From the NCBI GenBank assembly GCA_001179505.1, contig CDMY01000677.1:124001-188000 (forward strand): a stretch of 64,000 nt of DNA, read 5' to 3'. Shown here in pieces: positions 1 through 64,000 of the stretch. This DNA is from Vitrella brassicaformis CCMP3155 (lineage: Eukaryota > Protista > Chromerida). Made by a program: the position numbers and the translations under genes. Numbering within the stretch: position 1 is the stretch's first letter; every line of letters begins with the position of its first letter. The notes beneath the pieces were generated by a model. The model did no database searches and was not told where the DNA came from. It was given only the letters and a program-made list of their open reading frames with translations.

Positions 1-570
1 ACAGGGCCGCATGTTGGGTGAGATCGGTGCGGTCGTGGCGGCCCTCGAGCGAGAAATGCACGAAACGGCCGTCGAATTCCACGCAATGGTATCTATCCCA
101 CCTAACCCCACACACATCAGAGAGACACCTCACCTCTCGTGTCTGTCTATGTCTGTCTGTGGTATGTTATGTGTGTGCAGTTGCGTCGGATGCAGGACGA
201 GGCAGACAGAAACACCCAGCTGGTGGCCCTCTGCCCCGACCACCCATCAGCAGAGGCGATTCTCGTCGTCCTCGACGAGGTCAACCGCCGAGCAGACAGG
301 CGCCTCGCCGACCGCCCGGCCACGTCGCCATCCCTCCCGCCACAACGCCCCAAATTCGGCGAGAGAGGGCAGCAGCGAAGGGGCAAGTCGGCCGGCCCAC
401 GAGTGGAGAGGGAATCGGGCGACGGGCGTGCTGGTGGTGATGGTGGAGGTGTGGTGCCGCGGGGGGCGCTGCTGGGCGAGAGGATAGACTGGGGGAGTGA
501 GAGGGAGTCGTTTCACGCCTTGGCCAAGGCCATGGAGACCAAGTGGGCTCAGCTGCAGAAGCTGCACAAG
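1..570 (+). CDS. 3' portion of a hypothetical multi-exon gene running in from the left edge (exons about 1-87 and 181-570; end uncertain)
   Basis: GT donor at 88 (gtatct), TG-rich intron, and an open frame LRRMQDEADRN...AQLQKLHK ending at a GT at 571. No recognisable domain. Confidence 0.45.
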
Positions 571-970
571 GTTTCTAACCAGGCCGCACAGAAACAGAGA
601 GGGGGTGGCGCGGGGGGCGGGTGTGGGGGCTACTGCAGATGACGAAATCTGTGTGTGTGTGTGTGTGCATATGTTGATTGCATGTGTGTGGACCGCTGCT
701 CGTGTGGCGGGAATGCCACTCACAATACTGAATGCGATTGCGACGTTAACTTGCAATCTGTCGCGCCTCAAGACGTCCATTCACCTGTTCACAAGTTCCC
801 AGGTTGCTGTCTGTGTCTGGCTGGACACACACAAAACGGTGCACGCGCCGATCCTTAGAATATTACCACTCACTCGGCCAGACAGGGAAGGAAGGCATCA
901 TCAATCAGCTGATAGAGATACATCACACCACACGACTCTCTGGCGACAATTCAATTCCCCACAGGCTATC

Positions 971-2150
971 CTATCCCGCACCCCCCCCTCTCCGCCTTCC
1001 ACTCTCTTCTGACCTAACAAGCCTCGCGGCCTCATCATTTTCATGCCTATGTCGGCTCTCCCGGCCCTCTATCAGCCCAGACACCCCCCTGCCCCCCTCT
1101 AGCTGTCCCACATGACCGTCGTCGTCTGATTCCTCATCGCCCGAGTCGTCGGGGAGCTCGTCCTCGCTGTCGACGTCACTCTCGCCCTCGTCGTATCTGG
1201 TGTCATCTCTGTTGGGCATGAGGTTGAAGGCGGGGTGGATGGGCTGCCGGTCGGTGTACACGTAGCGGCCGGCTGATGGGTCCCACGACATGGCCTCAGA
1301 TCGATACCTGTCGTGGAAACACGACACACACGGCAGGGCGGTGTAGTGTAGTGGCTTTGATGGCGGTCTCCGCTGGTCTGTCTGTCTGATCTGTTGCCAG
1401 ACCAGACCTGGGTCTCTTAGCGACTCGTTTGGGCATGCTGAAGACGGGTTTCTTGGTGGGCATATGGCGCTTGAACTCCATCAGCATGCCGTCCATCTGC
1501 GTGATGTGGTGGTACTTTGGCACCGGGGCCACCCGCCAGGCACACAGACACCGGTACTGCGAGGTGCCGCAGCCCGACCCGCACCTGGGGCCGCACACGC
1601 CCTCCTTCTGCCACTTGAGGCAGTACTGGTGCCGATTCAGCCGCTTGCCCTCCAGCCGTGCCATGCCGATCGTCAGCAGCGCACGGCCGCCATTGCGCCA
1701 GTCGTTGGGGAAGCGAGGGACGAGCGCACAGGGGACCTGAGCAGTACAGCCGACAATAAGGGACAAGAGGCGAGGGCATACCATGCCAGTGCAACAGGAA
1801 TCAGCACGCGCCCGAGTTGAGTGGTCTTTCTCTCACCTTTGTGGTGGGGTATACGGGGTCATTCAGCGGCTTGCCATGGATGTGCTGACCTGATATATCC
1901 AGACATCCACACAGCACAGAGCAGACACACACGAAGGCGTCAGTCACCCGGTAGTTCCCTCCATGGATCTTTGTTGCAGAGAGCAGGCCTCAAAGCGTCG
2001 GTCGTGTGGCATCCGTCCAGCATTCATTCTGCGTACGTACCTCTGTAGCCAATGGGCCGTCTGCCAGGCGGGCCCTTGGGAGGCTTGAGCTTGATGACTG
2101 TCTTGGTCACCTCCTGACGAAACGGACTCGAACTCATCTCTCATAAGCAG
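971..2150 (-). CDS. Hypothetical multi-exon protein with a Cys-rich middle exon and an acidic C-terminus
   Basis: Coding-like exons (about 1400-1740: HQYCLKWQKEGVCGPRCGSGCGTSQYRCLCAW; about 970-1310: DEGESDVDSEDELPDDSGDEESDDD) separated by typical introns. Start not resolved. Confidence 0.5.
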
Positions 2151-2400
2151 ACTGCCGAGTAGGGAGAGGATGGACAAGTAGGCCGATTGAGGGAGGGCAC
2201 TTCCACTGTGCACTTCCCTTGAAGCTCGCAATTTGAAGCTCGCACCCGCCGAGGAGTCGTCTACTCCACAGGCGCAGCATCGCAGGCCTTTCTGGAGCCA
2301 CGTGAAGCGGCGTGATTGTAGCTGAGGCGATTGAGCCCTGTCTCATCTCGAGTACCGTCTTTGGATGCGCGCGGCGCATTGTTGACGGCCTGCCAGTAGC

Positions 2401-5400
2401 ATGGGAGCGTACCTTTCCCAGCCGCGCACCGACAAGGTGGGCAGCCATGGACCGACCTCACCAGGGCGGCATGGCATGTAGGTGGAGGTGCGTGTGTTGT
2501 GTGTGGCGTGTGTTGTGTGTGTGCAGGACTCGGAGGATGGAGGGGATCTCAGCTCCGGTGTCTCACGGTTCGGAGTCAGCAGCATGTAAGCCCACCGACG
2601 CGCCGGGAGATGCCTAACCTAATGGCCGCGTGCGTGAGTGTTGTTGGCTGTGCGCTGTGTGTCGTATTCTCACTCAGGCAAGGGTGGCGTCAGACAATGG
2701 AGGACGCCCACCTCGCCAAGCCTGACTTTGCGGACACCGCGGCTGTCTATGGCGTTTTTGATGGTGAGCGGAGCGGGCGCCATGGGCCAGGCCACGGGCA
2801 TTCTGGTCGATGCCTGCTGGTTATGTGACCTCTGTGTGTGTGTGTGCATCATCCATCAATCAGGTCACGGTGGCCATGCCGTGTCGAATTGGGTTGCGAA
2901 GCATCTGTGTGACGTGTTGAAGGAGCAGCTGCAGTCGGCTCCACGAAATGCCGATCAAGACCCATCGGCCGCTGACGCGTAAACAGAACACGCGCACATG
3001 ACGCGCCGCGGCCCCCTGCACATGTGCTTCTATGCGTGTGTGCAGTCATCCGGAGGACGTCCGAGCGGTCAAGGCAGCACTAGCCAGGGTGAGAGGGCTG
3101 ACTGACTGAGAGGAACTGATTGGCGTATCGCTCGCGACCACACTGACTGGGGCTGGTTCGTTGTGTTGTTTGTATGTTGTGTGTATCAATCAGACGTTTC
3201 TCACGTTGGATGAGCGCATGCAGAAGCCCGAGTCGCGGCGGGAGCTCAAGGAACTCCACGAGGAGATCAAAACGGTATATAGATCACCACGGACTGCCGT
3301 GTCACCCACCACACCTGATAGACATCACATCCACTCTCACTGCCATGCCGCCCTTTTTCTCTCCCACCCGACCCCACCCACAATCATTCAGAAGCAAGCC
3401 GCGAGTTCCGACGACGCCGATGACGAGGCCGAGGAGGATTCTCCGCTGGCCGACGCCTCCGGCGGCCTCCCTCCTCTGCTCAGACAGCTGCTGGGCGTGG
3501 GAGTGCCACGGGGCCGTGGCAGGGGCAGCAGGGGCCGCGGCAACAGGGGCGGCGGGGGCGGGGGACCTCCCAGTGGTCCTGGTGGTCCTGGTGGTCCTCC
3601 TGGTATGGGCGGCCGGGGCGGTGGAGGTGGAGGAGGTGGTGGCGGCGGTTTCCTGATCCGGTTCACCGACGGGCAGGGGCGGGAGCGCATCGTGCCCATA
3701 TCCATGGGAGGTGAGCCAGCCAGGGAGGGAGGGAGGGAGGGAGGGTCAGTGAGAGTGGTGTGGTATAGGCGGGTGCATCACTCGGTGTCTGCGTTNNNNN
3801 NNNNNNNNNNNNNNNNNNNNNNNNNNNNNNNNNNNNNNNNNNNNNNNNNNNNNNNNNNNNNNNNNNNNNNNNNNNNNNNNNNNNNNNNNNNNNNNNNNNN
3901 NNNNNNNNNNNNNNNNNNNNNNNNNNNNNNNNNNNNNNNNNNNNNNNNNNNNNNNNNNNNNNNNNNNNNNNNNNNNNNNNNNNNNNNNNNNNNNNNNNNN
4001 NNNNNNNNNNNNNNNNNNNNNNNNNNNNNNNNNNNNNNNNNNNNNNNNNNNNNNNNNNNNNNNNNNNNNNNNNNNNNNNNNNNNNNNNNNNNNNNGTGTC
4101 TGCGTTGCTATGCGTGGATGGATGGTGGTGTGGTCAGAGTTGGGTGGCGATGATGACGACGACGATGACGACATATCTGACGATGTGGAGATCGGCATGG
4201 CGCGGACGCACCAGCGGGGCGGCGGCGGGTCCGCACAGATCGAGGAACTCGACGACGTCGAACACCCAGACACCACCGCAACCCAACACAGTAAGCCAAG
4301 CCCCGACACAGACAGATAGGCTAGACTGCCCACCTACGTGTTGTGTTGTCTGTCTGGTGCATTCAGGCGTTCCGTCGGGCGATGAGGCTGCCCCGCCGCG
4401 CATCGTCGAGGAGCCGAATGAGGAGAGCATGGAGGACAAGGGCACCGGCGGTGCGCAGCCCGTCGACGAGTCCACCCGGCAGCCCGTCGACGAGTCCACC
4501 CGGCCGCCCGCCACTCCCGTGTTCGGCACCGACGCCGAGCCCAACGAGACGATGGCCATGGAGACGGACGAGGACCCTCCCGAGCCCGCACCCTCCCCCG
4601 CCCCGGCCGTGCCCCTGCCACCGCCACCCTCACAGGACACGGGCGGCCCACAGACACACCCATACGCGGAGCACCCCGATGCCGCCATGCCTGAGATCGC
4701 GGCTGCCGCCGCCGCCGCCATCAGTGGGGCGCAGTCGGCCAAGGACGATTTTGACAAGACGCAGTCGCTGCACTTTGGCGGCCAGTATCGCAACATGGTG
4801 CCGACCGACACACACGAGCAGGGAGAGGGGGCAGGGGAGGAGGGCAAGCCGATGGGGCTAGGCGGCGAGGGTGCTGCTGAGGGTGAGGGCGATGCCGCCG
4901 CGCCCCAGGCGACCACCACCACCACCACCGGACGCAAGAAGGCCCAGCCGAAGAAGCGCGTCAAGGCGGAGGGAGGGGAGCCCGCGGTTGCTGGGAGCAA
5001 CAAGTCGCCGGCGTCGTCGGCCGGCGGCTCGTCGCCTCCCCGTTCGCCGAAGCGCAAGATCAACGGCCGCAAGAAGGGCAACGGCGAGGAGGGGGACGAG
5101 GGCGAAGAGGGCGAGGAGGTTGGCGCTGAGGAGGATGAGGACAAGATAATGGACGAGGGCGAGGGCGACGCTCCTGAGGATGGGGAGGAGCAGACGCTCG
5201 CACAGGGACAGGGACCCGAGGATGCTGCTGCTGCTGCTGACGCGTAAGTGATCCACCTACCCACCACTCGACTCGTTGACCACACGCATTCATTGTGTTG
5301 TGCCTGTCTGTACGTGTGTGTCTTGTGTTGGCTGGCTGTGTCGATTGACCAGCGATGACACGGACAACATCACGTCAGCGGAGCAGTTGGCGGCGGACAT

Positions 5401-7211
5401 TAATGCCAAGGAGGCCGGTGGCGCTGGTGTGAGTGGGATGGACATGGACGAGGACGAGGACTCACTCATGATGAGCCCCTTCACGCCAGAGGGCTGCGGC
5501 AGCACGGCCGTCGTCGCCTTCGTCATGGGGGGGTACGCTACTCCCGACTAGCTAACACCACACCCTCACTCCACTCACTGCAGCAATGCATGGGGTGCTG
5601 TGAGTGCTGTGTCTTGTGTCTGTCTGCAGTGGCGATACCCGTCGTTTGATTGTGGCTAATGCGGGCGACTCGCGATGCGTTCTCTCTCGAGCAGGTAGGT
5701 CATCAATGAGAGAGAGAAAGAAACAAAGAAGGGAACACAGGGCGACTGTGGTATGGTATGGTGTGGTGTGTGTGCAGGTGTTGCGCATGCCATGTCGCAC
5801 GACCACAAGCCCGACCTGCCCAGCGAGACGGAGCGCATCCACGCCGCTGGCGGATCGGTACTTACAGCCACACACACACACACACACGCTCAGACCACAC
5901 TCAGGCGGGGCGGCCTCATCCACTCCACACATCTGTGTTGTGTGATGATGGTGTGTGTGTGTTTACTGAATGGTTCTTCCTGTGAGCAGATTATGAACGG
6001 TCGTGTGGACGGCAATTTGAACCTGTCTCGTTCCCTGGGTGACCTCCACTACAAGCGGGACAAAGACCGACCCCCGCAGCAGCAGCGTGTAAGGCCCACA
6101 CACACACACACACACACACAAACTGTCGACCGACACATTTGGCCGTGTGTGTGCTTCGCTTCCTTTATGCCTGCCTCCATATATCAGATAACTGCCGATC
6201 CCGAGATATCAGTGATGGAGTTGTCGGACGAGGACGAGTTCGCCATACTGGCATGCGACGGAATATGGTGTGTATGTATGGCACACAACACACAAACCAC
6301 CACCACCACCACACACACACGCATTCATATCTGTCTCTGTCTCTGTCTCTCTCCGTGCGTCTTGTCTGTCGGTTAAGGGATTGTTTGACGTCTCAGCAGG
6401 CGGTGGATTTCGTGCGGCAGCGCCTCTTCCAATACGAAGTCACTGATGGGGCCGGTGAGGGAGGGAGGGAGAGAGAGAGAGAGAGGGACAGAGGGACAGA
6501 GGCAGCGCACGACGATCGACGTGTGTGTATGGTGTGTTTCTGCCTACTTGCATGGCATGCAGCCGAGCCCTCGTTGTCCAAGATTTGCGAGGCCATGTGC
6601 GACCACTGCCTGGCGGCAAGTAAGACAGAAAGACCAGCAGACATCCATCCATCAATGATGACTGGGAGAGAGCGATAAATGCGATGGACGTCAGTCATCT
6701 CATCCTGTCCTGTGTGTGTTGTCTGTCCGTCTTGTGTGGTTCATTCAGATGCCATGCAGTCAGAGGGCATCGGCTGCGACAACATGACCGCTCTCATACT
6801 CGTAACCACCGCACCGCATGCACAGGCCAGGCGATGGATTGGAGGAATGCCCCTCTTGTCTGTCTGTCTGTCTGTCTGTCTGCGCCTGATTTCCTCTTTG
6901 CATGTGTGACTCTCTGTCTGTGTGTCAGCAACTGAACCCGCTGAGTCGCATTTTGGCTCACCCGCCCCCGCCACACGACCCTAATGGACGAAACAATAAC
7001 AACAACAACACTGCCACAGGTTGGGTTAGCTTAGGTCCACACACAGCCATCCATCCCCATCACACAGACAGACAGAACTCCCAAGTCCATGCCTCACTGT
7101 GTCGTGTCTGTCGTGTGGTGTGCTGCCATGGCTGGTGTGTGTGCAGGTGGCCCCCCGTCTGGTGATGCGTCGACCACAGCCAGCGAGGAGCCCACTGCCA
7201 TGGACGAGTGA
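2401..7211 (+). CDS. PP2C/PPM-family Ser/Thr phosphatase, PPM1G-like, with N-myristoylation motif and a very long acidic/Gly-rich insertion
   Basis: Spliced motifs: MGAYLSQPRTDK (ATG 2401), SSMQGWRQTMEDAH, YGVFDGHGG, GSTAVVA, IVANAGDSRCVLSR, DHKP, RVDGNLNLSRSLGD, ILACDGIWD, GCDNMT. Stop TGA at 7209-7211. Confidence 0.93.
3796..4095. other. Assembly gap (300 N) inside a PP2C intron
   Basis: Run of N; the same 11-mer gtgtctgcgtt flanks both sides. Confidence 0.99.
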
Positions 7212-7953
7212 TCGAATCGATACCTACGATTGAATGATAGCCATGAACGTCGCCTTCCTTGATGCAGTTGCCTTTTCACTTCACACATACCGACAGCCAG
7301 CATGGTGGACTCACACCCACGCCACGCACCGCCACAGGGGCCGGGGAGGGAGGGAGGGAGAGGGGGATGGACTTGGTGTGGGCGTGGGCGGGGGCGTGGG
7401 CGGGGGGATGATCTTTTTGATTGACACACAGGCGGGGGGGCGGGTCAGCGGGGGGGCGGGGGGACTTTTGATGACTCACTCAGCTAACTCACTGACTGAC
7501 TGACTGATGGAATGCATTCATTGGATTGGATGGATGTGCTCATGATGGATGTCGAATGAGTCGAATCGAATCAACCGGTTGATGGAGTGAGTGAGTGTGG
7601 TGTCCGTCTGCCTGGCTGCCTGGCTGCCTGTAAATAACACACACACACACACACACGCAGTCCCGTCCTGTCCCCTCCTTGATAGTGCAATCATTGCAAT
7701 CGTCCACCGTTTCCCTCTCTCATCCCGTCGGCCTGTGTGAATGTCAGCCTGTCAGCCTGTTGTGCGGTTCCTCGGGTGCCTGAGCGCTTTTTTCTCTCAG
7801 ATGGGGCACCGCACCTGAACCGAACCGGCCGGGCGGCACAAGAGGAGGACACAAGCCACACACAGGCAGGCAGACACACACACCAGGGGAGAGGGCGACT
7901 GACTGGATGGCTCTCTCTTTCCTGCATTTCTCGCCTGCCCGCCTGCATGGGGT

Positions 7954-8400
7954 TCACTCATCGTGTGTGTGGCCTGGGATCGACCGAATTGCATCATCCT
8001 GAGGTGTCTGGTCTGTCTGTCTGTCTGATTCCGGCAGCTGCGCACCTAGGACAGCTGTCCCTTTCTCGTAGCTTGGCTTCGGCAGCATGTCGGCGCGAGC
8101 CAAGCCTGCTCGTTTCGACTTGCTGCTGGGGAGGCTGCGCGAGAGAGGGACGGGACGGCCGGTGTGCAGTGAGTGCGCCAACACCAGCCCAGCAAGTGTC
8201 AGAACGGCTAGGCAGGCAGGGAGCGGTGGCCACTGCGGCCGCGATGCCTGTCTGTGTCTGTATGTCATGGCGTGACGGCAGGTTTTGCGCTCGGGTTGCG
8301 CTGCGTTGCGGGCATAAGTAAGTGGTACCAGAATCCTCTCAGATGCTGCTGCCTGACTTGGATCTCTTGCATGAGTTGGGTGGACGGATGTGCGTGTGCG
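7954..8400 (-). CDS. Possible small hypothetical gene with a hydrophobic segment
   Basis: Frame ...ACLAVLTLAGLVLAHSLHTGRP...PSYEKGTAVLG with plausible splice sites; weak. Confidence 0.25.
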   Translation of the reverse strand, partial: RTRTSVHPTHARDPSQAAASERILVPLTYARNAAQPERKTCRHAMTYRHRQASRPQWPPLPACLAVLTLAGLVLAHSLHTGRPVPLSRSLPSSKSKRAGLARADMLPKPSYEKGTAVLGAQLPESDRQTDQTPQDDAIRSIPGHTHDE

Positions 8401-8728
8401 TGCGTGTGTGTGTGTGTGTGTGCCGTTCGATCCACTTGGTCGATCGGTGAACTTACTGTGTGTCACTTTCAACTCAACTAGACATTCGCCCAGTCCATGT
8501 CGATCCAACCCTCACGCGCACACGCACGCACACACGAACGCGTCCATCCAGGTCCGCAGTCATAGCTAAGCACCCCACCCCCCCTCTCTCTCCGTGTTTT
8601 GCCAACACACCACACGGCACCCACTCCGCACGGCAAGTCCCTCTCTCATGCTTCAAACACTGCCAGCAAAGGGCTCCCACCTCCCCCCTCCCTCCCTCCC
8701 TCTAGGCTACACTCGTCCATCTCTTCTT

Positions 8729-11700
8729 TCACTCGAGCACCCGGACTGGCGTGAATTTGATGGTGCCATTCTTCTCACCCACGAGGTTGATGTTGGCCTG
8801 CGTGGCCGCCTGCCGCAGTGCTCTCACTGGCCCCCACCGCTGCTTGGGCTTGTGCACGTAGCTGATGCACTGCAGGCTGGCGAACTGGTCGAACATCTGG
8901 CGGCTGGTCTGCAGGAGCTCCGTGTACAGCTGCCGGGCGTGCTCCTCGGTCTGGTTGTAGGACACCTTGATCTCTATGGCCCGCACGCGGTTGTCGATGA
9001 CCTCGCGGACGTCGTCACCCACGCCCATGTCCATGTCGCCCACGCCGGCCCCCTCGTACACCCCCCACCGAACGGGGAGGCTCGGGGGGTCGTGCATCAC
9101 CCCCCAGGCGTTGGACACACGCTCGATCTCGACCTCCGTGGCGACCGTGATGCGCCGGCCTTGCTGTGGGGCCAGGTGGCGGATGGCCTTGGGCAGCACG
9201 GCAATCGGCACGATCTGGTCCTCGTCGCTTTCGTCGCTGTCGACAGCCATGGTCATCTTGACGGCCAGCCTGTCCAGGCTCGGCAGCTCCTTGACGAAGC
9301 TGTGCAGGCCGCCTTCGTAGGTCCGGTCGCTGTTCATGGTGCCCTGGTCGATGTCGAAGGTGCGCACGGCCGGCAGCATCGCGGGAATGCGCGACACCAG
9401 CTGGTTGGGCAGGTGTGTGTAGGGGAAGTAGCTCGTCGGCAAGACCTTCACCGTGAGGGTCTCAGCACAGGAGAACACGGCCGTGTTGAGCTCGTACGCC
9501 ATCGTCACGTCGTTGGGCATCTTGAACGGAGACAGCGACACCTGATGGATTGAAGGAGGGAGGGATGCACCAGCAGAGCGACAAGCGCGTCTGCACGGGG
9601 TGTGTGGTGTGTGTTGGTCTCAGTGTTCTATAGATCGCCCACCCACCTTTGCCGCCATGTTGGCAAGTTTCTGGACTGTCGAGTGTGTGCCCGCCAGCTG
9701 GACGGGCGAACCGACCAGGGGCAGACCGACAGCCAGCTCCTCACATCGAAACTCGTCGGGCCGCCCGTTGTCCACGCGCCGCACCTCAGCATGGTACACC
9801 TCGACGGCATCGGGCTCCAAACACTGACTACGGAAGCCATGCAGCCTCTGCAGATTGGTTGATAAGAAACACAACACAGACAGACACAGAGAGGATGGCC
9901 ACGGCACGGCTGAGGCGGGTCGTTGCTCTAGCACACAAACACACACACACCTGAATGAAGCTTGTGTGTGCGATTGGGGTTCGGTCGTTGTCGTGGGGCA
10001 TCTCCATCTCGATCGTGGTGAGCCGGGACTGCAGGATGGCCCAGAAGTGCTGCTCGCCATGGAATATCACTGAGGTACACACACACACAGAGACAGACAC
10101 GGGGATGGGCACATGGGTGGATGGATGGGTGGACACACACATGCGTATGATACCATGGCCAGTGAGCGACCGAAGGGTGCCGGCTGTGGGCGTGTGTCGC
10201 ATGACGTTGCCAATGCGCTCCAGCGACTTGGGGAAGGTGTGACCGCCGCGGCCACGATCGAACAGCATGTGGATCGAGTGCAGCCCACCCATTGCCGCGG
10301 GCACCCACTGCTGCAGGGCATTCTCGGATCTGCACGTGAGCTCTCGCAGCAGGGGGAACCGGTAGCGCCGGAAATGCGGGATGCGCTGCCAGGTGCTGTC
10401 CACCTTGACGGCGTGGAGGTGCTCGAAGATGATCGGCTCGTCGGGCTGGGGGAGCTGGTTGAGGGCGGTCTCGGCCTGTCGCTCCTGACGGTCGGTGAGG
10501 AGGGGCGAAGTCAGCGTCATCGACTGCACACACACACACACACACAGACAGAGAGAAAGAAGATAAGGACGACGTATGTCTGTCTGTCTGTCTGTTTTCC
10601 TGGCAGTGCAGTGCAGTGCATCTCACGTACCTGCAGGCTGGTGGTAGTGGCCTCGAGCAGTATCAGCTTGGGCATTGCCGGAGGACCGTGGATTTTCATG
10701 GTCGTCGTGCGCGAAAGAGAACCTGGCCAAGGCAAACACACAACCAACCGCACCACCCGCCCTCTTGCCGCTTCCCCCCACATCATAAGCGAGACAGACC
10801 TACTTATCCATCGCTGAGCCACGGCAATGCTCGGAGCGGTCTCAAACTCGACGATGGGGTGCATGGCTGGGTTCTTGGCCATGGATCTGAACGCACAGCT
10901 GACGGCCGAGAGGGACCGCACAACGTCCACAAACCCGATGTACCCGCCCACGCCGATGCGGTCGCCGTCACTCAGCCACAACGCTTCGGCTATCGAATCC
11001 AAAGACAGACGCTGCAATGCGCACAATCCACACACCCCCGTGCGCAGGCATGTGTGTCGTTCATCTGCGTGTGTGATGTCTGTCTGGCGTACGTCCTCTT
11101 CATTGAGGGCCTGCATCTTCTGCTGTATCATGTCGAGCTTCTGGGTGGCCCGCTCGATAGACAGCTGGGACCGGGCGCTGTTGGTCTGCATCATCTCCCG
11201 CCACACACGGAAGTGACGCCTAATCGCCTGCAGTGCAGAACGACAGACAACAAGAGCAGAACAAGGGCAGGCAGCACACAAACTTGGATGGATTTGGTGC
11301 GCCGTTTGTGTGCGCACCTGGACTTTGGTCTGGGTGTTGGTGTTTGCGACCTCGTGCGGCATCAAACTCTTGGCCATCAAAATCTCCACAGCCTGTTTGT
11401 GTTGCAGACAGACATAGATAGACGAACCCAACACAACAACCATCCGACATACATCATCGGCCCGCCCGCTGTCCCTGTGTCTGCCTGATTGTCCCTACAG
11501 CTGCCTGCCTGCGCACCTTTGCCTTGGTCTGCTCAATCATGAGTAGCTGCTTCCGGAGAGACGACGCCATGCTCTCCATCGCCAGCAGAACCTCCTCGTC
11601 CTCATCCATCTGAGCCAACTGCAGGCAGGCAGGCAACACACACAAGAGAGCGCATGGACGGATGCCTCAGCCCGACTGAGAGCCCGTGTGCCTCGAGGCA

Positions 11701-11878
11701 GCCATACGTCATCGTTGAGTCTCTGTCGCTTGGAGCTCTCATCACTCCCGCCTCCCGCAGCTGCCGCAGATGATGATGATGCAGCGGCAGCGGCAGCAGC
11801 TGCCGCAGGCGCCGCTCCACTCGAGGCCGCAGCACTAGACTGGGCGAGGGAGCGCTTCTGCCGCCCTCCTCTGTCCAT
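8729..11878 (-). CDS. Lineage-specific hypothetical protein: low-complexity Ala/Ser N-terminus, coiled coil, F-box-like segment, long C-terminal exon
   Basis: About 8 exons with GT-AG borders. F-box-like YIGFVDVVRSLSAVSCAFRSMA. Terminal exon 8729-9543 is open for about 270 codons. Confidence 0.75.
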
Positions 11879-12045
11879 TTTCGCTACTTCCTATAGCTAC
11901 TTCCTTTCAAAAAGGCGGCACCGCGCATCAAGAGGCTTGCGAGCTTAGTATAGTAGCCAAAAGTGCGAGCTGGAGTCAGGGCCTGCCAATCCCCGTGCCA
12001 ATCTCAGCATTGGCAGCTCTCCGGTATCCAGTGCGGGCGGAGGGC

Positions 12046-13818
12046 ATGGCTTCTGCAGAGATGGATGACGACACTGAGTCTCTGAGTGAGACCGTTCCAG
12101 ACTGTCTGGAGTGTTCGATATGCTTCGGGCTGCTTTACAAGCCCACAGCCCTTGATTGCGGGTGGGTGAGTTGCTTCCCTGGGTCGATGATACATGACTG
12201 ACACCCATGATGTGATGCCATTGCTCTCTGTCGGTTTGGTTGTTTGTTGGTTGCTGACTGACAGGCACGTCTTCTGTTTCTGGTGCTTGTTCCGGTCGAT
12301 GGCGCAATGGCATGCTTCCAAGTGGTGAGAGGGAGGAAGACCACCACTGCAGTCATTGCAAGATGGTGAGGGTGCATCGGGAGTGTTCCGCTGTCGCTGT
12401 CGTGATGCCTGCAGCCCGCTTTGCAAGAGGAGCTTCAGTGTGTTCCCCCGGGTGTGTCGGCCCCTCTACATGTACATCAGGAGCAAATACCCTCGCACCT
12501 TCGACCAGAGAAGGCAAGGTAAGGTACCTACCGACGCTGGCTGGTCAATTCACTGACCAGAGAGAGCACCTTCCAGATTCACACACACACACAATGCACT
12601 CACTCATGGATGCCTTGCCTTTCCTCATCTCATCTCGCTTGGCAGAAGTGGAGGAGTTTGAGCGGGCCACAGAGCGGCAGTCGCCCGCAGAGGAGCACAT
12701 CCTCACCCCCGGCTCTGGGGCCAACGTCGACCGACTCCCCCCAACAGCCAGCCGAGAGATCAGAGACCTCCTCTCCGCATGGCAAGGCAATGACGCGCCT
12801 CAACCGCCATTACCGCCCTCGCCCTCGCGACCCGCTGCTGCTTCTGGCGCCGAGCCGATGGCAGAGAGTGGGGGTGGGCAGCAAGGTGAGGATGGAGCTG
12901 CTGGGGAGGGGGATGAGGCGTTTGTGCACGTGAGCGATGAGGTGTCGTCGCTGCTGTCCCCTGAGATGCGGCCCACGGCTGTGAGGCTGCCGGTCAGAGA
13001 ATTCGTCCACTTCCAAGTGTGTGATGGCACTCACGCGCACACCCAGCCAGCCAGCCAGGAACTGATCTGGATGGGCGTCTGTGTGTTGTGTGTTGTGTAT
13101 GTGTAGGTGGGATGTGACGGCTGTGGTCGGCTGCCTATCGTGGGGGCTCGTTATAGATGTCGTGACTGCCATGAGAGGGTGGGTTACGACCTGTGCGGCG
13201 CGTGTCACCGGGAAAACTACAGTCGATGCGGGCTGTTCAACCAGATGCACACGTGAGCTGTCCAGATGGACATTTATGTGCGTGTTCGGGCGCGGGGGTG
13301 TGTGACTTGTATGTCTGTCAGTCTGTCTGTCTGTCTGGATGTCTGTCTGGATGTCTGTCTCTGTTTTACTCGCTGCATGTGGTGCATGCAGGTCAGCGCA
13401 TAGGATGGAGCTGGTGCAGCCCGACGCCGTCACAGTGCTGCTCAACTGCCTCCACAAATGCCACCCCACACTCCCTCTGTAAGGAAGGAAAGGCACACAG
13501 ACAAACACACCAGCCACACAGACATACATGTACTCTCTGTCTCCCTTCCCTGTCCCTGTCTGCATCCGTCCATGTGGTCGGTGTGTCAGGGCCGAGCTGC
13601 TGTCCCTGCTGGAACTGCAGGGATCCAGCGGGCCCTCCACCCCAGACAATGACAGTGACAATGACCTGGAGGATGAGACCCCCGAGCGGACCGGTCCCCT
13701 CCCACCACTGGGCCTCATGCCTGACGAGCAGTCCCCTCCTGTGGGTGATGACGAGACTGGCGACCGCCCAGCACCAGCTGGCGGGAGGGAAGAGGGGAGG
13801 GGAGGGAGCTCTGCTTGA
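12046..13818 (+). CDS. PRT1: PRT1-like E3 ubiquitin ligase / N-recognin (RING-HC + ZZ zinc finger)
   Basis: Exons 12046-12161, 12265-12324, 12415-12518, 12646-13016, 13107-13252, 13392-about 13478, about 13590-13818. RING: CSICFGLLYKPTALDCGHVFCFWCLFRSMAQWHASKCPLCKRSFSVFPRVC. ZZ: VHFQVGCDGCGRLPIVGARYRCRDCHERVGYDLCGACH...FNQMHTSAHRMEL. Both match recalled plant PRT1 motifs. Confidence 0.82.
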
Positions 13819-14575
13819 TTGACCGAAAGCGACTGACGGGACGGTGGCCCATGCTGCCTGCCCCCGTTCTGTTCTGCTGTGCTGTGCTGGGCCCTCAGCC
13901 ATCGGATGGCCCGCGCGAAGATGAGGCTTGATGGCACAGGGGTGGGTTGGGGCGGGTGGGGTGCCTTTGGTTACTGGCAGGCATGTCAGTATGTGACTGA
14001 CTGACAGGTATGCATGGTGGATGGATCCTATCCTGCTCTGATCGGTCGATCGATTGATTGAAGTTCGGTTCGTGCTTGTCCCGATGCATTGCAGGCACTC
14101 ATGTACACACAGGACACATCGTCTCTCGCATTCACCCACCAGCCCGCCAGTGAGTGCAGTGCGTCCAGGTCATTCATTCACGCATCCCAGTGCGGGGTCA
14201 GTCTGTGGGGTCAGCATGTCGGTCTGTCAGTGCGGGGTTAGTCTTTGGGGTCAGTCAGTCCCCACACCGACAGACCTACATCCTGACCCCAAGAACACAC
14301 CCCACATAGACAGGCAGACCCCATAAAGACAGACACCAAATCGTTTTCCCCCCCATTCAGTCAGTCCTTAACAAACAGCACCATGTACACGAAACGACAC
14401 GACACGACACACACGCTGTACACACGCTGTACAGACAGCCAATCAGACAGACAGGGTTCGCCTCCTTCTGCCGCCGCGCATCGGCCACCCAGCGAACGAA
14501 TCCCTTCCTTCCTTCCCCCCTGCCTTGCCTTGACCACCCTCTCATCGGGCAGTCAGTCAGCCACATCACATCACC

Positions 14576-15169
14576 TCACCTCACTCGCAGCATACGTGCC
14601 CGCGCCTCCGCAGCAGCTGCAGCACAGCAACAGTCGCAGTCACGTCCACCAAACACAGACAGGCACAAACATTGCAAACTGTTCATCGTGCTCTCCATAA
14701 TGTATGTCAGACGTCTCTCTCCGTTTTGTTGCTCTCTCTCTCACCTGCGGCATTTTGTCTGGCGGTGGCGGCACATCCCATAATTCCGGCACACATGTGA
14801 TCTTCAGGCAGCCGGTGGCGCAGACACACCTTCTTGTCGCACTTGGGGCACGCCCACATCGTGGCGAACGTCAACACCGTCCGGCACACCGCACACCGCG
14901 GCTTCTTCTGAACCGGCTGGCACTCATGGGCAGCGAGTGCCTGCTGGGGAGTGAGGGAGTCGACAAGGGGAAGGGCGGTCCCACACTTGTCGCAAAGCAC
15001 GACACGTTTGTCTTTGACAAGATGTCGTGAGCAGGAGTGGTCGGTGATGCACTGCCGGCAGAATGCCGCCCCGCAGCCGTCACAGGTCCTCGTCAGGACG
15101 TCCTTCTGCCGGCAGTAGGGATCCGAGCAGTGCTCACCTGTCGAGCGAACGGTCACACACACCAAACAT
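14576..15169 (-). CDS. AN1-type zinc-finger protein (two AN1 fingers; ZFAND1/ZFAND2-AIRAP-like)
   Basis: Spliced start MFGEHCSDPYCRQKDVLTRTCDGCGAAFCRQC...DHSC; second finger RCAVCRTVLTFATMWACPKCDKKVCLRHRLPEDHMC. Confidence 0.88.
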
Positions 15170-15481
15170 GACGGCGTGGCGGTACAGCTGGGCTACATGG
15201 CTGGCTGCTGAGTTGAGTGTTTGTTGGCTCACCAAGATCTGAGAACTCAGCCATTCCTACAGTTGGTTCTTGTCTGCAGGTCAGCTGTCAGCGTCAGAGA
15301 TGGCGTAATGGCTGTCCTTCGCCTCCTCTCACGACAGGATGGAAACAGGTCGGCTGGTCGAATGAGCAGAGAACGAGTGGAACGCCGCACGAGACGACGC
15401 GTAGGGTGTGTGGGGAGGCAGAGAGGAGGCAGGCTTTCGCCTTTCGTGCCCGATTCTGTCAGCAAGTGCAAGTCGGTCCAC

Positions 15482-15502
15482 GGGTTCAGGGTCTAGGGTT
15501 CA
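15482..15502 (+). repeat. Interstitial telomere-like heptamer triplet (GGGTTCA-GGGTCTA-GGGTTCA)
   Basis: Three tandem heptamers matching the GGGTT(T/C)A-type repeat, about 310 bp upstream of the AN1 gene. Confidence 0.55.
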
Positions 15503-15983
15503 TAGACGGACGATCTACTGATCTGTGAGACAGGACGGCTGTTGAGTCTTTCGTTGTTGTCCGTTCCAGACAGTCCAGGACGTCAGACAGGATGACATCG
15601 TTCTTTGTGTGTACGCAAGGCAAGTGGCTGTTCCGTTAACTACCGAGTCATGAATTCGCACGCACCCATCCATCGCGTCACCACCGGACTTCCTCCTGTC
15701 TACGTCTACCGTGCCATCGCACCTGCCGAGCGACAGGATGGCGGCCAGCTGCGGAAAAGCGACACGATCCTGGCTTGACTTGGCTCCACACACTCCATCC
15801 ATCCATCCACCCACCCACCCATTGGACACTCATTGGCTGCCCTCTAAAAGTACTGACTGTCGAATGTGCGTTGCGTATGTCACTGGCTGTACGGCCTCTA
15901 CTGCTATCACACAGACAACTCAGCCGGCCGCGAGACCAAGACCGGTGCACACACACACCCGGAGCGTTGGGTAGGTAGCTCTA

Positions 15984-18900
15984 CTACCGAGGCCCCCGCC
16001 CCCTTCTGCCTCCCCTTGCCCGCCCTCCGTGGCCATATCCATGGCCGAACCCCCTCTTGCCCACGCCGTACCCGCCCCTGCCGTCCTGGTAGTACTCGCC
16101 AAAGTAACTGTCATCCTCGTCGTGCTCCATGAAACTGTAGGCACGGCCTCGCCCGCCCCCCCTGCCCCTGCCGCTACGCCCACCCCTTCCTCCTCCCGAC
16201 GAGAACTGGTTGAAGGCCTGCTGCATCCTCGCCGCCGTCGGGGAGGCGTCTGTGTGCTGCTGATATGTGTCGTATCTGTCGTCTTGCTGCTGCTGGTGTT
16301 GGGAGAAGGGCATCGGGTGTTCATGGTCGGCAGCGGGAGCGGACGTCGCGTGTGGGATGTGTGGAAACGGCAGTCGTGGCGGCCGCGATGATGGGGGAGG
16401 GTGGGGGGGTGGAAGGATCTGAGGGACAGACGACCACCGCTGGTCGTCCATCTGCGGCGTGCCGGCTTCATCCTGCCGCTGCTTCCTCTGCCTTCGCCGT
16501 CTGCTCTGCGGTGTTGCCACGTTCCGCTCACCCGCCCCCGCCCCCGGGACAGTGAGACGATGTCCCGCTCCTGCCGTGTTTGGCTGTCCTCTGCCGTGTA
16601 GCTGGATAGCCCCATAGGCCGACGGATGGACCGCCCCAGCCCCTGGGGGCGGGGGTGGCCGGCCGAAGCCTCCCGGTCCCGGATGGCCACCGTGGTGGTG
16701 TGTGTGGTGGTGGTGGGTCGGTCTGTATGGGTTGTCGGTATTGCGGAGGAGGGCCTTGATCTGGTTGTCGTCTTGCTTGCGGTAGCGGCGGAAGAGCTCG
16801 TCCAGCGGCTGGCGAGTCGACAGCAGGAAGGCCGCACGACGCAGCTCCATCGACACGCGCTCCTGGGCCGCGAAAGACAGACCTGTGGACAGGCAATGAA
16901 GGAATGGCACACAGCACAGCAATCGTCACGGACGCCACGTGGATGTGAGTGTCTGTGTTCTTTTGATGACTCACACACCGAGGGTGCGATCCTTCTCCAA
17001 AGGGTCCTCGATGGCCATGCAGATGCGCTGGAATATGTGATCCAGCGCCCGTCCGCCCTCGACCTCCTCCTCTGGTTCCCCCTCCGCCTCTCCCTCTCCC
17101 TCCCCCGTCGGCTCTTCAGCCGCCTCCTCCTCACCGATTGCCGCATCCCCCTCAATGGCAGCAGCAGCTGCCTGGTCGGTATCGGCGTCGGCCTCGCACT
17201 CCGTCTCCTCTCGCGCCTCGGTCTCCTCCTCCTGGTAGTCGTCGTAGGGCCGGTCGTCGGCCGATGTCTCGTCGTTGGATGGGGACGGCAGGGCGGCGTC
17301 GGTGGAGGGCTCCTCGGACTCATCTGCTGCAGACAGGGGGGCCTCACTCGACACAGGGGCCTCGTTGGCGGCGGGCTCGGTCGGCTGCATTTGGAGAGAA
17401 AAACAGACATATGCAGACAGACACATGAATGACATGGGGGGCATACATGCTCGCTCGCTTACCGTGGTCTCAGCCGCCGTGACGCTGTCGCTCGCGCTGG
17501 CGGCGCTGGTGGCGCTGGTGGTCCGCGCAGGTGCGCCGCTGGAGAAGTAGTCCCTCTTGGTCAGGTGTTGTGCTACCCCCGCCGGCCGCTTGATGGATAC
17601 CACATCGCGGTAGTAGTTGAACATATAGGCGAAATATACGGTAAACTCGTAGAAGAGCGACAGCAGACTGTCACCCGCTACCCCAGACCCTCTTGCAGGT
17701 GGGGCGTCGCTCGGGTTCTGCTGCTGCCCCTGCCCCTGGCCCCCGCCCATGCCGAGCATGGAGAGCAGGTCGTTGACACCTCTGCTCTGACTGCCCCCCC
17801 GCTCCCGCACCAGCACGTTGTTCTCCCTCTCCATGCGCCGCAGCGGCTCGCACGGGTCGGCCAGCAGCCGATGGGCGAGGGATCCCGGCGCAGGGAAGTC
17901 GGTATAGTCGGCTTCGGTTGTGGGGAAGATGGGCGTGTTGACGCCGTCTGTGGGGTGGACGTAGAAGACATCGTTGTTCTGCGGGGGGTCGACCAGCACG
18001 GAGGGGTAGGGCGGGGGACACACGTGGGCCGGGGGGCTCTGCAGATTGGGCAGCACGGGCTGCCCGGTGGTCAGCTGACGGTGGTGCTGCAGGAAATGGC
18101 TGAGTGAGTGACAAAGGGAGGGAAAAGAGGACGGACAAGTGACAAACAAAGAGATTCGGCGAGATGTGGTGCGGTGCAGCAGGCTGACAGACATGGTGAG
18201 GAGGATCCATGAGTATGAAGAGAAGGCCCCTCGTCTGGGGTCGACAAGGCCCCGGCACTTGGCCCAGTGCTTCACGACAAGACCCAGCGCAGCCGCACGG
18301 CTGTCATGCTCGGCATACGCCCTGCAGGTTACCGAACAAACAAACGATCACACACACACACATACACACACACAGAGGCAGGGATCCCTGGATATATCGG
18401 TGTTTTTTCCGTCCATGCGGACGGACGGACGTACCTGAGGAGTCTTGAGTTGTGCAGGACGACTTCATGGTTGAAGGATATGTCGATGGTCAGCTCAGGG
18501 TGATCGTACTCATCATAGGCACGCCCGTCGGCGTCGGTCTTGCGCCGGATGGCCGTGCACTTGACGATCGGCACCCGGGCGTTCTCGATGCACTCTATCT
18601 GAAACACCGACTGGTCCAGCGCACGGGACAGCACACGGACGGCCTGACACAACCAACAGCCACACACACATCTCATCTGTGTTCGCTGTGGTCTCTCCTG
18701 TCTGTCCTCCTCAGCATTCCCTCACCCACCTGGATGGTCGGTGCGTGAGGCAGCTTGAGCCACTGCCAGTTGTCGTGTTTGTCGCTAGGGAACGAGTCGG
18801 CCGCCCGCAGAGGGTTCTCGTCCTTGGCGCCACTGGCCGCCTCTGCGCGGGCCTCATCCATCAGTCGACTGAGCCTGGAGGGCGGCAGCTGCACCACCAC

Positions 18901-19880
18901 ATCAAGGTCGCTCTCCCTGGTGGCGAAGCCGTTCACTGCGCTGCCGTACAGCAAGCCGGGATGGCCGAAAGTGGAGGTCGTCACGTCCACAACTGATGAA
19001 TGAAGACCAAGGAGAATAAATGCGTGGAGGTCTGATTTTGTGGCATGCGCGTGCAAGGCTGACTTACTGTTTTGGAATAGCCGGATCCATGTGTGTATCT
19101 GGTGTTTGTCGGGCCTGAGGCGGTCGACTCTGTCCCACAGCTGCGCATCGTGCGGGTCGGGGGCGTGCGCGTCCACTACTGGCGACGGCGGGATGAACAC
19201 ACTCGTGTTGCGGTTGAAGAAGTACTCAACCTGACACCACCCACCACCGACAGATGGATGGATGGATGGATGGATGGATGCCTCGTGAGATCTGTCCTCC
19301 CATGCACCCACCTGTTCAAGCCGCGTTCTGCAGGAGTATCCGAGCCGTCCTCTCTTAACCAGATCTCTCACGGCCGCGAGGAAGGTCCGCTGCTGCTGCC
19401 GTCCCCCGACGCTCTCCTGCACCAGCATGTAGTCCACCAGCCGCGTGCAGGCGATCCTCTGCTCATAGGTGGAGAACACCGCGGGCATGTGAGGCACCGC
19501 AACGGCTTGAAGTGTCTACACACAGACACACACAGAGAGAGAGTCGAGATCTGACCAGATCTTCAAACGCACTCCGTCCGTCTCATGTGGGGTGCTTGTG
19601 AGCTCACCGCGAGGACGCACTCAGCCACGGCATCGCAGTACGCCGAGAGGAAAGCCGCCCTCTGCTGCGACAGCTCATCAGCCAATCTGGTGAGATGGTG
19701 GTAGTGGAGATCCTTGAGGTTGGTGGTGCTCCAGATGGAGTTGCGGAGGCGGTGCGCCACGTCCACATGCGGGTGCCCGTCCACAGCTGACGTGAAGCCG
19801 CTGATGAGATCATCCGTAAGGCGTGAGCTGTCGTATTCGGTGAGAGGGGAGCGAGGCGGGATGGGATTGTTGAACTCCAT
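15984..19880 (-). CDS. Terminal nucleotidyltransferase (Cid1/TUT4-7/URT1-like TUTase or non-canonical poly(A) polymerase) with a C-terminal RGG-rich disordered tail
   Basis: LYGSAVNGFATRESDLDVVV (GS...DxD), ARVPIVK, IDISFNHEVVLHNSRLL, VKHWAKCRGL, FSSYSWILL, PVLPNLQ, PAP-associated MAIEDPLEKDRTLG; tail GGRGGRSGRGRGGGRGR...GGRARGGRRGRGPR. Confidence 0.9.
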
Positions 19881-19921
19881 CTCCCTGGGATTGAAGGCAC
19901 AGATGCGTTGCGGATTCGTCA

Positions 19922-19961
19922 GGGTTTAGGGTTGTGCAGGGTCCAGGGTTCGGAGGGTCTG
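19922..19961 (+). repeat. Degenerate telomere-like heptamer cluster in the TUTase/RING divergent spacer
   Basis: GGGTTTA GGGTTGT gca GGGTCCA GGGTTCG ga GGGTCTG. Confidence 0.5.
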
Positions 19962-20109
19962 GGGCGGAAGGGGTGCCTTCGAAGCAATTGGAAGTGGCGG
20001 CCCGCCATATTGCCGATGTCTGAAACAGAAAGTGCACGCCCGTCCGCCGACCATCAGGATGGCCAGAGGGCAGATCTCTCGAGGCAGCCGAACAACACGT
20101 ACTTGTCAA

Positions 20110-23100
20110 TGATGCACCTCGCTCGCCGGATCTTGGCGGATGACACTGACGACGAGGACAATCGGAGGCTTGCGTGGGAAGTCGCTCGTGGGGATTTTCG
20201 CAACGCCATTGAGATCTTTGCGGCTCACGAGTCGCTCGACAACAGCGTGCAGTACGACCTGCTGGAAGTGGCGCGCATTGCCGCTCGCGGTCCCCAGGCT
20301 GGTGTGGTGCCGACATGCAAGCAACTGCGGCCTCAGCTCGATTACTGGTTTCCCGAGCGGCCATGGATTTGTGTGTGGGGCGCAGCGGCATCCACCGCGC
20401 CATTCATCGTGTTCAAGCAGCGGATGGCGATGAAGATTTTTGTAAGCACCCACAACGAAACACCGTGTGAGCCTTTACATGCACTCAGCTCCTCCCTTGC
20501 GACTGCTTTCAGTGTACCTCGGCTATTGCCGCTGGCAACCCCCCTCCCTGGGACCTTCCCGCGCTCTCAGATCAGGAGACCGAGCCTTCAACGAGGCCGA
20601 GGACTCCCTGCACGGAGCGTGTCGTCGCGGCTTGCATTTCGATGACGATCTTCTGCGGCAGCTCCTCAGCAAGTGGCTGAGTCTGGTGGCGCCGCTCTTC
20701 CCCGACATGGAGACGGCCGTGGGGATGGCCAACAATATCGAATGCTCCTCTTTTCTGAGCATGAGCCACCCGCTAAGCAAGAGGGGCACCAGGCGCATGG
20801 CCTTCCGCGTCAATGACATCATGGATCTCGTCGTGGTCCAGTGGCCCAAGACAGCGGCCTCCCAGCCGCTCCGCAGCTCTCTCACGGCACCAAGCGGCCT
20901 CTCGGAAGTCTTCAAGCCGACGGCAGACCTCCCTAGGCGCCTCACTGTCAGCGGCCTATCCATCCGGCTTCAACCGGAGCTTGTCGATCCGCCTGAAATG
21001 CTCTCCGCAGAGGCTGCTGCGGAAGCAATGGTGTCGCTTGAAAATCGCAAGGACTCGTCGTCGTGGAAGAGGGTTGTGCTGCGAGACTTGAGCCGCATGC
21101 CTGAGATGGACTATCTGTGTGTGGGGATGTGGAGGCACCGGAAGATCCCCTTTGCATCGAGCTTGCCGACAGTGGTGATGGAAGCCAAGAGCTCAGTACG
21201 TTGCAACGTTGGCACAGACACACAGGGAAGGAGTGCAGTGGTGGACAAACTATCGTCGCCGTGTGTTGCCCTGTGTGCGTGTGCCTTTGTAGTCGCTGCT
21301 GGTGGGGGTGCGCGAGAGGCTCAGAAGCCTTCCTATTGTGGACCCCATCCTCTCTGCATCAGTCGATGTCCTCCAGCAAGCCCTCGTCGCCGCTGCCGCA
21401 AGCATCAAGGATCGCTTCCCCCCGCCCACCTCTCCCGACGAGCAGCACAGATACATGGAGCGGGTGATGCACCGCTGGTACGACAACGTCACCCTCGGCA
21501 AGACGCCACTGGCCAGTGAGCTTGCAATGTTGGTCGTCGACCAGCCCCTGAGAGCAGAGAGTCTGTCGATTTCCTCGAAGGGTTGGGTGAGCAGCTTTCG
21601 GCTGCCCGAGTGGCGAGGGCTGCGCTTCATATGCATCCGGTTCGCCAAGGGGGTGCTCGAGGAGCCAGAGGACGAGTCGAGAGACGCTCAGGAGGCGGGA
21701 GAGGGAGAAGGTGATGCGCCTGAGGAGCCAACGCTGGAGGACTTCGTCGAGGATGCTCCGCCGTCGCCACAGCTGCGTCGCACCGAGATGAAGGAGCGGC
21801 TGCTGAAGGTCAAGGAGCAGCGAGACAAAAAGAAGAGGCGGCAGGCTCGACAGGAGGCCAAGCAGAAGACGCCCACGGCGGCCGAGTCGGCTTGTCAACA
21901 GAAGAAAGTCGACGCTAGGATGGCGGCTCTCATCAAGGAGGAGGAGGAGGCACAGAAAAAGGCGGCCGACAAGAAGCCCGACAAGAAGAGGGGCGAGAGC
22001 GCCAAGGGGCAGCCCGCCACAGCGGCCAACAGCAGCCAGCCGAGTGCATCTGACCAGCAGGAGGATCAGCCAGGTCCCAGTGTATCTGTCAGTGACGAGC
22101 AGCCTGACGAGGACAGCGACGCCCTCCTGCTGGCGTCGGCCTTTGGCAGGCGGGCTATCGACAGCCACAAACAGCCCACCAAGCCCAAAGAGGAGAAGTG
22201 CCATGCCCCAAGGCCCGGCCCGCTGCCCAGGCCAGCAAGGCCTCCCGTCCACCCTTCCCTCCAGCCCACAAGACAGCTACTCTGCCCTCGGCTGACAAGA
22301 CGGTCGGCCGGCAATCTCCGGCCTCGGCCAAGGGAGGTCGCGATGGGATGTCATTCGCCGACCAAGCACCGCGTCAACTGCCGATCAGACGCCCACTCCA
22401 CCTGGTGCACCGCCCCTCTTGTTTAAGCCGGGCCCTCCAGCTCCACGGCTGCCATCACCCGAGGAGCTGCGTCAATCAGCAGAGCGTCCATCATTCCATT
22501 TCAGTCCCCCTCCGTTTCCCCCGCCCCCTCCACCCCTCCCACCTCCACACAAGCCGGCAGGCGGCGTCAGTGTATTCCCGCCACTAGCACATGCGCATGA
22601 GACCCTGCCGGCCGACATGATGGCACCACAGCGGCCGTAAGCTGACACAAAGAGCGGAAGGAAGACGCACAGTCATTGTGGTGTGTGCCGTGTTCTCTCA
22701 GTGACGTGTTTCCCTCGTTGTCGAGCGTGGATCGTCCATTGTGTCACCGGGGCCCCCCGCCGCTCGTCTCCTGCCCCAGGTGAGGACGGACAGGCCCCCT
22801 TCACACAATACGCGCACTCGTGGGTGGCTTTCTTGGGTCTTCTCAGGTCATCGAAGCCATCATTGAGTCAGGATGAGGGTCGTTTCTACCAGTCGGAAGA
22901 CGCAGCTCATTTGGCGCCATTCTATGAGCAGAGGTACGCGCTGCCAGCACACCAGCACGGCAACCTCTGAGTTTCATCCCCGTCTGTGTCGTATGGTGTC
23001 AGCTCTTCGTACGATGTCTTCCCGTCGTCCAGCAGCTACGACTACCACCCCAGTGAGCCAGCTCCCTCATCACCGACACCACCACCACCACCACCAGCAA

Positions 23101-24107
23101 GTGCACCAAGTGCCGCTCCTTCTCAGCCACTTGACCAATCGTACGCCACACCCTCACTCAGACAGGGAAAAGGCAGCTCTATCTCGTTTCCCTTGTCAGC
23201 TATGAGTGGGGCTATCCCTTCAGTGGCCCATTCGACGATTCATCGCAATACCACCGCACAGAGGCAGAGTACGCACACGCCAATGAGCAGCTAGCTCGTC
23301 ACCCACCTGCATCGCGTGTCTCGATTGGCAGGCCTTACGAGCCTGAGTGGCCGTCATGGGCTGACGAGGACATCCCTGACAGTGAGGTGCCGCTCCCGGG
23401 TCCCATCTTCGAAGATGAGGAGGTCGACCAGCCGCAGCCGCACTCAGCTGACTCGTATGCGGCCGCTGCTGCTGCTGCTGCTACTGGTGGTGGTGGTGCA
23501 GATGATAGGTGCGCACACACACATAGACGATGACCGGTGTGGATGGACGGGTTCTGTGCAGCATGGGTGTGTCGTCCCGTGAGGCTGAGCTGCAGCGGCA
23601 GAATGATGAGCTGGCCAGGCAACTAGAGGAGACCCAGCGGAGGTAGGCAAGCGTACTCACCTGCCCCGGCCCCCCGCACCTGGTGCAAGTGCCATTCCTT
23701 CCTCGCTCAGGTTGGCCGAGTTGAGCGTCCAGCAGCAGCCCCATTCATCCCAGCCGCCCTCATCCAGCAGCTCGGCTGCCCCTCCACCGCTCCCGTCGCC
23801 ACCGCAGGTGGCCGGCATTGGTGCCGACGGCGACCTGCCACCGGGCGAGTGTGTGATATGTTTCGGGGAGCACGGCGTTGCGTCCATCATGTACGTGCCC
23901 TGCAAGCACCTGTGTGTGTGCGGCCACTGCTATGCCGACCGCAGGCGGCGCCACGAGGCTCGGGTGCGGCGGCACAACGCCCGTGCTGAGAGCGAGGCTG
24001 ACAAGCGGTCCATCCCCAAGTTCGAGTGTGACATCTGCCGCAAGGAGGTCGACTACGCCGGGACTCGAGCGGAAGTGCTCCAGTGGATCGGACAGCCATT
24101 CACCTAG
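20110..24107 (+). CDS. Large lineage-specific protein with coiled-coil and Pro-rich linkers and a C-terminal RING finger (probable E3 ligase)
   Basis: C-terminal CVICFGEHGVASIMYVPCKHLCVCGHCY...FECDICRKEV (C3HC4). Long coding exons at about 20570-21200 and 21360-22080. 5' exon structure uncertain. Confidence 0.75.
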
Positions 24108-24938
24108 ACAGACAGCACTCTGACTGACGAATTGAATGACTTGTGAGGGTTTATGTGGCGTCATGTAATTGATGATGGTCTGTGTGGTGTTTCGTTTTTT
24201 GCTCTCAATGTGTGCCTCTCGCGTGCTCCGCGTGTGGAGCGAGCGAGACGGCGTGTACCCTTTTTCCCTTGCCAGGTACTGTATGCTCTTTGTGTGTGCA
24301 TGGGAGTGTGGAAGGCAGCATGCTCATCTACTACGAGCCGGCCGTGACGTGAAGCACATCAGCAACACGCATTGTTGATCACCATGCATGTGCGGACAAA
24401 CGCTTAAGTCGTCGCCTTCACGAACTCCGCCATCCATTCATCAAGGGCGGGTAGCACAGATTCTATCGATCCCACCATTCGCAGCGGAGGCACACAGCGG
24501 GTTTGAGTCCCGCCCTGTCTTGCTTTGCCCGTTTGTGCTCATGGTTTGTTAATGCTGTTGTGGTCGCCGGTCCGTACCCGCCCAAGAATCCGCGCATATC
24601 GCGATCACGACAGTCACTCAGCCACTCGTCAGGAGCAGAGGGTCATGAATCGCCTCTCTATGGTCAGTCACAAGCCATCGCCTGTCCTTCCTTCCCTGCC
24701 GTGTGCCTTTCGTCCTCTTTGTCCTCGGGCGAGGAGCGCGAGCCGCCTGTCCGTGATAGGCAGACAGACGGCTGTCGTTCCACCATCGAAGATGAAGAAA
24801 GCAACGGCAGGCACGTTTCCCACCGCACCCGGCATGCAACGTCAAAAAACCGTCAGAAACAGAGAGAGTGGATACAGCACTCAGTAGCGTCGTCTCAACA
24901 GCCGCCGTTCCGTGTGCCATCATCGTACGACACTGTCA

Positions 24939-25494
24939 TCATCTCCTCTTGCGCTGCTTCCTCCCCGCAGTGCTATCGGTAGCGTCCACGTTGAGCTCAT
25001 CATAGATCTTCGCCAGCTCCCCCGTCGGCACAGAGTTGAAGTAGATGATCCTGAGCGACCAAACACACGCACGCACCGGTGCACAGAGGACACACCCATA
25101 GACAAACGCGCGGCGCGCAGGCATATCTCTCTCACTGCACAGCTCACCCGATGATGATGGCGCCGGCAACGATGGCAGCAGTGATGGGCAGGATGAGCAG
25201 AGCCTGTCGAGAGAAGTTTTTGATCAAGAAGTCGGCAAGGCGGTTCAGCAGCCCGACAGAATCGGCTTGGGAGAGGATGAAAGATGACTCAGCTGGCATC
25301 AGTGACAGTGGATCTGAGGACAGCGATAGCTGGGACAGCTGGGTGGGCTCCAGTGCTGTCCTTGGAGGTGCATGGCTGCGAGGTCGGTGCCGGATCAGCT
25401 GTGGTGTGCGAACGAAAGCGGGAGGGGAGGCAGCGAAGGACGTAAGGACGCATGCAGCGATGGATAGCAGCCACAGCATTATTGGGAGGAACAT
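24939..25494 (-). CDS. Small putative plastid-targeted single-pass membrane protein
   Basis: Signal peptide MFLPIMLWLLSIAACVLTSFA, then ASPPAFVRTPQLIRHRPRSH (AF motif, Ser/Arg/Pro-rich transit-like), one TM segment ALLILPITAAIVAGAIIIGLRIIYF, one intron about 25054-25147. C-terminus uncertain. Confidence 0.65.
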
Positions 25495-25582
25495 GAGTCA
25501 GCGGTTAAGCTCGCAGAGGCCCCTCCCGAGCCCCCGTCTCATTCAAGTTCTCCCCCTCTTCCCCTCCCCCCTTCCCCCCGCA

Positions 25583-28500
25583 ATGGCGGAGAAGGAGCAG
25601 TTCAAGGAGCCGGCGAACTTTAAGCCTGGCGATCTTTATTTCTTTGACAAGTCCGTACGCGAATGGGTGCATGATGGCACCAGTTGCCTCATCCGTGTGT
25701 CCAAATGTGTGTGCAGGGAGACCAACCAGCGTCTGCTGCGTCTGCAGAACGCCGACAATGACCGCAGCAAGTCCAAGACGCCACCCAAGTTCACCCTGTC
25801 CAACAAGCTGATGAGCGACACCCTCTTCCAACCCATATTGCAGGTGCCCCTCGATTGGCCACAATATGCATATATCCACACCTTACTTACCTGTGCGTGT
25901 TGTGTGTCCAATCGACCCGCGTCTGCAGTATTTTCTCAGTTTCGGCGTCAAGAAGGTCGGCAGCCTGCCGCCTGTGCTGTCATCTTCGGAACAAGAGGAC
26001 CTTGCCGGCGTGTCGGATGACGACGGCAGCGGCAACAAGCAGCTGAAGGTCAAGGGAGCCGATTTGCGTCGGAGCGTGCAGTATCTGCAAAAGAAGATGG
26101 AGCAGAGCGAGGAGAAGAGATGGGAGTACTATGAAGCACTCACTGAGCGGCTCAAGGAGCTCAAGAAGCAGCAGAGAAGGGCCACGCTGGCCGATGAGAC
26201 GGCCAATGAGTACGCAGTCGTCAGCCAGCTGCTGACCGAGAGGCATGCTGAGCTGCAGGCGTGTGCCTTCGACTTTGGGATTGAGGTGGTGGGGCGGTGC
26301 GTCGTCATCATTGACGCCAGCAAGGATATGGAAGAGTTCCTGACAGACATCAGACAGCATCTGAGCCAGGTAGGTAACGAGCGATTCCGAACGTCTCTCT
26401 CCCTGCCTCCAGCCACCCAACGATCTGCTGGCTGGTTGCGGTGCAGTTTGTGGAGGAGGACTTGCAGCTGACGATGTTCAACCTCGTGTTGGTGGGAGAT
26501 GAGGTCGAGTGGTGGCGTGATGACCTGCCCGATGCTATGGACGAGACGCAGACGCAATCCGCCCTCAAGTGGATCAAGACGCGCCTCGCCAAGCCATCCA
26601 AGAAGCTGGCGGGCCATGTGGATCTCGTGGAGGCCATCCGACGCGCACTCACCTGGCGGCCAAGCATCCTCTACCTCGTCTCCCACTTCGCACCAGGCGA
26701 GTCTCATCCATCAACCTACTCATCGGCGTCATTCGTCACGTCATTTCTTTGTGTCTGTTTGCGCGTGCAGGCGCTGCTCGCGATCGGGAGGAGTCTTTGC
26801 GACTGATAAGGAACTACTGCGCGTTCGGGCAGCCGGATGGCCAGGACCCACCTGAAAAAGAAGAGCCCGTGGACGACTCGCCCATCGCCCCTGCACCCCC
26901 ACCACGCCCCTCGACTGCCAGATCTGCGCAGAGACAGGCCGACGAAGAGACGAAGAGCACCAGGTAATAGCGCGCACACAGGAGACAGAGCAGCTGTCTC
27001 TCTCTGTGTGTGCACTGGTACACTGACTGCAGGGGCCCGAAACAGCTGGGTGTTCCTGCATCGAAGCTGGACCAGTCGGATGCGGCTTCAGAGACGAGTG
27101 CACCGTCGGCCAAGGGAGACGACTGGGCGTGCGCCCTCAGATACCTGGCCTTCGAGGCAAAGCTGCGGCAGAGCGACGAAATCTTCTTCGCTGAGCTGGA
27201 GAGAGCTGCCATGCCTATCGCCTGGAGCGAAAGCAAGAAGGAAGAGTCCTTCAAGAAACACTTTCGGTAGGACCGGGGCTGATCGCATCTCTGTCTGTGT
27301 GGCAGTGAAAGGACGGACGCCTTTGGTGTCTGTCAGAATATCTCCCCGTGAGGACATGTGGCGGTCCGTGGGCGATTGTGTCAAGAAGGTCCAGAAGCTG
27401 AGAAGCAAGCTCAAGGCTCTGCAGAGCGCATATAAACTGAGAGACAAACTGCAAGAGGAAATACCGGTATGTGTGTACAATGCAGAGACATGGGAGACAG
27501 ACAGACATCCAAAGTGGGTGGCATTGTTGTCTGCAGGAGGTCCGTCAGCAGCTGCACACACAACTGGCTATCGAGAAACTCTTCAGATTCGATCAGCAGC
27601 AGGTACGTGAACCAACAGATCGTCACAACATCGGGACATGCTGTATTGCCTTTGTCTCCATGTCTGCTCCAGTGTTATCGTGCAATGGCCCGGCCAGTGA
27701 CTGCCCCACCTGCAGCAGCCGCCAAACGCGCTCCGCCACAGGCCGAGAAGAAGGCGGCACCGCCCAAAGGTATGGGCGCCCGTTTGTTATGTACAATGAA
27801 TGCCTTTTCATCTCATTTTGTGCAGCGAAACCGGCAGCACTCAAGAAGCAGAAGAGCCGCGAGTGCCGGGTGTCGGAGGAGGGGGCACCGGAGCCCGCGA
27901 AGCCAGTGGAGGAGGCGCCACCTGCCGAGGTGTCAGCCGCCCTGCCTGCCCCTGCTGCTGCTCCTGCTCCTGCTGCTGCTGCCATCGAGGCACAGGAGCA
28001 AGTGAGACCAGTAACTGCGGCAAAACCTGCAAAGGTATATGTTTGACCCACTGACATGTCCCAACACAAGTCTTTCTGTCTCTTCGTGGCTCGGAACAGA
28101 AGCCGCCAAGAGGCGAGCGGCCGGTGACTGCGCCGACGCCGACAGAGGAAGAGCAGCCGGCCCTGCCCGCGGTTGAGGAGCGGCCTATGTCTCCCACGGC
28201 CGTGAGCCACCGCCGGCCCAACCCGTCCACGATCAAGCCGATCAGTCCGTCGTCCACTCTGTCGCCATCGCACCGCCGCCCATCCAGTGGCACGCCCACC
28301 ACACGTGACGTAGAGGACGACCGACACGCCGCAATGCAGTACCCCTCGTCAGTGCCCTCGTCAGCCCCCCAGCCGTCCGAGCGGCCGGAGCGTGTGGCAA
28401 TGATCCCCATCCTGCCCGTGGACGCTGCGGGGTTGGTTGGCAGCAAAGGGTTCGCTGGATCGACCCGACAAGTAAGGGGAGGTGGATGGGGGGGAGGCAG

Positions 28501-28600
28501 GTCAAATAGACACAAGGAAGAGGAGGATCTGTGAATGAAGCCATCTGCCGGCGGACCTTGCCATGGCCAATATGGCAATCGGTCCGTCGGTGAGGCAAGA
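25583..28600 (+). CDS. VWA-domain protein (VWA3-like) with coiled coils and an Ala/Pro-rich C-terminus
   Basis: RCVVIIDASKDM (degenerate DxSxS), FNLVLVGDEVEWW, SALKWI, VEAIRRAL...ILYLVS; about 10 GT-AG exons. 3' end approximate. Confidence 0.7.
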
Positions 28601-29063
28601 ACATGGGACAGACACATGGGGGAGGAGACACGGCGGCCACTGAACAATGAGTGGTCTGTCGCTTTCTCGTCCGCCCTGCATGTCGTGTAGGATTGGTGCA
28701 TATGTTTGTGTGTGCACATGGCTTGTCATCTGTCTTACTGGTCCTCTCGCAGGAGACGAGTGGTCAAGAGAGATTAGCCCGAAGACACTGATCGATTGCA
28801 TTCTCTCAACCGGCCCCGAGTGCACTGTGTGTTTGGTTGTTCCATGAATGTCTGTACCATACAATGTCATGTGTGGACACTGACATGTTTGGGTGCAATG
28901 CATTGCTACCTACGGGGTCTGTTCGTGTCTTGTTTCATATCTCGTAAGTTAATCCGTTCCGACCGGGCCTTTCGCAAGTGTCTTGCGGACAGGCTAGCGC
29001 TTTCCATTCCAGATGCCTTGTGCTGGGGTGGAACATGGTGGAGACGAGTACTGGGCAAAGAGG

Positions 29064-29122
29064 ACGCGAGGCGGGATCGAACCCGCATTGTGTCGACGCG
29101 ATTGCAACTGTGCTACTCGCCC
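29064..29122 (-). ncRNA. 59-nt tRNA-like element, copy 1 (A box + B box, reduced anticodon arm)
   Basis: GGGCGAG-TA-GCA.CAGT.TGC-A-ATCGCG.TCGA.CACAAT-GCGGG.TTCGAT.CCCGC-CTCGCGT; A-box-like TAGCACAGTTG; B-box GGTTCGATCC. Confidence 0.55.
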
Positions 29123-29314
29123 ATGACGCCGGCGGGTGGTCCACTTGGTGACACGGAGCGACGGCATGTATTTTGCCTTGATTTCGGGTACTTTCGGGAC
29201 TGCCTGGTTTGCTGGGAAGCACGCGCTTCGGTGCCGCGGACAGGCTAGCGCTTTCCACTTCAGATGCCTTATGCTGAGGGAGAACACAGTGGAGAGGGGT
29301 AGCGGGTAAAGAGG

Positions 29315-29373
29315 AGGCGAGGCGGGATCGAACCCGCATTGTGTCGACGCGATTGCAACTGTGCTGCTCGCCC
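29315..29373 (-). ncRNA. 59-nt tRNA-like element, copy 2
   Basis: Same as copy 1 except C8 and a fully paired 7-bp acceptor stem GGGCGAG/CTCGCCT. Confidence 0.55.
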
Positions 29374-29517
29374 ATGACGCCACGGGTGGACCAGTTGGTG
29401 AGACGGAGCGACGGCATGTATTTTGCTTCACTCGTCCAGCGCTAAGCTTCGGCCCCACACACCGCGATCTTCAGTTTTTTCCCTCTCCCTCCCCACCCCG
29501 AACTGAGAGGTTTTGTC

Positions 29518-32500
29518 ATGAATAACTCCTCTCAGATACTTCAAATGCTGGCCTGCATATCCCTCATCCTGCTTATGCTCCCTGCGGCCCTTGCGGCGGC
29601 CGCTGGTGGAATGGCACTCTCATTTGACGGGGTGGACGGTACTTCACAAATGGGGTGCGGCCGCATTGGTGGCTGTGTGTTTTGTGCACTTTGCAGACTT
29701 CCTTTATCTCATCGAAAGTGGAGGAGGCGGCATCGACTTTCTGCAGACCGATTTCACACTGGTAAGCCTGCATATTGCATTGTCTCTGCAGACCATGGCC
29801 CCTTGTGTTCCTTGGCATTTGCAGGAGTTTTGGTACCAGCAGCGTGAGTCGCAGGAGCAGAACGACATCGAGAAACAGGTCATCGTGCAGCAACAGGCCC
29901 TCTCTGGGGAGCGTATCATCGTTATTAAGGCCAAGTGGTTCCAAATCGGCTTCGTGTCGACGCGCTTCGGCTTTGACGGCGACTACGACCCTCATCATCG
30001 GGCCGTGACATGCGCTCTCAATGCCACGCTCACTGGGCAAGACTGCAAAATCTATGTGGATGGAGCGGCTCCGCCGGAAGCCCTCTTCTCTGAGCACTTT
30101 GAGACGCCATCCATCCCGGCGGATGTGCAGTCGTACCTCACCTTCGGCACTCAAGTCGACGTTTCGACCAAGGACCGCACCCACTTTAACCTCTTCAGCG
30201 GTTTTATTGATGAAGTCCGCTACTGGAAAGGCGTCCGGTCACAGGCGGATATCCAGGCAACAATGTACATGACGGGATCCACCGTCGCTTCGTGGCTCGC
30301 CGCTAATGGCAATGTGCCCCCGCTCCATGCGCAGTGGTCTTTTGATGATCCTGACGAGGCAGGGCTGATCAGGGAAGGCGGCATAACGCTCAGCCGACCT
30401 CTTTATGAAGAAAGTCCCTTCTCATTGAATGGAGGGCATCACTTTGTTCTGGCTCGCGAGGACGTCTTGAAGGAGGAATCGCTGCCAGCGGGCCTCGGGA
30501 TCATCACTAACGGCGTTGTGTTCCGGTTGGAGACGAGCGACAACCGTCTGGGCATTCAGATGCAGCGACTTGGCGGGGTGAGGGAGTATGTACCTGTGGT
30601 GGGCGGCGAGATGGTTGCTCTGGCGTCTGTGTATTCCATGGACAAGTATTGGGTGCAGCCGAGCGGGACCGGTGAAGAGGAGGGGTTGGGCATGACCGTG
30701 ACGCCCTGTGGGGACGGAAGCTGCTCAGTCAGGGAGGCCAGTGTGCCGTGCGTCGTGCAAGTCAAGGGCGAGACACCGCCCATTGCCGGCGGCAGCTACG
30801 TCGCTCGCCTCTTCGGCAAGTAAGTGTCCGCAGCCAGCCCATGAACAACCATGCTGGCAGTGTACGTGTGTGTCCTCTTTCAGTGATGGTTATCTGACTG
30901 CCGCTCAGCTGCCCCCGGGCCGTGATGTGACGGTGGGTAGTGAGCGCTAACCTCATATGCGGCTGTCCTGTCTGTCTGTCTGTATGTGTGTTTGCGGCCG
31001 GCCAGGTCGAAATGTGGTTCCACTGGCACTCGCTGCCCCTTGGCTACACGTGCATTTTCTCACTGGATCGGTCGGTGGGATGGAACGGCCACAAGGTGTG
31101 TCTCGACGGCGGCAACGTCATATTCCAGTTTCGCAAGGACAGCGGCAAACACACACTCATTGTCAATGAGATGCGGTAAGAGCGTGCCAGACAGAGAGAC
31201 ACAGACGCCGACTCAGTATGTTCCTCTCCCTCCTCCTTGCTGTATGTCAGCACGACTGTGCCACAGCACATCGCATTCAGCTGGGCGCTGGTCAACAAGA
31301 CGGCGGACATATGCAATCCAGCGACACTCTGGGAGATCAGGTGCAGACAGCCTGCTCATGGTCGCATCAACACTTATTGTGTGTGTGTGAGCGGACAGGG
31401 TGTACCAAAACGGCGTCCGTCTGCCGGTGTCGCAGGTGGACAACCTCGTCACAGCACACAAGTCCCACAGGAATCAGCTGAAGCCTGAGTGTGACCTGGG
31501 AGAAACGCAGACCGCCCCAACGTTCGGCCAGGTACACCAACATCACGATCATTTCGTGGCGATTCTCGTCCATCTTTCTCCCATCCATAAAGGATTGGGA
31601 CAAGGGCGGCACAAGTGGTCTGAAGCCCTCAGATTTCATCAGCGGTGAGTACAGCGAGATCAGACTTTGGAGGGGCCAGCGGACGGACCAGGAGATCGCC
31701 GAGAATTGGAACAAGCGGCTCACAGGTGAGAGAGGGAGAGGCGGCAGGAACCAATCGGCGTGTATGGCTGTGTCTCTCTCTCTGTGTGAATGTGTGAGAA
31801 ATGAAGGCAGGGAAGGAAACCTTTATGTATACTACCCAATCACAGGTGTGCACTGTACCTACCGATGGGGTGGTAGATCCACAGGTCTATCCATCCATAT
31901 GTATACCGAGCCGACCGACACATCTGACCACGTGGCTCTTCCTCTCCTCCTTCTCAGAGGACGACATGCTGCGCATCCCCAGCGAGGTATATGCAGACTT
32001 ACATCAGTAGACAGACGGGCAAAGACACCGGCCATGTGTGTGCATTGGTTCATTCGTAGTCCAACGAGAGTCCCCTGATCAACTATGCTGCAGCCACAGG
32101 GGCAGAAATGGACGGCACACTCTGGTGCGTGTCCTCGGCATCAAGCTGCAAGCCATGGCTTCGCACGGGATTTGACGTCACCCTCGGACGAATGCCCGAA
32201 CTGGCGGTGGGCGCAGCCGGCCGTGAGACACCGGAGGCGACATCGGATTTCTTCCTGTCTCAGGGCTATCCATATTCCAATGACGTGCCCTCTGCCTTCA
32301 GAAAGGCCCTCACCTTCCAGTCTTCCGACCCTGACAACATCTCATTGCGGCCGTACACGCCGCAGCTCGACGCCATCACCGTCAACGTGACTCGGCTGCC
32401 CGACAGCAGCTGCGGGTCGGTGTGGAGTGAGGACAGGGCCGACGGCACAAGCGTGAAGGTGGAGACGGAAGGGCACACCCACGATGACGCCACGCACCGA

Positions 32501-35500
32501 TTGGTGTTTGAGGCAGAGACGCTCTCGCAGAGTATTGCCAACTGCTCCACAGGTTATCAATCAAAATGCACCACCGACGGGAGGAACTCACGCGTGTACC
32601 GCTGACTGACATCTTCCCTTTCCTGGATTTTGTGGTTGAAGGGATCGTGTACCATGCTATGGACCAGGTTGGCGGGGTCTCTGCCCACACCGCCGAGCTG
32701 GGCATCCACGTGATCCCCACAGGGCCCCAGCTGATTCATGTACGAGCCGTCGACCCCAAGCTGCCTCCGGAGGCAGGCATACAGCCAAATGACATCCTGA
32801 TTCTTGCCTTTGACAGACCCACAAACATGTAAGCTGAAGACTCATGGCTCTGATTGGATGCCTGCCTCTTTGTGGTCGGGTGTGTTGACAGGCCGCCGAT
32901 TGATGACTTGGCTACATTGAAGCGCTTCGTCACTCTCACAGATGGGTCGTGGGGCGATGAAATCAACCTCAGCATCAAGGTCCGCTGCACACGCATGGCA
33001 TGCATCCAAGCAGACGTGTGTACGTTCGATTCCCTCTGTCTCTCCTTCGCCGTCAGGGAGTGTGGTCTCGCCTGTCCCATGGCCGCACTCTCACTGTCCA
33101 GTTCCTCGCCGTCAACACATCACAGCCGCCCATCTTCAACACATCCACAGTCGTCCATGTCGTTGGCGGCAGCGAAGCACTCGACTCTCAGCTCTTTGGG
33201 AGGCCGAGGCCTGTGATTGGCGACGCAGCCATGGACACACAAGAGGACATTGACAAGGTGAAGCCGACATAACACTGGTCTAAACTTACATGTCTCCGAC
33301 CCTGTGGTTCTGTGTCTGCAGAATACTCTGCGTGGGACGAGTGAGGACGGCGGTCGCATGTACTGGGCCAACACGAGCCTGTCAATCAGCGACACCACCT
33401 TCAGTGTCAGGCCATGCCCCGCTGACCAAGTTTTCTCGAAGCTCACCGGACAGTGAGTGACAGACACATTGAGACCTATAGATAGACACACACATATATC
33501 ACGCAGAGAGGCGAAGCAGAGCAAGGGAGGGCTGTTCTTTTGTGCAGGTGTTCGTACTGCGGCGCGAATCAAGTTCAAAGTGACGACGGCCTCGAGTGCA
33601 CATGCCTGCCAGGACACCAGCCATACGATAGTGACACCGTCCCACCTCCCGAGATGATAGGCAACCTGTCGAGCAACGACCTGGTCTGCATCTCTTGTCC
33701 CCCTGGTACCGAGGGGAGGGACGGCTTGAGCTGTCTTCCCTGTGCAGAAGGCCTTTTCAGCTTGGGAAGTGGTCAGGTAGTGTGCTCGCCATGCCCCGTA
33801 AGCCACTCAGATGTGCCACATTCATAAACTTGTTGGTCACTGCTGCACAATGCAGGTTGGTCGTTACCGCAACTCATCGACGAGTGCGGCCGAAGAGTGT
33901 GTGTCGTGCCCGCCCGGCACTGCAGCGCCCAAGGTCGGTCTGGCTGAGTGCCAACCGTGTCCGCCCGGCAGATACAGACCCGCAGACGTCGCCGACGCCA
34001 GCCAGTGTCTCAGGTAAGTACATTCATTTGTGTCGCAGAGACAAGGCACAAGTAACAGTGACACTTCTTTCTCTGTGTTGTACCTATCCATCCATTTAGA
34101 TGCGGTGAAGGTTATTACCAGAACGAGACCGGTCAGGTGTCCTGTCATCGGTGCCCCGCCAACACAGGCAAAACCACCCTCTACCCTGGGGCCGAGACAA
34201 TCGATGAGTGTGTGGTACGTAAGTAAAATGTGCTCATTGGGTGTCATGGAGGGGGTGATGCTGATCCGGTTTGTGTCTTGTCTCTTTGTTTGTCTGTGTG
34301 TCAGTGCCCCGCCGGCTTCTACCTCAACCAGCGAAAAGACACCTGCACCGAGTGACACGAAGGTGAGAATACTACGCTATGCTATCTACACTCATGCCAT
34401 GCGTGTGTCGATCGATGCGTCGTCTCCACGAAGGTTTTCACTGTGAGGGCCGGAGTGTCCTCCCACGAGTAAAGGAGAGCTACGGGGTGGACAAAGTGGC
34501 CGACCCGACGACCGTCGACAAACTGGATGTCTACCGGTGCAGCATGGAGAACGCATGCCCCCCCAGATATGTCAATGAGACCATGTGCAAGGAGGGCGCC
34601 ACTGGCAGGGTGTGCGAGAGATGCGAGGAAGGATACTTTAAAAAAGGACCGGGTCAGCGACAAAAAAAGCACCATACGCAGGCTTGTGTCTCATGTGGTG
34701 TGTGTGTATCAGGCCGTTGTGGCAAGTGCAAGACAACCGATTTCTCGGCCTTCTGGCTGTTCCTCTTCCTGGGCGTGGTGGTGGCCATCATCCTCTATGC
34801 GACAATGAACCGGCCACTCACCAACGAGCTGGCGTCGTCGGTGGCCATTAGTATGGCTCTCGGCCTCATGGTACGCAGAAGGAATGCGAGCAAAGCCCCC
34901 ACCTGGTCGACTGTGTGTGTGCGTATGCGTGTGTCCCTCTGGGTGGTCTTGTCACGCCTTCTGCGGTTTTGCAGCTGAATTTCTTCCAAACGATCGGTTG
35001 GGGATGGGTGGACGGACGGAGGGACGGAGGGACGGAGGGACGGATGGAAGGCGCACATTAATTACATTGTGTTGGTTGGCGGGGTTGCTGTGTTGTTCAG
35101 GCATCTACAACAACTTGCAAATTGTGTGGAACGAGCCATTTTTAAGTATACTCCAGTTCGGACGGGTCAGTCAGTCCGCACCCTCATATCCTCATATGCT
35201 CACTCTTTCCCATGTCTCCCTCCCTGGATGAATCTGTCCCTCGCTTCACGTGGACGCGCAGATATTCATCTTCGAAGTGAGCAAGCCACATATTGACTTA
35301 CACGAGCCCCAATGCTCATGCCCCTCTCTCAATGAATTCCTCGCCACAGATGAGCTTCCTACGCCCCGACTGCAGCATGAGCATAGGCCCCGTCGGCCGA
35401 TACGCCCTGCGCATGGCTTTCCCCCTCATCGTCCTCGGCATCTATCTAGCCCTCTACTTTATCTCCATACTCATTGCCGTGGCGCGCGACCGATTCATTG

Positions 35501-37702
35501 GTGGGTCAGAAAACCCACAAACGAGTGACCTCGCGGTGTGTGTTCTTCGGCATTTACAGGCCCCGCACTGAAGGAGGAGGGAGATGAAGAGGCGAGAAGG
35601 AGCTGAATCGGATGGTGTCGCCGCGAGCCTCGGTGTTCTCTGACACGCAGGAGGACGACGGACGGCGGCGGAGCAGCGCCATCACCACGGCCAACGCCAC
35701 CACGTACATATCGACCAAGCTGCTGCTGGAGCACCGGACGCCGCCCATCAGCTCAAGCAACCGATATTTTGACCGCTTTTATCATCTGCTGTACAACACT
35801 GTGCCGATGGACATGCACCGGATATGCAATGTGTACCTGCTCATCATCAATGCACTCTACATCTCACTCTGGTATATATACACGTCTCTCTCTTCATTTG
35901 ATCATCGAGACACGATCATGTGATGTGACCGACCGCTGTCTCCCTTGCTTGCCTTTGTGCAGCACCAACAGCTTCATCGTCTTCCAGTGCTACCAACACC
36001 CATGGCCCAACAGTGAGCACGCCACATACTTATTTACACGGGCCCTGGCACTGCTCATGCCTCTCAATGAATTCCTCGCCACAGATCGGTGGTCTCTGGT
36101 GGAGTTCCCGGATGTGCTGTGCCATGACGACTTCTGGTTCAAAAACCTCTTGCCGCTCGGCCTATTCGGCATCAACTGCTATGTGGTGGGTGTGCTGTGC
36201 TTCTTCTCCTGGCTAAACTGGAACGCACCCAAGTTCTTCCACACGCACCCAGGCTTCAGGTGAGAAATGAGGTACTCACTGCAGTCAGTACCGAGGGAAG
36301 AAGGGGTGCACGTGGGCCTCTCTCTTTCAGGATTCGCTACCGGTTTCTGTTGGCTGACTTTCGCCTTGACGTCTGGTGAGACACACCGTGCAATGCACTG
36401 CATGCATCAACGTGTGTGTATAGGGTCTCCTTCAAATAATACAGGTACTGGGGAATAGTCTTCCTTGTCCGCAACACACTGCTTACCGTTACACCGCTCA
36501 TAGCCCACAACGACGGCAACATGCAGGCGACTGTCCTTATCTGTATCCTGACCTTCTTCCTTGTCCTTCATGTCTTCTACTGGCCCTGGGCAAGTGAGTG
36601 GCTCGCTACTGGCCCCATCAATGCGTCTCTCTCTCTCTCTCTCTGCGTGTGTCCGCGATGGGATGCATCCACAGGCCCCGCCAACAACGTGTTGGACACG
36701 GTCATCCTGTGCGGTCTGATTATCGTGTCTGGCGTGGGTTCGTACTTCGCCGACCGTCATGAGGACAAGGCGCCCGTCTTCGCCTACTTGCTGCTCACTG
36801 TGTTCGTGCTCGTCAACCTGTGCTGCGTCGCCTGCATTTTGTGGGCCATACGGATGCACAGAAAAAAGGTCAGCAGAGCAGACACACTGCGTTTTGGATC
36901 AACACAGATAGTTGCATATGCTGGCTGCAGGTGTTTAAGTTCGCCCAGGATGAAGACGTCGTGAGGCGGCTGATGGGGTTCTGCGCCTACGCGGAGGGCC
37001 GCGGCCAGAAGGAGCTCACTAGGAAGTTCCAAAAGTTGCCACGGTACGGTAACCAGGTTTGCATTTCACCAGAATGGCATCCTGGCTCTCTCTTCCCCTC
37101 CCCTCGCCAGGTATGATCACCAGCAGATCGAGCGTACGGTGAATGTGTTTGAGATGGAAATGATGGGTCTCCTCCGCAAACCCACCGGCCAGTCGGCCAA
37201 GCAGTCCAAACGATCCAATCGCCTCATCACCGCCGCCTCACAGCTGATGGAAGAGTCAAAACTGCCCGCAGACTACGCCAAAGAACTCGGCCAGACCTTC
37301 ACCGAGCTGGAGGCCGAGCACCATCACAACGACGAGACAGCAGATGCGCATGAGGACGCCGTGCTGCAACTGAGCCCCCGGCCATCCAAGGCCAACAACG
37401 CCCTCGTCGAGAAACAAGACCACCAGCACCCACAGGCCGATGCAGCGAATAATGAGACACAACAGCACCAGCAGCAGCAGCAGGACTCGCCAGAGAATAT
37501 GGGCGAGTACGAGCGTGATGGGCAAGACGGAGAGGAGAGACAGCTTGAGGAGGCGATGGCCATAAGCTCTGAGGGCGTGTCTCTGCGGACGCACACCGAC
37601 GATGACAACGGAGACATACCGATGGAGCAGAATGAGGGCGGCGCGAAAGCGCCCCCCTCCCCTACGGACAACACGCGAAGGGCCCCTGAGACACGAATGT
37701 AG
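29518..37702 (+). CDS. Large surface/membrane protein: signal peptide, LamG/pentraxin-like domains, Cys-rich GCC2/GCC3 (ephrin-receptor-like) repeats, multi-pass TM region, acidic cytosolic tail (CRMP-like architecture)
   Basis: Signal peptide ILQMLACISLILLMLPAALAAA. LamG motifs ALSFDG, FTLEFWY, FSGFIDEVRYW, FISGEYSEIRLW. Repeats CISCPPGT, CPVGRY, CQPCPPGRY, CGEGYYQNETGQVSCHRCP. Hydrophobic helices such as FWLFLFLGVVVAIILYA, LRMAFPLIVLGIYLALYF and VLICILTFFLVLHVFYWPW. Confidence 0.85.
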
Positions 37703-38439
37703 TGTCTTCCTTGTGCAGATGTGTAGACAGACCTGTGAGAAGTTCGTATGGGCGCGAAGGGTAGTTATGGGCCGCGGCCAATATTGGCATGCGGATTTGT
37801 AGCCAAAACTAGCCTCCAGTAGATACTCCTTAGTAGTTCATGCAGCCACAGTGGCCTGTGTGTGTGTGTGGCTACTTCCGTGTTTCATTTGCTGGATGGT
37901 TCGGCTCGCAGCCTCTCGACCGCGCTCCTCTTGACTTCGCGTTGGCCTTTACATGCTCTAAGTGGACCCCGTTTGTGTGTATTGTATGTGCCAATAGCGT
38001 TGGAAACGCAGAGGATTCACTCACTGATGCACGTGTGTCTCTTATTTTATGACCATCCAAAGATGCAAAAGACAACAAGAGAAGCGCGCGGCCCGCCCGT
38101 CCCGTCGAGGAGCACTCACTATGCATAAAAGCAACCAGACCAGCAAAAGGGTATGTCTGTCCGCCGCACGTCGACAATTAACACACACTGATGTGTTCCT
38201 GTCTGTCTGTCTTGCTGTCTGTCTGTCTCTTATGCAATCATGCACCCGCCAACAAAGACTCGTGATTAGCCCCATCCTGCTGAGTCAATGCACTGTCCAT
38301 CTGCCCCTCCTCCGCTGTCGTCATCGTGTCCATCGCCCGCACACACGGCGCGACAGCCTTGCTTTCAGACTCGCCCCCCGCACCCGCACCCGCATCCGCA
38401 CCCGGCCCCTCCCCTGCCACTTCCGCCCCGTTCGCACTC

Positions 38440-39560
38440 ACACACGTCCCCAATGCCGTCTTGTGATGGCCATGGTGCCCTGGCGAAGGTGGCTGGTGGG
38501 AGAACGACAAGTTGCTGCGAGATACGGGCTGGTGCTGGTGCCGGTGCTGGTGCTGGTGCGATGTCCGTCGCCGGCGCTTGGTCCTGTTGGGTGAGAGCCC
38601 CGCCCCCCACTTCTTCTTGAGAGGCGATGGTGTGTGCAGTGCGGTGGCATGTAGAGGGGTGCCGGGGTTGTGAGGAGTGGAGGTCGTGCAGGGCTGCATG
38701 GATTGGGGGTGCTGCATGGCGGTGTTGGTGAGCTTCTTGCCGGCCGGCAGGAGCGGGAGCTTGAATTTGGGCTCGGCGAGTGTGTATGGAGAGACGATGA
38801 TGGGGTACATCTCCATGTGGTGCTGGTTGATGATCCGCTCACTGGCCTCTGTGGGCCGCCACTGGAGACCCTCGGCACGCTTGGTTGCCGCCTTGCGGGC
38901 CTCCCCTGCATGCAGGTCGCCGCCCCTCTCCGATGTCAGACTGAAGTACCTGCACACACCACACCGCCGTACAGAGATGGATGGATGGATGGATGATGGG
39001 TGATGAGACAACGTGCCGTTTGTCGACTCTGACTGACTGACCGTATGTTTGCTTTGTTATTGTGTCCCCAGAAGCCGTGCCTCTTCTTGGCCAGCTCGCT
39101 CACCCCCGTGCGAGAACTCGAACCGAATCGCCAACCCTGCACACACACACACAACACAGGCCAGCAATGCATGTGTGTCTCTCTCTCGTGGGGCCTTTGT
39201 GACTCACCTTGAGAATGTTGCTATCATGCGGCCGCATGCCGCCTGGCTCGTCGCTCTCGAAGAGGCCTCTCTCCTCGCCGGCTATCTCATGCTCATTCTC
39301 AGCCAGCATCTGCTCCAGCTCCTCACGCATCACCAGAAGCTCGTCAGCCACCTTGCTCAGCGGCCTTAGGCCGTCCGACTCGTTGTTCATCGGCTCATCT
39401 GCGGGGGCGTCGCTGCCCGTGATGGCCTCCTTTGTCTCCTCTGATCCAGAGCCTTTGATGGTGGTCGAAATGTCACCGTTTTGCAACGCCTGTGTGGAGG
39501 CGTCAGAGGTGATGGTGGGGGCGGCGGCGTCGACCATCGCTGCTTTCTTTGCAGGGGGCA
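38440..39560 (-). CDS. Hypothetical protein, possibly with a divergent AP2-like domain
   Basis: Exons about 39209-39560, 39043-39140 and 38600-38950. Spliced ...KANIRYFSLTSERGGDLHAGEARKAA weakly resembles the ApiAP2 C-terminal motif. Confidence 0.5.
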
Positions 39561-39731
39561 AGGACGAGTGAGGAATCAGTCGAGAGAGAGAGAGCCGGCA
39601 TGGTTCTACACCAGAAATAATTCATTTGGCGATGGGAGACGCAAGCTTTGAGCTCGCAAATTGCTCGCACTGTTCCGTCGGAGGGGAAACTACTCGGGGC
39701 GAGAGGACCGGACGTGACAGTCAAGATCGAG

Positions 39732-40539
39732 ATGGCGTCGCTTCTTTCCAGCCTGCTCTCCATCGTGTCCGTTGCTCTCCTCTGCCCGGCAAGATCTGCC
39801 CCTTTTCCCTCTTCTCATGACCCAGCCTTTCAGCCCGTGACGCCCTTCAGGTCACGCCTTCAGTCAGCATGGCCACTCAGATCTCCACGCGAAGCAGCGC
39901 GGCAATGGGCGTCGCCACTGCGGATGGCGATGGAGCGGACGTACATCATGGTCAAGCCCGACGGCGTGCAGAGGAAGGTGGTCGGGGACATTGTCGGCAG
40001 ATTTGAGTCGAAAGGGTGAGAGGGAGGCAACACACACACACTTGAGCGAGTGATAAGATCACGTTTTGCATGCGGTCTGTGGCGGGCAGGTATCAGTTGG
40101 TGGGGATGAAGATGGTGCAGCCCGACCGGTCTTTGCTCGAGGACCACTACGACTCCCTCAAAGAGAAGCCCTTCTTCCCCAAACTGATGGACTATATGAG
40201 CAGCGGGCCCGTCATCGCTATGGTCTGGTCGGGCAAGGACGTCGTTGCCACAGGTACACGTGACACAACAGATCACACAGACGGACACAGCGGCTTATTC
40301 ACCGTCTGTTGTGTGTCGGTCTGCTCGTTGTCCCTCCAGGTCGCAAGATGCTGGGCGCGACCAACCCCTTGGACAGCGCGCCCGGCACCATTCGCGGCGA
40401 CTACGCCATCGATGTGGGTCGGAACATCATCCACGGCAGCGACAGTGTGGAGAGCGCTGAGCGCGAGATCGGCCTGTGGTTCACCGATGACGAGCTCATG
40501 AGCTGGCAAGACCACTCACACGACTGGGTCTATGAGTGA
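39732..40539 (+). CDS. NDK: Nucleoside diphosphate kinase with a bipartite (signal + transit) leader, probably plastid-targeted
   Basis: [58 protein letters not shown], active site NIIHGSDS. Three exons. N-terminal extension [25 protein letters not shown]...PAFQP. Confidence 0.95.
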
Positions 40540-41479
40540 ATCGTGCATGCGTGTGTGCGTGCCGGTAGTGTGGTGCCTGTGCCGGTGATGGGTGTGTGAC
40601 AACTGTATAGCGTGTAGGCCCCCATACACAACGCGTGTATGACCGATGGATGGATGGATGGATGGATGGATGGATGGGCTGCGCGATGCGCTCGCCCGGA
40701 CTTTTTCCCGCTAACTCACTGCTCTGCACTCTACGTGCCTGTCTCATGTGGATGAGGGAAGGAAGGACGTTTTCGACATGATGTCGCTCAATGGCTCCTT
40801 GGTGCAGCGCTTGTGAGATTCTGGCCGTGCACGTCTTATCACTCAAAGCAAGCACTTTGAGCGGTAAGTCGTGCGTGGCGGGCGAGACACAAGCGCTGGG
40901 TCAGGGACGAGAACGAGTGACAGACTGGCTGGATGATGGATGCGCCCTGACAACACTTTTCCCTTTCGTCTCATTCGGGTGTGCCGTCTGTGTGGTGGTT
41001 TTCCGTGGTGGGGTGCTCCGAGGGGCAGCCACGTCCAGCAGGGCATTTCCTTGCTGAGTGGCCTCTCCATGCTGGCCACCACGGGAAAGGAAGACAGAGA
41101 TGGTGTCGATCCTTGCTGCGCTATCAATGAGAGCAAACATTGGTGCCCATTGGATACTCTTCTCGTGCGTGTGTGTGTCGGTGTGTGTCGGCCTTGAGCT
41201 GCTGATGGGTGGCGTGTGGTAACTTGTCGAGCGGTGTGACGAACGGAGCTTCACACACAAATAGAAAGCATCTGTCGTCACACTGTTGGATGCGCGCCCG
41301 CTGCCACCCTCGCAGGAAGACCGAAACGAATATACAGGGAATACATTGACGCGACGGACGAGCCAAAGTCCTCCCCAGACAATTCAATCCCACGAGTCTC
41401 AGCATCAGTCCAGCACACCCGAAGCTACTCGCAATCATGTCATCTACCCAATATATCCCATCCATCTACTGTCCGATTT

Positions 41480-41960
41480 CGACTAGCCCCGCCGCGGATC
41501 CTCCCCGTCCCGCCGTGCCGCCCCATTAGAACCCCCCCAGTGCCGCCCCCACACCGCCTCGCCACCTCCTCCCTCAGGGTGTCCTTCACCTCCTCACGCA
41601 GGATCTCCAGCTGCCTGGCGTGGTCCCATGTCGTTCTGCGCACACGCCTGGAGCGGCGCTCACTTGCATGCGCCACCTCGATGGCCGACACGACCTCCGT
41701 CTGCAGTGCGATGAGGGCGTCACGGGAGGTCGCAGACGCCACAGCCAACTCGGTGAGGCTGCAGAAGACACAAAGAACGCCTTTTGTGTGGGTCTGGGTG
41801 TGGGTGTGGGCGTGGGTGTGGGTGTGTGGCTGACTTGCTGTAGGGGGCGAACTGATAGGGTTGCATGAGTGGCTGAAGTCGGTGTATGTCGGGCTGGGCG
41901 GCGGTGAAGATCTCCTGCGCCTTCTGGCCATTGGTGGTGATGCGCTGAACCCTGGAAACA
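41480..41960 (-). CDS. Hypothetical coiled-coil exon(s), possibly the 3' part of the neighbouring family gene
   Basis: Coding-like frame LTELAVASATSRDALIALQTEVVSAIEV...QLEILREEVKDTLREEVARR after an AG acceptor. Confidence 0.4.
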
Positions 41961-42659
41961 TCGCGCCGCATCGGCCGACAGAGAGAGCGTGTTTCGACGA
42001 GCTTGCGCGCACACACACATGCATTCTGTGGTCCATCGCTCACTCCTGCTGCTGCGCTTCTATGAGTCCCTCCTGATTGCGTATCTCGCCCGCTACTTGT
42101 GCCAACTCAGCAGACAAAGCGGCAATGCTGCACACACATACACATACACATACAAAGACAGACAGACAGACGTGTGGCCAGGCCTGCCAGTGGCTGACAT
42201 GGGATCGGCAGGTGGTCGAGGGCTGTCCAGATCCACCGGCCGCAAATCATCCTACGAGCCGAAACGCAGACATGAATAAGTGTGTGTGGGTGTGGGTGGG
42301 TGAGTGGATGATGTTCAGGGTGCTCGCGCCCTCACCTCCTCATGGCGTCTTCTCTGAGAGACGCCATGACGGGCCCCCTGACCGCCACCCCTGCAGGCAC
42401 GGCACAGCAGCGTGTGTGCAGGTGATGCGTTGATGGATGTGCGCGGCTGGCTGGCTGGCTGGCTGGCGTGGCGTACATGTGTGTGAGTGCGACTGTCGGG
42501 GCTGTAGGGGGGGAGACTAAGGCGTGGCAGGCGGCCTCACGAGCCTCTCGATGCACTGAGACTATCGCCACCCTGATGGATGGATCAATGACACACACAA
42601 GGGAATGACACATGCCCAGTGCCCGCCCCCCGCTCTGTCTGTGTCCCCTCACTCATCAC

Positions 42660-43950
42660 TGACCGTCTAGATCGTTCATCATAGTAGATGAGTGTGTGTG
42701 TGGTGTCGGCCAGCCGGTCGGGCGGCCTCCCCCCCGTGTAGCCCTTGACCACCAGCACGTCCTCCCTCTCAGGCAGGTCAAACCACAGCTCACCGTCCTT
42801 GCCCTGCTCCCACAGCGCCTGCAGACGGAGATACGCTATCGCGGCACGCCGCTCCTCACGCATCCCTGACAAGAAATTGAACCACGCAGGACCAATCCAC
42901 AGACACGGTGTGTGGTATATGTGCGCTGCTTGCTGACCCCCGATGACTACGAAGTTTCCGACCCTCTCCACGCCGCACGCGCCAGACGCCCGAGCGACCC
43001 GCCGCGTCAGCCCGGCCATGCGCCCCTCGTCCATACGGCGGAACACATGTAGCGTTGATTCGCTGGGGAGATCATCACCCGACAACGCTATGCGGTCAAT
43101 GACCAACTCGTCTCGTCGGCTGTGGCGGCTATCGGTCCACTCTGAGGCAATGGGCCGACAACAAAGCGTGTAGGGGTAGATGGGTCTTCACGTGTGTGTG
43201 CGTGTGCGGGAGTGTTGATGACTCACGTCCCGAGAAGAATCGTGCTGCGGCCGGGTGGTCGGTGCTCTCCACCAGGCGCATGAGCAGCATCCTGGCGGCC
43301 ATGCAGGCACGCCTGACAGACGACACGACACGACACGACACGAAACGACACGACACATCACATCAACACAAAGCGCTGCCTCCATCCGTTCTGGAGTGTG
43401 TGTTGCTGCTCACCGAGACTGTCCGAATATGAAGATGCCGTGCTGATCTGATCCCTTGAACCTGCCAGGTATTACCAGACACCCGCACTCGCGCATTGCC
43501 TGGACGTTAGGCCCCCCTGCAGTCACACAAACAGTGCCCTTGCATTCCACACACACGTGGCGGGCGCGTCCTGTCAGTGATTCTACCCCACCCATGACGA
43601 GCGGGATGTCATCTCTGGGGACGGGCAGGAGATCCATGCCGCCGGTGTTGTCGCTATCCTTGAGCGATGCGGCGCCGTTCTCCATGTATCCCTTTAGCAA
43701 CTGCAGGTACCTCCATGCCTTGCCCACGTCCTCCCTCCGCCCAGTCGCCGACATGTAGTCAACTGCAAGGAGAGGGAAAGAGCACAGCACGCATCGACGT
43801 GGCGCTGAACGCCAAAGATTTGTACCATCGACGTGTATGTGTGTGTCGGTGAGAGCCTCGGTCACACGGCGGTAGATGCCGTCGTGGGCTGTGAGGGCGT
43901 TCTCCAAGGAGGGCGGGAGGGAGCGCTCTTCGTAATGCGATGGTTGCATC
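42660..43950 (-). CDS. Member (possibly degenerate) of a lineage-specific multicopy hypothetical family
   Basis: Exons MQPSHYEERSLPPSLENAL..., VDYMSATGRREDVGKAWRYLQLLKGYMENG..., VIDRIALSGDDLPSE...FVVIGGQQAAHIYH. Similar in style to the 62757-64000 remnant. Confidence 0.5.
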
Positions 43951-44108
43951 CTCACTGCTTCTTAGTCGCCGATGCCGTGCGTGTGTGGCGAGAGCCACTG
44001 GTATCTTCAGATGGATGGATGCTTGCGTGGTTGATCATCTACGGCGTCTGATGGCCTAAGGTGGCGTGAAACCGATGTCCGTTTACCACATAGGGAGAAG
44101 CCAAAATC

Positions 44109-47100
44109 ATGGGTTCCCTTGTTTTGTCACTGCTCGTCACTCTCCTACACCTACTGAGTGGCACCCATGAACTCACAATCCACCCACCAGCCGTCGTCCA
44201 GAACATCACCGATGCGGCCACGGTGGAGCTGAAGATCACCAACGACGACGATGCCGCTCTCTCTCTGGACGTGCATGTGACCGATATCAAGTACAGCCCC
44301 TTCTTCTGGCCGAAAGACGGTGTCTGGACGGCTGAAGACTGGCGCCGATATTGGCAGACCCGCCATCCGCCGGGCGAGAACCACACTGGGGTGTTCTCAA
44401 ACACGACAGGTGAGGCAAGGCAAGCAACGGGAGAATTGCATGCACTAAAAACATGCATTACATTGCCCTTTCTCTTGCAGAAACATGGCTGCCATCCGGC
44501 GGGCACTTCCACTCATTCGGCTTCCGTGAGCAGCCCGGTGTCTTCTCGGCTCGACACGTCCTTCCTGGTGGCGCAACCGACTTCTTTGACGCGTCAAAAT
44601 CATCGCCATGGAACGAGATTGCCTACAGCCCAGCACTAGCATGGTCGAAGGGCGGGCCCTTCGGCAAACGGGGCGTTCAGACGCTTCCATACTTCGCTGT
44701 ATCGGATGTCGCTCCCTTCTGGGCCAGCTTCTTTGACTGGGGCTGGATTGGGATCGCGAGATGGTCGTGGAGTGATATCTGGGAGTGGGGCTGGGTCGGC
44801 ATTGGCCGAGAAGACTCGCCGATGGTTTGATCCTTCTTATTTTGGCTGGTATGGCATTGAAGCGGACACTCACCCGATCTATCCATTGCATTTGTTTGTC
44901 TGTCTGTGTAGGGGCTGGTTTGGCATAGCCCGCTGGACCCCATGGGACTGGTAATGAGGCGGATCGGCACAAAGAAACAGATTGCATCAGCTGTGGTGCG
45001 CATGTTCTGTGTATACCACACACATCAGGGGCCATGTTGGCACAGGTCGATGGACAGGCGATTGGGGCTGGGTTGGCATCGGACGCTGGACTGGCGATTG
45101 GGGCTGGGTCGGCATCGGCCGTGGTCGGTGGAATCCAGACTGGGGATGGACCGGTTAGCAGGCTAGCAGACATGTGCCTCAGGTGCATCTCGTGTGTCCG
45201 GCCTCTTTCTGCAGGCATTGCTCGTTGGAACCCTGGATGGGTGGGTACACAGAGATAGATAAGACACACGAATAAATCGGTGACAAGACGCTGACCTTGT
45301 TTGCTTTAATCAATCTTTTGCAGGGATGGACGGGCATCGCGCGCTATTGGTAGCAAAGAGACACATCCATAATTGCAGCAGTGACTACTGGTGTGTGTTT
45401 GCGTGCGTGTCGACAGGAATCCGCACTCGTACTTCGGCTGGGGGTGAGAGGTTGATGGCTTTCGATGAAAGCCGCTCCCGTCCTGTTTGAATCGGTTCAG
45501 GTGGGTCGGCACCGGACGATGGAGCTGGGATGATTTCTGGGGATGGGTATGCACACACGGCTGAGAAAAAGGGAAACCAACAGCGAATATCCTTTTGGTG
45601 TGGTGTGTACCGGAAGGGCTGGGTTGGAATCGGGAGGTGGGTGTCGCCAGCGTATTTTGGCTGGTGAGGCACGACATGCCAGCTGCGATTCTTTTGGCTC
45701 CTCACCGCTCTGTCCTTCCCTGCAAAACGGTTCAGGGGCTGGGTTGGTGTCGCGAGATGGCATCCGGATATCTATGGCTGGGGCCACGTCGGCATCGGCC
45801 GATGGAACCCTTATTGGTACCAACGCAAACAAAGAATGCAGCAGCATTCATTGTCTTCCTGTTTCCTGCTCTCAGGGGCTGGGTCGGCATTGCGCGCGGC
45901 TGGTGGACTGGCGACTGGGGATGGGTGGGAATCGGCCGATGGACAGGCGATTGGGGGTGGGTTGGCATTGGACGCTGGACCGGCGATTGGGGCTGGGTCG
46001 GCATCGGCAGGAATAGCGTTCTCTTTCGCCGCCAGAACATCACGGACGATGCAGAACAGGAGGACAGCAAGCAGAAGGAGATAGCGAAGGATCGCCTGAC
46101 AGCCGATAGCGGGATGGGGCGCTTCTCCGTGAGCGACTCCATGATGGAGTACTCGCCCACCGCCAGTACTTGGATGGACCTGATCGACAAGGTCATCCCT
46201 GTGGGATACTTCAGGTGAGCCGACAGGAGGCACATAGAGCAATCGATGTGCATCGTTTAGCAACGGTCATATGTGTCAGCCACAACAACACCTTCTATCC
46301 GTGGGGCGTCTACAAGGGGCCTGATGGCAACTGGCAGCCGTGGGGCTTCTTGCGCTCTTCCGAGGGGAACCTGAGGCCTTGGGGCTTCGACTACCAGAAC
46401 CTGACGAAGCCCTCGGAAGACAACTACGGAGGCACTCGCTTCTGGTCTGTGCACGACGGAGAGGTAGAGCCTATCGGTCTGTTCAAGTAAGCAACGACAA
46501 TGCATATAGAGAGAGAGGGATACTTCTGTCGAACGTCATGTGTGCCCGCTGCTGTTCTCAGGTCGTCCAATTGGCATCCCAATTTCCACGACTGCGCCAT
46601 CGGTAAATTCCCGCATTCTGTCCATCTCTCCAGCTTCGACCTCAGTCTGTTCGAGACAGCCGAGTGGCGAGACAAGTGGGCAGACCTCACTAATCATCGC
46701 CATACGCAACGCTGACACCTTCGTGTTTTGTTCTCGCCAGCCATATCACGCCGAGGGACATCGGAATGACCAGCGAGACTACATGGGAGAGCCTCAAGGG
46801 GTAGGACGCCCTGCAGCAGTGGAACCTGGCCTTCCTCTCCTCACACGACGCGAAGCTTCTCAATAACTCCCACCCTGATGCATTCTGGAAACGACTTTCG
46901 CGAGCATCGTCCAGACAAAAAGGCGGCGCTGGCAGCTGGTTGCTCGCGGATGGCAGCTGTTTGGTTCGCCAATCAGGAAGGTGGGGCTATACCGAGGAAC
47001 AGCGGAGGGAGCTGCTGCTGCAGTCCATCAAGGTCGACGAAGAGCAGAAGTTGCTCGCCATCACATTCGACACGGTAGGGAGAATTTAAGCCTGTGTGTC

Positions 47101-50100
47101 GATCAATGTGTCCACGCCCTTCCGTCTCGATCTGATTTGCAGTCGAGTGCATCGCTGTTCCGTCAGCTGAACGCCACGAGAGGCCGTGCTCTCTTCAATG
47201 AGTTAGTCGACATGGGCTTTTTCGCCACCTCGAGCAATACTGACAAGCAAACAGCCTTAGATCCTGTGTTCCTCGACCTCGACCTCTTCAGCATCGAGCA
47301 GGACATCGTCAACACAGAGCTCTTCACGTATGTGCCACGAGACACAGCCACATGCCATGCCAGTGGGCATCCATCCATGGTCTGTCGTGTCTCTCTCTCT
47401 CTTATCACAGCGCTAATATCTCTCTGATAATGAGCCTTGGTCTATTCCGTCTGAGCAACGAGACCGGCACAACTCCCTGGCTGCCCATGCCACTGCCTCT
47501 CATCTTGACCGCCGACGACCTTGCCAGACTCTCAACCGCACATGAGGGCATCGAGGCCGACATACAATATTCGCTCGATCGGAACCAGACCATCGTCGAG
47601 CCGGAGGAAGAGAAGTGAGACACCAACACTTAGACAAACGAGTCACTCATTGAACACTGAGACAAAGGAGTCACTCATTGATCACATTGCCTCGTCGCTT
47701 TGCTCGTCTTCAGGCCCACAGCCGACAGCACAGCCGTGGCCGAGCAGAAGAAGCGAGTGGCCAGAAAAAGGGCCAAGACGAAGAAACCTGACAGCTGGAG
47801 TGCCACAGCGATGCAGCAGCGGAGCATCCCCCGCCTGTTGGTTGTCTACCACAACGAAAGCGCAGCAGAGGAGGGCCGCAGACGGCTTGCAAGGAAGAAC
47901 AAGGGCAAGAGAGACAAACTCAAGAGACGTGAGGAAAGGATACCTGCCAACCTGCCATTCACACATTGACCTGCCTGCCCTCTCTCCTTCGTGTCTGCAG
48001 TGATCCGACGGCACAGGAAGCTGAAGCGGACTCATGTCGACATCATCGATCTGACCGTCCCCAGTGCGACCGTCAAGAAGGAGCCCCCACCAGGCGCGTC
48101 CAGAGTCCAGAAGACAGAAGAGGACGCCCCAGTCGACATCGATATGGAGGCCATGCAGGACATCCAGAGCGCCATGGACGAGATATGTCGCGGCAAGAGG
48201 GTCGCGGTCTGTGAGGAGGACCAGGTCGTGACGGTCATGGGCACGTTGCCCAACGACCCTCAATTGGGCGAGCAGTGGGGGCTGGCCTCGAGTGGGGTCT
48301 TCGAGGGTTGGAAGATCACAACAGGCACATCGGATAGGCTACCGAAAGGTACAATCAGCAACGATTTATGAAGGTGTGCGTGCTGTAATGCGACCTTTCT
48401 GTCAGGTGCTGTGGTGGCTGTGCTTGACACTGGGATCGACTACAATCATCCCGACCTCAAGGACAATGTGTGGATCAACGAAAAGGAGCTCAACGGCAAA
48501 CCGGGAAAGGATAATGACGGTGAGAAAAGACACAGCTTCGTCCGTCTGCACAGGCAATGAGCCTGTTGGCTTTTGTCTCCTCCAGACAACGGCTATGTGG
48601 ATGACATCTACGGCTATGACTTCCGCAACGACGACGGCGACCCCATGGACGACGCAGGACATGGCACACACGGTGGGCAAGACATGAGACATGACATTTC
48701 ACTGCTTGCACTCTCTGATCCGGCCCCACTTTGTGCAGTGAGTGGTATCATCGGTGCGAGGGGGAACAACAACAGGGGCGTCACGGGCGTCGCGTGGAAG
48801 GCACAAATCATGGCATTGAAGTTCTTGGCAGCCGACGGAAGCGGTGAGAAAATTTACATGGACAATCAACATGTTGGTTCTCTTATTCATCGATTGCTCA
48901 TTTTCATTCAGGTCTTTTGTCCGATGCGATCGAGGCGCTTGAGTATGCGGTGAACAACGGCGCCCAAGTGACGAGCAACTCATGGGGAGGCGTCCGCTTC
49001 TCCTCAGCTCTCTACTCGGCCGTCGTGGCCAACATGAAGGAGAACCTCCTCTTCCTCTGTGCAGCAGGAAATGTCGGTGTGGACAGCGATATTGTTCCTG
49101 ACTTCCCTGCAACCTTTGGATTGCCGTCCATGCTGGCCATCACAACACACAACGAAGAGGGCAGGCTGCCTCGTTGGGCATCGTACGGCAATGACACGAT
49201 CCACCTTGCCGCTCCCGGTACCAACGTCCTGTCGACCGTTCCGAGCTTCTTCAATGACTCGTGAGAAGGAAAAGACACAGCCTGTGGTGGACATGTGAGT
49301 CTTTGTGTGCATCTGCTTGCCTCTGGCTCAGGTACATTGCCGCCAATGGGTCGTCGATGGCCGTCCCCCATGTCGCTGGCGCAGTCGCCCTCATGCTCGC
49401 CGCCAACCCTGATCTCAGCTGGGCCCAGCAGCGGCAAGCGCTGCTCGAAGGGGGCACCGAGATGCACGAGGACGACGCACAGCTGACCATCACGGGCAGG
49501 CGGCTCAACGTGAGCAGGTCGCTGCAGCTGGCTCAGGGGATGAAGGTCCTGACGTATCCAGCCACATTGAGTGTGCCGGCGAACCAGACGGTCAACCTTA
49601 CTATTGGCATCAACACATCATCCGCAGGGCAATACGGGTACGTACGGACGAGCCGCGCAAACGCAGATGGAAGAACAACAATGCCTTCCTGTCTCTTTCA
49701 GGGCCACCGTGTCTATAGCGAGCAACAGCAGCATCCTCTCCCTCTCCCCCTCTCTTCGCGTCACAGCTCTCAGCAGCCCATCTATCGACCCGCCATTGCC
49801 GCAGACATTCCATCTTGGCACCAGTGCCCTCCACGTCCCCGGAAACACCATCCATCTGCCGCTCACCAACAACGGCTCAGGCGTGCTTGCTGTGGAGGTG
49901 GTGTCGATTGAGGGCGAAGGCGCGAAGGATTTTGAGGTGCTGCCACCCGCTGGGATGGTCATGACAGTGACGGCCGGACATACCTCGCATAATCTCAAGG
50001 TGATTTCGCCTTTCCAGCGAGTCGTGAATGAAACCTGAATTACCCTTGTCTCTTGGCTTTTGCAGATGCGCTGCATTCCCACGCAGAGCGGCACGCAATC

Positions 50101-51707
50101 CGCCACACTGCATCTGCTCACCAACGAGGCGTCAACTATCGGCTCTGATCTCAAGACCGCGAGAAACGTCACCCTCACATGTGAAGGTGCTACTTACGGC
50201 GTGTCGCCACCCATCATTCGCCACCGACTCCTTCCTAACGCCGCAAACACACACAAAATCAGAGTGAGTGAAAGAACCAGGTCATTCCGTCTTTTCTGAG
50301 ACACATTAGTCTGTCCGTGGGTGGCTGCAGATCATGAACGGGGACCAGGACAGCCCCCTCCAGTATCATGGACAGCTCATCATGGACGACGATACGTCCC
50401 TGATCGCAGACTATACCGTCACACACGGCGACTTTTTCTGGTTCCCATCGGTCGAGAGGGACGACACCAACCTGACATTTGACGGCGCAAGGGAAGCCGT
50501 CGTGGCCCTGCCATTCGCCTTCCCCTTCTACGGCAACACATATGAGACCATCAGGGTCTCTCGCGACGGAGCCATCATGCTCGGCACTGACGGAGTGATC
50601 GCTGGCTATGCCTCCCGTAAGCTGGGCCATAAGAACGACAAGAAGAGTGCCGTGTACGTCCACAAGTCCCCGCACGACGTGACGATCGAGTTCAGCCACT
50701 TTCGTTTCGCCAGAAAGGGCCGTATCACGTTCCGTATCGTCATTGAGGAAAGTGGCACGATCCACCTGCTGTTTGACGACATCCGCAACATCAGCGAGGT
50801 GGCCTTCGATTCAAGCAGCGACAAGCGCGTCAAGATGGGCATCAAGGGCGGCACCACACGCAAATACCTGACAGTGGCCGAGCAGTATCCAACGAAGCAT
50901 TCGGCGGTGCACTTCAAGCCGAGACGAAACAGCTGGATCAGCGTCCAGGGCACGCCATTTGGGTCGATTCCTCCCAGCAGCCAGACGGAGGTCGAAATCC
51001 ACGTGACTCATGTGGCGAGACAGTTCGATCCATCCGAAGGTCCGCGAGACACACCTTCAGGAGCGAATGCGCAGACTGTCGTGTATGTCTTCTCAGTGTG
51101 CCCGAGGAATGCCTCCGTGCAGTGCGACATGGGCGGCAGCGGAGCCTTCTACGTTAAGACCAACGACTCGTCCACCAGAGTGCCGGTCGAGTTCAGTCCA
51201 TTGCTGCCGCTCCCTGACCGCAAACATGACTGCGACGGCCCCAGCCCGCCCGAAGGTGACGAGAATGACAATGGAGGCGAAGCGAGCAAGGAGGGCACGA
51301 TCATTCGTGCGTCGCCGCTGCTGCAATTCGACAGGCAAGAGGGGCGGCTTCTCTGATATCTATGCAGTGTTGAATTTGTGGTATGCGTCTTTGACCCGCA
51401 GGTATCCCGGTCGAGCGCTCTCGGGACATAATGACTTCCCCGTATTGCGGGCCCGAATGCTGTCAAGTGTGCTCGCACCTTTCTTGAACACCCCACGTGC
51501 AAGTCGTTTGATTACGAGCTGCTGACGACCAAGTGCAAGATGTCCAAGACAACGAAAGACCGCCATCCAGATGCCTTCATCAAACAGAAGCACGGGCAAG
51601 CACGGGCATGCCCACGAATATGCTTCTGGACTGGAAGATACACATTTGTGTTGTTCCTGCTCAGGTTTGTGGACTACTATCAACGGATTCCAGATGTCCG
51701 TCGATGA
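44109..51707 (+). CDS. Large secreted subtilase (peptidase S8) gene: signal peptide, Trp/Gly-rich repeat region, I9-like prodomain, S8 catalytic domain, Ig-like domains, C-terminal PAN/apple domain; carries apparent frameshift and nonsense lesions
   Basis: Catalytic triad: VAVLDTGID (Asp 48426), DDAGHGTHVSGIIGA (His 48660), NGSSMAVPHVAG (Ser 49354). Also SNSWGG, AAGN, PNDPQLGEQWGL. PAN: FDRYPGRALSGHND...CKSFDY...C...VDYYQR. More than 25 exons joinable in phase except at about 44810, 46802 and 51440. Confidence 0.85.
44737..46011 (+). repeat. Coding tandem repeat: 16 units of W-G-[W/H]-x-G-[I/V/T]-[G/A]-R-W spread over 10 exons
   Basis: Phase-compatible exons 44912-44950, 45029-45153, 45215-45240, 45324-45349, 45417-45443, 45501-45546, 45617-45663, 45736-45816, 45876-46214. 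Units differ mainly at synonymous positions. Confidence 0.9.
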
Positions 51708-52094
51708 ACGCGCTCACACCCAGCCCCTCCCGCGATTCGTGGCCCCGTCACTGTACGTGTTTATAGTCCTTCGCCTGATGTCCCGCGCTTTCGTGTCGGC
51801 CTTGCTCTGAATGTGAGTAGAGCAATGCTCTTCGTGGCTCATGCGCGTGCCTTGTGAGTATTTATAAGATGAGTTCCGTGGTCACTTTCTCCGGCGGCTG
51901 AGTGGTGCCAAGTCACTTTTTGTGAATGTGTGTAGAGGGAGGGAGGGACGACAAAATGCCAACATGTGCACCCACCTGCCTGTGTCCCTGCTGTATTAGT
52001 TCACGGCTCGAGTTGACTTTGCATGGTTAACCGGCAGCGCATGCGGGGAAGGCACAAATAATAATACGTCGAAACAAAAGTACATCGGAAAGTG

Positions 52095-55000
52095 ATGCAC
52101 AGGAGGATTTGGAGATGGGCGTCCTGCACCATCCTGTTGGCCCTCCAAGTGACAGCCCAACACGACGCGCAGAGGACGTCGACTCGGGGAGCCCTGCCCG
52201 CCCCAGACACGGACACCAACCCGCCGCCGCTGGCTCCCTTCGGCTATGTCTACCCCCGCCCCTATTCAGACACCATCTCACCCCTCGCCAGCATCATCAT
52301 TCGGCCACCTGCAGCCGAAATCCGGGGCGCCCAGAAGATCATCAACGCCATCAAGAGGGCTGGCAAACACGTGGCAAGGAAGATACGAGTAGAGGGGTCG
52401 GAGAGCGGCAGGCACAAGGGAGTGGCGCACGTGTCGAATGACGCGATGACGGTCGTGTTCAAGCCGCATCGGCCCTTCGCGCTGGGGGAGAACGTCACGG
52501 TGACCATCGAGCCAGGCATGACCTACACTAAGATGGCCATCCCTCACCAGCCCGACACAGCAGAGGACACAGCTGATGACGAGGAGCCGTCGCCGACCGA
52601 TGTGGAATTGCTGGCTCACGCAACCGAGTTGGGCGAGCAGTCGCTGACACTGGGGGGCTATCAGTGGGCATTCACCATTGCAGACGGCGTGCACTTCGAC
52701 TCGCAGCAACGCGTCTTCCGCCTCGCGAGGCCACCGATGGCCGGCAAGGAGCTCAGCAACGGCGAGCACGATGGCAGCAATTGGAACGACACGCGCATCA
52801 TCCAGGCAGCCACCGATCCGGTGTTCGGCGCCCTTTTCGACGATGACGAGACCTTCGCAGAGATGCTCAAGACCTTCAACAACAATGAGACCGACAACCC
52901 TCTTATCGACGACACTGTACTCGATGACGATGAAGATGAAGACGAAGACAAAGATGAGGTCATCGACGAAGACAAAGACGAGGATATCGTCGACGATATC
53001 GCAGCAGACGACGATCCTCACCTGCACGACTGGGAGAAGGACCTCAGCGAGCCGACTGAGAGCGACACCGACGACTGGCATGTGCTCCACCCCAGCCTAG
53101 CTGACGAGTATGAAACACTCGGCAAGAAGGGAGAGATGCGAAAGAAGCGGGGACCGACGGTTTCGTACGCGACTTTGGAGGAGGACTTCCCCCACATCAA
53201 TGTGAAGAAGGGCAGCGGCAAGACGGCCGACGGGCTGATCTTCACCGAGTACCTGAGGCACCCTGCGGAGAGCGTGCACAACTACATCCTGATTGTGACC
53301 GATGGGGGAGACGTCGTGTGGTGGGTGGGCGGGCGGGGCACGCACACTTGACCACACACGATTTCGCATGTGTGTGTGGTGTGTGTGTGTGTGTGTGTGT
53401 GAGGTATGAGAGATGCGATTCGAGCAACCGGTTCTGGAATGGCTGGACGGTGAGAGACTTCAAAATGCACGGTGGGTGAGAGGCGAGAGCCCCATATGCT
53501 CTTTCTGCTCTGCCTGTGTGCATTCCGTTTGTGTGTCATCAGAGAACGGGGAGCTCACATACCACGACCGGTGGCTCAACGGTTGGATCCACCTCAACAG
53601 CAAATATCAGAAGATCGGCAACGGCATCATCCGCCCAAAGATGGGGTACTCGAGCGACGGCCACTGCATCACCATACGGAAAGACGGCCATCGGCTGATG
53701 CTGCTCAACGACTTCCGCGTCAAGGACATGGAACCCCAGTATGGCGGCTGGCGGAAGGCGCAGGTGCACGGCTTCGCGGTCCAGGAGCAGGACGTGAACG
53801 GGCACGTGACTTTCCAGTGGTCGTCGTGGGATCACATGCCCAAGCAGTTCAGCGAGTCCGTGAGGAACATCAAGGACGCGCTGGTCGACCACCTGCACCC
53901 CAACTCTGGTGAGAGTCAGACCCACAAACACAGCCCATACAGATGCATCGCATCCATGTCTGTGTGTGTGCCCGGGTGACTGCGTGTGTGCAGTGACGTA
54001 CACGCCTGGTGGTGATATATTGGTGTCGATGAGGCACATGAACCAGATCATCGAGATCAGCAGACACGACGGGCACATCAATTGGCGCTTCGGCGGTGAG
54101 CCAGAGACAGACACAGACACAGACACATCAACGCTTCCACCTTGACACTCCATGTGCGTCCCCAGGCAACGGCGGCGACTTCAAGATCGCCCCGCAGCAT
54201 CGCTTCTCGCACCAGCACGACGCCGTGCTGCGGAAGGGCGGCAAGCTGTCGTTCTTCGACAACGGCACCCTGCTGCACAGAGACCCCCTCTACTCCGCTG
54301 GCCGGCAATTCCGCATCGACCCAAAAGCCAAGTCGGCCAAACAGACGTGGGCCGTCAAGGGGCCGTTCGGCAACGCTATGGGCGGCATGCAGGCACGCGC
54401 ACACATGCTTAGAGAGACAGGGGCCCATCTGCAGTGCAGATGGGTCGCTGTGTCTGTGTCTGTGTCTGTGCGTGGTTGTCCAGAACCTGCCCGGCGGCCG
54501 GAAGGCCATAACATGGGCAGGGGTGGAGTCGGAGAACTCCAACCCGCTGTACACGGAGTTCTCCCACGAGAAGGAGAAGCTGGTCGAGCTCACCTTCGCC
54601 AACGACGGCAACCTGGTCTTCAAATCCAAGAAATTCGACGGCTGGAAAGGAACAGGCGTCCGCCGCCCCAAGCTGATCGTCAGGAAAGAAGGTGGGCCGG
54701 GCCGGGATCCACACACACAGCCATCCACACACACACACACAGCCATCCACACGTATGACGGATGCCTGATGTGGTATTGGTGCTGGTGCAGACCACCACT
54801 GGGTGATGCACTATTCCTGGAACGGCGCGACCAACATCCACAAGTGGGAGGTGTATGCCGGCAAGGCCGGCCCCAAGCACCTCGTCCACACCCACAAGCA
54901 CCAGCGGTTCGAATCCTTCCTGATCATCCCCAAGAATGCCGCCTGGCGGCCCAAGAAACGCAAGTGCGTCAAGCTCAAGGTGGTGCCCATCGACAAGGAC

Positions 55001-55198
55001 GGCAACGCCCTGACGGCCAGCGACACGGTGGAGAAGGGCCCCTGCGGTGACAATGACAAGAAAGAGCAGCAGCAGGACGAGCCCTCTTTTGAGAGCAAAG
55101 GTGGCGGGGACGACGACGAGAGGAAAAAGAGGCGGAAACGGGAGAAAAGAAAGAAAAAGAAACGGCGGGAAAAGAAGACACGATCGGATGATGGGTGA
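52095..55198 (+). CDS. Secreted arylsulfotransferase (ASST family) with an N-terminal Ig-like domain and acidic linker
   Basis: Signal peptide RWASCTILLALQVTAQ; Ig-like TVVFKPHRPFALGENVTVTIEPG; ASST motifs DGHC, FQWSSWDH, DHLHPNSV, ILVSMRHMNQIIEI, INWRFGG, FSHQHDA, LSFFDNG, GGMQNLPGG, YSWNGAT. Confidence 0.85.
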
Positions 55199-55862
55199 TG
55201 TGGTGTGCCGCTCTCTCGGTGGCCGGCGTATACATGTCCCTACTCTACTGGGGGGATGGGAGGGGAGGGTGGGGTACATTCCCTCTGCACGTAGTGTTAG
55301 TGTGTTTGGCCGATGCAGTCAGCGAGCTGGGTGAGAAGAGGTGCACCTGGTCTGTCTGTCTGCGTGAATACGCTGCGTGTCTGTACTTAACATAGTAGCA
55401 CCAGATCGCTGCCTGCACGTATTTATTTGTGTATTTGGCACCTGCGTATTTGTATTTCTGCTGGTTGGTTTTTGGCAATGAAGATGTCTGCCTGTCTCTC
55501 TCGTCACTGCGATACGATTCATGCATACGATTCATGCTATGGAGTGTGTGCGTATTCATGTGTGTGCGTGTGCACACGCGTGTGCGTGGGTCGTTGGTTG
55601 CTGTGTGCACACTTGTATGCCTGAGACAGTGGTTGATGAGACCCATGAGTGACTGACTCTTGTGCACACGTAGAGTAGTCACCGTGTCCATCCAATCCGC
55701 CAAACGAGCCGCTTTCCCCTTCCACACAAGCCAGCACATCCATAGCATGAATCAGACTACGTATCGACATACTGCACTGTACTGCACAGCACAGGCCGAT
55801 CTTCACACGCTAGCTAGGAAAAACCTGCCTGCCGCACACACGGCGGCTCTCTATCTCGCTGT

Positions 55863-56950
55863 CTAGCTGTCTAGATCGCCCTGCAGTCCGCAGAAACCAG
55901 CGCCATCGACTGTGATGACCTGCCCCGACACCCAGCTCATGTCGCTGCTCGCTATCGCCACACACAGAGAGGCTACCTCTCGCGCCTCGCCGATCCTCTT
56001 GAAGGGGGAGAGGCCCTCAAACTTCGGCACCATGTGTGGAGGCACCATACCTTCATTCACACACAGACACACACATCGACCATAAAGTAAGTGTGCTGTG
56101 CAGGGACTGGCTGACCAGGGACAACTGGCCCAGGAGCGACAGCATTGACTCGAATGCCCTTCTCGCCGGCCTCCTTGGCGGCACACTTGGTGAGCATCTC
56201 CACTGCCGCTTTGCTGGTGCAGTAGACCACCCGGCTGGCCCACGGGAAGGTGCCGAGTACGCTGCCGTTGTTGATGATGACGCCCCCCTGGCCCATGCGC
56301 TTGATGGCCTCCTGCAGCGAGAAGAACGTCGCCTTGACGTTCAGGTCCATGATGCTAAGAGAGTGCATAAAGAGGGAAAGGTGGCATCCAGAAGTCACCC
56401 GAGAGCGTCAGGCGAGGGCATCCTGCCATTAGCTACGATTACCTGTCATATAGTTCTTCTGGTGTGTTCTGTATCAGCGATTCACCACGTGCGCCGGCGT
56501 TGTTGAACACCACATCGACCCGCCCGAAGCGGGAGTACACCTGCAGAACACAAACCAGAGAGGACCGATGGCCGCGCCCGCGACCTTGACGAATGAGAGC
56601 GCACCTCATCATAGAGTCGGCGTATCTCACTGACGCGTGAGAGGTCGGCTTGGAAGAGAGCCCCGCTGCCGCCGGCCGACTCGACAGCCTGCAGCGTCGC
56701 CTTGGCCTTGGCCTCACTACCTGCAGCCAAACACACACATTCATCAGCCGAAGTTCAATGTGATGAGTAATTCTGCGTCAGCGTGGTACAGTACACGAGT
56801 AGTGGACGGCGATGGTGTTGCCTTTCTCGGCGAATGCGACGGCCGCTGCGTTGCCTATCCCGCCCGATGCGCCAGTCACCTGAGAGGAGAGGTACACAAA
56901 AACACGCACACGCACGCAGCGCCAATGGTGATCTATTCCTTTCATTCATT
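55863..56950 (-). CDS. Classical short-chain dehydrogenase/reductase (FabG-like)
   Basis: VTGASGGIG, FQADLS, DVVFNNAG, IINNGS, YCTSKAA (YxxxK), IRVNAVAPG, SGQVITVDG. First exon uncertain. Confidence 0.93.
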
Positions 56951-57179
56951 TTGGCGTACCAGGACAACGCGAGGCGAAGATGTGCTCACAGACATCAAGC
57001 GAATGCGTGAGGGAAGAAATTGGAACCGTGCTGGCGAGAATTCGCGACGCTCGAGAGTCGAGACGGCGTTTGGAGTTTTTTTTTTCGAATTCGAGTTTGG
57101 GCGTGTCATTGTGCCTCTGTATCCTCTCCTTTTGCCTCTTCCCTCCATTCAGCAGTCAACTTGGCCTCTTCTCCGGCCA

Positions 57180-60100
57180 TATTCATCCAGAGATTCAAGG
57201 GAAGAGTCCGTTGACGCAGGAAGAGCGGCACGTCGTCGGCAAATCGGCAGGCAATGAGCTGTCGACCAACGGTACGACAGCTATGGATACATGGACGCAC
57301 GGACGTGTGGGTGTGTGGGTGCGGATGTAGGGGAAGCTGGACAAGGCGGAGGAGAAGGCGGTGTTCGATAGTGTAGCGGCTCAGCTCAAAGACAGCATCA
57401 CGCACCACGCCAACAAGTTGAGCTACACGGGCGACGAGCTGACCAAGGTAGTGGACGAAACGGTGGCCAAGGTTTCGGTTCAGGTATGTATCCATCTGCA
57501 GGGAGGGCGTGTAGGTCTTGTGCTGAACGTATGTGTGTTGCGTCGCTTTCAGGTAGTGGACAAGTTCAGTGCGATGCTGACATGCGACGACACATCCGCC
57601 ACGATCAAGCGCAAGCCGCTGCAGAAGAAACCCTCGGAATATGCCAAGTTCGACTTTCACAACATCATGATCCACATCTGCGTGGCGCATCTGGGGGAGA
57701 CCGAGGCCCACACGGGGGGCTGGGCGGGGGACGAGGCGGCTGCTGGTGCTGAGGGCGGGGCGGCTGATGAGGCCAACCTGCCCGCCGCCGCCGCCGCCGC
57801 AGCAGCAGCAGCAGTTGCAGTAGGCGCATATGAGCGGATGGATGTGTGATAGGGGTGGGGGGAGGGGGGAGGGAGATGTGTCCAGATGGGCTGAATGGCT
57901 GGCTGGCGTGCGTGGTGTGAGCCGCTCAGTCAGCCGGGCCACAGCGGCGTCCGGGTCGGCCCAAGAAGGATAAGAATAAAGCGGGTGGTGCGCAGGCGGA
58001 CGGTAGTGCGCAAGGGGCAGGTGGCGATGGTCAGGGGGGCGGCAGCTCAGAGAAGCGGAGGCAGCTGGCGGCAGAGCAGAAGGACAAGTACGTCAGTGAC
58101 GCTGGGCGGTTTCTGCAGGATCTGCTGGATGGTGTGAAGTCGTCAAGGGTGTTCGAGCAGTTCAAGGGTGTTCGAGCAGTTCGCTAAGGTGGCGACACCC
58201 GCATTCTTCGAGACGGTCCAGCCCGTCTTTGTAGACAACCCTACCTCCGAGGTGAGGGCGACACACACATGCAGATACCCATGCCGTTCTTTTCTCGCAT
58301 CATGTTTGTTTCATGTGCTGCTGTTGGACAGGCGGAGGTTCGTTGGCGGCATGTAGGTGCGGATGAGTCGGACCCGTTTGGCGGCATCAACTTCAGCCTC
58401 TTCAAATACGGTACGCGGCACGTATGTGGTGGTGCCCTACGCATCACGCGGCATTGTGTATGTGCGCGTGTGTGCAGAGGGGGACATAGCGTTTCGGTGG
58501 AAGAACGCCGAGGGTCATCGACGTTCCTGAAGAGCGAGGAGAGTCGTCTCCGCCTTGACGGTGCAGCAGCCTCCGCTGCTGCTGCACCCCAGCCAGTCGC
58601 CCAGCTCCACCCTGCCATTCCTCCCCCCCTCTGCGCCCATCCCCCTGCCCCGCCGCGAGTGCGATTCGATGCGTTGATGTACAAGAAATACAACATCAGA
58701 AGGGATCAACTTGACAAACTCCACAACGACATGGAACGGAAGGCAAGGAGCTTGGATACGATGCACCCAGCTCACACACACCTTCTGCTGCTACACTTGT
58801 TTTTCGCCCTGCAGGTTACGAGCTGTGAGACTTGACATACGACTGGGTGGACGGCGTGCCCGACACGCTCTTCGACGGCGCCAAACTCTCATTCGGTAAA
58901 ACATGACCCAAAACACTTCCACACGGCCTGCTGTTCATTGTGTGTCTGCTGTCCTTGCGAATGGTTGATTGCCAGACTGCAATGGCTTCCTGCCCGTCAA
59001 GTGCAATGGCTCATTCCTGCCCGTCAAGACCACCGGCCAATGTGCTCGCGCAGACGCCCCCGACCGCAGCAACGCCTCCCCCCCATCAGGCCGCAATGAT
59101 GAATGGATGGATGGATGAGTGACTGAGCCATGCCCACGGGCTCCTGTTCATTCTGTCTGCTATCACGAGGTGGCAAGACACAGACATACACACACACATA
59201 CAGGCTCACACACAAGCGCACACAACTACAGCCACGACCACCTGTTTCCCCTGCATGTCAATGTCCAGGTACCCGTTTCTGACCGCACCCGATTCCTCGA
59301 GATGATGTATAATGTCTTCGACATCTCCACCGCCACCATCGAAGCCACGGAACAGAAACTGCTCGCCATCGCAACCCACATAGGTGCGACACCTGCACCA
59401 AAAATCGCACCGCCAGCCGACTGTTAGCTCTCTCCCTACCCCCACAGGCAAGCCGTTCAAGTCCCTGGCGTATGTATGGCCCCATAGCCCTGCCATAGGA
59501 CAAAGCGACATCATGAACTGGGGTGAGGCACGTCAGCACACACTGCCTGAGAGAGGCAAACACGCACCCATTCTCCCTTTCCCTTCCTGCACTCAGTGAC
59601 CATTGCTGGTGAAGCGCAGAGGAAGAGTCCAAGGGCAAGATACTCGAGCACCCATTCCTGCCCGTCAAGTCCCCGACCGCAGCAACGACTCTCCCCCATC
59701 AGGCCTCAACGATGAATGAATGGATGGAAGAATGAGTGACTGTGGTCTGACTGTGGTCTGACCCCCCCATCAGGCCGCAATGATGAATGGATGGATGGAT
59801 GGATGGATGGACGGGTGGGGCACGTGCAGCTATCACAAGTTCCTGCAACACCTCCGCCAGGTCCACGTTGGCAAGAAGGAGGAGGACAAGAAGGAGGAGG
59901 AAGACGAGGAGGAGGACGGGGGCGAGCCCGCCGCGAAGAAGGCCATGACGGGAGGGAGGAGAAGGGGGAAGCCGAGGGCGGGGACAAATTGTTGCCTACA
60001 TTTTATATTTGTTGGCTTATTGACTGATGTAGGCGATGTACCGCTTTGGAGCCGAGGAGGGCCACACGCTTGTATGTATCACACACAGACAGAAAGCTTC

Positions 60101-60600
60101 TCCACGTGTATGTGCGTGTGGGTGAGTGTGCAGCTCAAGATGTGGCGGGCGCATCAAGGACAACCTCTTGGCGGCAAGCTGCAATTTGGTGTTGTGCGAG
60201 ACACGGCGGTACACACACATAAGTGCCCGTCGGCTGACGATTGTAAGAATGTGTATTGGTGGCATATGTGTGTGCAGGAAGACGGAGCGTCAAGCTTTGG
60301 AGGCGATAGGCAACGAGACCAAATGCATGACCTTGATTCGCCGCCCCGAGTACGGCTCAACTATACGGATGGTGAGCGCCCACATGGTCGCACTCGACGT
60401 GCTGAGAGTGTTTCTTTGTCCCTATACTGCCTGCAGAGAGTGGACGCCCCGTTGCCCTGGACGGTCAGTCGCTGGAGAATGCCATCGCCAGCGCCCAGTC
60501 TTCCCTCAAGGATGACTCCCTGATGTCGTTCTTCGTTCCCAAGCGACCAGGCGGAGGGCAGTACATGATGCGGTATGTCATCAAGAGACCCTGACCCCAC
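57180..60600 (+). pseudogene. Hypothetical multi-exon gene with frameshift and nonsense lesions (probable pseudogene)
   Basis: Coding-like exons (KRKPLQKKPSEYAKFDFHNIMIHICVAHLG; FEQFAKVATPAFFETVQPVFVDNPTSE; RVRFDALMYKKYNIRRDQLDKLHNDM). A 19-bp tandem duplication at 58143-58180 shifts the frame; TGA at 58826. Confidence 0.55.
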
Positions 60601-61790
60601 ACACACACCCCTGTCGCAGCACTGTTTCCGTCCATTTCAATGTGTCAGTTGTCGATTCCCAGCGGACGGCGAGGCCTCAGAGAACGTTGACCAGGATGAC
60701 GACATCGACGCACCGGTCCCAGCCACACACAGACTAACAGCGGCTTCCTCCCATCTTCCCTCTGTCCCTGGTGCAGGCACCCGAGCCAGTCCGAGTACGT
60801 TTCGACACACTCATGTACCACAAGTACAACCTCTCACGTAAGGATCTCGACTCAGCTGACACTAAGATGAAAGCCAAGGCCAAGAAGATCGGTACGCCAG
60901 ACCACAACCCACACGCACACATTCATTGCTAAATCTGACACACTGGTGCATCAGGATTCGCGCTCACTGAGTTGACGTGCCAGTGGTCCAAGGGCATCCC
61001 CGACGCTTTCCAAAACGAAGCACAATTCACATGGAGTGAGCTGCCCCCCTCCCCCCGTCCAACCCCCCCACAACAACAACAATCATTGTCACTGCTTTCC
61101 TCCTGTCCCTTTTCTCTGCAGCCAAAGTTGAGAAGGACAAATCCAAGGAGACTGGCGACAAGGCCATCCTCGCTCCATTCGACAACGTCGCTGGTCAAGC
61201 TGCCGGAAAGGAGAGAAAGAAGGGCGAGGGCTCCAACGAATCGGGGGAGGCAAGTACGTCGGCAGGTAAGAAGGCGCACCGGCAGAAAGCAGAAAACACC
61301 AGCACCGAACACTCTCTTCCTATCGCCTACGCAGGTGCGCTGTACCTTCGGACACCGATCGAAACCCCGATGGCCTAGAATCAGACATAGATGGACTGGT
61401 ACGACTGGCGCACGCACACATGGCATGACATACAGGAACACGACACGTGTGTATGTCAGCCACCTGCCCCCCCGCGAGTTCGATTCGATGCCTTGATGTA
61501 CAAGAAGTACGGCATTCGGAGGGACCAACTTGACAAACTCCACAACGACATGCTGCGGAAGGCAAGCAGCTTGGGTACGATGAACCCAGCCCACATACAC
61601 GCCATCCCCCGAGTGCCATCCTCCTGCTACACTTGCTTTTCGCCCTGCAGTTACGAGCTGCGAGAATTGACATACGACTGGGTGGACGGCGTGCCCGACA
61701 CGCTCTTCGACGGCGCCAAACTCTCATTCGGTAAAACATGACCCACAACACTTCCACACGGGCTCCTGTTCATTCTGTCTGCTGTCATTC
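58648..61790 (+). repeat. Local segmental duplication: about 58648-58955 vs about 61470-61790 (exon-intron-exon block)
   Basis: Near-identical blocks cgagt.cgattcgatgc.ttgatgtacaagaa and gacatacgactgggtggacggcgtgcccgacacgctcttcgacggcgccaaactctcattcggtaaaacatgaccc. Confidence 0.92.
59010..59810 (+). repeat. Intronic reiterated about 100-bp element ending in (GATG)n (copies at about 59012-59115 and 59653-59810)
   Basis: Shared cattcctgcccgtcaag, ccccgaccgcagcaacg, cccccatcaggcc.caa.gatgaatg, plus local sub-duplications. Confidence 0.8.
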
Positions 61791-62080
61791 AAATCAATGC
61801 AGTGTCTCTGCCCCAGGGAAAGAAGCATCCCGATACGAACGAGAAACTGGTCCTCCGTCCCTTCAGCATTGCAGCTGGTGAGAAGCGGCAGGAGCACGAG
61901 ACCAACATTGACCAACAGACACTCGCTGGCTTTCAGCTGGCAATGCAACAATTCCAGGCGCAGGGCTGCCGCCGCTGCCCCTGCTGCCGGCCCATAGACG
62001 GACTTCACTTCATGGGCCGCCGCCCAAGACGCCAAAAAAACAAAAAGCGGCAGCAACAGACAGAGGGGGAGGCGATGGGA
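61100..62080 (+). CDS. Second (paralogous) copy of the hypothetical exon block, with downstream exons
   Basis: RVRFDALMYKKYGIRRDQLDKLHNDMLRK...YELRELTYDWVDGVPDTLFDGAKLSF without the TGA of copy 1; following exon GKKHPDTNEKLVLRPFSIAAGEKRQEHETNIDQQTLAGFQLAMQQFQAQ. Confidence 0.45.
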
Positions 62081-62756
62081 TGGTAGGGGATGCGATGGCA
62101 GCGAGGAAGGGCACGATGCCTGCACAGGGCCTGCATCGCTGCCTGCATTCTATATTTCCATGTCTCTTTCACTGGAACACGTGAGGAACGCTTTTCTGTC
62201 TCGATGTCTGCACAGGCTCAGTGCGGCTGAGTGCCCCAGATAATCGTTGCCTACACTTTATATCGTTGGTGCGTCTGTTCCCTTGGTCCGACCCCGCAAA
62301 GGACACATGAGTGTGTCATAGTTATGCGAACTCGTTACCATGCCATTCATTGTAAGCAGACGTCATTACATGTATGTGCTCGGGGCATCCACCACGATGC
62401 CTGTGATCCTACGTCTGCGTCTTATGTTTTGCCAAGTCATGGATGACTCTGCTTGCTGACGTGTCTCGGTGCGTTCATAAAGTCAGTGCGCTTAAGGCCA
62501 ATGCATCATTGCATGTCGTCAAAACATTCTCGCGTCCACTCATCAGAGACACGACAAGAGCACATGATTTACTTCCAGTGTTTTCCACGACCAGCCAGCG
62601 GCACAGCCATCGACAAGAACGACATGGATGTGACACCAGACCTCACACACGCCATTCAATCAAGCTGTTCGGCTATTCGAGGAGAGTCAAATGATTCGCA
62701 TCACCTCACCCTTTCACTGTCAGGTTCACCGCCCCACCGTCCCCGCCTTCTAGCAT

Positions 62757-64000
62757 AGCTGTCATCCTCTTGTTCCCTGCTGGGGTGCAAGCGTGGCCCA
62801 GGCTTGTGCTGTTGTCATGCCCGCGGCCATCAACGCCAGAACATTCCTCAGCAGCCGGCCGAAGGCGCGCACTGGTACTGCCAAATTGCCGAAGAGCAGC
62901 CGCTCATCATTGCTCAGCAGCTGGAGGATCAGCTGCAGTGTCTGGGGGAGCAGAGGGGGCCCTCCTGGTGCGGCTGGGGAGTCTCAGTCGTGTAGAGGTA
63001 AATCGCGCGATAGTATTCGTGGATGTGGGCGGCGAAGATGTCGTGCTCGCCCTCTCCGCATAGGTAGATGGAGCCGCTCCGCTCACCGTTGTTGGTGCTC
63101 ACCAGCCTCGTCTGACGACCCCAGGGGACGGCGGCCTGCAACGATGAGAACAGACAGGCATCCCAGACCTACGCAGCTTTTGACCTCGGTAGCTGGTCTA
63201 CTTGGGTCAGCAGACAGGCAGCTCGATTCCACTGAGCCTGGTCCTCGTGAGAGCTGAGAATACCGCTACTGCACGTCCGTTGCTCCTCAGACGAGAAACT
63301 AGGCAGAGAAACAGGGCAGACACACACACAGGTCGTCCATTTGTGCGGAAGTGGCTCCATGGGTCAAATCGCCTTACCGCGAGACGACCAGTTGCCGGAA
63401 GCTCAGGTGATCCACCTTGTCGTTGACTGATGGGTACCACCTCCCTTAGGTCACTGAAGGAAACACCTCATTGTGGACTGAAGGAAACACACATATGCAC
63501 ACAATGGCCCACACGTGAGCATCGCCCTGTTGTGCCATGGGTATTGTCGCTCTCACACTCCCCTCTTACGATTGGGTCCGTCGGGTCGAACGCATTGCCG
63601 AAAGCATGGTTGGCGGGGAGCGTCTGCTGTGTGTAGACAGTCACCACTGTCTCAGCCAGCTCTTCGACGCCGTCGGTCAGTGCGGTCTCGCCTCGCCTTG
63701 CCCCAGCACGTGGCCGAACAGCCTGCTCTGCTCGAGTGAGTCCGCCCGGCCGTCGAAGACCGCCTTGGACCCCACACGACGCATGTCCGCCGGCCTCACT
63801 GCGATAGGCAGCGAATCGATGGCCCGGCCGTGTCGGGCGATGCGCATCGGGCGAACCCATCCGCCCCACTGCCCGCCCTCCTCCAGCACGCACACCAACT
63901 TCAACAAGTACGCCACACGCGGCATGGCCTCGCCATCGTCCGGCTGGTAGCTGGCGTCCCAGGACAAGATGCCGCCGACCTGGTGGTCTGTGACGCAGCG
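62757..64000 (-). pseudogene. Frameshifted remnant of a lineage-specific multicopy family gene, continuing past the right edge
   Basis: RVAYLLKLVCVLEEGGQW...LFGHVLGQG shifts frame at a 5-bp duplication (63687-63697) into ETALTDGVEELA...DPTDPI. A second shift at about 62955-62965 lies between IYLYTTETPQPHQEG and PLLPQTLQLILQLL. Confidence 0.65.

What the first reader, a model, noticed from the sequence alone, without database searches (positions are those of the whole stretch)
12046..13818. Plant PRT1-type N-degron recognin (RING + ZZ) in an apparently non-plant protist genome
Seen: the spliced product has RING C..C..LLYKP..L.CGH..CFWC...SM......CP.C......FP.VC..LY and ZZ VHF..GCD.CG..PI.G.RYRC.DC.E..GYDLC..C.......FNQ.HT..HR.EL. 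Established (from recall of Arabidopsis PRT1): these inter-cysteine residues are characteristic of PRT1, the E3 for aromatic N-terminal residues, generally described as green-lineage specific and having two RINGs plus ZZ. Here only one RING is evident; the second is replaced by a low-complexity linker. Inference: either PRT1 is older or wider than assumed, or it arrived by endosymbiotic or horizontal transfer, implying an aromatic N-degron branch in this lineage.
Basis: partly seen in the sequence, partly recalled or inferred. Interest (0 to 1): 0.7.

Follow-up and report, generated by a model that had tools for sequence, protein, structure and literature searches.

The report
Plant-type PRT1 ubiquitin ligase in Vitrella
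This alga, a relative of the malaria and Toxoplasma parasites, makes a one-RING version of PRT1, an enzyme that marks proteins for destruction by reading an aromatic first amino acid, and close copies in Toxoplasma, Eimeria and several unrelated protists show that PRT1 is not plant-only as the literature says.

Summary
Window 12046-13818 (+) holds a seven-exon gene of Vitrella brassicaformis. Spliced transcript contigs from four public runs support all six GT..AG introns. The gene is single-copy.

The 365-370 aa product has these parts:
- one C3HC4 RING followed by two helices;
- a roughly 110-residue low-complexity linker with no RING2 relic;
- a ZZ finger;
- a C-terminal helical hairpin.

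The ZZ matches Arabidopsis PRT1 ZZ without gaps (56% identity, E 2.6e-19; the next ZZ scores 1e-5). It keeps both Asp that bind the alpha-amino group, the key Phe352, the HxxxH zinc site and identical L2/L3 loop lengths. Its model fits degron-bound PRT1 at 1.2-1.5 A.

Among 1.84 billion proteins, the best non-self hits are named plant PRT1 (3e-50). Orthologues occur in Toxoplasma, Neospora, Eimeria and Eleutheroschizon, all with one RING, and they form a clade with Vitrella. Members also appear in green algae and in transcriptomes of Stenamoeba, Rigifila, Diphylleia and Gefionella.

So PRT1 is not plant-specific. Whether it is ancient or was transferred is unresolved, and aromatic N-degron binding is inferred, not tested. 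I class it as a new variant of a known kind.

The parts
11969..12045 (+). 5' UTR. Transcript contigs begin at 11969-11977, and there is no ATG before 12046.
12046..12161 (+). Exon 1 coding part. The first ATG is at 12046; the public model starts at the ATG at 12061. It carries RING Cys1, Cys2 and Cys3.
12265..12324 (+). Exon 2, carrying the RING His and Cys5-6 (the HVFCFWC motif).
12415..12518 (+). Exon 3, carrying RING Cys7-8 (CPLC), the linchpin Lys58 and the first post-RING helix.
12646..13016 (+). Exon 4. It holds the second post-RING helix, the low-complexity Pro/Ala/Gly/Glu linker, and the first four ZZ residues (VHFQ).
13107..13252 (+). Exon 5, the ZZ core. It holds the Zn1 C4 site, both Asp, the L2 and L3 loops, Phe256 and the first His.
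13392..13478 (+). Exon 6, holding the second His of HxxxH, the last ZZ strand and the first C-terminal helix.
13590..13818 (+). Exon 7, holding the second C-terminal helix, an acidic/Pro-rich tail and the TGA stop codon at 13816-13818. The 3' UTR runs on to at least 13943.
12112..12424 (+). C3HC4 RING domain, split by introns 1 and 2. In P0001 numbering the zinc ligands are C18, C21, C33, H35, C38, C41, C54 and C57. Canonical E2-contact positions are Ile20, Trp40, Pro55 and Lys58.
12455..12671 (+). Two helices after the RING (residues 68-78 and 80-97). They carry the family motif FPxVCxxL...P...R, the region that forms the RING dimer interface in Arabidopsis PRT1.
   Evidence: PMC12370974
12672..13004 (+). 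Low-complexity linker (residues 98-208), predicted to be disordered, in the place where plant PRT1 has RING2. It has no Cys/His pattern.
13005..13416 (+). PRT1-type ZZ finger (residues 209-269), split by introns 4 and 5. Key residues are D216, L221, V237, D240, F256, H260 and H264.
13426..13623 (+). C-terminal helical hairpin (residues 273-284 and 290-301). Its motif LLxxLxxxxPxL...L is shared with apicomplexan, green-algal, Stenamoeba, Rigifila and Gefionella members, but not with land-plant PRT1.

Best explanation
The gene encodes a member of the PRT1 (PROTEOLYSIS1) family of single-subunit RING E3 ubiquitin ligases, in a one-RING form shared by Vitrella and coccidian apicomplexans.

Shown here:
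- The gene is transcribed, spliced and single-copy.
- The product has a complete C3HC4 RING with helical tail, a long low-complexity linker, and a ZZ finger that is PRT1-type in sequence, loop lengths, zinc ligands and predicted fold.
- It also has a C-terminal helical hairpin.
- The nearest relatives are named plant PRT1 and apicomplexan orthologues.

Inferred mechanism, from the Arabidopsis structures (PMC12370974):
- The ZZ finger holds the free alpha-amino group of a substrate's first residue with Asp216 and Asp240.
- It buries a bulky aromatic side chain (Phe, Tyr or Trp) under Phe256 on the long L3 loop, helped by Val237 (L2) and Leu221 (L1).
- The flexible linker lets the RING bring an E2~ubiquitin to lysines of the bound substrate, which is then degraded.
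- Substrates would be proteins whose aromatic N-terminus is exposed by endoproteolytic cleavage.
- Because RING2 is missing, RING activation probably relies on the RING alone or on pairing between molecules through the conserved post-RING helices. That step is speculative.
For: Gene and expression:
- The gene model and expression are supported.
- The gene is single-copy.

Domains and match to PRT1:
- RING and ZZ pass Pfam cut-offs.
- The PDB sequence search puts Arabidopsis PRT1 ZZ (8zg8/8zg9/8zga/8zgb) first at E 2.6e-19, 73 bits, 61 ungapped residues and 34/61 identical. The next ZZ, HERC2, has E 1e-5.

Residue mapping onto PMC12370974:
- Conserved: D312 = D216, D336 = D240, F352 = F256, HxxxH = H260..H264 and G310 = G214.
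- Changed: I333 to V237, Y317 to L221.
- L2 is 6 residues and L3 is 14, as in Arabidopsis.
- Across 111 family ZZ fingers both Asp are 100% conserved and Phe is 98% conserved.
- The Y317 position varies even in named plant PRT1: Cys in Solanum and Striga, Leu in Selaginella.

Structure:
- The AF2 model of ZZ plus C-terminus has pLDDT 89.5.
- It fits degron-bound PRT1 ZZ at rmsd 1.2-1.5 A (TM 0.85-0.88), against 3.7 A for HERC2.
- The RING model has pLDDT 90.1, with two helices after the RING.
- It resembles active RING E3s such as RNF168, RNF8, TRIM25 and TRAF6.

Database searches:
- The exhaustive search of 1.84 billion representatives gave 78 hits at E <= 1e-30.
- The best non-self hit is Solanum tuberosum 'E3 ubiquitin-protein ligase PRT1' at 3.1e-50.
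- The three nearest ESM Atlas clusters are streptophyte PRT1.

Phylogeny:
- Vitrella groups with Eleutheroschizon, Eimeria, Toxoplasma and Neospora (UFBoot 90, SH-aLRT 83). It is sister to the apicomplexans (100/97), as in the species tree.
Against: - RING2 is absent. In Arabidopsis it forms an intramolecular dimer with RING1 and is needed for robust activity.
- Three pocket-adjacent positions differ from Arabidopsis: Y317 to L, I333 to V and G308 to Q. The nearly invariant Arg before Phe352 is Leu here. Specificity or affinity may therefore differ.
- No binding, E3 activity or substrate has been measured for any non-plant member.
- The homodimer idea got no support from the one complex prediction, which counts neither for nor against.
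Confidence: 0.68

Rival explanations
1. It is a PRT1-family ligase whose ZZ pocket has shifted specificity. It would still read free N-termini, but with a different or broader set of first residues than Phe/Tyr/Trp, for example also Leu/Ile or a different third-position preference.
For: Leu replaces Tyr317 and Val replaces Ile333. In Arabidopsis these residues shape the hydrophobic network and the preference at substrate position 3. Y317A or I333A alone abolishes binding of YKA but not YKF. Gln replaces Gly308 and Leu replaces the near-invariant Arg351.
Against: Phe352, the primary determinant, and both Asp are kept, and loop lengths are identical. The Tyr317 position is already Cys or Leu in named plant PRT1. 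The model fits the degron-bound conformation.
Confidence: 0.2
2. It is not an N-recognin. On this reading it is a RING-ZZ ligase whose ZZ binds another ligand (a histone or SUMO tail, as in HERC2, ZZZ3 and p300). Alternatively, it is a weak or inactive E3 because RING2 is gone.
For: ZZ fingers in general bind diverse N-terminal tails (one search lists HERC2, ZZZ3, p62 and KCMF1 as the next structural neighbours). Disrupting the RING1-RING2 dimer lowers Arabidopsis PRT1 discharge activity ten-fold.
Against: The PRT1 ZZ match has a margin of about 45 bits over the next ZZ finger. The PRT1-only long L3 loop with its Phe is present. RING1 is the RING essential for activity in Arabidopsis, and here it keeps all zinc ligands and the usual E2-contact residues. 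The one-RING form is conserved from Vitrella to Toxoplasma and is expressed.
Confidence: 0.08
3. This rival concerns origin only, not function. The ancestor of chromerids and apicomplexans acquired the gene from a green alga, by endosymbiotic or horizontal transfer, rather than inheriting it from an early eukaryote.
For: In both trees the alveolate clade sits in an unresolved cluster with chlorophyte sequences. Its highest pairwise identity (49%) is to an unlabelled sequence (P0066) that groups next to chlorophyte sequences. The C-terminal hairpin is shared with chlorophytes but not land plants.
Against: The same hairpin and ZZ type occur in Stenamoeba (Amoebozoa), Rigifila (CRuMs) and Gefionella (malawimonad), lineages without plastids. 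A tree holding all labelled green sequences apart from all non-green ones is not rejected (AU p = 0.36). No supported branch nests the alveolates inside a named green subgroup.
Confidence: 0.3

Closest known systems
Arabidopsis thaliana PRT1 (PROTEOLYSIS1), the N-recognin E3 for aromatic N-termini; ZZ structures 8zg8, 8zg9, 8zga, 8zgb
   Same: The RING1 type has the same FPxVCxxL helical tail. The ZZ has the same zinc ligands (C4 plus C2-HxxxH), the same L2/L3 loop lengths, both alpha-amino-binding Asp and the key Phe352. ZZ identity is 56% without gaps, and the predicted fold lies within 1.2-1.5 A. Domain order is RING, disordered linker, ZZ.
   Different: It has no RING2. Tyr317 is Leu, Ile333 is Val and Gly308 is Gln. 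It carries an added conserved C-terminal helical hairpin that land-plant PRT1 lacks. The host is an alveolate, not a plant.
Toxoplasma gondii, Neospora caninum and Eimeria stiedai 'zinc finger, ZZ type protein' or hypothetical proteins, and the Eleutheroschizon duboscqi transcript (all uncharacterised)
   Same: They are direct orthologues with one RING, a long linker, a PRT1-type ZZ and the same C-terminal hairpin. They form a clade with Vitrella. The Toxoplasma ZZ also hits Arabidopsis PRT1 ZZ best (E 2e-14).
   Different: They are longer (428-533 aa), with an N-terminal extension and a longer linker. L2 is one residue longer in the Toxoplasma, Neospora and unnamed coccidian (P0002) copies that were measured. 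None is annotated as PRT1.
p62/SQSTM1 and KCMF1 ZZ fingers (N-degron readers of animals); BIG/UBR4 ZZ
   Same: The ZZ fold uses two Asp to hold a free N-terminus, feeding substrates into degradation.
   Different: These ZZ fingers score far lower against the Vitrella ZZ (E 1e-4 or worse, rmsd 2-5 A). The PRT1 structure paper describes p62 as having an HxxH zinc site, a short L3 and a shallow acidic pocket that prefers basic residues.
ClpS and the ClpS-homology domain of UBR1/UBR2
   Same: They are functional analogues: recognition of bulky hydrophobic (type-2) N-terminal residues.
   Different: The fold is unrelated. Vitrella also has a separate ClpS-type gene and a UBR-box gene elsewhere in the genome.
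LONRF and BFAR RING proteins
   Same: They have the nearest RING sequences outside the family.
   Different: They have no ZZ. The Vitrella protein has no LON substrate-binding or SAM domain.

Membership tests
PRT1 (PROTEOLYSIS1) N-recognin E3 ligases | N-terminal canonical C3HC4 RING (RING1) with the family's conserved helical tail | tested here: met
   Pfam RING at residues 17-57. The 80-sequence family alignment has near-invariant C18, C21, K27, P28, C33, G34, H35, C38, F39, W40, C41, C54, P55, C57, P65, C68, L71 and P80, all present here. The model has pLDDT 90 with helices at 68-78 and 80-97.
PRT1 (PROTEOLYSIS1) N-recognin E3 ligases | A second, non-canonical RING2 that pairs with RING1 within one chain | tested here: not met
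   phmmer with the RING query and regular expressions find one RING only. The stretch from the last RING cysteine to the ZZ finger (residues 58-208) has one Cys. All five apicomplexan orthologues also have one RING. No RING2-type gene was found elsewhere in the genome with the Stenamoeba RING2 as query, which is an inconclusive blank.
PRT1 (PROTEOLYSIS1) N-recognin E3 ligases | ZZ finger with an HxxxH second zinc site and the long L2 and exceptionally long L3 loops | tested here: met
   Ungapped 61-residue alignment to 8zg8. L2 is 6 residues, L3 is 14, and the motif is H260-x3-H264. The definition of the feature comes from PMC12370974.
PRT1 (PROTEOLYSIS1) N-recognin E3 ligases | Two Asp that bind the alpha-amino group (D312, D336) and Phe352, the primary determinant for aromatic N-termini | tested here: met
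   D216, D240 and F256 are aligned to them. Across 111 family ZZ fingers the Asp are 100% conserved and the Phe 98%.
PRT1 (PROTEOLYSIS1) N-recognin E3 ligases | Supporting hydrophobic residues Tyr317 and Ile333 | tested here: inconclusive
   Here they are Leu221 and Val237. Both are hydrophobic. The 317 position is Cys or Leu in named plant PRT1, so the change is within family range, but its effect on binding is unknown.
PRT1 (PROTEOLYSIS1) N-recognin E3 ligases | Reciprocal best similarity to named PRT1 rather than to other RING-ZZ proteins | tested here: met
   Best non-self hit of 1.84 billion representatives is Solanum PRT1 at 3.1e-50; Striga PRT1 and Selaginella PRT1-like are also named among the top hits. 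The Atlas top three clusters are PRT1. PDB top four are PRT1 ZZ.
PRT1 (PROTEOLYSIS1) N-recognin E3 ligases | Binds Phe/Tyr/Trp N-termini and ubiquitylates such substrates | not testable with these tools
   Needs ITC or pull-down and in vitro ubiquitylation. Only the predicted fit to the degron-bound conformation is available.
Other ZZ readers (p62/SQSTM1, HERC2, ZZZ3, p300/CBP) | Closer ZZ similarity to these readers than to PRT1 ZZ | tested here: not met
   E-values are 1e-5 or weaker against these ZZ fingers, versus 2.6e-19 for PRT1. Their rmsd is 1.8-3.7 A, against 1.2-1.5 A for degron-bound PRT1. The Vitrella ZZ also has the long PRT1-length L3 carrying Phe, which the structure paper reports as unique to PRT1.
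LONRF-type RING ligases | LON substrate-binding domain next to the RING | tested here: not met
   No PF02190 hit in P0001. LONRF proteins appear only as weak RING-only hits.

The most novel reading that the evidence does not exclude
PRT1 is not a plant invention but an old eukaryotic N-recognin, possibly as old as the last common eukaryotic ancestor. It would have been lost in animals and fungi and kept in green plants, chromerids, coccidian apicomplexans, Amoebozoa, CRuMs and malawimonads. The original protein would have carried the C-terminal helical hairpin. The tandem RING would be dispensable, since the one-RING form works as an aromatic N-degron ligase in Toxoplasma and its relatives. 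That would give these parasites a degradation branch their animal hosts lack.
Probability: 0.35. Interest if true: 0.78.

Novelty: new variant of a known kind. Interest (0 to 1): 0.62.

Why it matters
[quoted passage not shown] It is being promoted as a plant-only handle for targeted protein degradation. I found no paper in the held library that links PRT1 to apicomplexans or other protists.

Three consequences follow from the finding.
- The family's range and age need revising.
- A natural one-RING form tests the claim that the tandem RING is needed for activity.
- Toxoplasma and Eimeria have a candidate aromatic N-degron ligase that their animal hosts lack. Toxoplasma is genetically tractable, so the pathway's role after proteolytic processing can be tested directly.

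Tried and rejected
- Exon-by-exon Pfam scans found only the ZZ in exon 5. The RING is split over three exons, one of only 19 aa, and is invisible that way.
Full-length work used the public protein record P0001, which a by-reference search of exon 4 returned.
- The word-index search with P0001 found only 5 relatives. With a 20-sequence alignment it was swamped by low-complexity candidates and added only two fungal LON-RING proteins. It gave no extra taxon names.
- Complex prediction on two copies of residues 1-105 returned 'no answer' (score 0.02, controls not run). This is neither for nor against RING homodimerisation.
- The genome search with the Stenamoeba RING2 as query found nothing, which is an inconclusive blank.
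- The Pfam ATE_C search of the genome found nothing, which does not show absence in an intron-rich genome.
- Contamination of the assembly by a green alga is rejected, for four reasons. The contig is 300 kb. The gene has introns of the same style as its neighbours. Its transcripts are in runs that hold this genome. It groups with apicomplexans.
- A processed pseudogene is rejected. Only the intron-containing locus exists in the assembly.
- Folding the six introns showed no structure beyond shuffles, except a marginal result for intron 5 (z = -2.2).
Full report
**The sequence and the gene model**

Window 12046-13818 on the + strand carries a seven-exon gene. The exons are 12046-12161, 12265-12324, 12415-12518, 12646-13016, 13107-13252, 13392-13478 and 13590-13818. 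All six introns are GT..AG.

I laid contigs of four public runs, from at least three studies, on 11900-14000. In each run one contig skips every intron exactly at these borders, without a single differing letter. The transcript runs from about 11969 to beyond 13943. The genome assembly holds only this intron-containing copy, so the spliced contigs come from RNA and not from a processed copy.

A by-reference search of exon 4 returned the public record of the product, P0001. It is 365 aa, labelled 'unnamed protein product [Vitrella brassicaformis CCMP3155]', and lies on a 300-kb contig. P0001 equals the exon translations. It begins at the second ATG (12061), whereas the transcript's first ATG is 12046, which would give 370 aa.

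Vitrella is an alveolate in the Colpodellida, not a green-lineage organism. The assembly has 72.7 Mb in 1064 contigs.

**Anatomy of the protein (P0001 numbering)**

- **RING.** A C3HC4 RING with zinc ligands C18, C21, C33, H35, C38, C41, C54 and C57 (Pfam E 9e-9). It carries the residues that RING ligases generally use to hold and activate E2~ubiquitin. From established knowledge of RING E3s, these are Ile20, Trp40, Pro55 and a basic residue after the last Cys (Lys58).
- **Post-RING helices.** An AF2 model built on 80 family sequences has pLDDT 90.1. It shows two helices after the RING, at 68-78 and 80-97. Its nearest solved folds are active RING ligases with flanking helices: RNF168, RNF8, TRIM25 and TRAF6.
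- **Linker.** Residues 98-208 are a Pro/Ala/Gly/Glu-rich linker. Only one Cys lies anywhere between the last RING cysteine and the ZZ finger, so there is no RING2 relic.
- **ZZ finger.** Residues 209-269 (Pfam E 6e-8).
- **C-terminal hairpin and tail.** An AF2 model of residues 196-305, built on 75 sequences with pLDDT 89.5, adds two confident helices at 273-284 and 290-301. An acidic, Pro-rich tail follows.

**Is the ZZ PRT1-type?**

Yes, by every test I could run.

Against all PDB chains, the four best matches are the Arabidopsis PRT1 ZZ entries 8zg8, 8zg9, 8zga and 8zgb. They score E 2.6e-19 and 73 bits over 61 residues, without a gap and with 34 identities. The next ZZ, HERC2, scores E 1e-5.

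The paper that solved those structures (PMC12370974) names the features that set the PRT1 ZZ apart:

| Arabidopsis PRT1 feature | Role | In Vitrella |
|---|---|---|
| Asp312, Asp336 | hold the alpha-amino group | Asp216, Asp240 (kept) |
| Phe352 on the long L3 loop | primary determinant for Phe/Tyr/Trp | Phe256 (kept) |
| Ile333 | supporting hydrophobic residue | Val237 |
| Tyr317 | supporting hydrophobic residue | Leu221 |
| Gly308 | backbone contact | Gln212 |
| Gly310 | backbone contact | Gly214 (kept) |
| HxxxH | second zinc site | H260..H264 (kept) |
| L2 and L3 loop lengths | longer than in any other solved ZZ | 6 and 14 residues, as in Arabidopsis |

In 111 family ZZ fingers taken from the search hits, both Asp are invariant and Phe is kept in 109. 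L2 is 6 residues in 103 and L3 is 14 in 74. The Tyr317 position varies even in named plant PRT1: Cys in Solanum and Striga, Leu in Selaginella.

The model superposes on the degron-bound PRT1 ZZ at 1.2-1.5 A (TM 0.85-0.88). That is better than on the apo form (2.2 A) and far better than on HERC2 (3.7 A). Those entries were released in 2025, after the predictor's training.

**Reciprocal searches**

An exhaustive HMMER scan of 1.84 billion representatives gave 393 hits at E <= 1e-10 and 78 at E <= 1e-30. The best non-self hit is 'E3 ubiquitin-protein ligase PRT1 [Solanum tuberosum]' at 3.1e-50, with 40% identity over the matched stretches. Striga PRT1, Selaginella PRT1-like and Psilotum follow. 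The three nearest ESM Atlas clusters are streptophyte PRT1 (score 0.93-0.94).

LON-RING and BFAR proteins appear only as distant RING-only neighbours.

**Who else has it**

Named hits fall into these groups:
- **Land plants and Chara.**
- **Green algae:** Apatococcus, Auxenochlorella (annotated PRT1/CGL103), Volvox, Myrmecia, Pedinophyceae, Picochlorum and a Chloropicon cluster.
- **Apicomplexans, from genome assemblies:** Toxoplasma gondii, Neospora caninum and Eimeria stiedai.
- **Apicomplexan, from a transcriptome:** Eleutheroschizon duboscqi. Its accession prefix GHVT01 was identified through PMC10304595.
- **Plastid-less protists, from EukProt transcriptomes only:** Stenamoeba stenopodia (Amoebozoa), Rigifila ramosa and Diphylleia rotans (CRuMs), and Gefionella okellyi (a malawimonad).

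The ZZ fingers of the Toxoplasma, Stenamoeba and Gefionella proteins also hit Arabidopsis PRT1 ZZ first, at E 2e-14, 2e-19 and 9e-17, about 20-40 bits ahead of any other ZZ.

These are lower bounds. Only 150 hits were listed and about 30 clusters could be named. I cannot say whether Chromera, Plasmodium, Cryptosporidium, dinoflagellates, red algae or stramenopiles have the gene. The four plastid-less protists rest on transcriptomes, so culture or prey contamination is possible, most of all for the alga-eating Diphylleia. However, the Gefionella and Rigifila ZZ fingers carry substitutions not seen in the green sequences I looked at.

**Architecture across the family**

- Land plants, Chara, Stenamoeba and some algae have two RINGs.
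- All six alveolate sequences, and several chlorophytes, have one RING.
- The C-terminal hairpin motif is shared by Vitrella, the apicomplexans, chlorophytes, Stenamoeba, Rigifila and Gefionella. It is not recognisable in land-plant PRT1.

**Trees**

I built trees on RING1 plus ZZ plus hairpin, about 175-180 columns. One was a quick tree of 90 rows and one a careful tree of 47 rows.
- Vitrella joins the apicomplexans (SH-aLRT 92 in the quick tree; UFBoot 90 and SH-aLRT 83 in the careful tree; 88% of bootstrap trees).
- Vitrella is sister to a well-supported apicomplexan group (100/97), as in the species tree.
- Land plants form their own clade.
- All deeper branches are open.
- A tree that holds all labelled green sequences on one side, and alveolates, Amoebozoa, CRuMs and the malawimonad on the other, is not rejected (AU p = 0.36).

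So the gene has been inherited vertically at least since the common ancestor of chromerids and apicomplexans. Whether it goes back to early eukaryotes or came from a green alga is unresolved.

**How it most likely works**

The shown features are listed under anatomy above. The mechanism is inferred from the Arabidopsis work:
- The ZZ captures a substrate whose first residue is Phe, Tyr or Trp. Typically this is a neo-N-terminus made by a protease.
- Asp216 and Asp240 bind the amino group, and the L3 loop closes Phe256 over the aromatic ring.
- The long flexible linker lets the RING-bound E2~ubiquitin reach lysines in the substrate.

In Arabidopsis, RING1 is the essential RING, and RING2 stabilises it through a leucine interface on the post-RING helices. 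Here that partner is missing. The conserved helices 68-97 could pair between molecules, but the single complex prediction gave no answer, so this step is speculation. The changes at the Tyr317, Ile333 and Gly308 positions may alter affinity or the preference at substrate position 3.

**Context in the genome**

Vitrella also has a UBR-box gene and a separate ClpS-type gene on other contigs. I found no arginyl-transferase (ATE_C) match, which is a weak negative. The neighbours of the gene look unrelated. One is a head-to-head gene of unknown family whose transcript contig ends about 20 bp from this gene's start. The other is a Cid1-type nucleotidyltransferase gene downstream on the other strand.

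**Comparison with the literature and verdict**

PRT1 is described as follows:
- 'plant-specific' (PMC11668491);
- one that 'appears to be unique to plants' (bioRxiv 10.1101/2025.11.27.690864, dated 2026);

The tandem RING is called a unique and essential feature (PMC12370974). Four full-text searches found no paper linking PRT1 to apicomplexans or other protists. The hits that co-mention Toxoplasma concern unrelated degron tools. Databases label the Toxoplasma protein only 'zinc finger, ZZ type protein'.

The finding is therefore real and its interpretation holds. I class it as a new variant of a known kind: a PRT1-family ligase lacking RING2, carrying a C-terminal hairpin, in a lineage outside plants. 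Function is inferred, not shown.

Noticed in passing
window 11454-11968 (minus strand) and 11900-11977: A divergently oriented gene of unknown family starts at ATG 11878 on the minus strand, with an Ala/Ser-rich N-terminus. A transcript contig ends at 11950, about 20 bp from the 5' end of the PRT1-like transcript (11969-11977). The two genes therefore appear to share a very short bidirectional promoter.
   Followed up: partly
window 15923-19497 (minus strand): ORF pieces with weak matches to Cid1-family poly(A) polymerase/nucleotidyltransferase domains (PAP_assoc, NTP_transf_2, MTPAP-like). This is probably a terminal uridylyl/adenylyl transferase gene downstream of the PRT1-like gene.
   Followed up: partly
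window 13017-13106, 13253-13391 and 12519-12645 (introns 4, 5 and 3): Intron 4 is 90 nt, in frame, ends in its own stop codon, and has an AC-rich 5' half and a GT-rich 3' half. Intron 5 holds a (TGTC)n run at 13300-13364, and intron 3 an (AC)n run. Folded as RNA, only intron 5 is marginally more stable than shuffles (z = -2.2, 4 of 200). The others are not, so there is no clear support here for structure-assisted splicing.
   Followed up: partly
G000:C285:68077-68235 (L002) and G000:C290:64752-64913 (L003): The genome has one detectable UBR-box exon and, on another contig, a ClpS-type domain in a 283-aa open frame. No ATE_C (arginyl-transferase) match was found in six-frame search. The make-up of the other N-degron branches in Vitrella is unexplored.
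   Followed up: partly
P0001 residues 273-301 = window 13426-13623, and the equivalent region of P0003, P0028, P0030, P0067, P0072, P0085 and P0087: A confidently predicted two-helix hairpin after the ZZ, with a shared motif (LLHxLxxxNPxLSxxxIxxL). It is conserved in protist and green-algal PRT1-like proteins but missing from land-plant PRT1. Its role is unknown and I found no description of it.
   Followed up: partly
P0058 cluster (28 members, ENA and Logan marine assemblies), P0089, P0102, P0055, P0111, P0106, P0134: Several well-populated metagenomic or transcriptomic clusters of PRT1-like proteins could not be assigned to any organism. Some have two RINGs. They may extend the family to further eukaryotic groups.
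   Followed up: no

Follow-up and report, generated by a model that had tools for sequence, protein, structure and literature searches.

The stretch of DNA analyzed here (the window) comprises 64 kb of Vitrella brassicaformis contig CDMY01000677.1 (C677; positions 124001-188000), and the genome that we have searched amounts to 72.7 Mb in 1064 contigs. The window carries two direct repeat units with sharp boundaries and a period of 251 bp (Table 1). Direct repeat and alignment thus bear out the initial annotation, which was made from the letters of the DNA and described two units of about 192 bp at this distance. The 59-nt spacer between the units and the outer DNA on either side cannot be aligned. 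Genome-wide, the 192-nt unit was found only in these two copies, and the 3′ half of the core only at the two window sites. A protein-coding repeat was ruled out: copy 2 contains a stop, and the units lie in different reading frames because of the 251-bp period. Downstream of the window heads, no convincing hairpin and no snoRNA boxes were seen. The end of unit 2 is separated by 91 nt from the ATG (29518) of a plus-strand gene. This gene has a long ORF, a clear signal peptide at its ATG and a weak Laminin_G_3/concanavalin-like match (E 0.004, below the cut-off).

Table 1. Coordinates of the repeat units, their elements and related loci. Positions are those of the window unless a contig or locus is named.
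Feature	Position	Strand	Description
Repeat unit 1	28985-29176	−	192 nt (54-nt upstream part, 59-nt tRNA-like core, 79-nt downstream part); direct repeat and alignment
Repeat unit 2	29236-29426	−	191 nt; 90% identity with unit 1
24-nt block, unit 1	29153-29176	−	−54 to −31 from core; identical in both units
24-nt block, unit 2	29403-29426	−	As in unit 1
tRNA-like core 1	29064-29122	−	Sequence, fold, family models R1 and R2
tRNA-like core 2	29315-29373	−	Sequence, fold, family models R1 and R2
A-box-like motif, core 1	29105-29115	−	TAGCACAGTTG; read from sequence
A-box-like motif, core 2	29356-29366	−	As in core 1, first base C
B-box motif, core 1	29073-29084	−	GGGTTCGATCCC; T stem and loop
B-box motif, core 2	29324-29335	−	As in core 1
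Trailer, core 1	29053-29063	−	CCTCTTTGCCC; possible weak Pol III terminator
Trailer, core 2	29304-29314	−	CCTCTTTACCC; possible weak Pol III terminator
Secreted LamG-like gene	29518-30823	+	Signal peptide, long ORF
Family locus, window	C677		2 copies, 251 bp apart
Family locus	C238 (L086, C238:120363-123383): 691-770, 947-1022, 1455-1528, 1905-1982		4 copies on the same strand, spaced 256, 508 and 450 bp
Family locus	C718		1 copy
Family locus	C446		1 copy
Family locus	C650		1 copy; near-identical twin on C218
Family locus	C770		1 copy
tRNA-Tyr	L086 2182-2252	opposite to C238 array	62.5 bits
U6 snRNA gene	L021 1501-1608	−	106.6 bits; identical to the next
U6 snRNA gene	L022 877-984	−	106.6 bits

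Alignment of the two units revealed 20 differences over 192 columns. Read 5′ to 3′ on the minus strand, none of them falls in the 24-nt block and five fall in the next 30 nt. The 59-nt core differs at two positions, the number given by the initial annotation, namely 8 (T in copy 1, C in copy 2) and 58 (G in copy 1, C in copy 2). Another 13 differences are found within 57 nt from the start of the downstream part, whose last 22 nt contain none. When the differences were shuffled in a permutation test, their clustering gave p = 0.03-0.05. The core is thus better conserved than its flanks between the window copies, as had been proposed, but the effect is marginal and the last 22 nt of the unit are equally identical. 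Since the two units also have in common the 54 nt located 5′ of the tRNA-like head, with the likeness stopping at −54, they arose by DNA duplication. The pair is best read as one member of a tRNA-like family that was duplicated locally in tandem.

The acceptor strands of the cores read GGGCGAG and CTCGCCT on the minus strand. Core 2 forms all seven acceptor pairs, including a G1-U59 wobble, and carries C8 in place of T8; core 1 has T8 and forms six of the seven pairs. Because G58 faces G2 in copy 1, a full 7-bp stem exists only in copy 2. The 7-bp stem ascribed to the element by the initial annotation therefore holds for copy 2 and the accompanying T8 for copy 1. In all other respects the cores agree. 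As described earlier, they contain a 3-bp D-like arm and a 5-bp T stem (GCGGG/CCCGC in both copies) closed by a 6-nt loop, TTCGAT. The 4-nt D-like loop, CAGT, is devoid of the GG that makes the tRNA elbow. Only 9 nt separate the D-like arm from the T arm; the arm with a TCGA tetraloop that had been placed here can be seen, but it contains a C-A mismatch on the minus strand. When the cores are compared with canonical tRNA (RF00005), the 7-bp acceptor (6/7 in copy 1) and the 5-bp T stem are present, and the anticodon arm, the 7-nt T loop (one nucleotide short here) and G18 G19 are all absent. The folding energy was not clearly better than that of shuffled sequences, either for the cores (z from +0.08 to −1.7) or for the units as a whole, with minus-strand z values of +0.75 and 0 and plus-strand values of −1.2 and −2.1.

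ARAGORN predicted no tRNA in the 64-kb window, and Rfam returned no relevant match at the gathering score in the window or at E ≤ 10 around the elements. The window copies are thus recognized by neither program, be it as tRNA, mascRNA or vault RNA. In particular, mascRNA/menRNA, to which the cores had been likened, finds no support as the family they belong to: RF01684 gives no match on the elements at E ≤ 10, and its sole match at this level, at 29599-29664, lies within a coding ORF and reaches 15 bits (E 9.7), the cut-off being 42.5. Vault RNA (RF00006) had no Rfam match in the window or at the family loci. The Vault repeat (PF01505) was not detected in the genome, with control genomes also being silent, so that absence of the protein is not proven. 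Candidates such as snoRNA, SL RNA, telomerase RNA and tRNA-Sec were rejected, there being no C/D or H/ACA boxes, no shared exon, no telomere template and no UCA anticodon.

A covariance model of the window core (R1) found weaker matches outside the window that are tRNA-like. A second covariance model (R2) comprises nine sequences, and a search with a pattern of the B-box block retrieved the same closed set as R2, the reversed-pattern control giving zero matches. By R1, R2 and the B-block pattern, 11 copies are present at six loci of the genome, nine of them at five loci outside the window. The non-window members have in common with the window cores the motif CAATGCGGGTTCGA(Y)CCCGCC and the A-box-like TAGCACAA; their acceptor helix is another one (GGAGGTG/CGCCTCC), and their middle is longer. 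A search with the 5′ side recovered the known members together with three extra matches at control level, which have no T arm and were dismissed as chance. One of the C238 copies was called an aberrant tRNA-Ser(GCU) by ARAGORN. With the Rfam tRNA model, C718 stays just short of the cut-off of 29 (25.9 bits), and none of the other members reaches E ≤ 10. The earlier view that the element is derived from tRNA is supported. Pattern scans of metagenomes revealed no relatives of the family outside the Vitrella genome.

The C238 array adjoins a genuine tRNA-Tyr gene on the opposite strand as well as an assembly gap, and more copies may therefore be hidden there. The C650 (L082) and C770 (L089) loci show 80% identity over about 2.3 kb and may be segmental paralogues or a low-copy element. 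The real tRNA closest to the window cores is tRNA-Arg(ACG) on C69, with a similar acceptor stem and trailer. It was not retained as the parent: trailers of this type are common among Vitrella tRNA genes, and the likeness of the acceptor stems may be due to chance. The only structured match in the metagenomes was a bacterial tRNA-Gly(UCC) with D-arm and T-arm motifs in common, which hints that the ancestor of the family may have been a Gly-type tRNA. Flanks of the window units looked similar to those of other members by eye, but not significantly so when compared with shuffled sequences; the ideas of a shared TATA-like box, of a shared CAG-ending pyrimidine tract and of an intron were dropped for this reason.

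Could such copies be the cargo of a mobile element? The tRNA-like part would then be the head of a low-copy SINE-like retroposon or of a small non-autonomous Helitron, its boxes being conserved because an active master alone gives rise to new copies. The C718 and C238 copies lend themselves to this idea, since they have in common the head and about 80 nt of pyrimidine-rich downstream body but not the upstream DNA, and the homology starts at the very first base of the head, as it would in copies of Pol III transcripts. The genome is, moreover, rich in Helitrons. However, there are 11 copies only, and the subfamilies other than C238/C718 have nothing but the head in common. Neither a 3′ tail nor a target-site duplication was visible by eye at C718, C446 or the window, where element ends are poorly defined. 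The 54 upstream nucleotides common to the window units speak for duplication at the DNA level. Helitrons are marked by a 5′ TC, a 3′ CTRR, a subterminal hairpin and insertion between A and T; the window units run from GCAAAA to CCTGTCCGC on the minus strand and from GCGGAC to ATTTTGC on the plus strand, and a subterminal hairpin is lacking. An internal CTAG is followed by C and is not preceded by a hairpin. We consider mobile cargo a long shot. A high-copy SINE, which counting the copies was meant to reveal, is at odds with the 11 copies and the lack of intermediate matches.

The body common to C718 and C238 contains a pyrimidine-rich block of about 35 nt (ACGTCCTGTCGCTTGTTCTGTCGTGCAG-like) located 10-45 nt 3′ of the head (L097 1415-1500, minus strand, and each L086 copy). 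Between C718 and C238, this block is as conserved as the stems of the head.

The members of the family differ widely in what they conserve. With its 5′ part, the B-box motif overlaps a 13-nt block, AATGCGGGTTCGA, that is unchanged in nine of ten aligned copies. The mean pairwise identity of this block is 0.98, compared to 0.79 for the A-box stretch, 0.82 and 0.66 for the two acceptor strands and 0.53 for the middle, the one-time anticodon arm. The middle also varies in length, and the total ranges from 59 to 91 nt (71-91 nt in non-window members). Part of the invariance of the B block comes from the searches, which give weight to this block; since the search with the 5′ side recovers the known members, it is not only a product of the method.

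Three of the seven acceptor pairs are changed on both sides (A-U to G-C, G-C to C-G and U-G/U-A to A-U). Acceptor cells of the alignment are paired in 92.8% of cases, and sliding the partners by 1-3 columns lowers this proportion to 49-66%; none of 500 shuffles reached the observed covariation score. The doubly changed pairs, all three of them, set the two window copies apart from the other members and may thus stem from one lineage split. Such a split would have required six substitutions in the acceptor helix, all of which keep the pairing.

The same alignment decides between the strands. On the tRNA-sense strand 67 of 70 acceptor cells are paired, as opposed to 55 of 70 on the antisense strand, 12 cells being G-T. 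As G-U/G-T pairs fit the tRNA-sense strand only, it is the minus strand of the window that is structured, which settles what the initial annotation had left as uncertain. The plus strand, for which the slightly better fold of the units and a TTTT end could be adduced, was ruled out by these pairs. That the acceptor helix covaries across the family points to structure at the level of RNA, on the minus (tRNA-sense) strand. A B box that hardly varies, an acceptor helix with covariation and an unconstrained middle are the combination expected under selection for TFIIIC binding or T-arm structure as well as for the acceptor/T minihelix, rather than for decoding.

It is against this pattern that a reading of the copies as inert relics has to be weighed. 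According to this reading, a tRNA gene, probably of Gly type, was duplicated a few times and is decaying, and the window pair is a functionless deletion pseudogene that was copied in tandem. The window form, the shortest of all, is just what the loss of most of the anticodon arm and of one T-loop base would leave of a member. One acceptor pair of copy 1 is broken (G-G), Rfam and ARAGORN pass both copies over, and the conservation of the core above its flanks is, as mentioned, marginal. Damage is evident elsewhere, too: the C650 head has a 20-nt internal duplication, the C770 head has a replaced middle and a shortened T loop, and an acceptor mismatch is also found among these copies. The earlier statement that a deletion pseudogene does not explain the pair was therefore too strong. 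Yet neutral decay should strike the B block as hard as the middle, which is not the case (98% vs. 53% identity), and every one of the six substitutions in the acceptor helix is compensated. Searches at either end of the element returned no partly decayed copies; with R2, there was nothing between E = 7e-6 and E = 1, and hence no visible tail of them. Overall, we regard wholly inert relics as unlikely, while the window copies, which are the most reduced members, may be partly decayed.

The A- and B-box-like motifs noted in the core are confirmed by the sequence and by the family alignment. Inside the A-box-like motif, the 8-nt AGCACAGT aligns with AGCACAAY of the other members. The CCTCTTT reported to follow the core is found in both copies; the T run 3′ of the core on the minus strand consists of three T only, and four T in a row do not occur after it. 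The trailers of genuine nuclear tRNA genes in this genome include TTTTGCC, GTTTGCC and TTTCG, several of these genes having only three T. CCTCTTTGCCC is in keeping with such trailers, which makes weak termination by Pol III right after the core plausible, and the trailer may serve as a terminator.

At the nuclear tRNA loci L034-L074, the T runs are often very short (TTTG, TTTCG, TTTTGCC), and Pol III termination in this organism may thus need only three or four T. Elsewhere in the assembly, C991, C1054, C847, C166 and C14 (L025, L026, L030, L029 and L049, respectively) carry tRNA-Ile(GAT)/tRNA-Ala(TGC) pairs with encoded CCA. Such pairs are arranged as in bacterial rRNA operons, and these short contigs therefore look bacterial. 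C467 contains many tRNAs and looks like a plastid genome.

The 24-nt block was correctly described as an identical sequence upstream of each copy. We have found it nowhere in the genome outside the two units, which rules it out as a common genomic motif. It contains AAAATACA, and its plus-strand reading ends in TTTT. The AAAATACA sequence could be a TATA-like element or a TFIIIB site, with a start about 20 nt before the core. A promoter common with U6 snRNA genes was excluded: the genome has two identical U6 genes, with T5-T6 terminators and upstream regions unrelated to each other, and both regions are unrelated to the one considered here and contain no 24-nt block.

Boxes of this kind may also be kept as DNA. 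They could function as TFIIIC sites, in the manner of a tDNA-like boundary or of "extra TFIIIC" sites, or as promoter modules on the side of a gene, the RNA being irrelevant. That the B box is the most conserved part of the family agrees with this possibility, as do the location of the window pair 5′ of the start codon of the secreted LamG-like gene and the lack of a strong terminator on the minus strand. However, a site recognized in double-stranded DNA leaves unexplained both the compensatory upkeep of the acceptor helix and the G-T pairs, which work on one strand only. In addition, the genes neighboring the different loci have no protein similarity to each other. A role at the DNA level only is, in our estimate, improbable.

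We favor, with a probability of roughly 45%, the reading that the window pair is part of a small family of tRNA-derived Pol III units that do not decode and whose RNA retains the acceptor/T minihelix; it is the nearly invariant B box, the covariation of the acceptor helix and the unconstrained middle that speak for such a family. Within it, the pair would be a locally duplicated member from which the anticodon arm and one T-loop base were lost. TFIIIC would bind the internal B box (GGGTTCGAYCCC) together with the A-box-like motif (TAGCACAR), and TFIIIB would assemble upstream, in the window perhaps on the AAAATACA sequence of the 24-nt block. RNA polymerase III would then transcribe the minus strand and terminate, possibly with some read-through, at the few T of CCTCTTTGCC. 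On folding, the acceptor and T arms of the transcript would form a minihelix of 12 bp, the region by which RNase P, RNase Z and the CCA-adding enzyme recognize a tRNA. The predicted product is stable and about 59 nt long and, having no anticodon arm, would be unable to decode.

Several known systems resemble this arrangement in part. The mascRNA and menRNA are vertebrate tRNA mimics cut from MALAT1 and NEAT1, respectively (PMC11693755, PMC8457004). The Vitrella elements are like them in their size (about 58-61 nt), in the 7-bp acceptor stacked on a T arm, in the reduced D and anticodon arms and in being non-decoding. They differ in that they appear to stand alone, with A and B boxes of their own and in tandem arrays, and in that RF01684 does not match them. 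Both vertebrate RNAs form the 3′ end of a long nuclear Pol II RNA, from which they are freed by RNase P and RNase Z before CCA is added, whereas the Vitrella elements occur in an alveolate alga.

With tRNA-derived SINEs and tRNA pseudogenes, the family has in common a head related to tRNA, in which the internal Pol III boxes are conserved, and, in the C238/C718 subfamily, a body unrelated to tRNA right after the head. The small number of copies, their local arrays with a period of about 250 bp and the maintenance of the acceptor helix by compensation set it apart from both. In the TMER genes of MHV68 and in plant tRNA-snoRNA dicistrons, tRNA-like Pol III units can drive a downstream RNA and release it via RNase Z. 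The Vitrella units, too, are clustered and are predicted to be tRNA-like Pol III units that are not aminoacylated. Unlike in those systems, no convincing downstream hairpin or snoRNA boxes accompany the window units, and the 80-nt body is conserved only in C238/C718. In trypanosomatids, divergent snRNA genes make use of the A and B boxes of tRNA-like elements (PMC4950102, PMC2695483). There, as possibly here, degenerate tRNA-like sequences are kept for their Pol III boxes; however, Rfam revealed no divergent small RNA gene about 95-100 bp upstream, either in the window or at the family loci, and upstream conservation in the window ends at −54.

A broader proposal, which we put forward as doubtful, is that chromerids contain a previously undescribed kind of stand-alone Pol III tRNA mimic, in which only the minihelix and the internal promoter would be under selection and the anticodon arm could vary or be lost, down to a form of 59 nt, the size of mascRNA. 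Such RNAs might act as regulators or decoys by engaging a tRNA-binding protein or the machinery for tRNA processing, CCA addition or export, and would have arisen independently of vertebrate mascRNA. If the RNAs are made and processed, Vitrella would provide a second, independent case of retained non-decoding tRNA-shaped RNAs. The family would be small and tractable, with natural variation indicating that the acceptor helix and the T arm matter and that the middle does not. Should the elements be unexpressed, they would be ordinary tRNA-derived relics, and they would call for caution when tRNA-like sequences are annotated in the Vitrella genome. If, on the other hand, the RNAs are made and processed, the purpose of tRNA mimics would become testable in a relative of apicomplexan parasites.

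Follow-up and report, generated by a model that had tools for sequence, protein, structure and literature searches.

A probably disabled member of a Vitrella brassicaformis gene family that joins a Trp/Gly/Arg repeat array to a subtilase

A locus in the genome of Vitrella brassicaformis CCMP3155 raises the question of whether a Trp-rich repeat and a subtilase are made there as one secreted protein, and what such a protein could do. The locus lies on the forward (+) strand of a 64,000-nt stretch of contig CDMY01000677.1, which we call the window and to which all coordinates refer unless another locus is named. The initial annotation described a 16-unit repeat of the form W-G-[WH]-x-G-[IVT]-[GA]-R, and this repeat was found as claimed. 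After GT-AG splicing, exons 2 to 11 encode 16 Trp/Gly cores at 44738-46011, and each unit ends in one Arg. In the unspliced DNA, 14 core matches are present in 44480-46214 and none in the remaining window; 300 shuffles gave a mean of 0.01. The spacing of Arg in the array is very regular (CV 0.26-0.29 versus about 0.9 at random). Units are 8 to 17 residues long, and the terminal Arg is invariant. The array is almost devoid of Lys (0-1 Lys), the residue following Arg is mostly Trp, and there are about three Trp per unit.

An identical 12-mer peptide occurs in five of the units. At least 14 base changes separate their coding sequences, all of them synonymous and none nonsynonymous, which indicates that selection acted on the peptide, as had been proposed from the codon use. 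The array units of the window copy were thus once under purifying selection. The eight consecutive GT-AG micro-exons described earlier (exons 3-10; 39, 125, 26, 26, 27, 46, 47, and 81 nt) also held up when phase was checked, and the chain is in phase. The proposed layout of one exon per unit proved inaccurate, since introns interrupt 8 of the 16 cores. Of the eight small exons, only three (39, 27, and 81 nt) are phase-symmetric. Exons therefore cannot be skipped freely, and the suggested combinatorial skipping is largely excluded.

Exon 1 (44109-44409) contains the ATG, a signal peptide, the first half of an Ig-like sandwich, and the start of a Trp-rich N domain. The signal peptide was judged by eye from a hydrophobic N-terminus that is conserved in the paralogs described below. 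Exon 2 (44481-44848) carries the remaining N domain, units 1-2, a 13-nt insertion, and the start of unit 3. The array continues through exons 3-6 (44912-44950, 45029-45153, 45215-45240, and 45324-45349) and exons 7-11 (45417-45443, 45501-45546, 45617-45663, 45736-45816, and 45876-46214). It is followed by a linker and two middle domains of no known family (46012-47614; exons 46280-46486, 46562-46675, 46741-47074, 47143-47327, and 47411-47614), which are 62% identical to a paralog. An I9-like prodomain (47829-48248) precedes an S8A subtilase domain similar to deseasin MCP-01 and SUB1 (48249-49540, end approximate). The C-terminal region (49541-51334) was weakly assigned to the other half of the split Ig, another Ig-like domain, and an Ig with an inserted domain; we take these Ig modules to be bacterial-type. 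A PAN/apple domain (51402-51707; exons 51402-51595 and 51665-51707) follows.

In a comparison with 118 bacterial proteins, N-terminal residues 21-66 and the residues right after the S8 domain could be aligned end-to-end with individual Ig-like domains (iE 0.002-0.003). This weakly suggests that the array, the middle domains, and the protease were all inserted into one split Ig fold and would hence form one chain by design.

The public annotation halves the locus. A 289-aa gene (44109-45275) is out of frame beyond unit 2, and a second gene, CEM29633.1 (1492 aa), has its start placed partway through the array, at 45802. The public record of the CEM29633.1 locus matches the window exactly over 16,009 nt. 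Both models are wrong. A secreted-looking arylsulfotransferase (PF05935/PF14269) is encoded downstream at 52095-55198. A link between it and the array gene is unsupported: no such gene lies within 6-8 kb of the intact paralogs, and an arylsulfotransferase near a dead family copy at L005 has no similarity to the window neighbor.

The initial annotation had followed one frame from the signal peptide across all 16 units into the S8 domain, but this frame is broken. Codon-level comparison of the assembly sequence with two intact paralogs revealed three lesions. The first is a 13-nt insertion (44810-44822) that separates the final Arg codon of unit 2 from a Trp codon; in both intact paralogs these two codons are adjacent. 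The insertion causes a frameshift that ends at a TGA (44828-44830) and yields a 216-aa product, and only 2 of the 16 units are left in frame with the signal peptide. A hidden intron was rejected as an explanation, since no GT-AG pair of usable length is present. The second lesion is an in-frame TAG (46802-46804) in coding sequence that is conserved in the paralogs. It adjoins a small in-frame deletion, and both of its flanks are clearly homologous to paralog coding sequence. The third lesion, a 1-nt deletion at about 51447, breaks the frame of the PAN exon. In addition, a PAN Cys is lost in the window copy (TTT at 51480-51482).

Within 44805-44822, the last 5 nt of the 13-nt insertion directly repeat the bases in front of it (GCCGA), and the insertion also contains a 4-bp hairpin. 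In this it resembles insertions of the templated or footprint type.

The intact paralogs, CEL93642.1 (2007 aa) and CEM17812.1 (2011 aa), are recorded in the database as 'subtilisin' and unnamed product. Both are single ORFs on 34-36 exons, encoding in order a signal peptide, the N domain, about 30-31 units, the middle domains, the prodomain, the S8 domain, Ig-type modules, and PAN. Since array and S8 domain share one ORF in both, the fusion is real for the family. The claimed precursor-plus-protease fusion therefore stands for the family and probably does not apply to the window locus today, given its three lesions. Window copy and paralog have 20 of 28 intron positions in common, and the order of the first 13 or so units is the same. 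The paralogs also carry a second unit type, SPGIQR, which is absent from the window copy. Five RR(x)L linkers separate blocks in the intact paralogs; the window copy keeps one, in the prodomain.

Between the intact paralogs, dN/dS of the array is 0.20, indicating purifying selection. Within the family, both the order and the sequence of individual units are conserved between paralogs at a dS of about 1.9. Between the window copy and a paralog, dN/dS is 0.14-0.42 at a dS of 1.0-1.9. This old paralog (dS about 1.2-1.9) kept the unit order, the terminal Arg, and an Asp at position 166 of the protease, so these features were long selected together. The paralog cluster also contains an MMETSP transcript ORF (P0005, 1495 aa), which runs from the last units through the S8 domain to PAN. 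Parts of it match CEL93642.1 and other parts CEM17812.1, and its frame is off at about residues 115-160; the ORF may represent an allele of another strain or a chimeric assembly.

The family also has a fourth copy, at L005:9869-13781. Its exons are 85-99% identical to those of CEL93642.1; it has many indels and lost splice sites and ends before the S8 domain. It is annotated as several short genes and is plainly dead.

We consider it likely that the window locus is a recently disabled paralog in this four-copy family. With a length of 0.30, its S8 branch is about three times as long as the paralog branches (0.08-0.12), and a relative-rate comparison gave it more derived changes (25 versus 11; chi2 5.4). 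A weaker argument is that no transcript-derived protein of the window copy was found among the MMETSP matches, whereas the paralog cluster has its one ORF. Judged from these sequences, the window copy probably no longer makes a full array-protease protein. The simplest reading would be an old functional paralog that died recently. Its identical units have no nonsynonymous changes in about 140 sites, from which we infer that the time since loss corresponds to at most about 2% divergence.

The same undecayed units would also be expected of a locus that still works, as would the intact triad, the intact strong splice sites, and a GC3 of 0.705 (introns, 0.50). The lesions would then be assembly errors, a strain-specific allele, or bypassed by cryptic splicing that yields a 14- to 15-unit array-S8 protein without PAN. 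In-frame routes for this exist, from a donor at 44764 or 44785 to exon 3 and from a donor at 46801 to 46957, and CEM29633.1 dodges the TAG by the second route, as a 156-nt intron (46801-46956). However, the lesion-1 bypass donors score 2.0-2.2, against 7.5 for the strong real donor and 4.1 for the 10th percentile of real donors, and other bypasses of lesion 1 need introns longer than any seen. The acceptor of the 156-nt intron is weak, ranking 7th lowest among 96 real acceptors. The skipped sequence is homologous to paralog coding sequence, and its GC content (0.59) exceeds the maximum of the gene's real introns (0.57). Assembly errors are countered by the three rounds of base correction that the Vitrella assembly received (PMC4501334). 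We therefore regard a functional window locus as unlikely and retain the recently disabled paralog as our reading.

What the intact members do depends on the protease. The claimed S8 domain with an intact Asp-His-Ser triad was confirmed in the window copy: the Pfam Peptidase_S8 match has an E value of 6.7e-53 (180 bits; cut-off, 21.8), and Asp (48426-48428), His (48660-48662), Ser (49354-49356), and the oxyanion Asn (49070-49072) are all present. As for the claimed I9-like prodomain, its C-terminal 45-60 or so residues match a bacterial S8 prodomain profile, but Pfam calls no I9. The nearest relatives of the S8 domain are bacterial, and in the tree all Vitrella copies group in a single clade with a long stem. 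The kexin/proprotein convertase (S8B) class was rejected on three counts: Pfam detected no P domain, position 62 is Ala rather than an acidic S2 residue, and among solved structures MCP-01 and SUB1 come closest.

All S8-bearing Vitrella copies have Asp at the position of subtilisin residue 166 (49100-49102 in the window copy), located before a conserved [YF]-P. It corresponds to Gly166 of subtilisin BPN', which forms the floor of the S1 pocket, and the G166D substitution moves that enzyme toward basic P1 residues (PMC3378952). Asp166 in the Vitrella S8 domains would thus fit cutting after Arg. In contrast, Asp166 was found in 0 of 163 bacterial S8 domains, and the array in 0 of 118 bacterial S8 relatives. 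In other respects the Vitrella proteins resemble MCP-01, the Plasmodium SUB1-type S8A enzymes, and multidomain bacterial S8-Ig proteins, namely in the catalytic domain, the end of the prodomain, and the Ig-like C-terminal modules.

These features suggest a mechanism for the family. Intact members would encode one secreted polyprotein, which would be opened at the RR(x)L linkers in or after the secretory pathway. The S8 domain would then mature, and its S1 pocket, floored by Asp166, would cut after each single Arg of the array. The predicted products are many Trp-rich peptides of 8-17 residues, mostly starting with Trp. Their role would probably be in extracellular material (wall, adhesion, or self-assembly) rather than as cationic antibiotics, a preference that we base on the analogy with Eimeria GAM56. 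Three observations count against self-cleavage: the alignment places no Arg at the prodomain/catalytic junction, the usual maturation site; P4 of the putative cleavage sites is Gly; and the window S8 domain has Val, not Glu, at position 156. From the sequences, we give about even chances to the release of Trp-rich peptides by the S8 domain through cutting after single Arg residues. The combination of a dead paralog at the window locus with this mechanism in the family is the best overall explanation, and we lean toward it slightly.

A less probable alternative is that the array of the family stays uncut and forms a structural Trp/Gly/Arg module, self-assembling or binding to wall or surface, that tethers the protease. 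Arg would then serve cation-pi or register roles. The Trp/Gly content suits assembly, introns fall inside units, and the conservation of unit order and sequence between paralogs at a dS of about 1.9 is what such a module would lead one to expect. It accounts less well for units that range from 8 to 17 residues in length yet always end in Arg and exclude Lys, or for the acquisition of Asp166 by the fused enzyme. No confident fold was predicted either: AlphaFold models of the paralog array (pLDDT 28) and middle domains (pLDDT 32) were unusable, and fold searches with predicted models gave meaningless scores (TM at most 0.24).

The array might also be cut in trans by another protease, with the S8 domain acting on unrelated Arg/Lys substrates. 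The enzyme's own maturation site, lacking Arg, would agree with this. Yet array and Asp166 go together in all copies that have an S8 domain, and the truncated dead copy was the only array found to lack one; we therefore rate cleavage in trans as improbable. Least credible, and in our judgment very improbable, is a strong form of the initial proposal, in which the array would release amidated, membrane-active antimicrobial peptides. The richness in Trp and the Gly-Arg ends of 10 of the 16 window units speak for it, but the Gly of this presumed amidation signal is not conserved: each intact paralog has it in only 3 of its 31 units. No unit in any copy exceeds a net side-chain charge of +1, and 11 of the 16 window units are at 0 or -1. 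Amidated cationic peptides are therefore unlikely, and the case for membrane activity is weak.

The proposed release of peptides after single Arg residues can be compared with known systems. Like the fungal KEX2-processed repeat proteins (KEPs) and dikaritin precursors (PMC9769878), the family has a putative signal peptide, many similar short cores, basic punctuation, and, as proposed here, processing by an S8-family enzyme. KEPs are short proteins with dibasic sites that are cut in trans by Golgi kexin (PMC9769878), whereas the Vitrella proteins have monobasic sites and a bacterial-type S8A domain in the same chain of about 2000 aa. Repeated cores are present in the array, and dibasic KR, RR, KK, or RK between them are absent, a single Arg taking their place. 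BURP cyclases and borosins (PMC10107690) are similar in that cores, often several and aromatic, are fused in cis to an enzyme. There the fused enzyme is an autocatalytic Cu-dependent cyclase or a methyltransferase (PMC10107690); in Vitrella it is a protease, with no recognizable tailoring enzyme among the assigned domains, and Pfam detected no BURP or methyltransferase domain.

The closest parallel in a related lineage is provided by Eimeria GAM56 and GAM82, aromatic-rich oocyst-wall precursors thought to be cut by subtilisins into wall peptides (PMC3770453). Processing of GAM56 is blocked by serine-protease inhibitors and was attributed to gametocyte subtilisins (PMC3770453). These precursors differ in being Tyr-rich rather than Trp-rich and in having the protease in trans, and the likeness is one without shown sequence similarity.

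The repeat had not been recognized from any known family, and this agrees with our searches, in which the array was found only in Vitrella copies; neither it nor a middle domain was detected outside Vitrella in any collection searched. A phmmer search with exon 11 against 1.84 billion representatives returned only the sequence itself and an unrelated GTGPWGF repeat. Word searches with the array and the middle domains, within length limits, found only the Vitrella copies. The middle-domain alignment gave no match in metagenomes or bacterial genomes, and neither did the N-terminal/array alignment in viruses, in DNA collections that hold few eukaryotes and by searches limited in length and sensitivity. 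The ESM Atlas gave no usable match. A DNA pattern for one unit matched once in each of 51 loci. Translation of 44 of these showed isolated units, almost always in short frames.

The literature searched contained no eukaryotic precursor with several cores that is joined to a convertase-like S8 protease of its own, and the architecture of the family appears to be undescribed. If the proposed mechanism is true, a free-living relative of the apicomplexans would offer a simple testable model for the origin of aromatic-rich wall or surface precursors and their subtilisins (SUB1-type, Eimeria GAM56). A more far-reaching reading is possible but doubtful. The family would be a self-contained peptide factory new to alveolates, made of a bacterial-type subtilase retuned to Arg and its own library of Trp-rich peptides, which the orphan middle domains may modify. 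The window copy would be, or until very recently have been, a second, long-diverged version with a different peptide set, and it may still be expressed by cryptic splicing. As a probably dead paralog, the window locus is mainly useful as an evolutionary control for the family and for correcting the two public gene models; the intact paralogs, not the window copy, suit bench work.

Three further features of the gene were observed. The first middle domain (46280-46486 and the end of exon 11), for which no family match was found, contains five spaced P-[WI/V]-G-[FVLY] motifs that are conserved in all copies and possibly form a beta-hairpin repeat. The PAN exon is flanked by GC-AG introns (51335 and 51596), and the paralogs have GC donors at other introns too. 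Finally, a block within the array is duplicated (44768-44933 versus 45520-45757, involving the 46/47-nt exon pair); the duplication is old and predates the divergence of the window copy from the paralogs.
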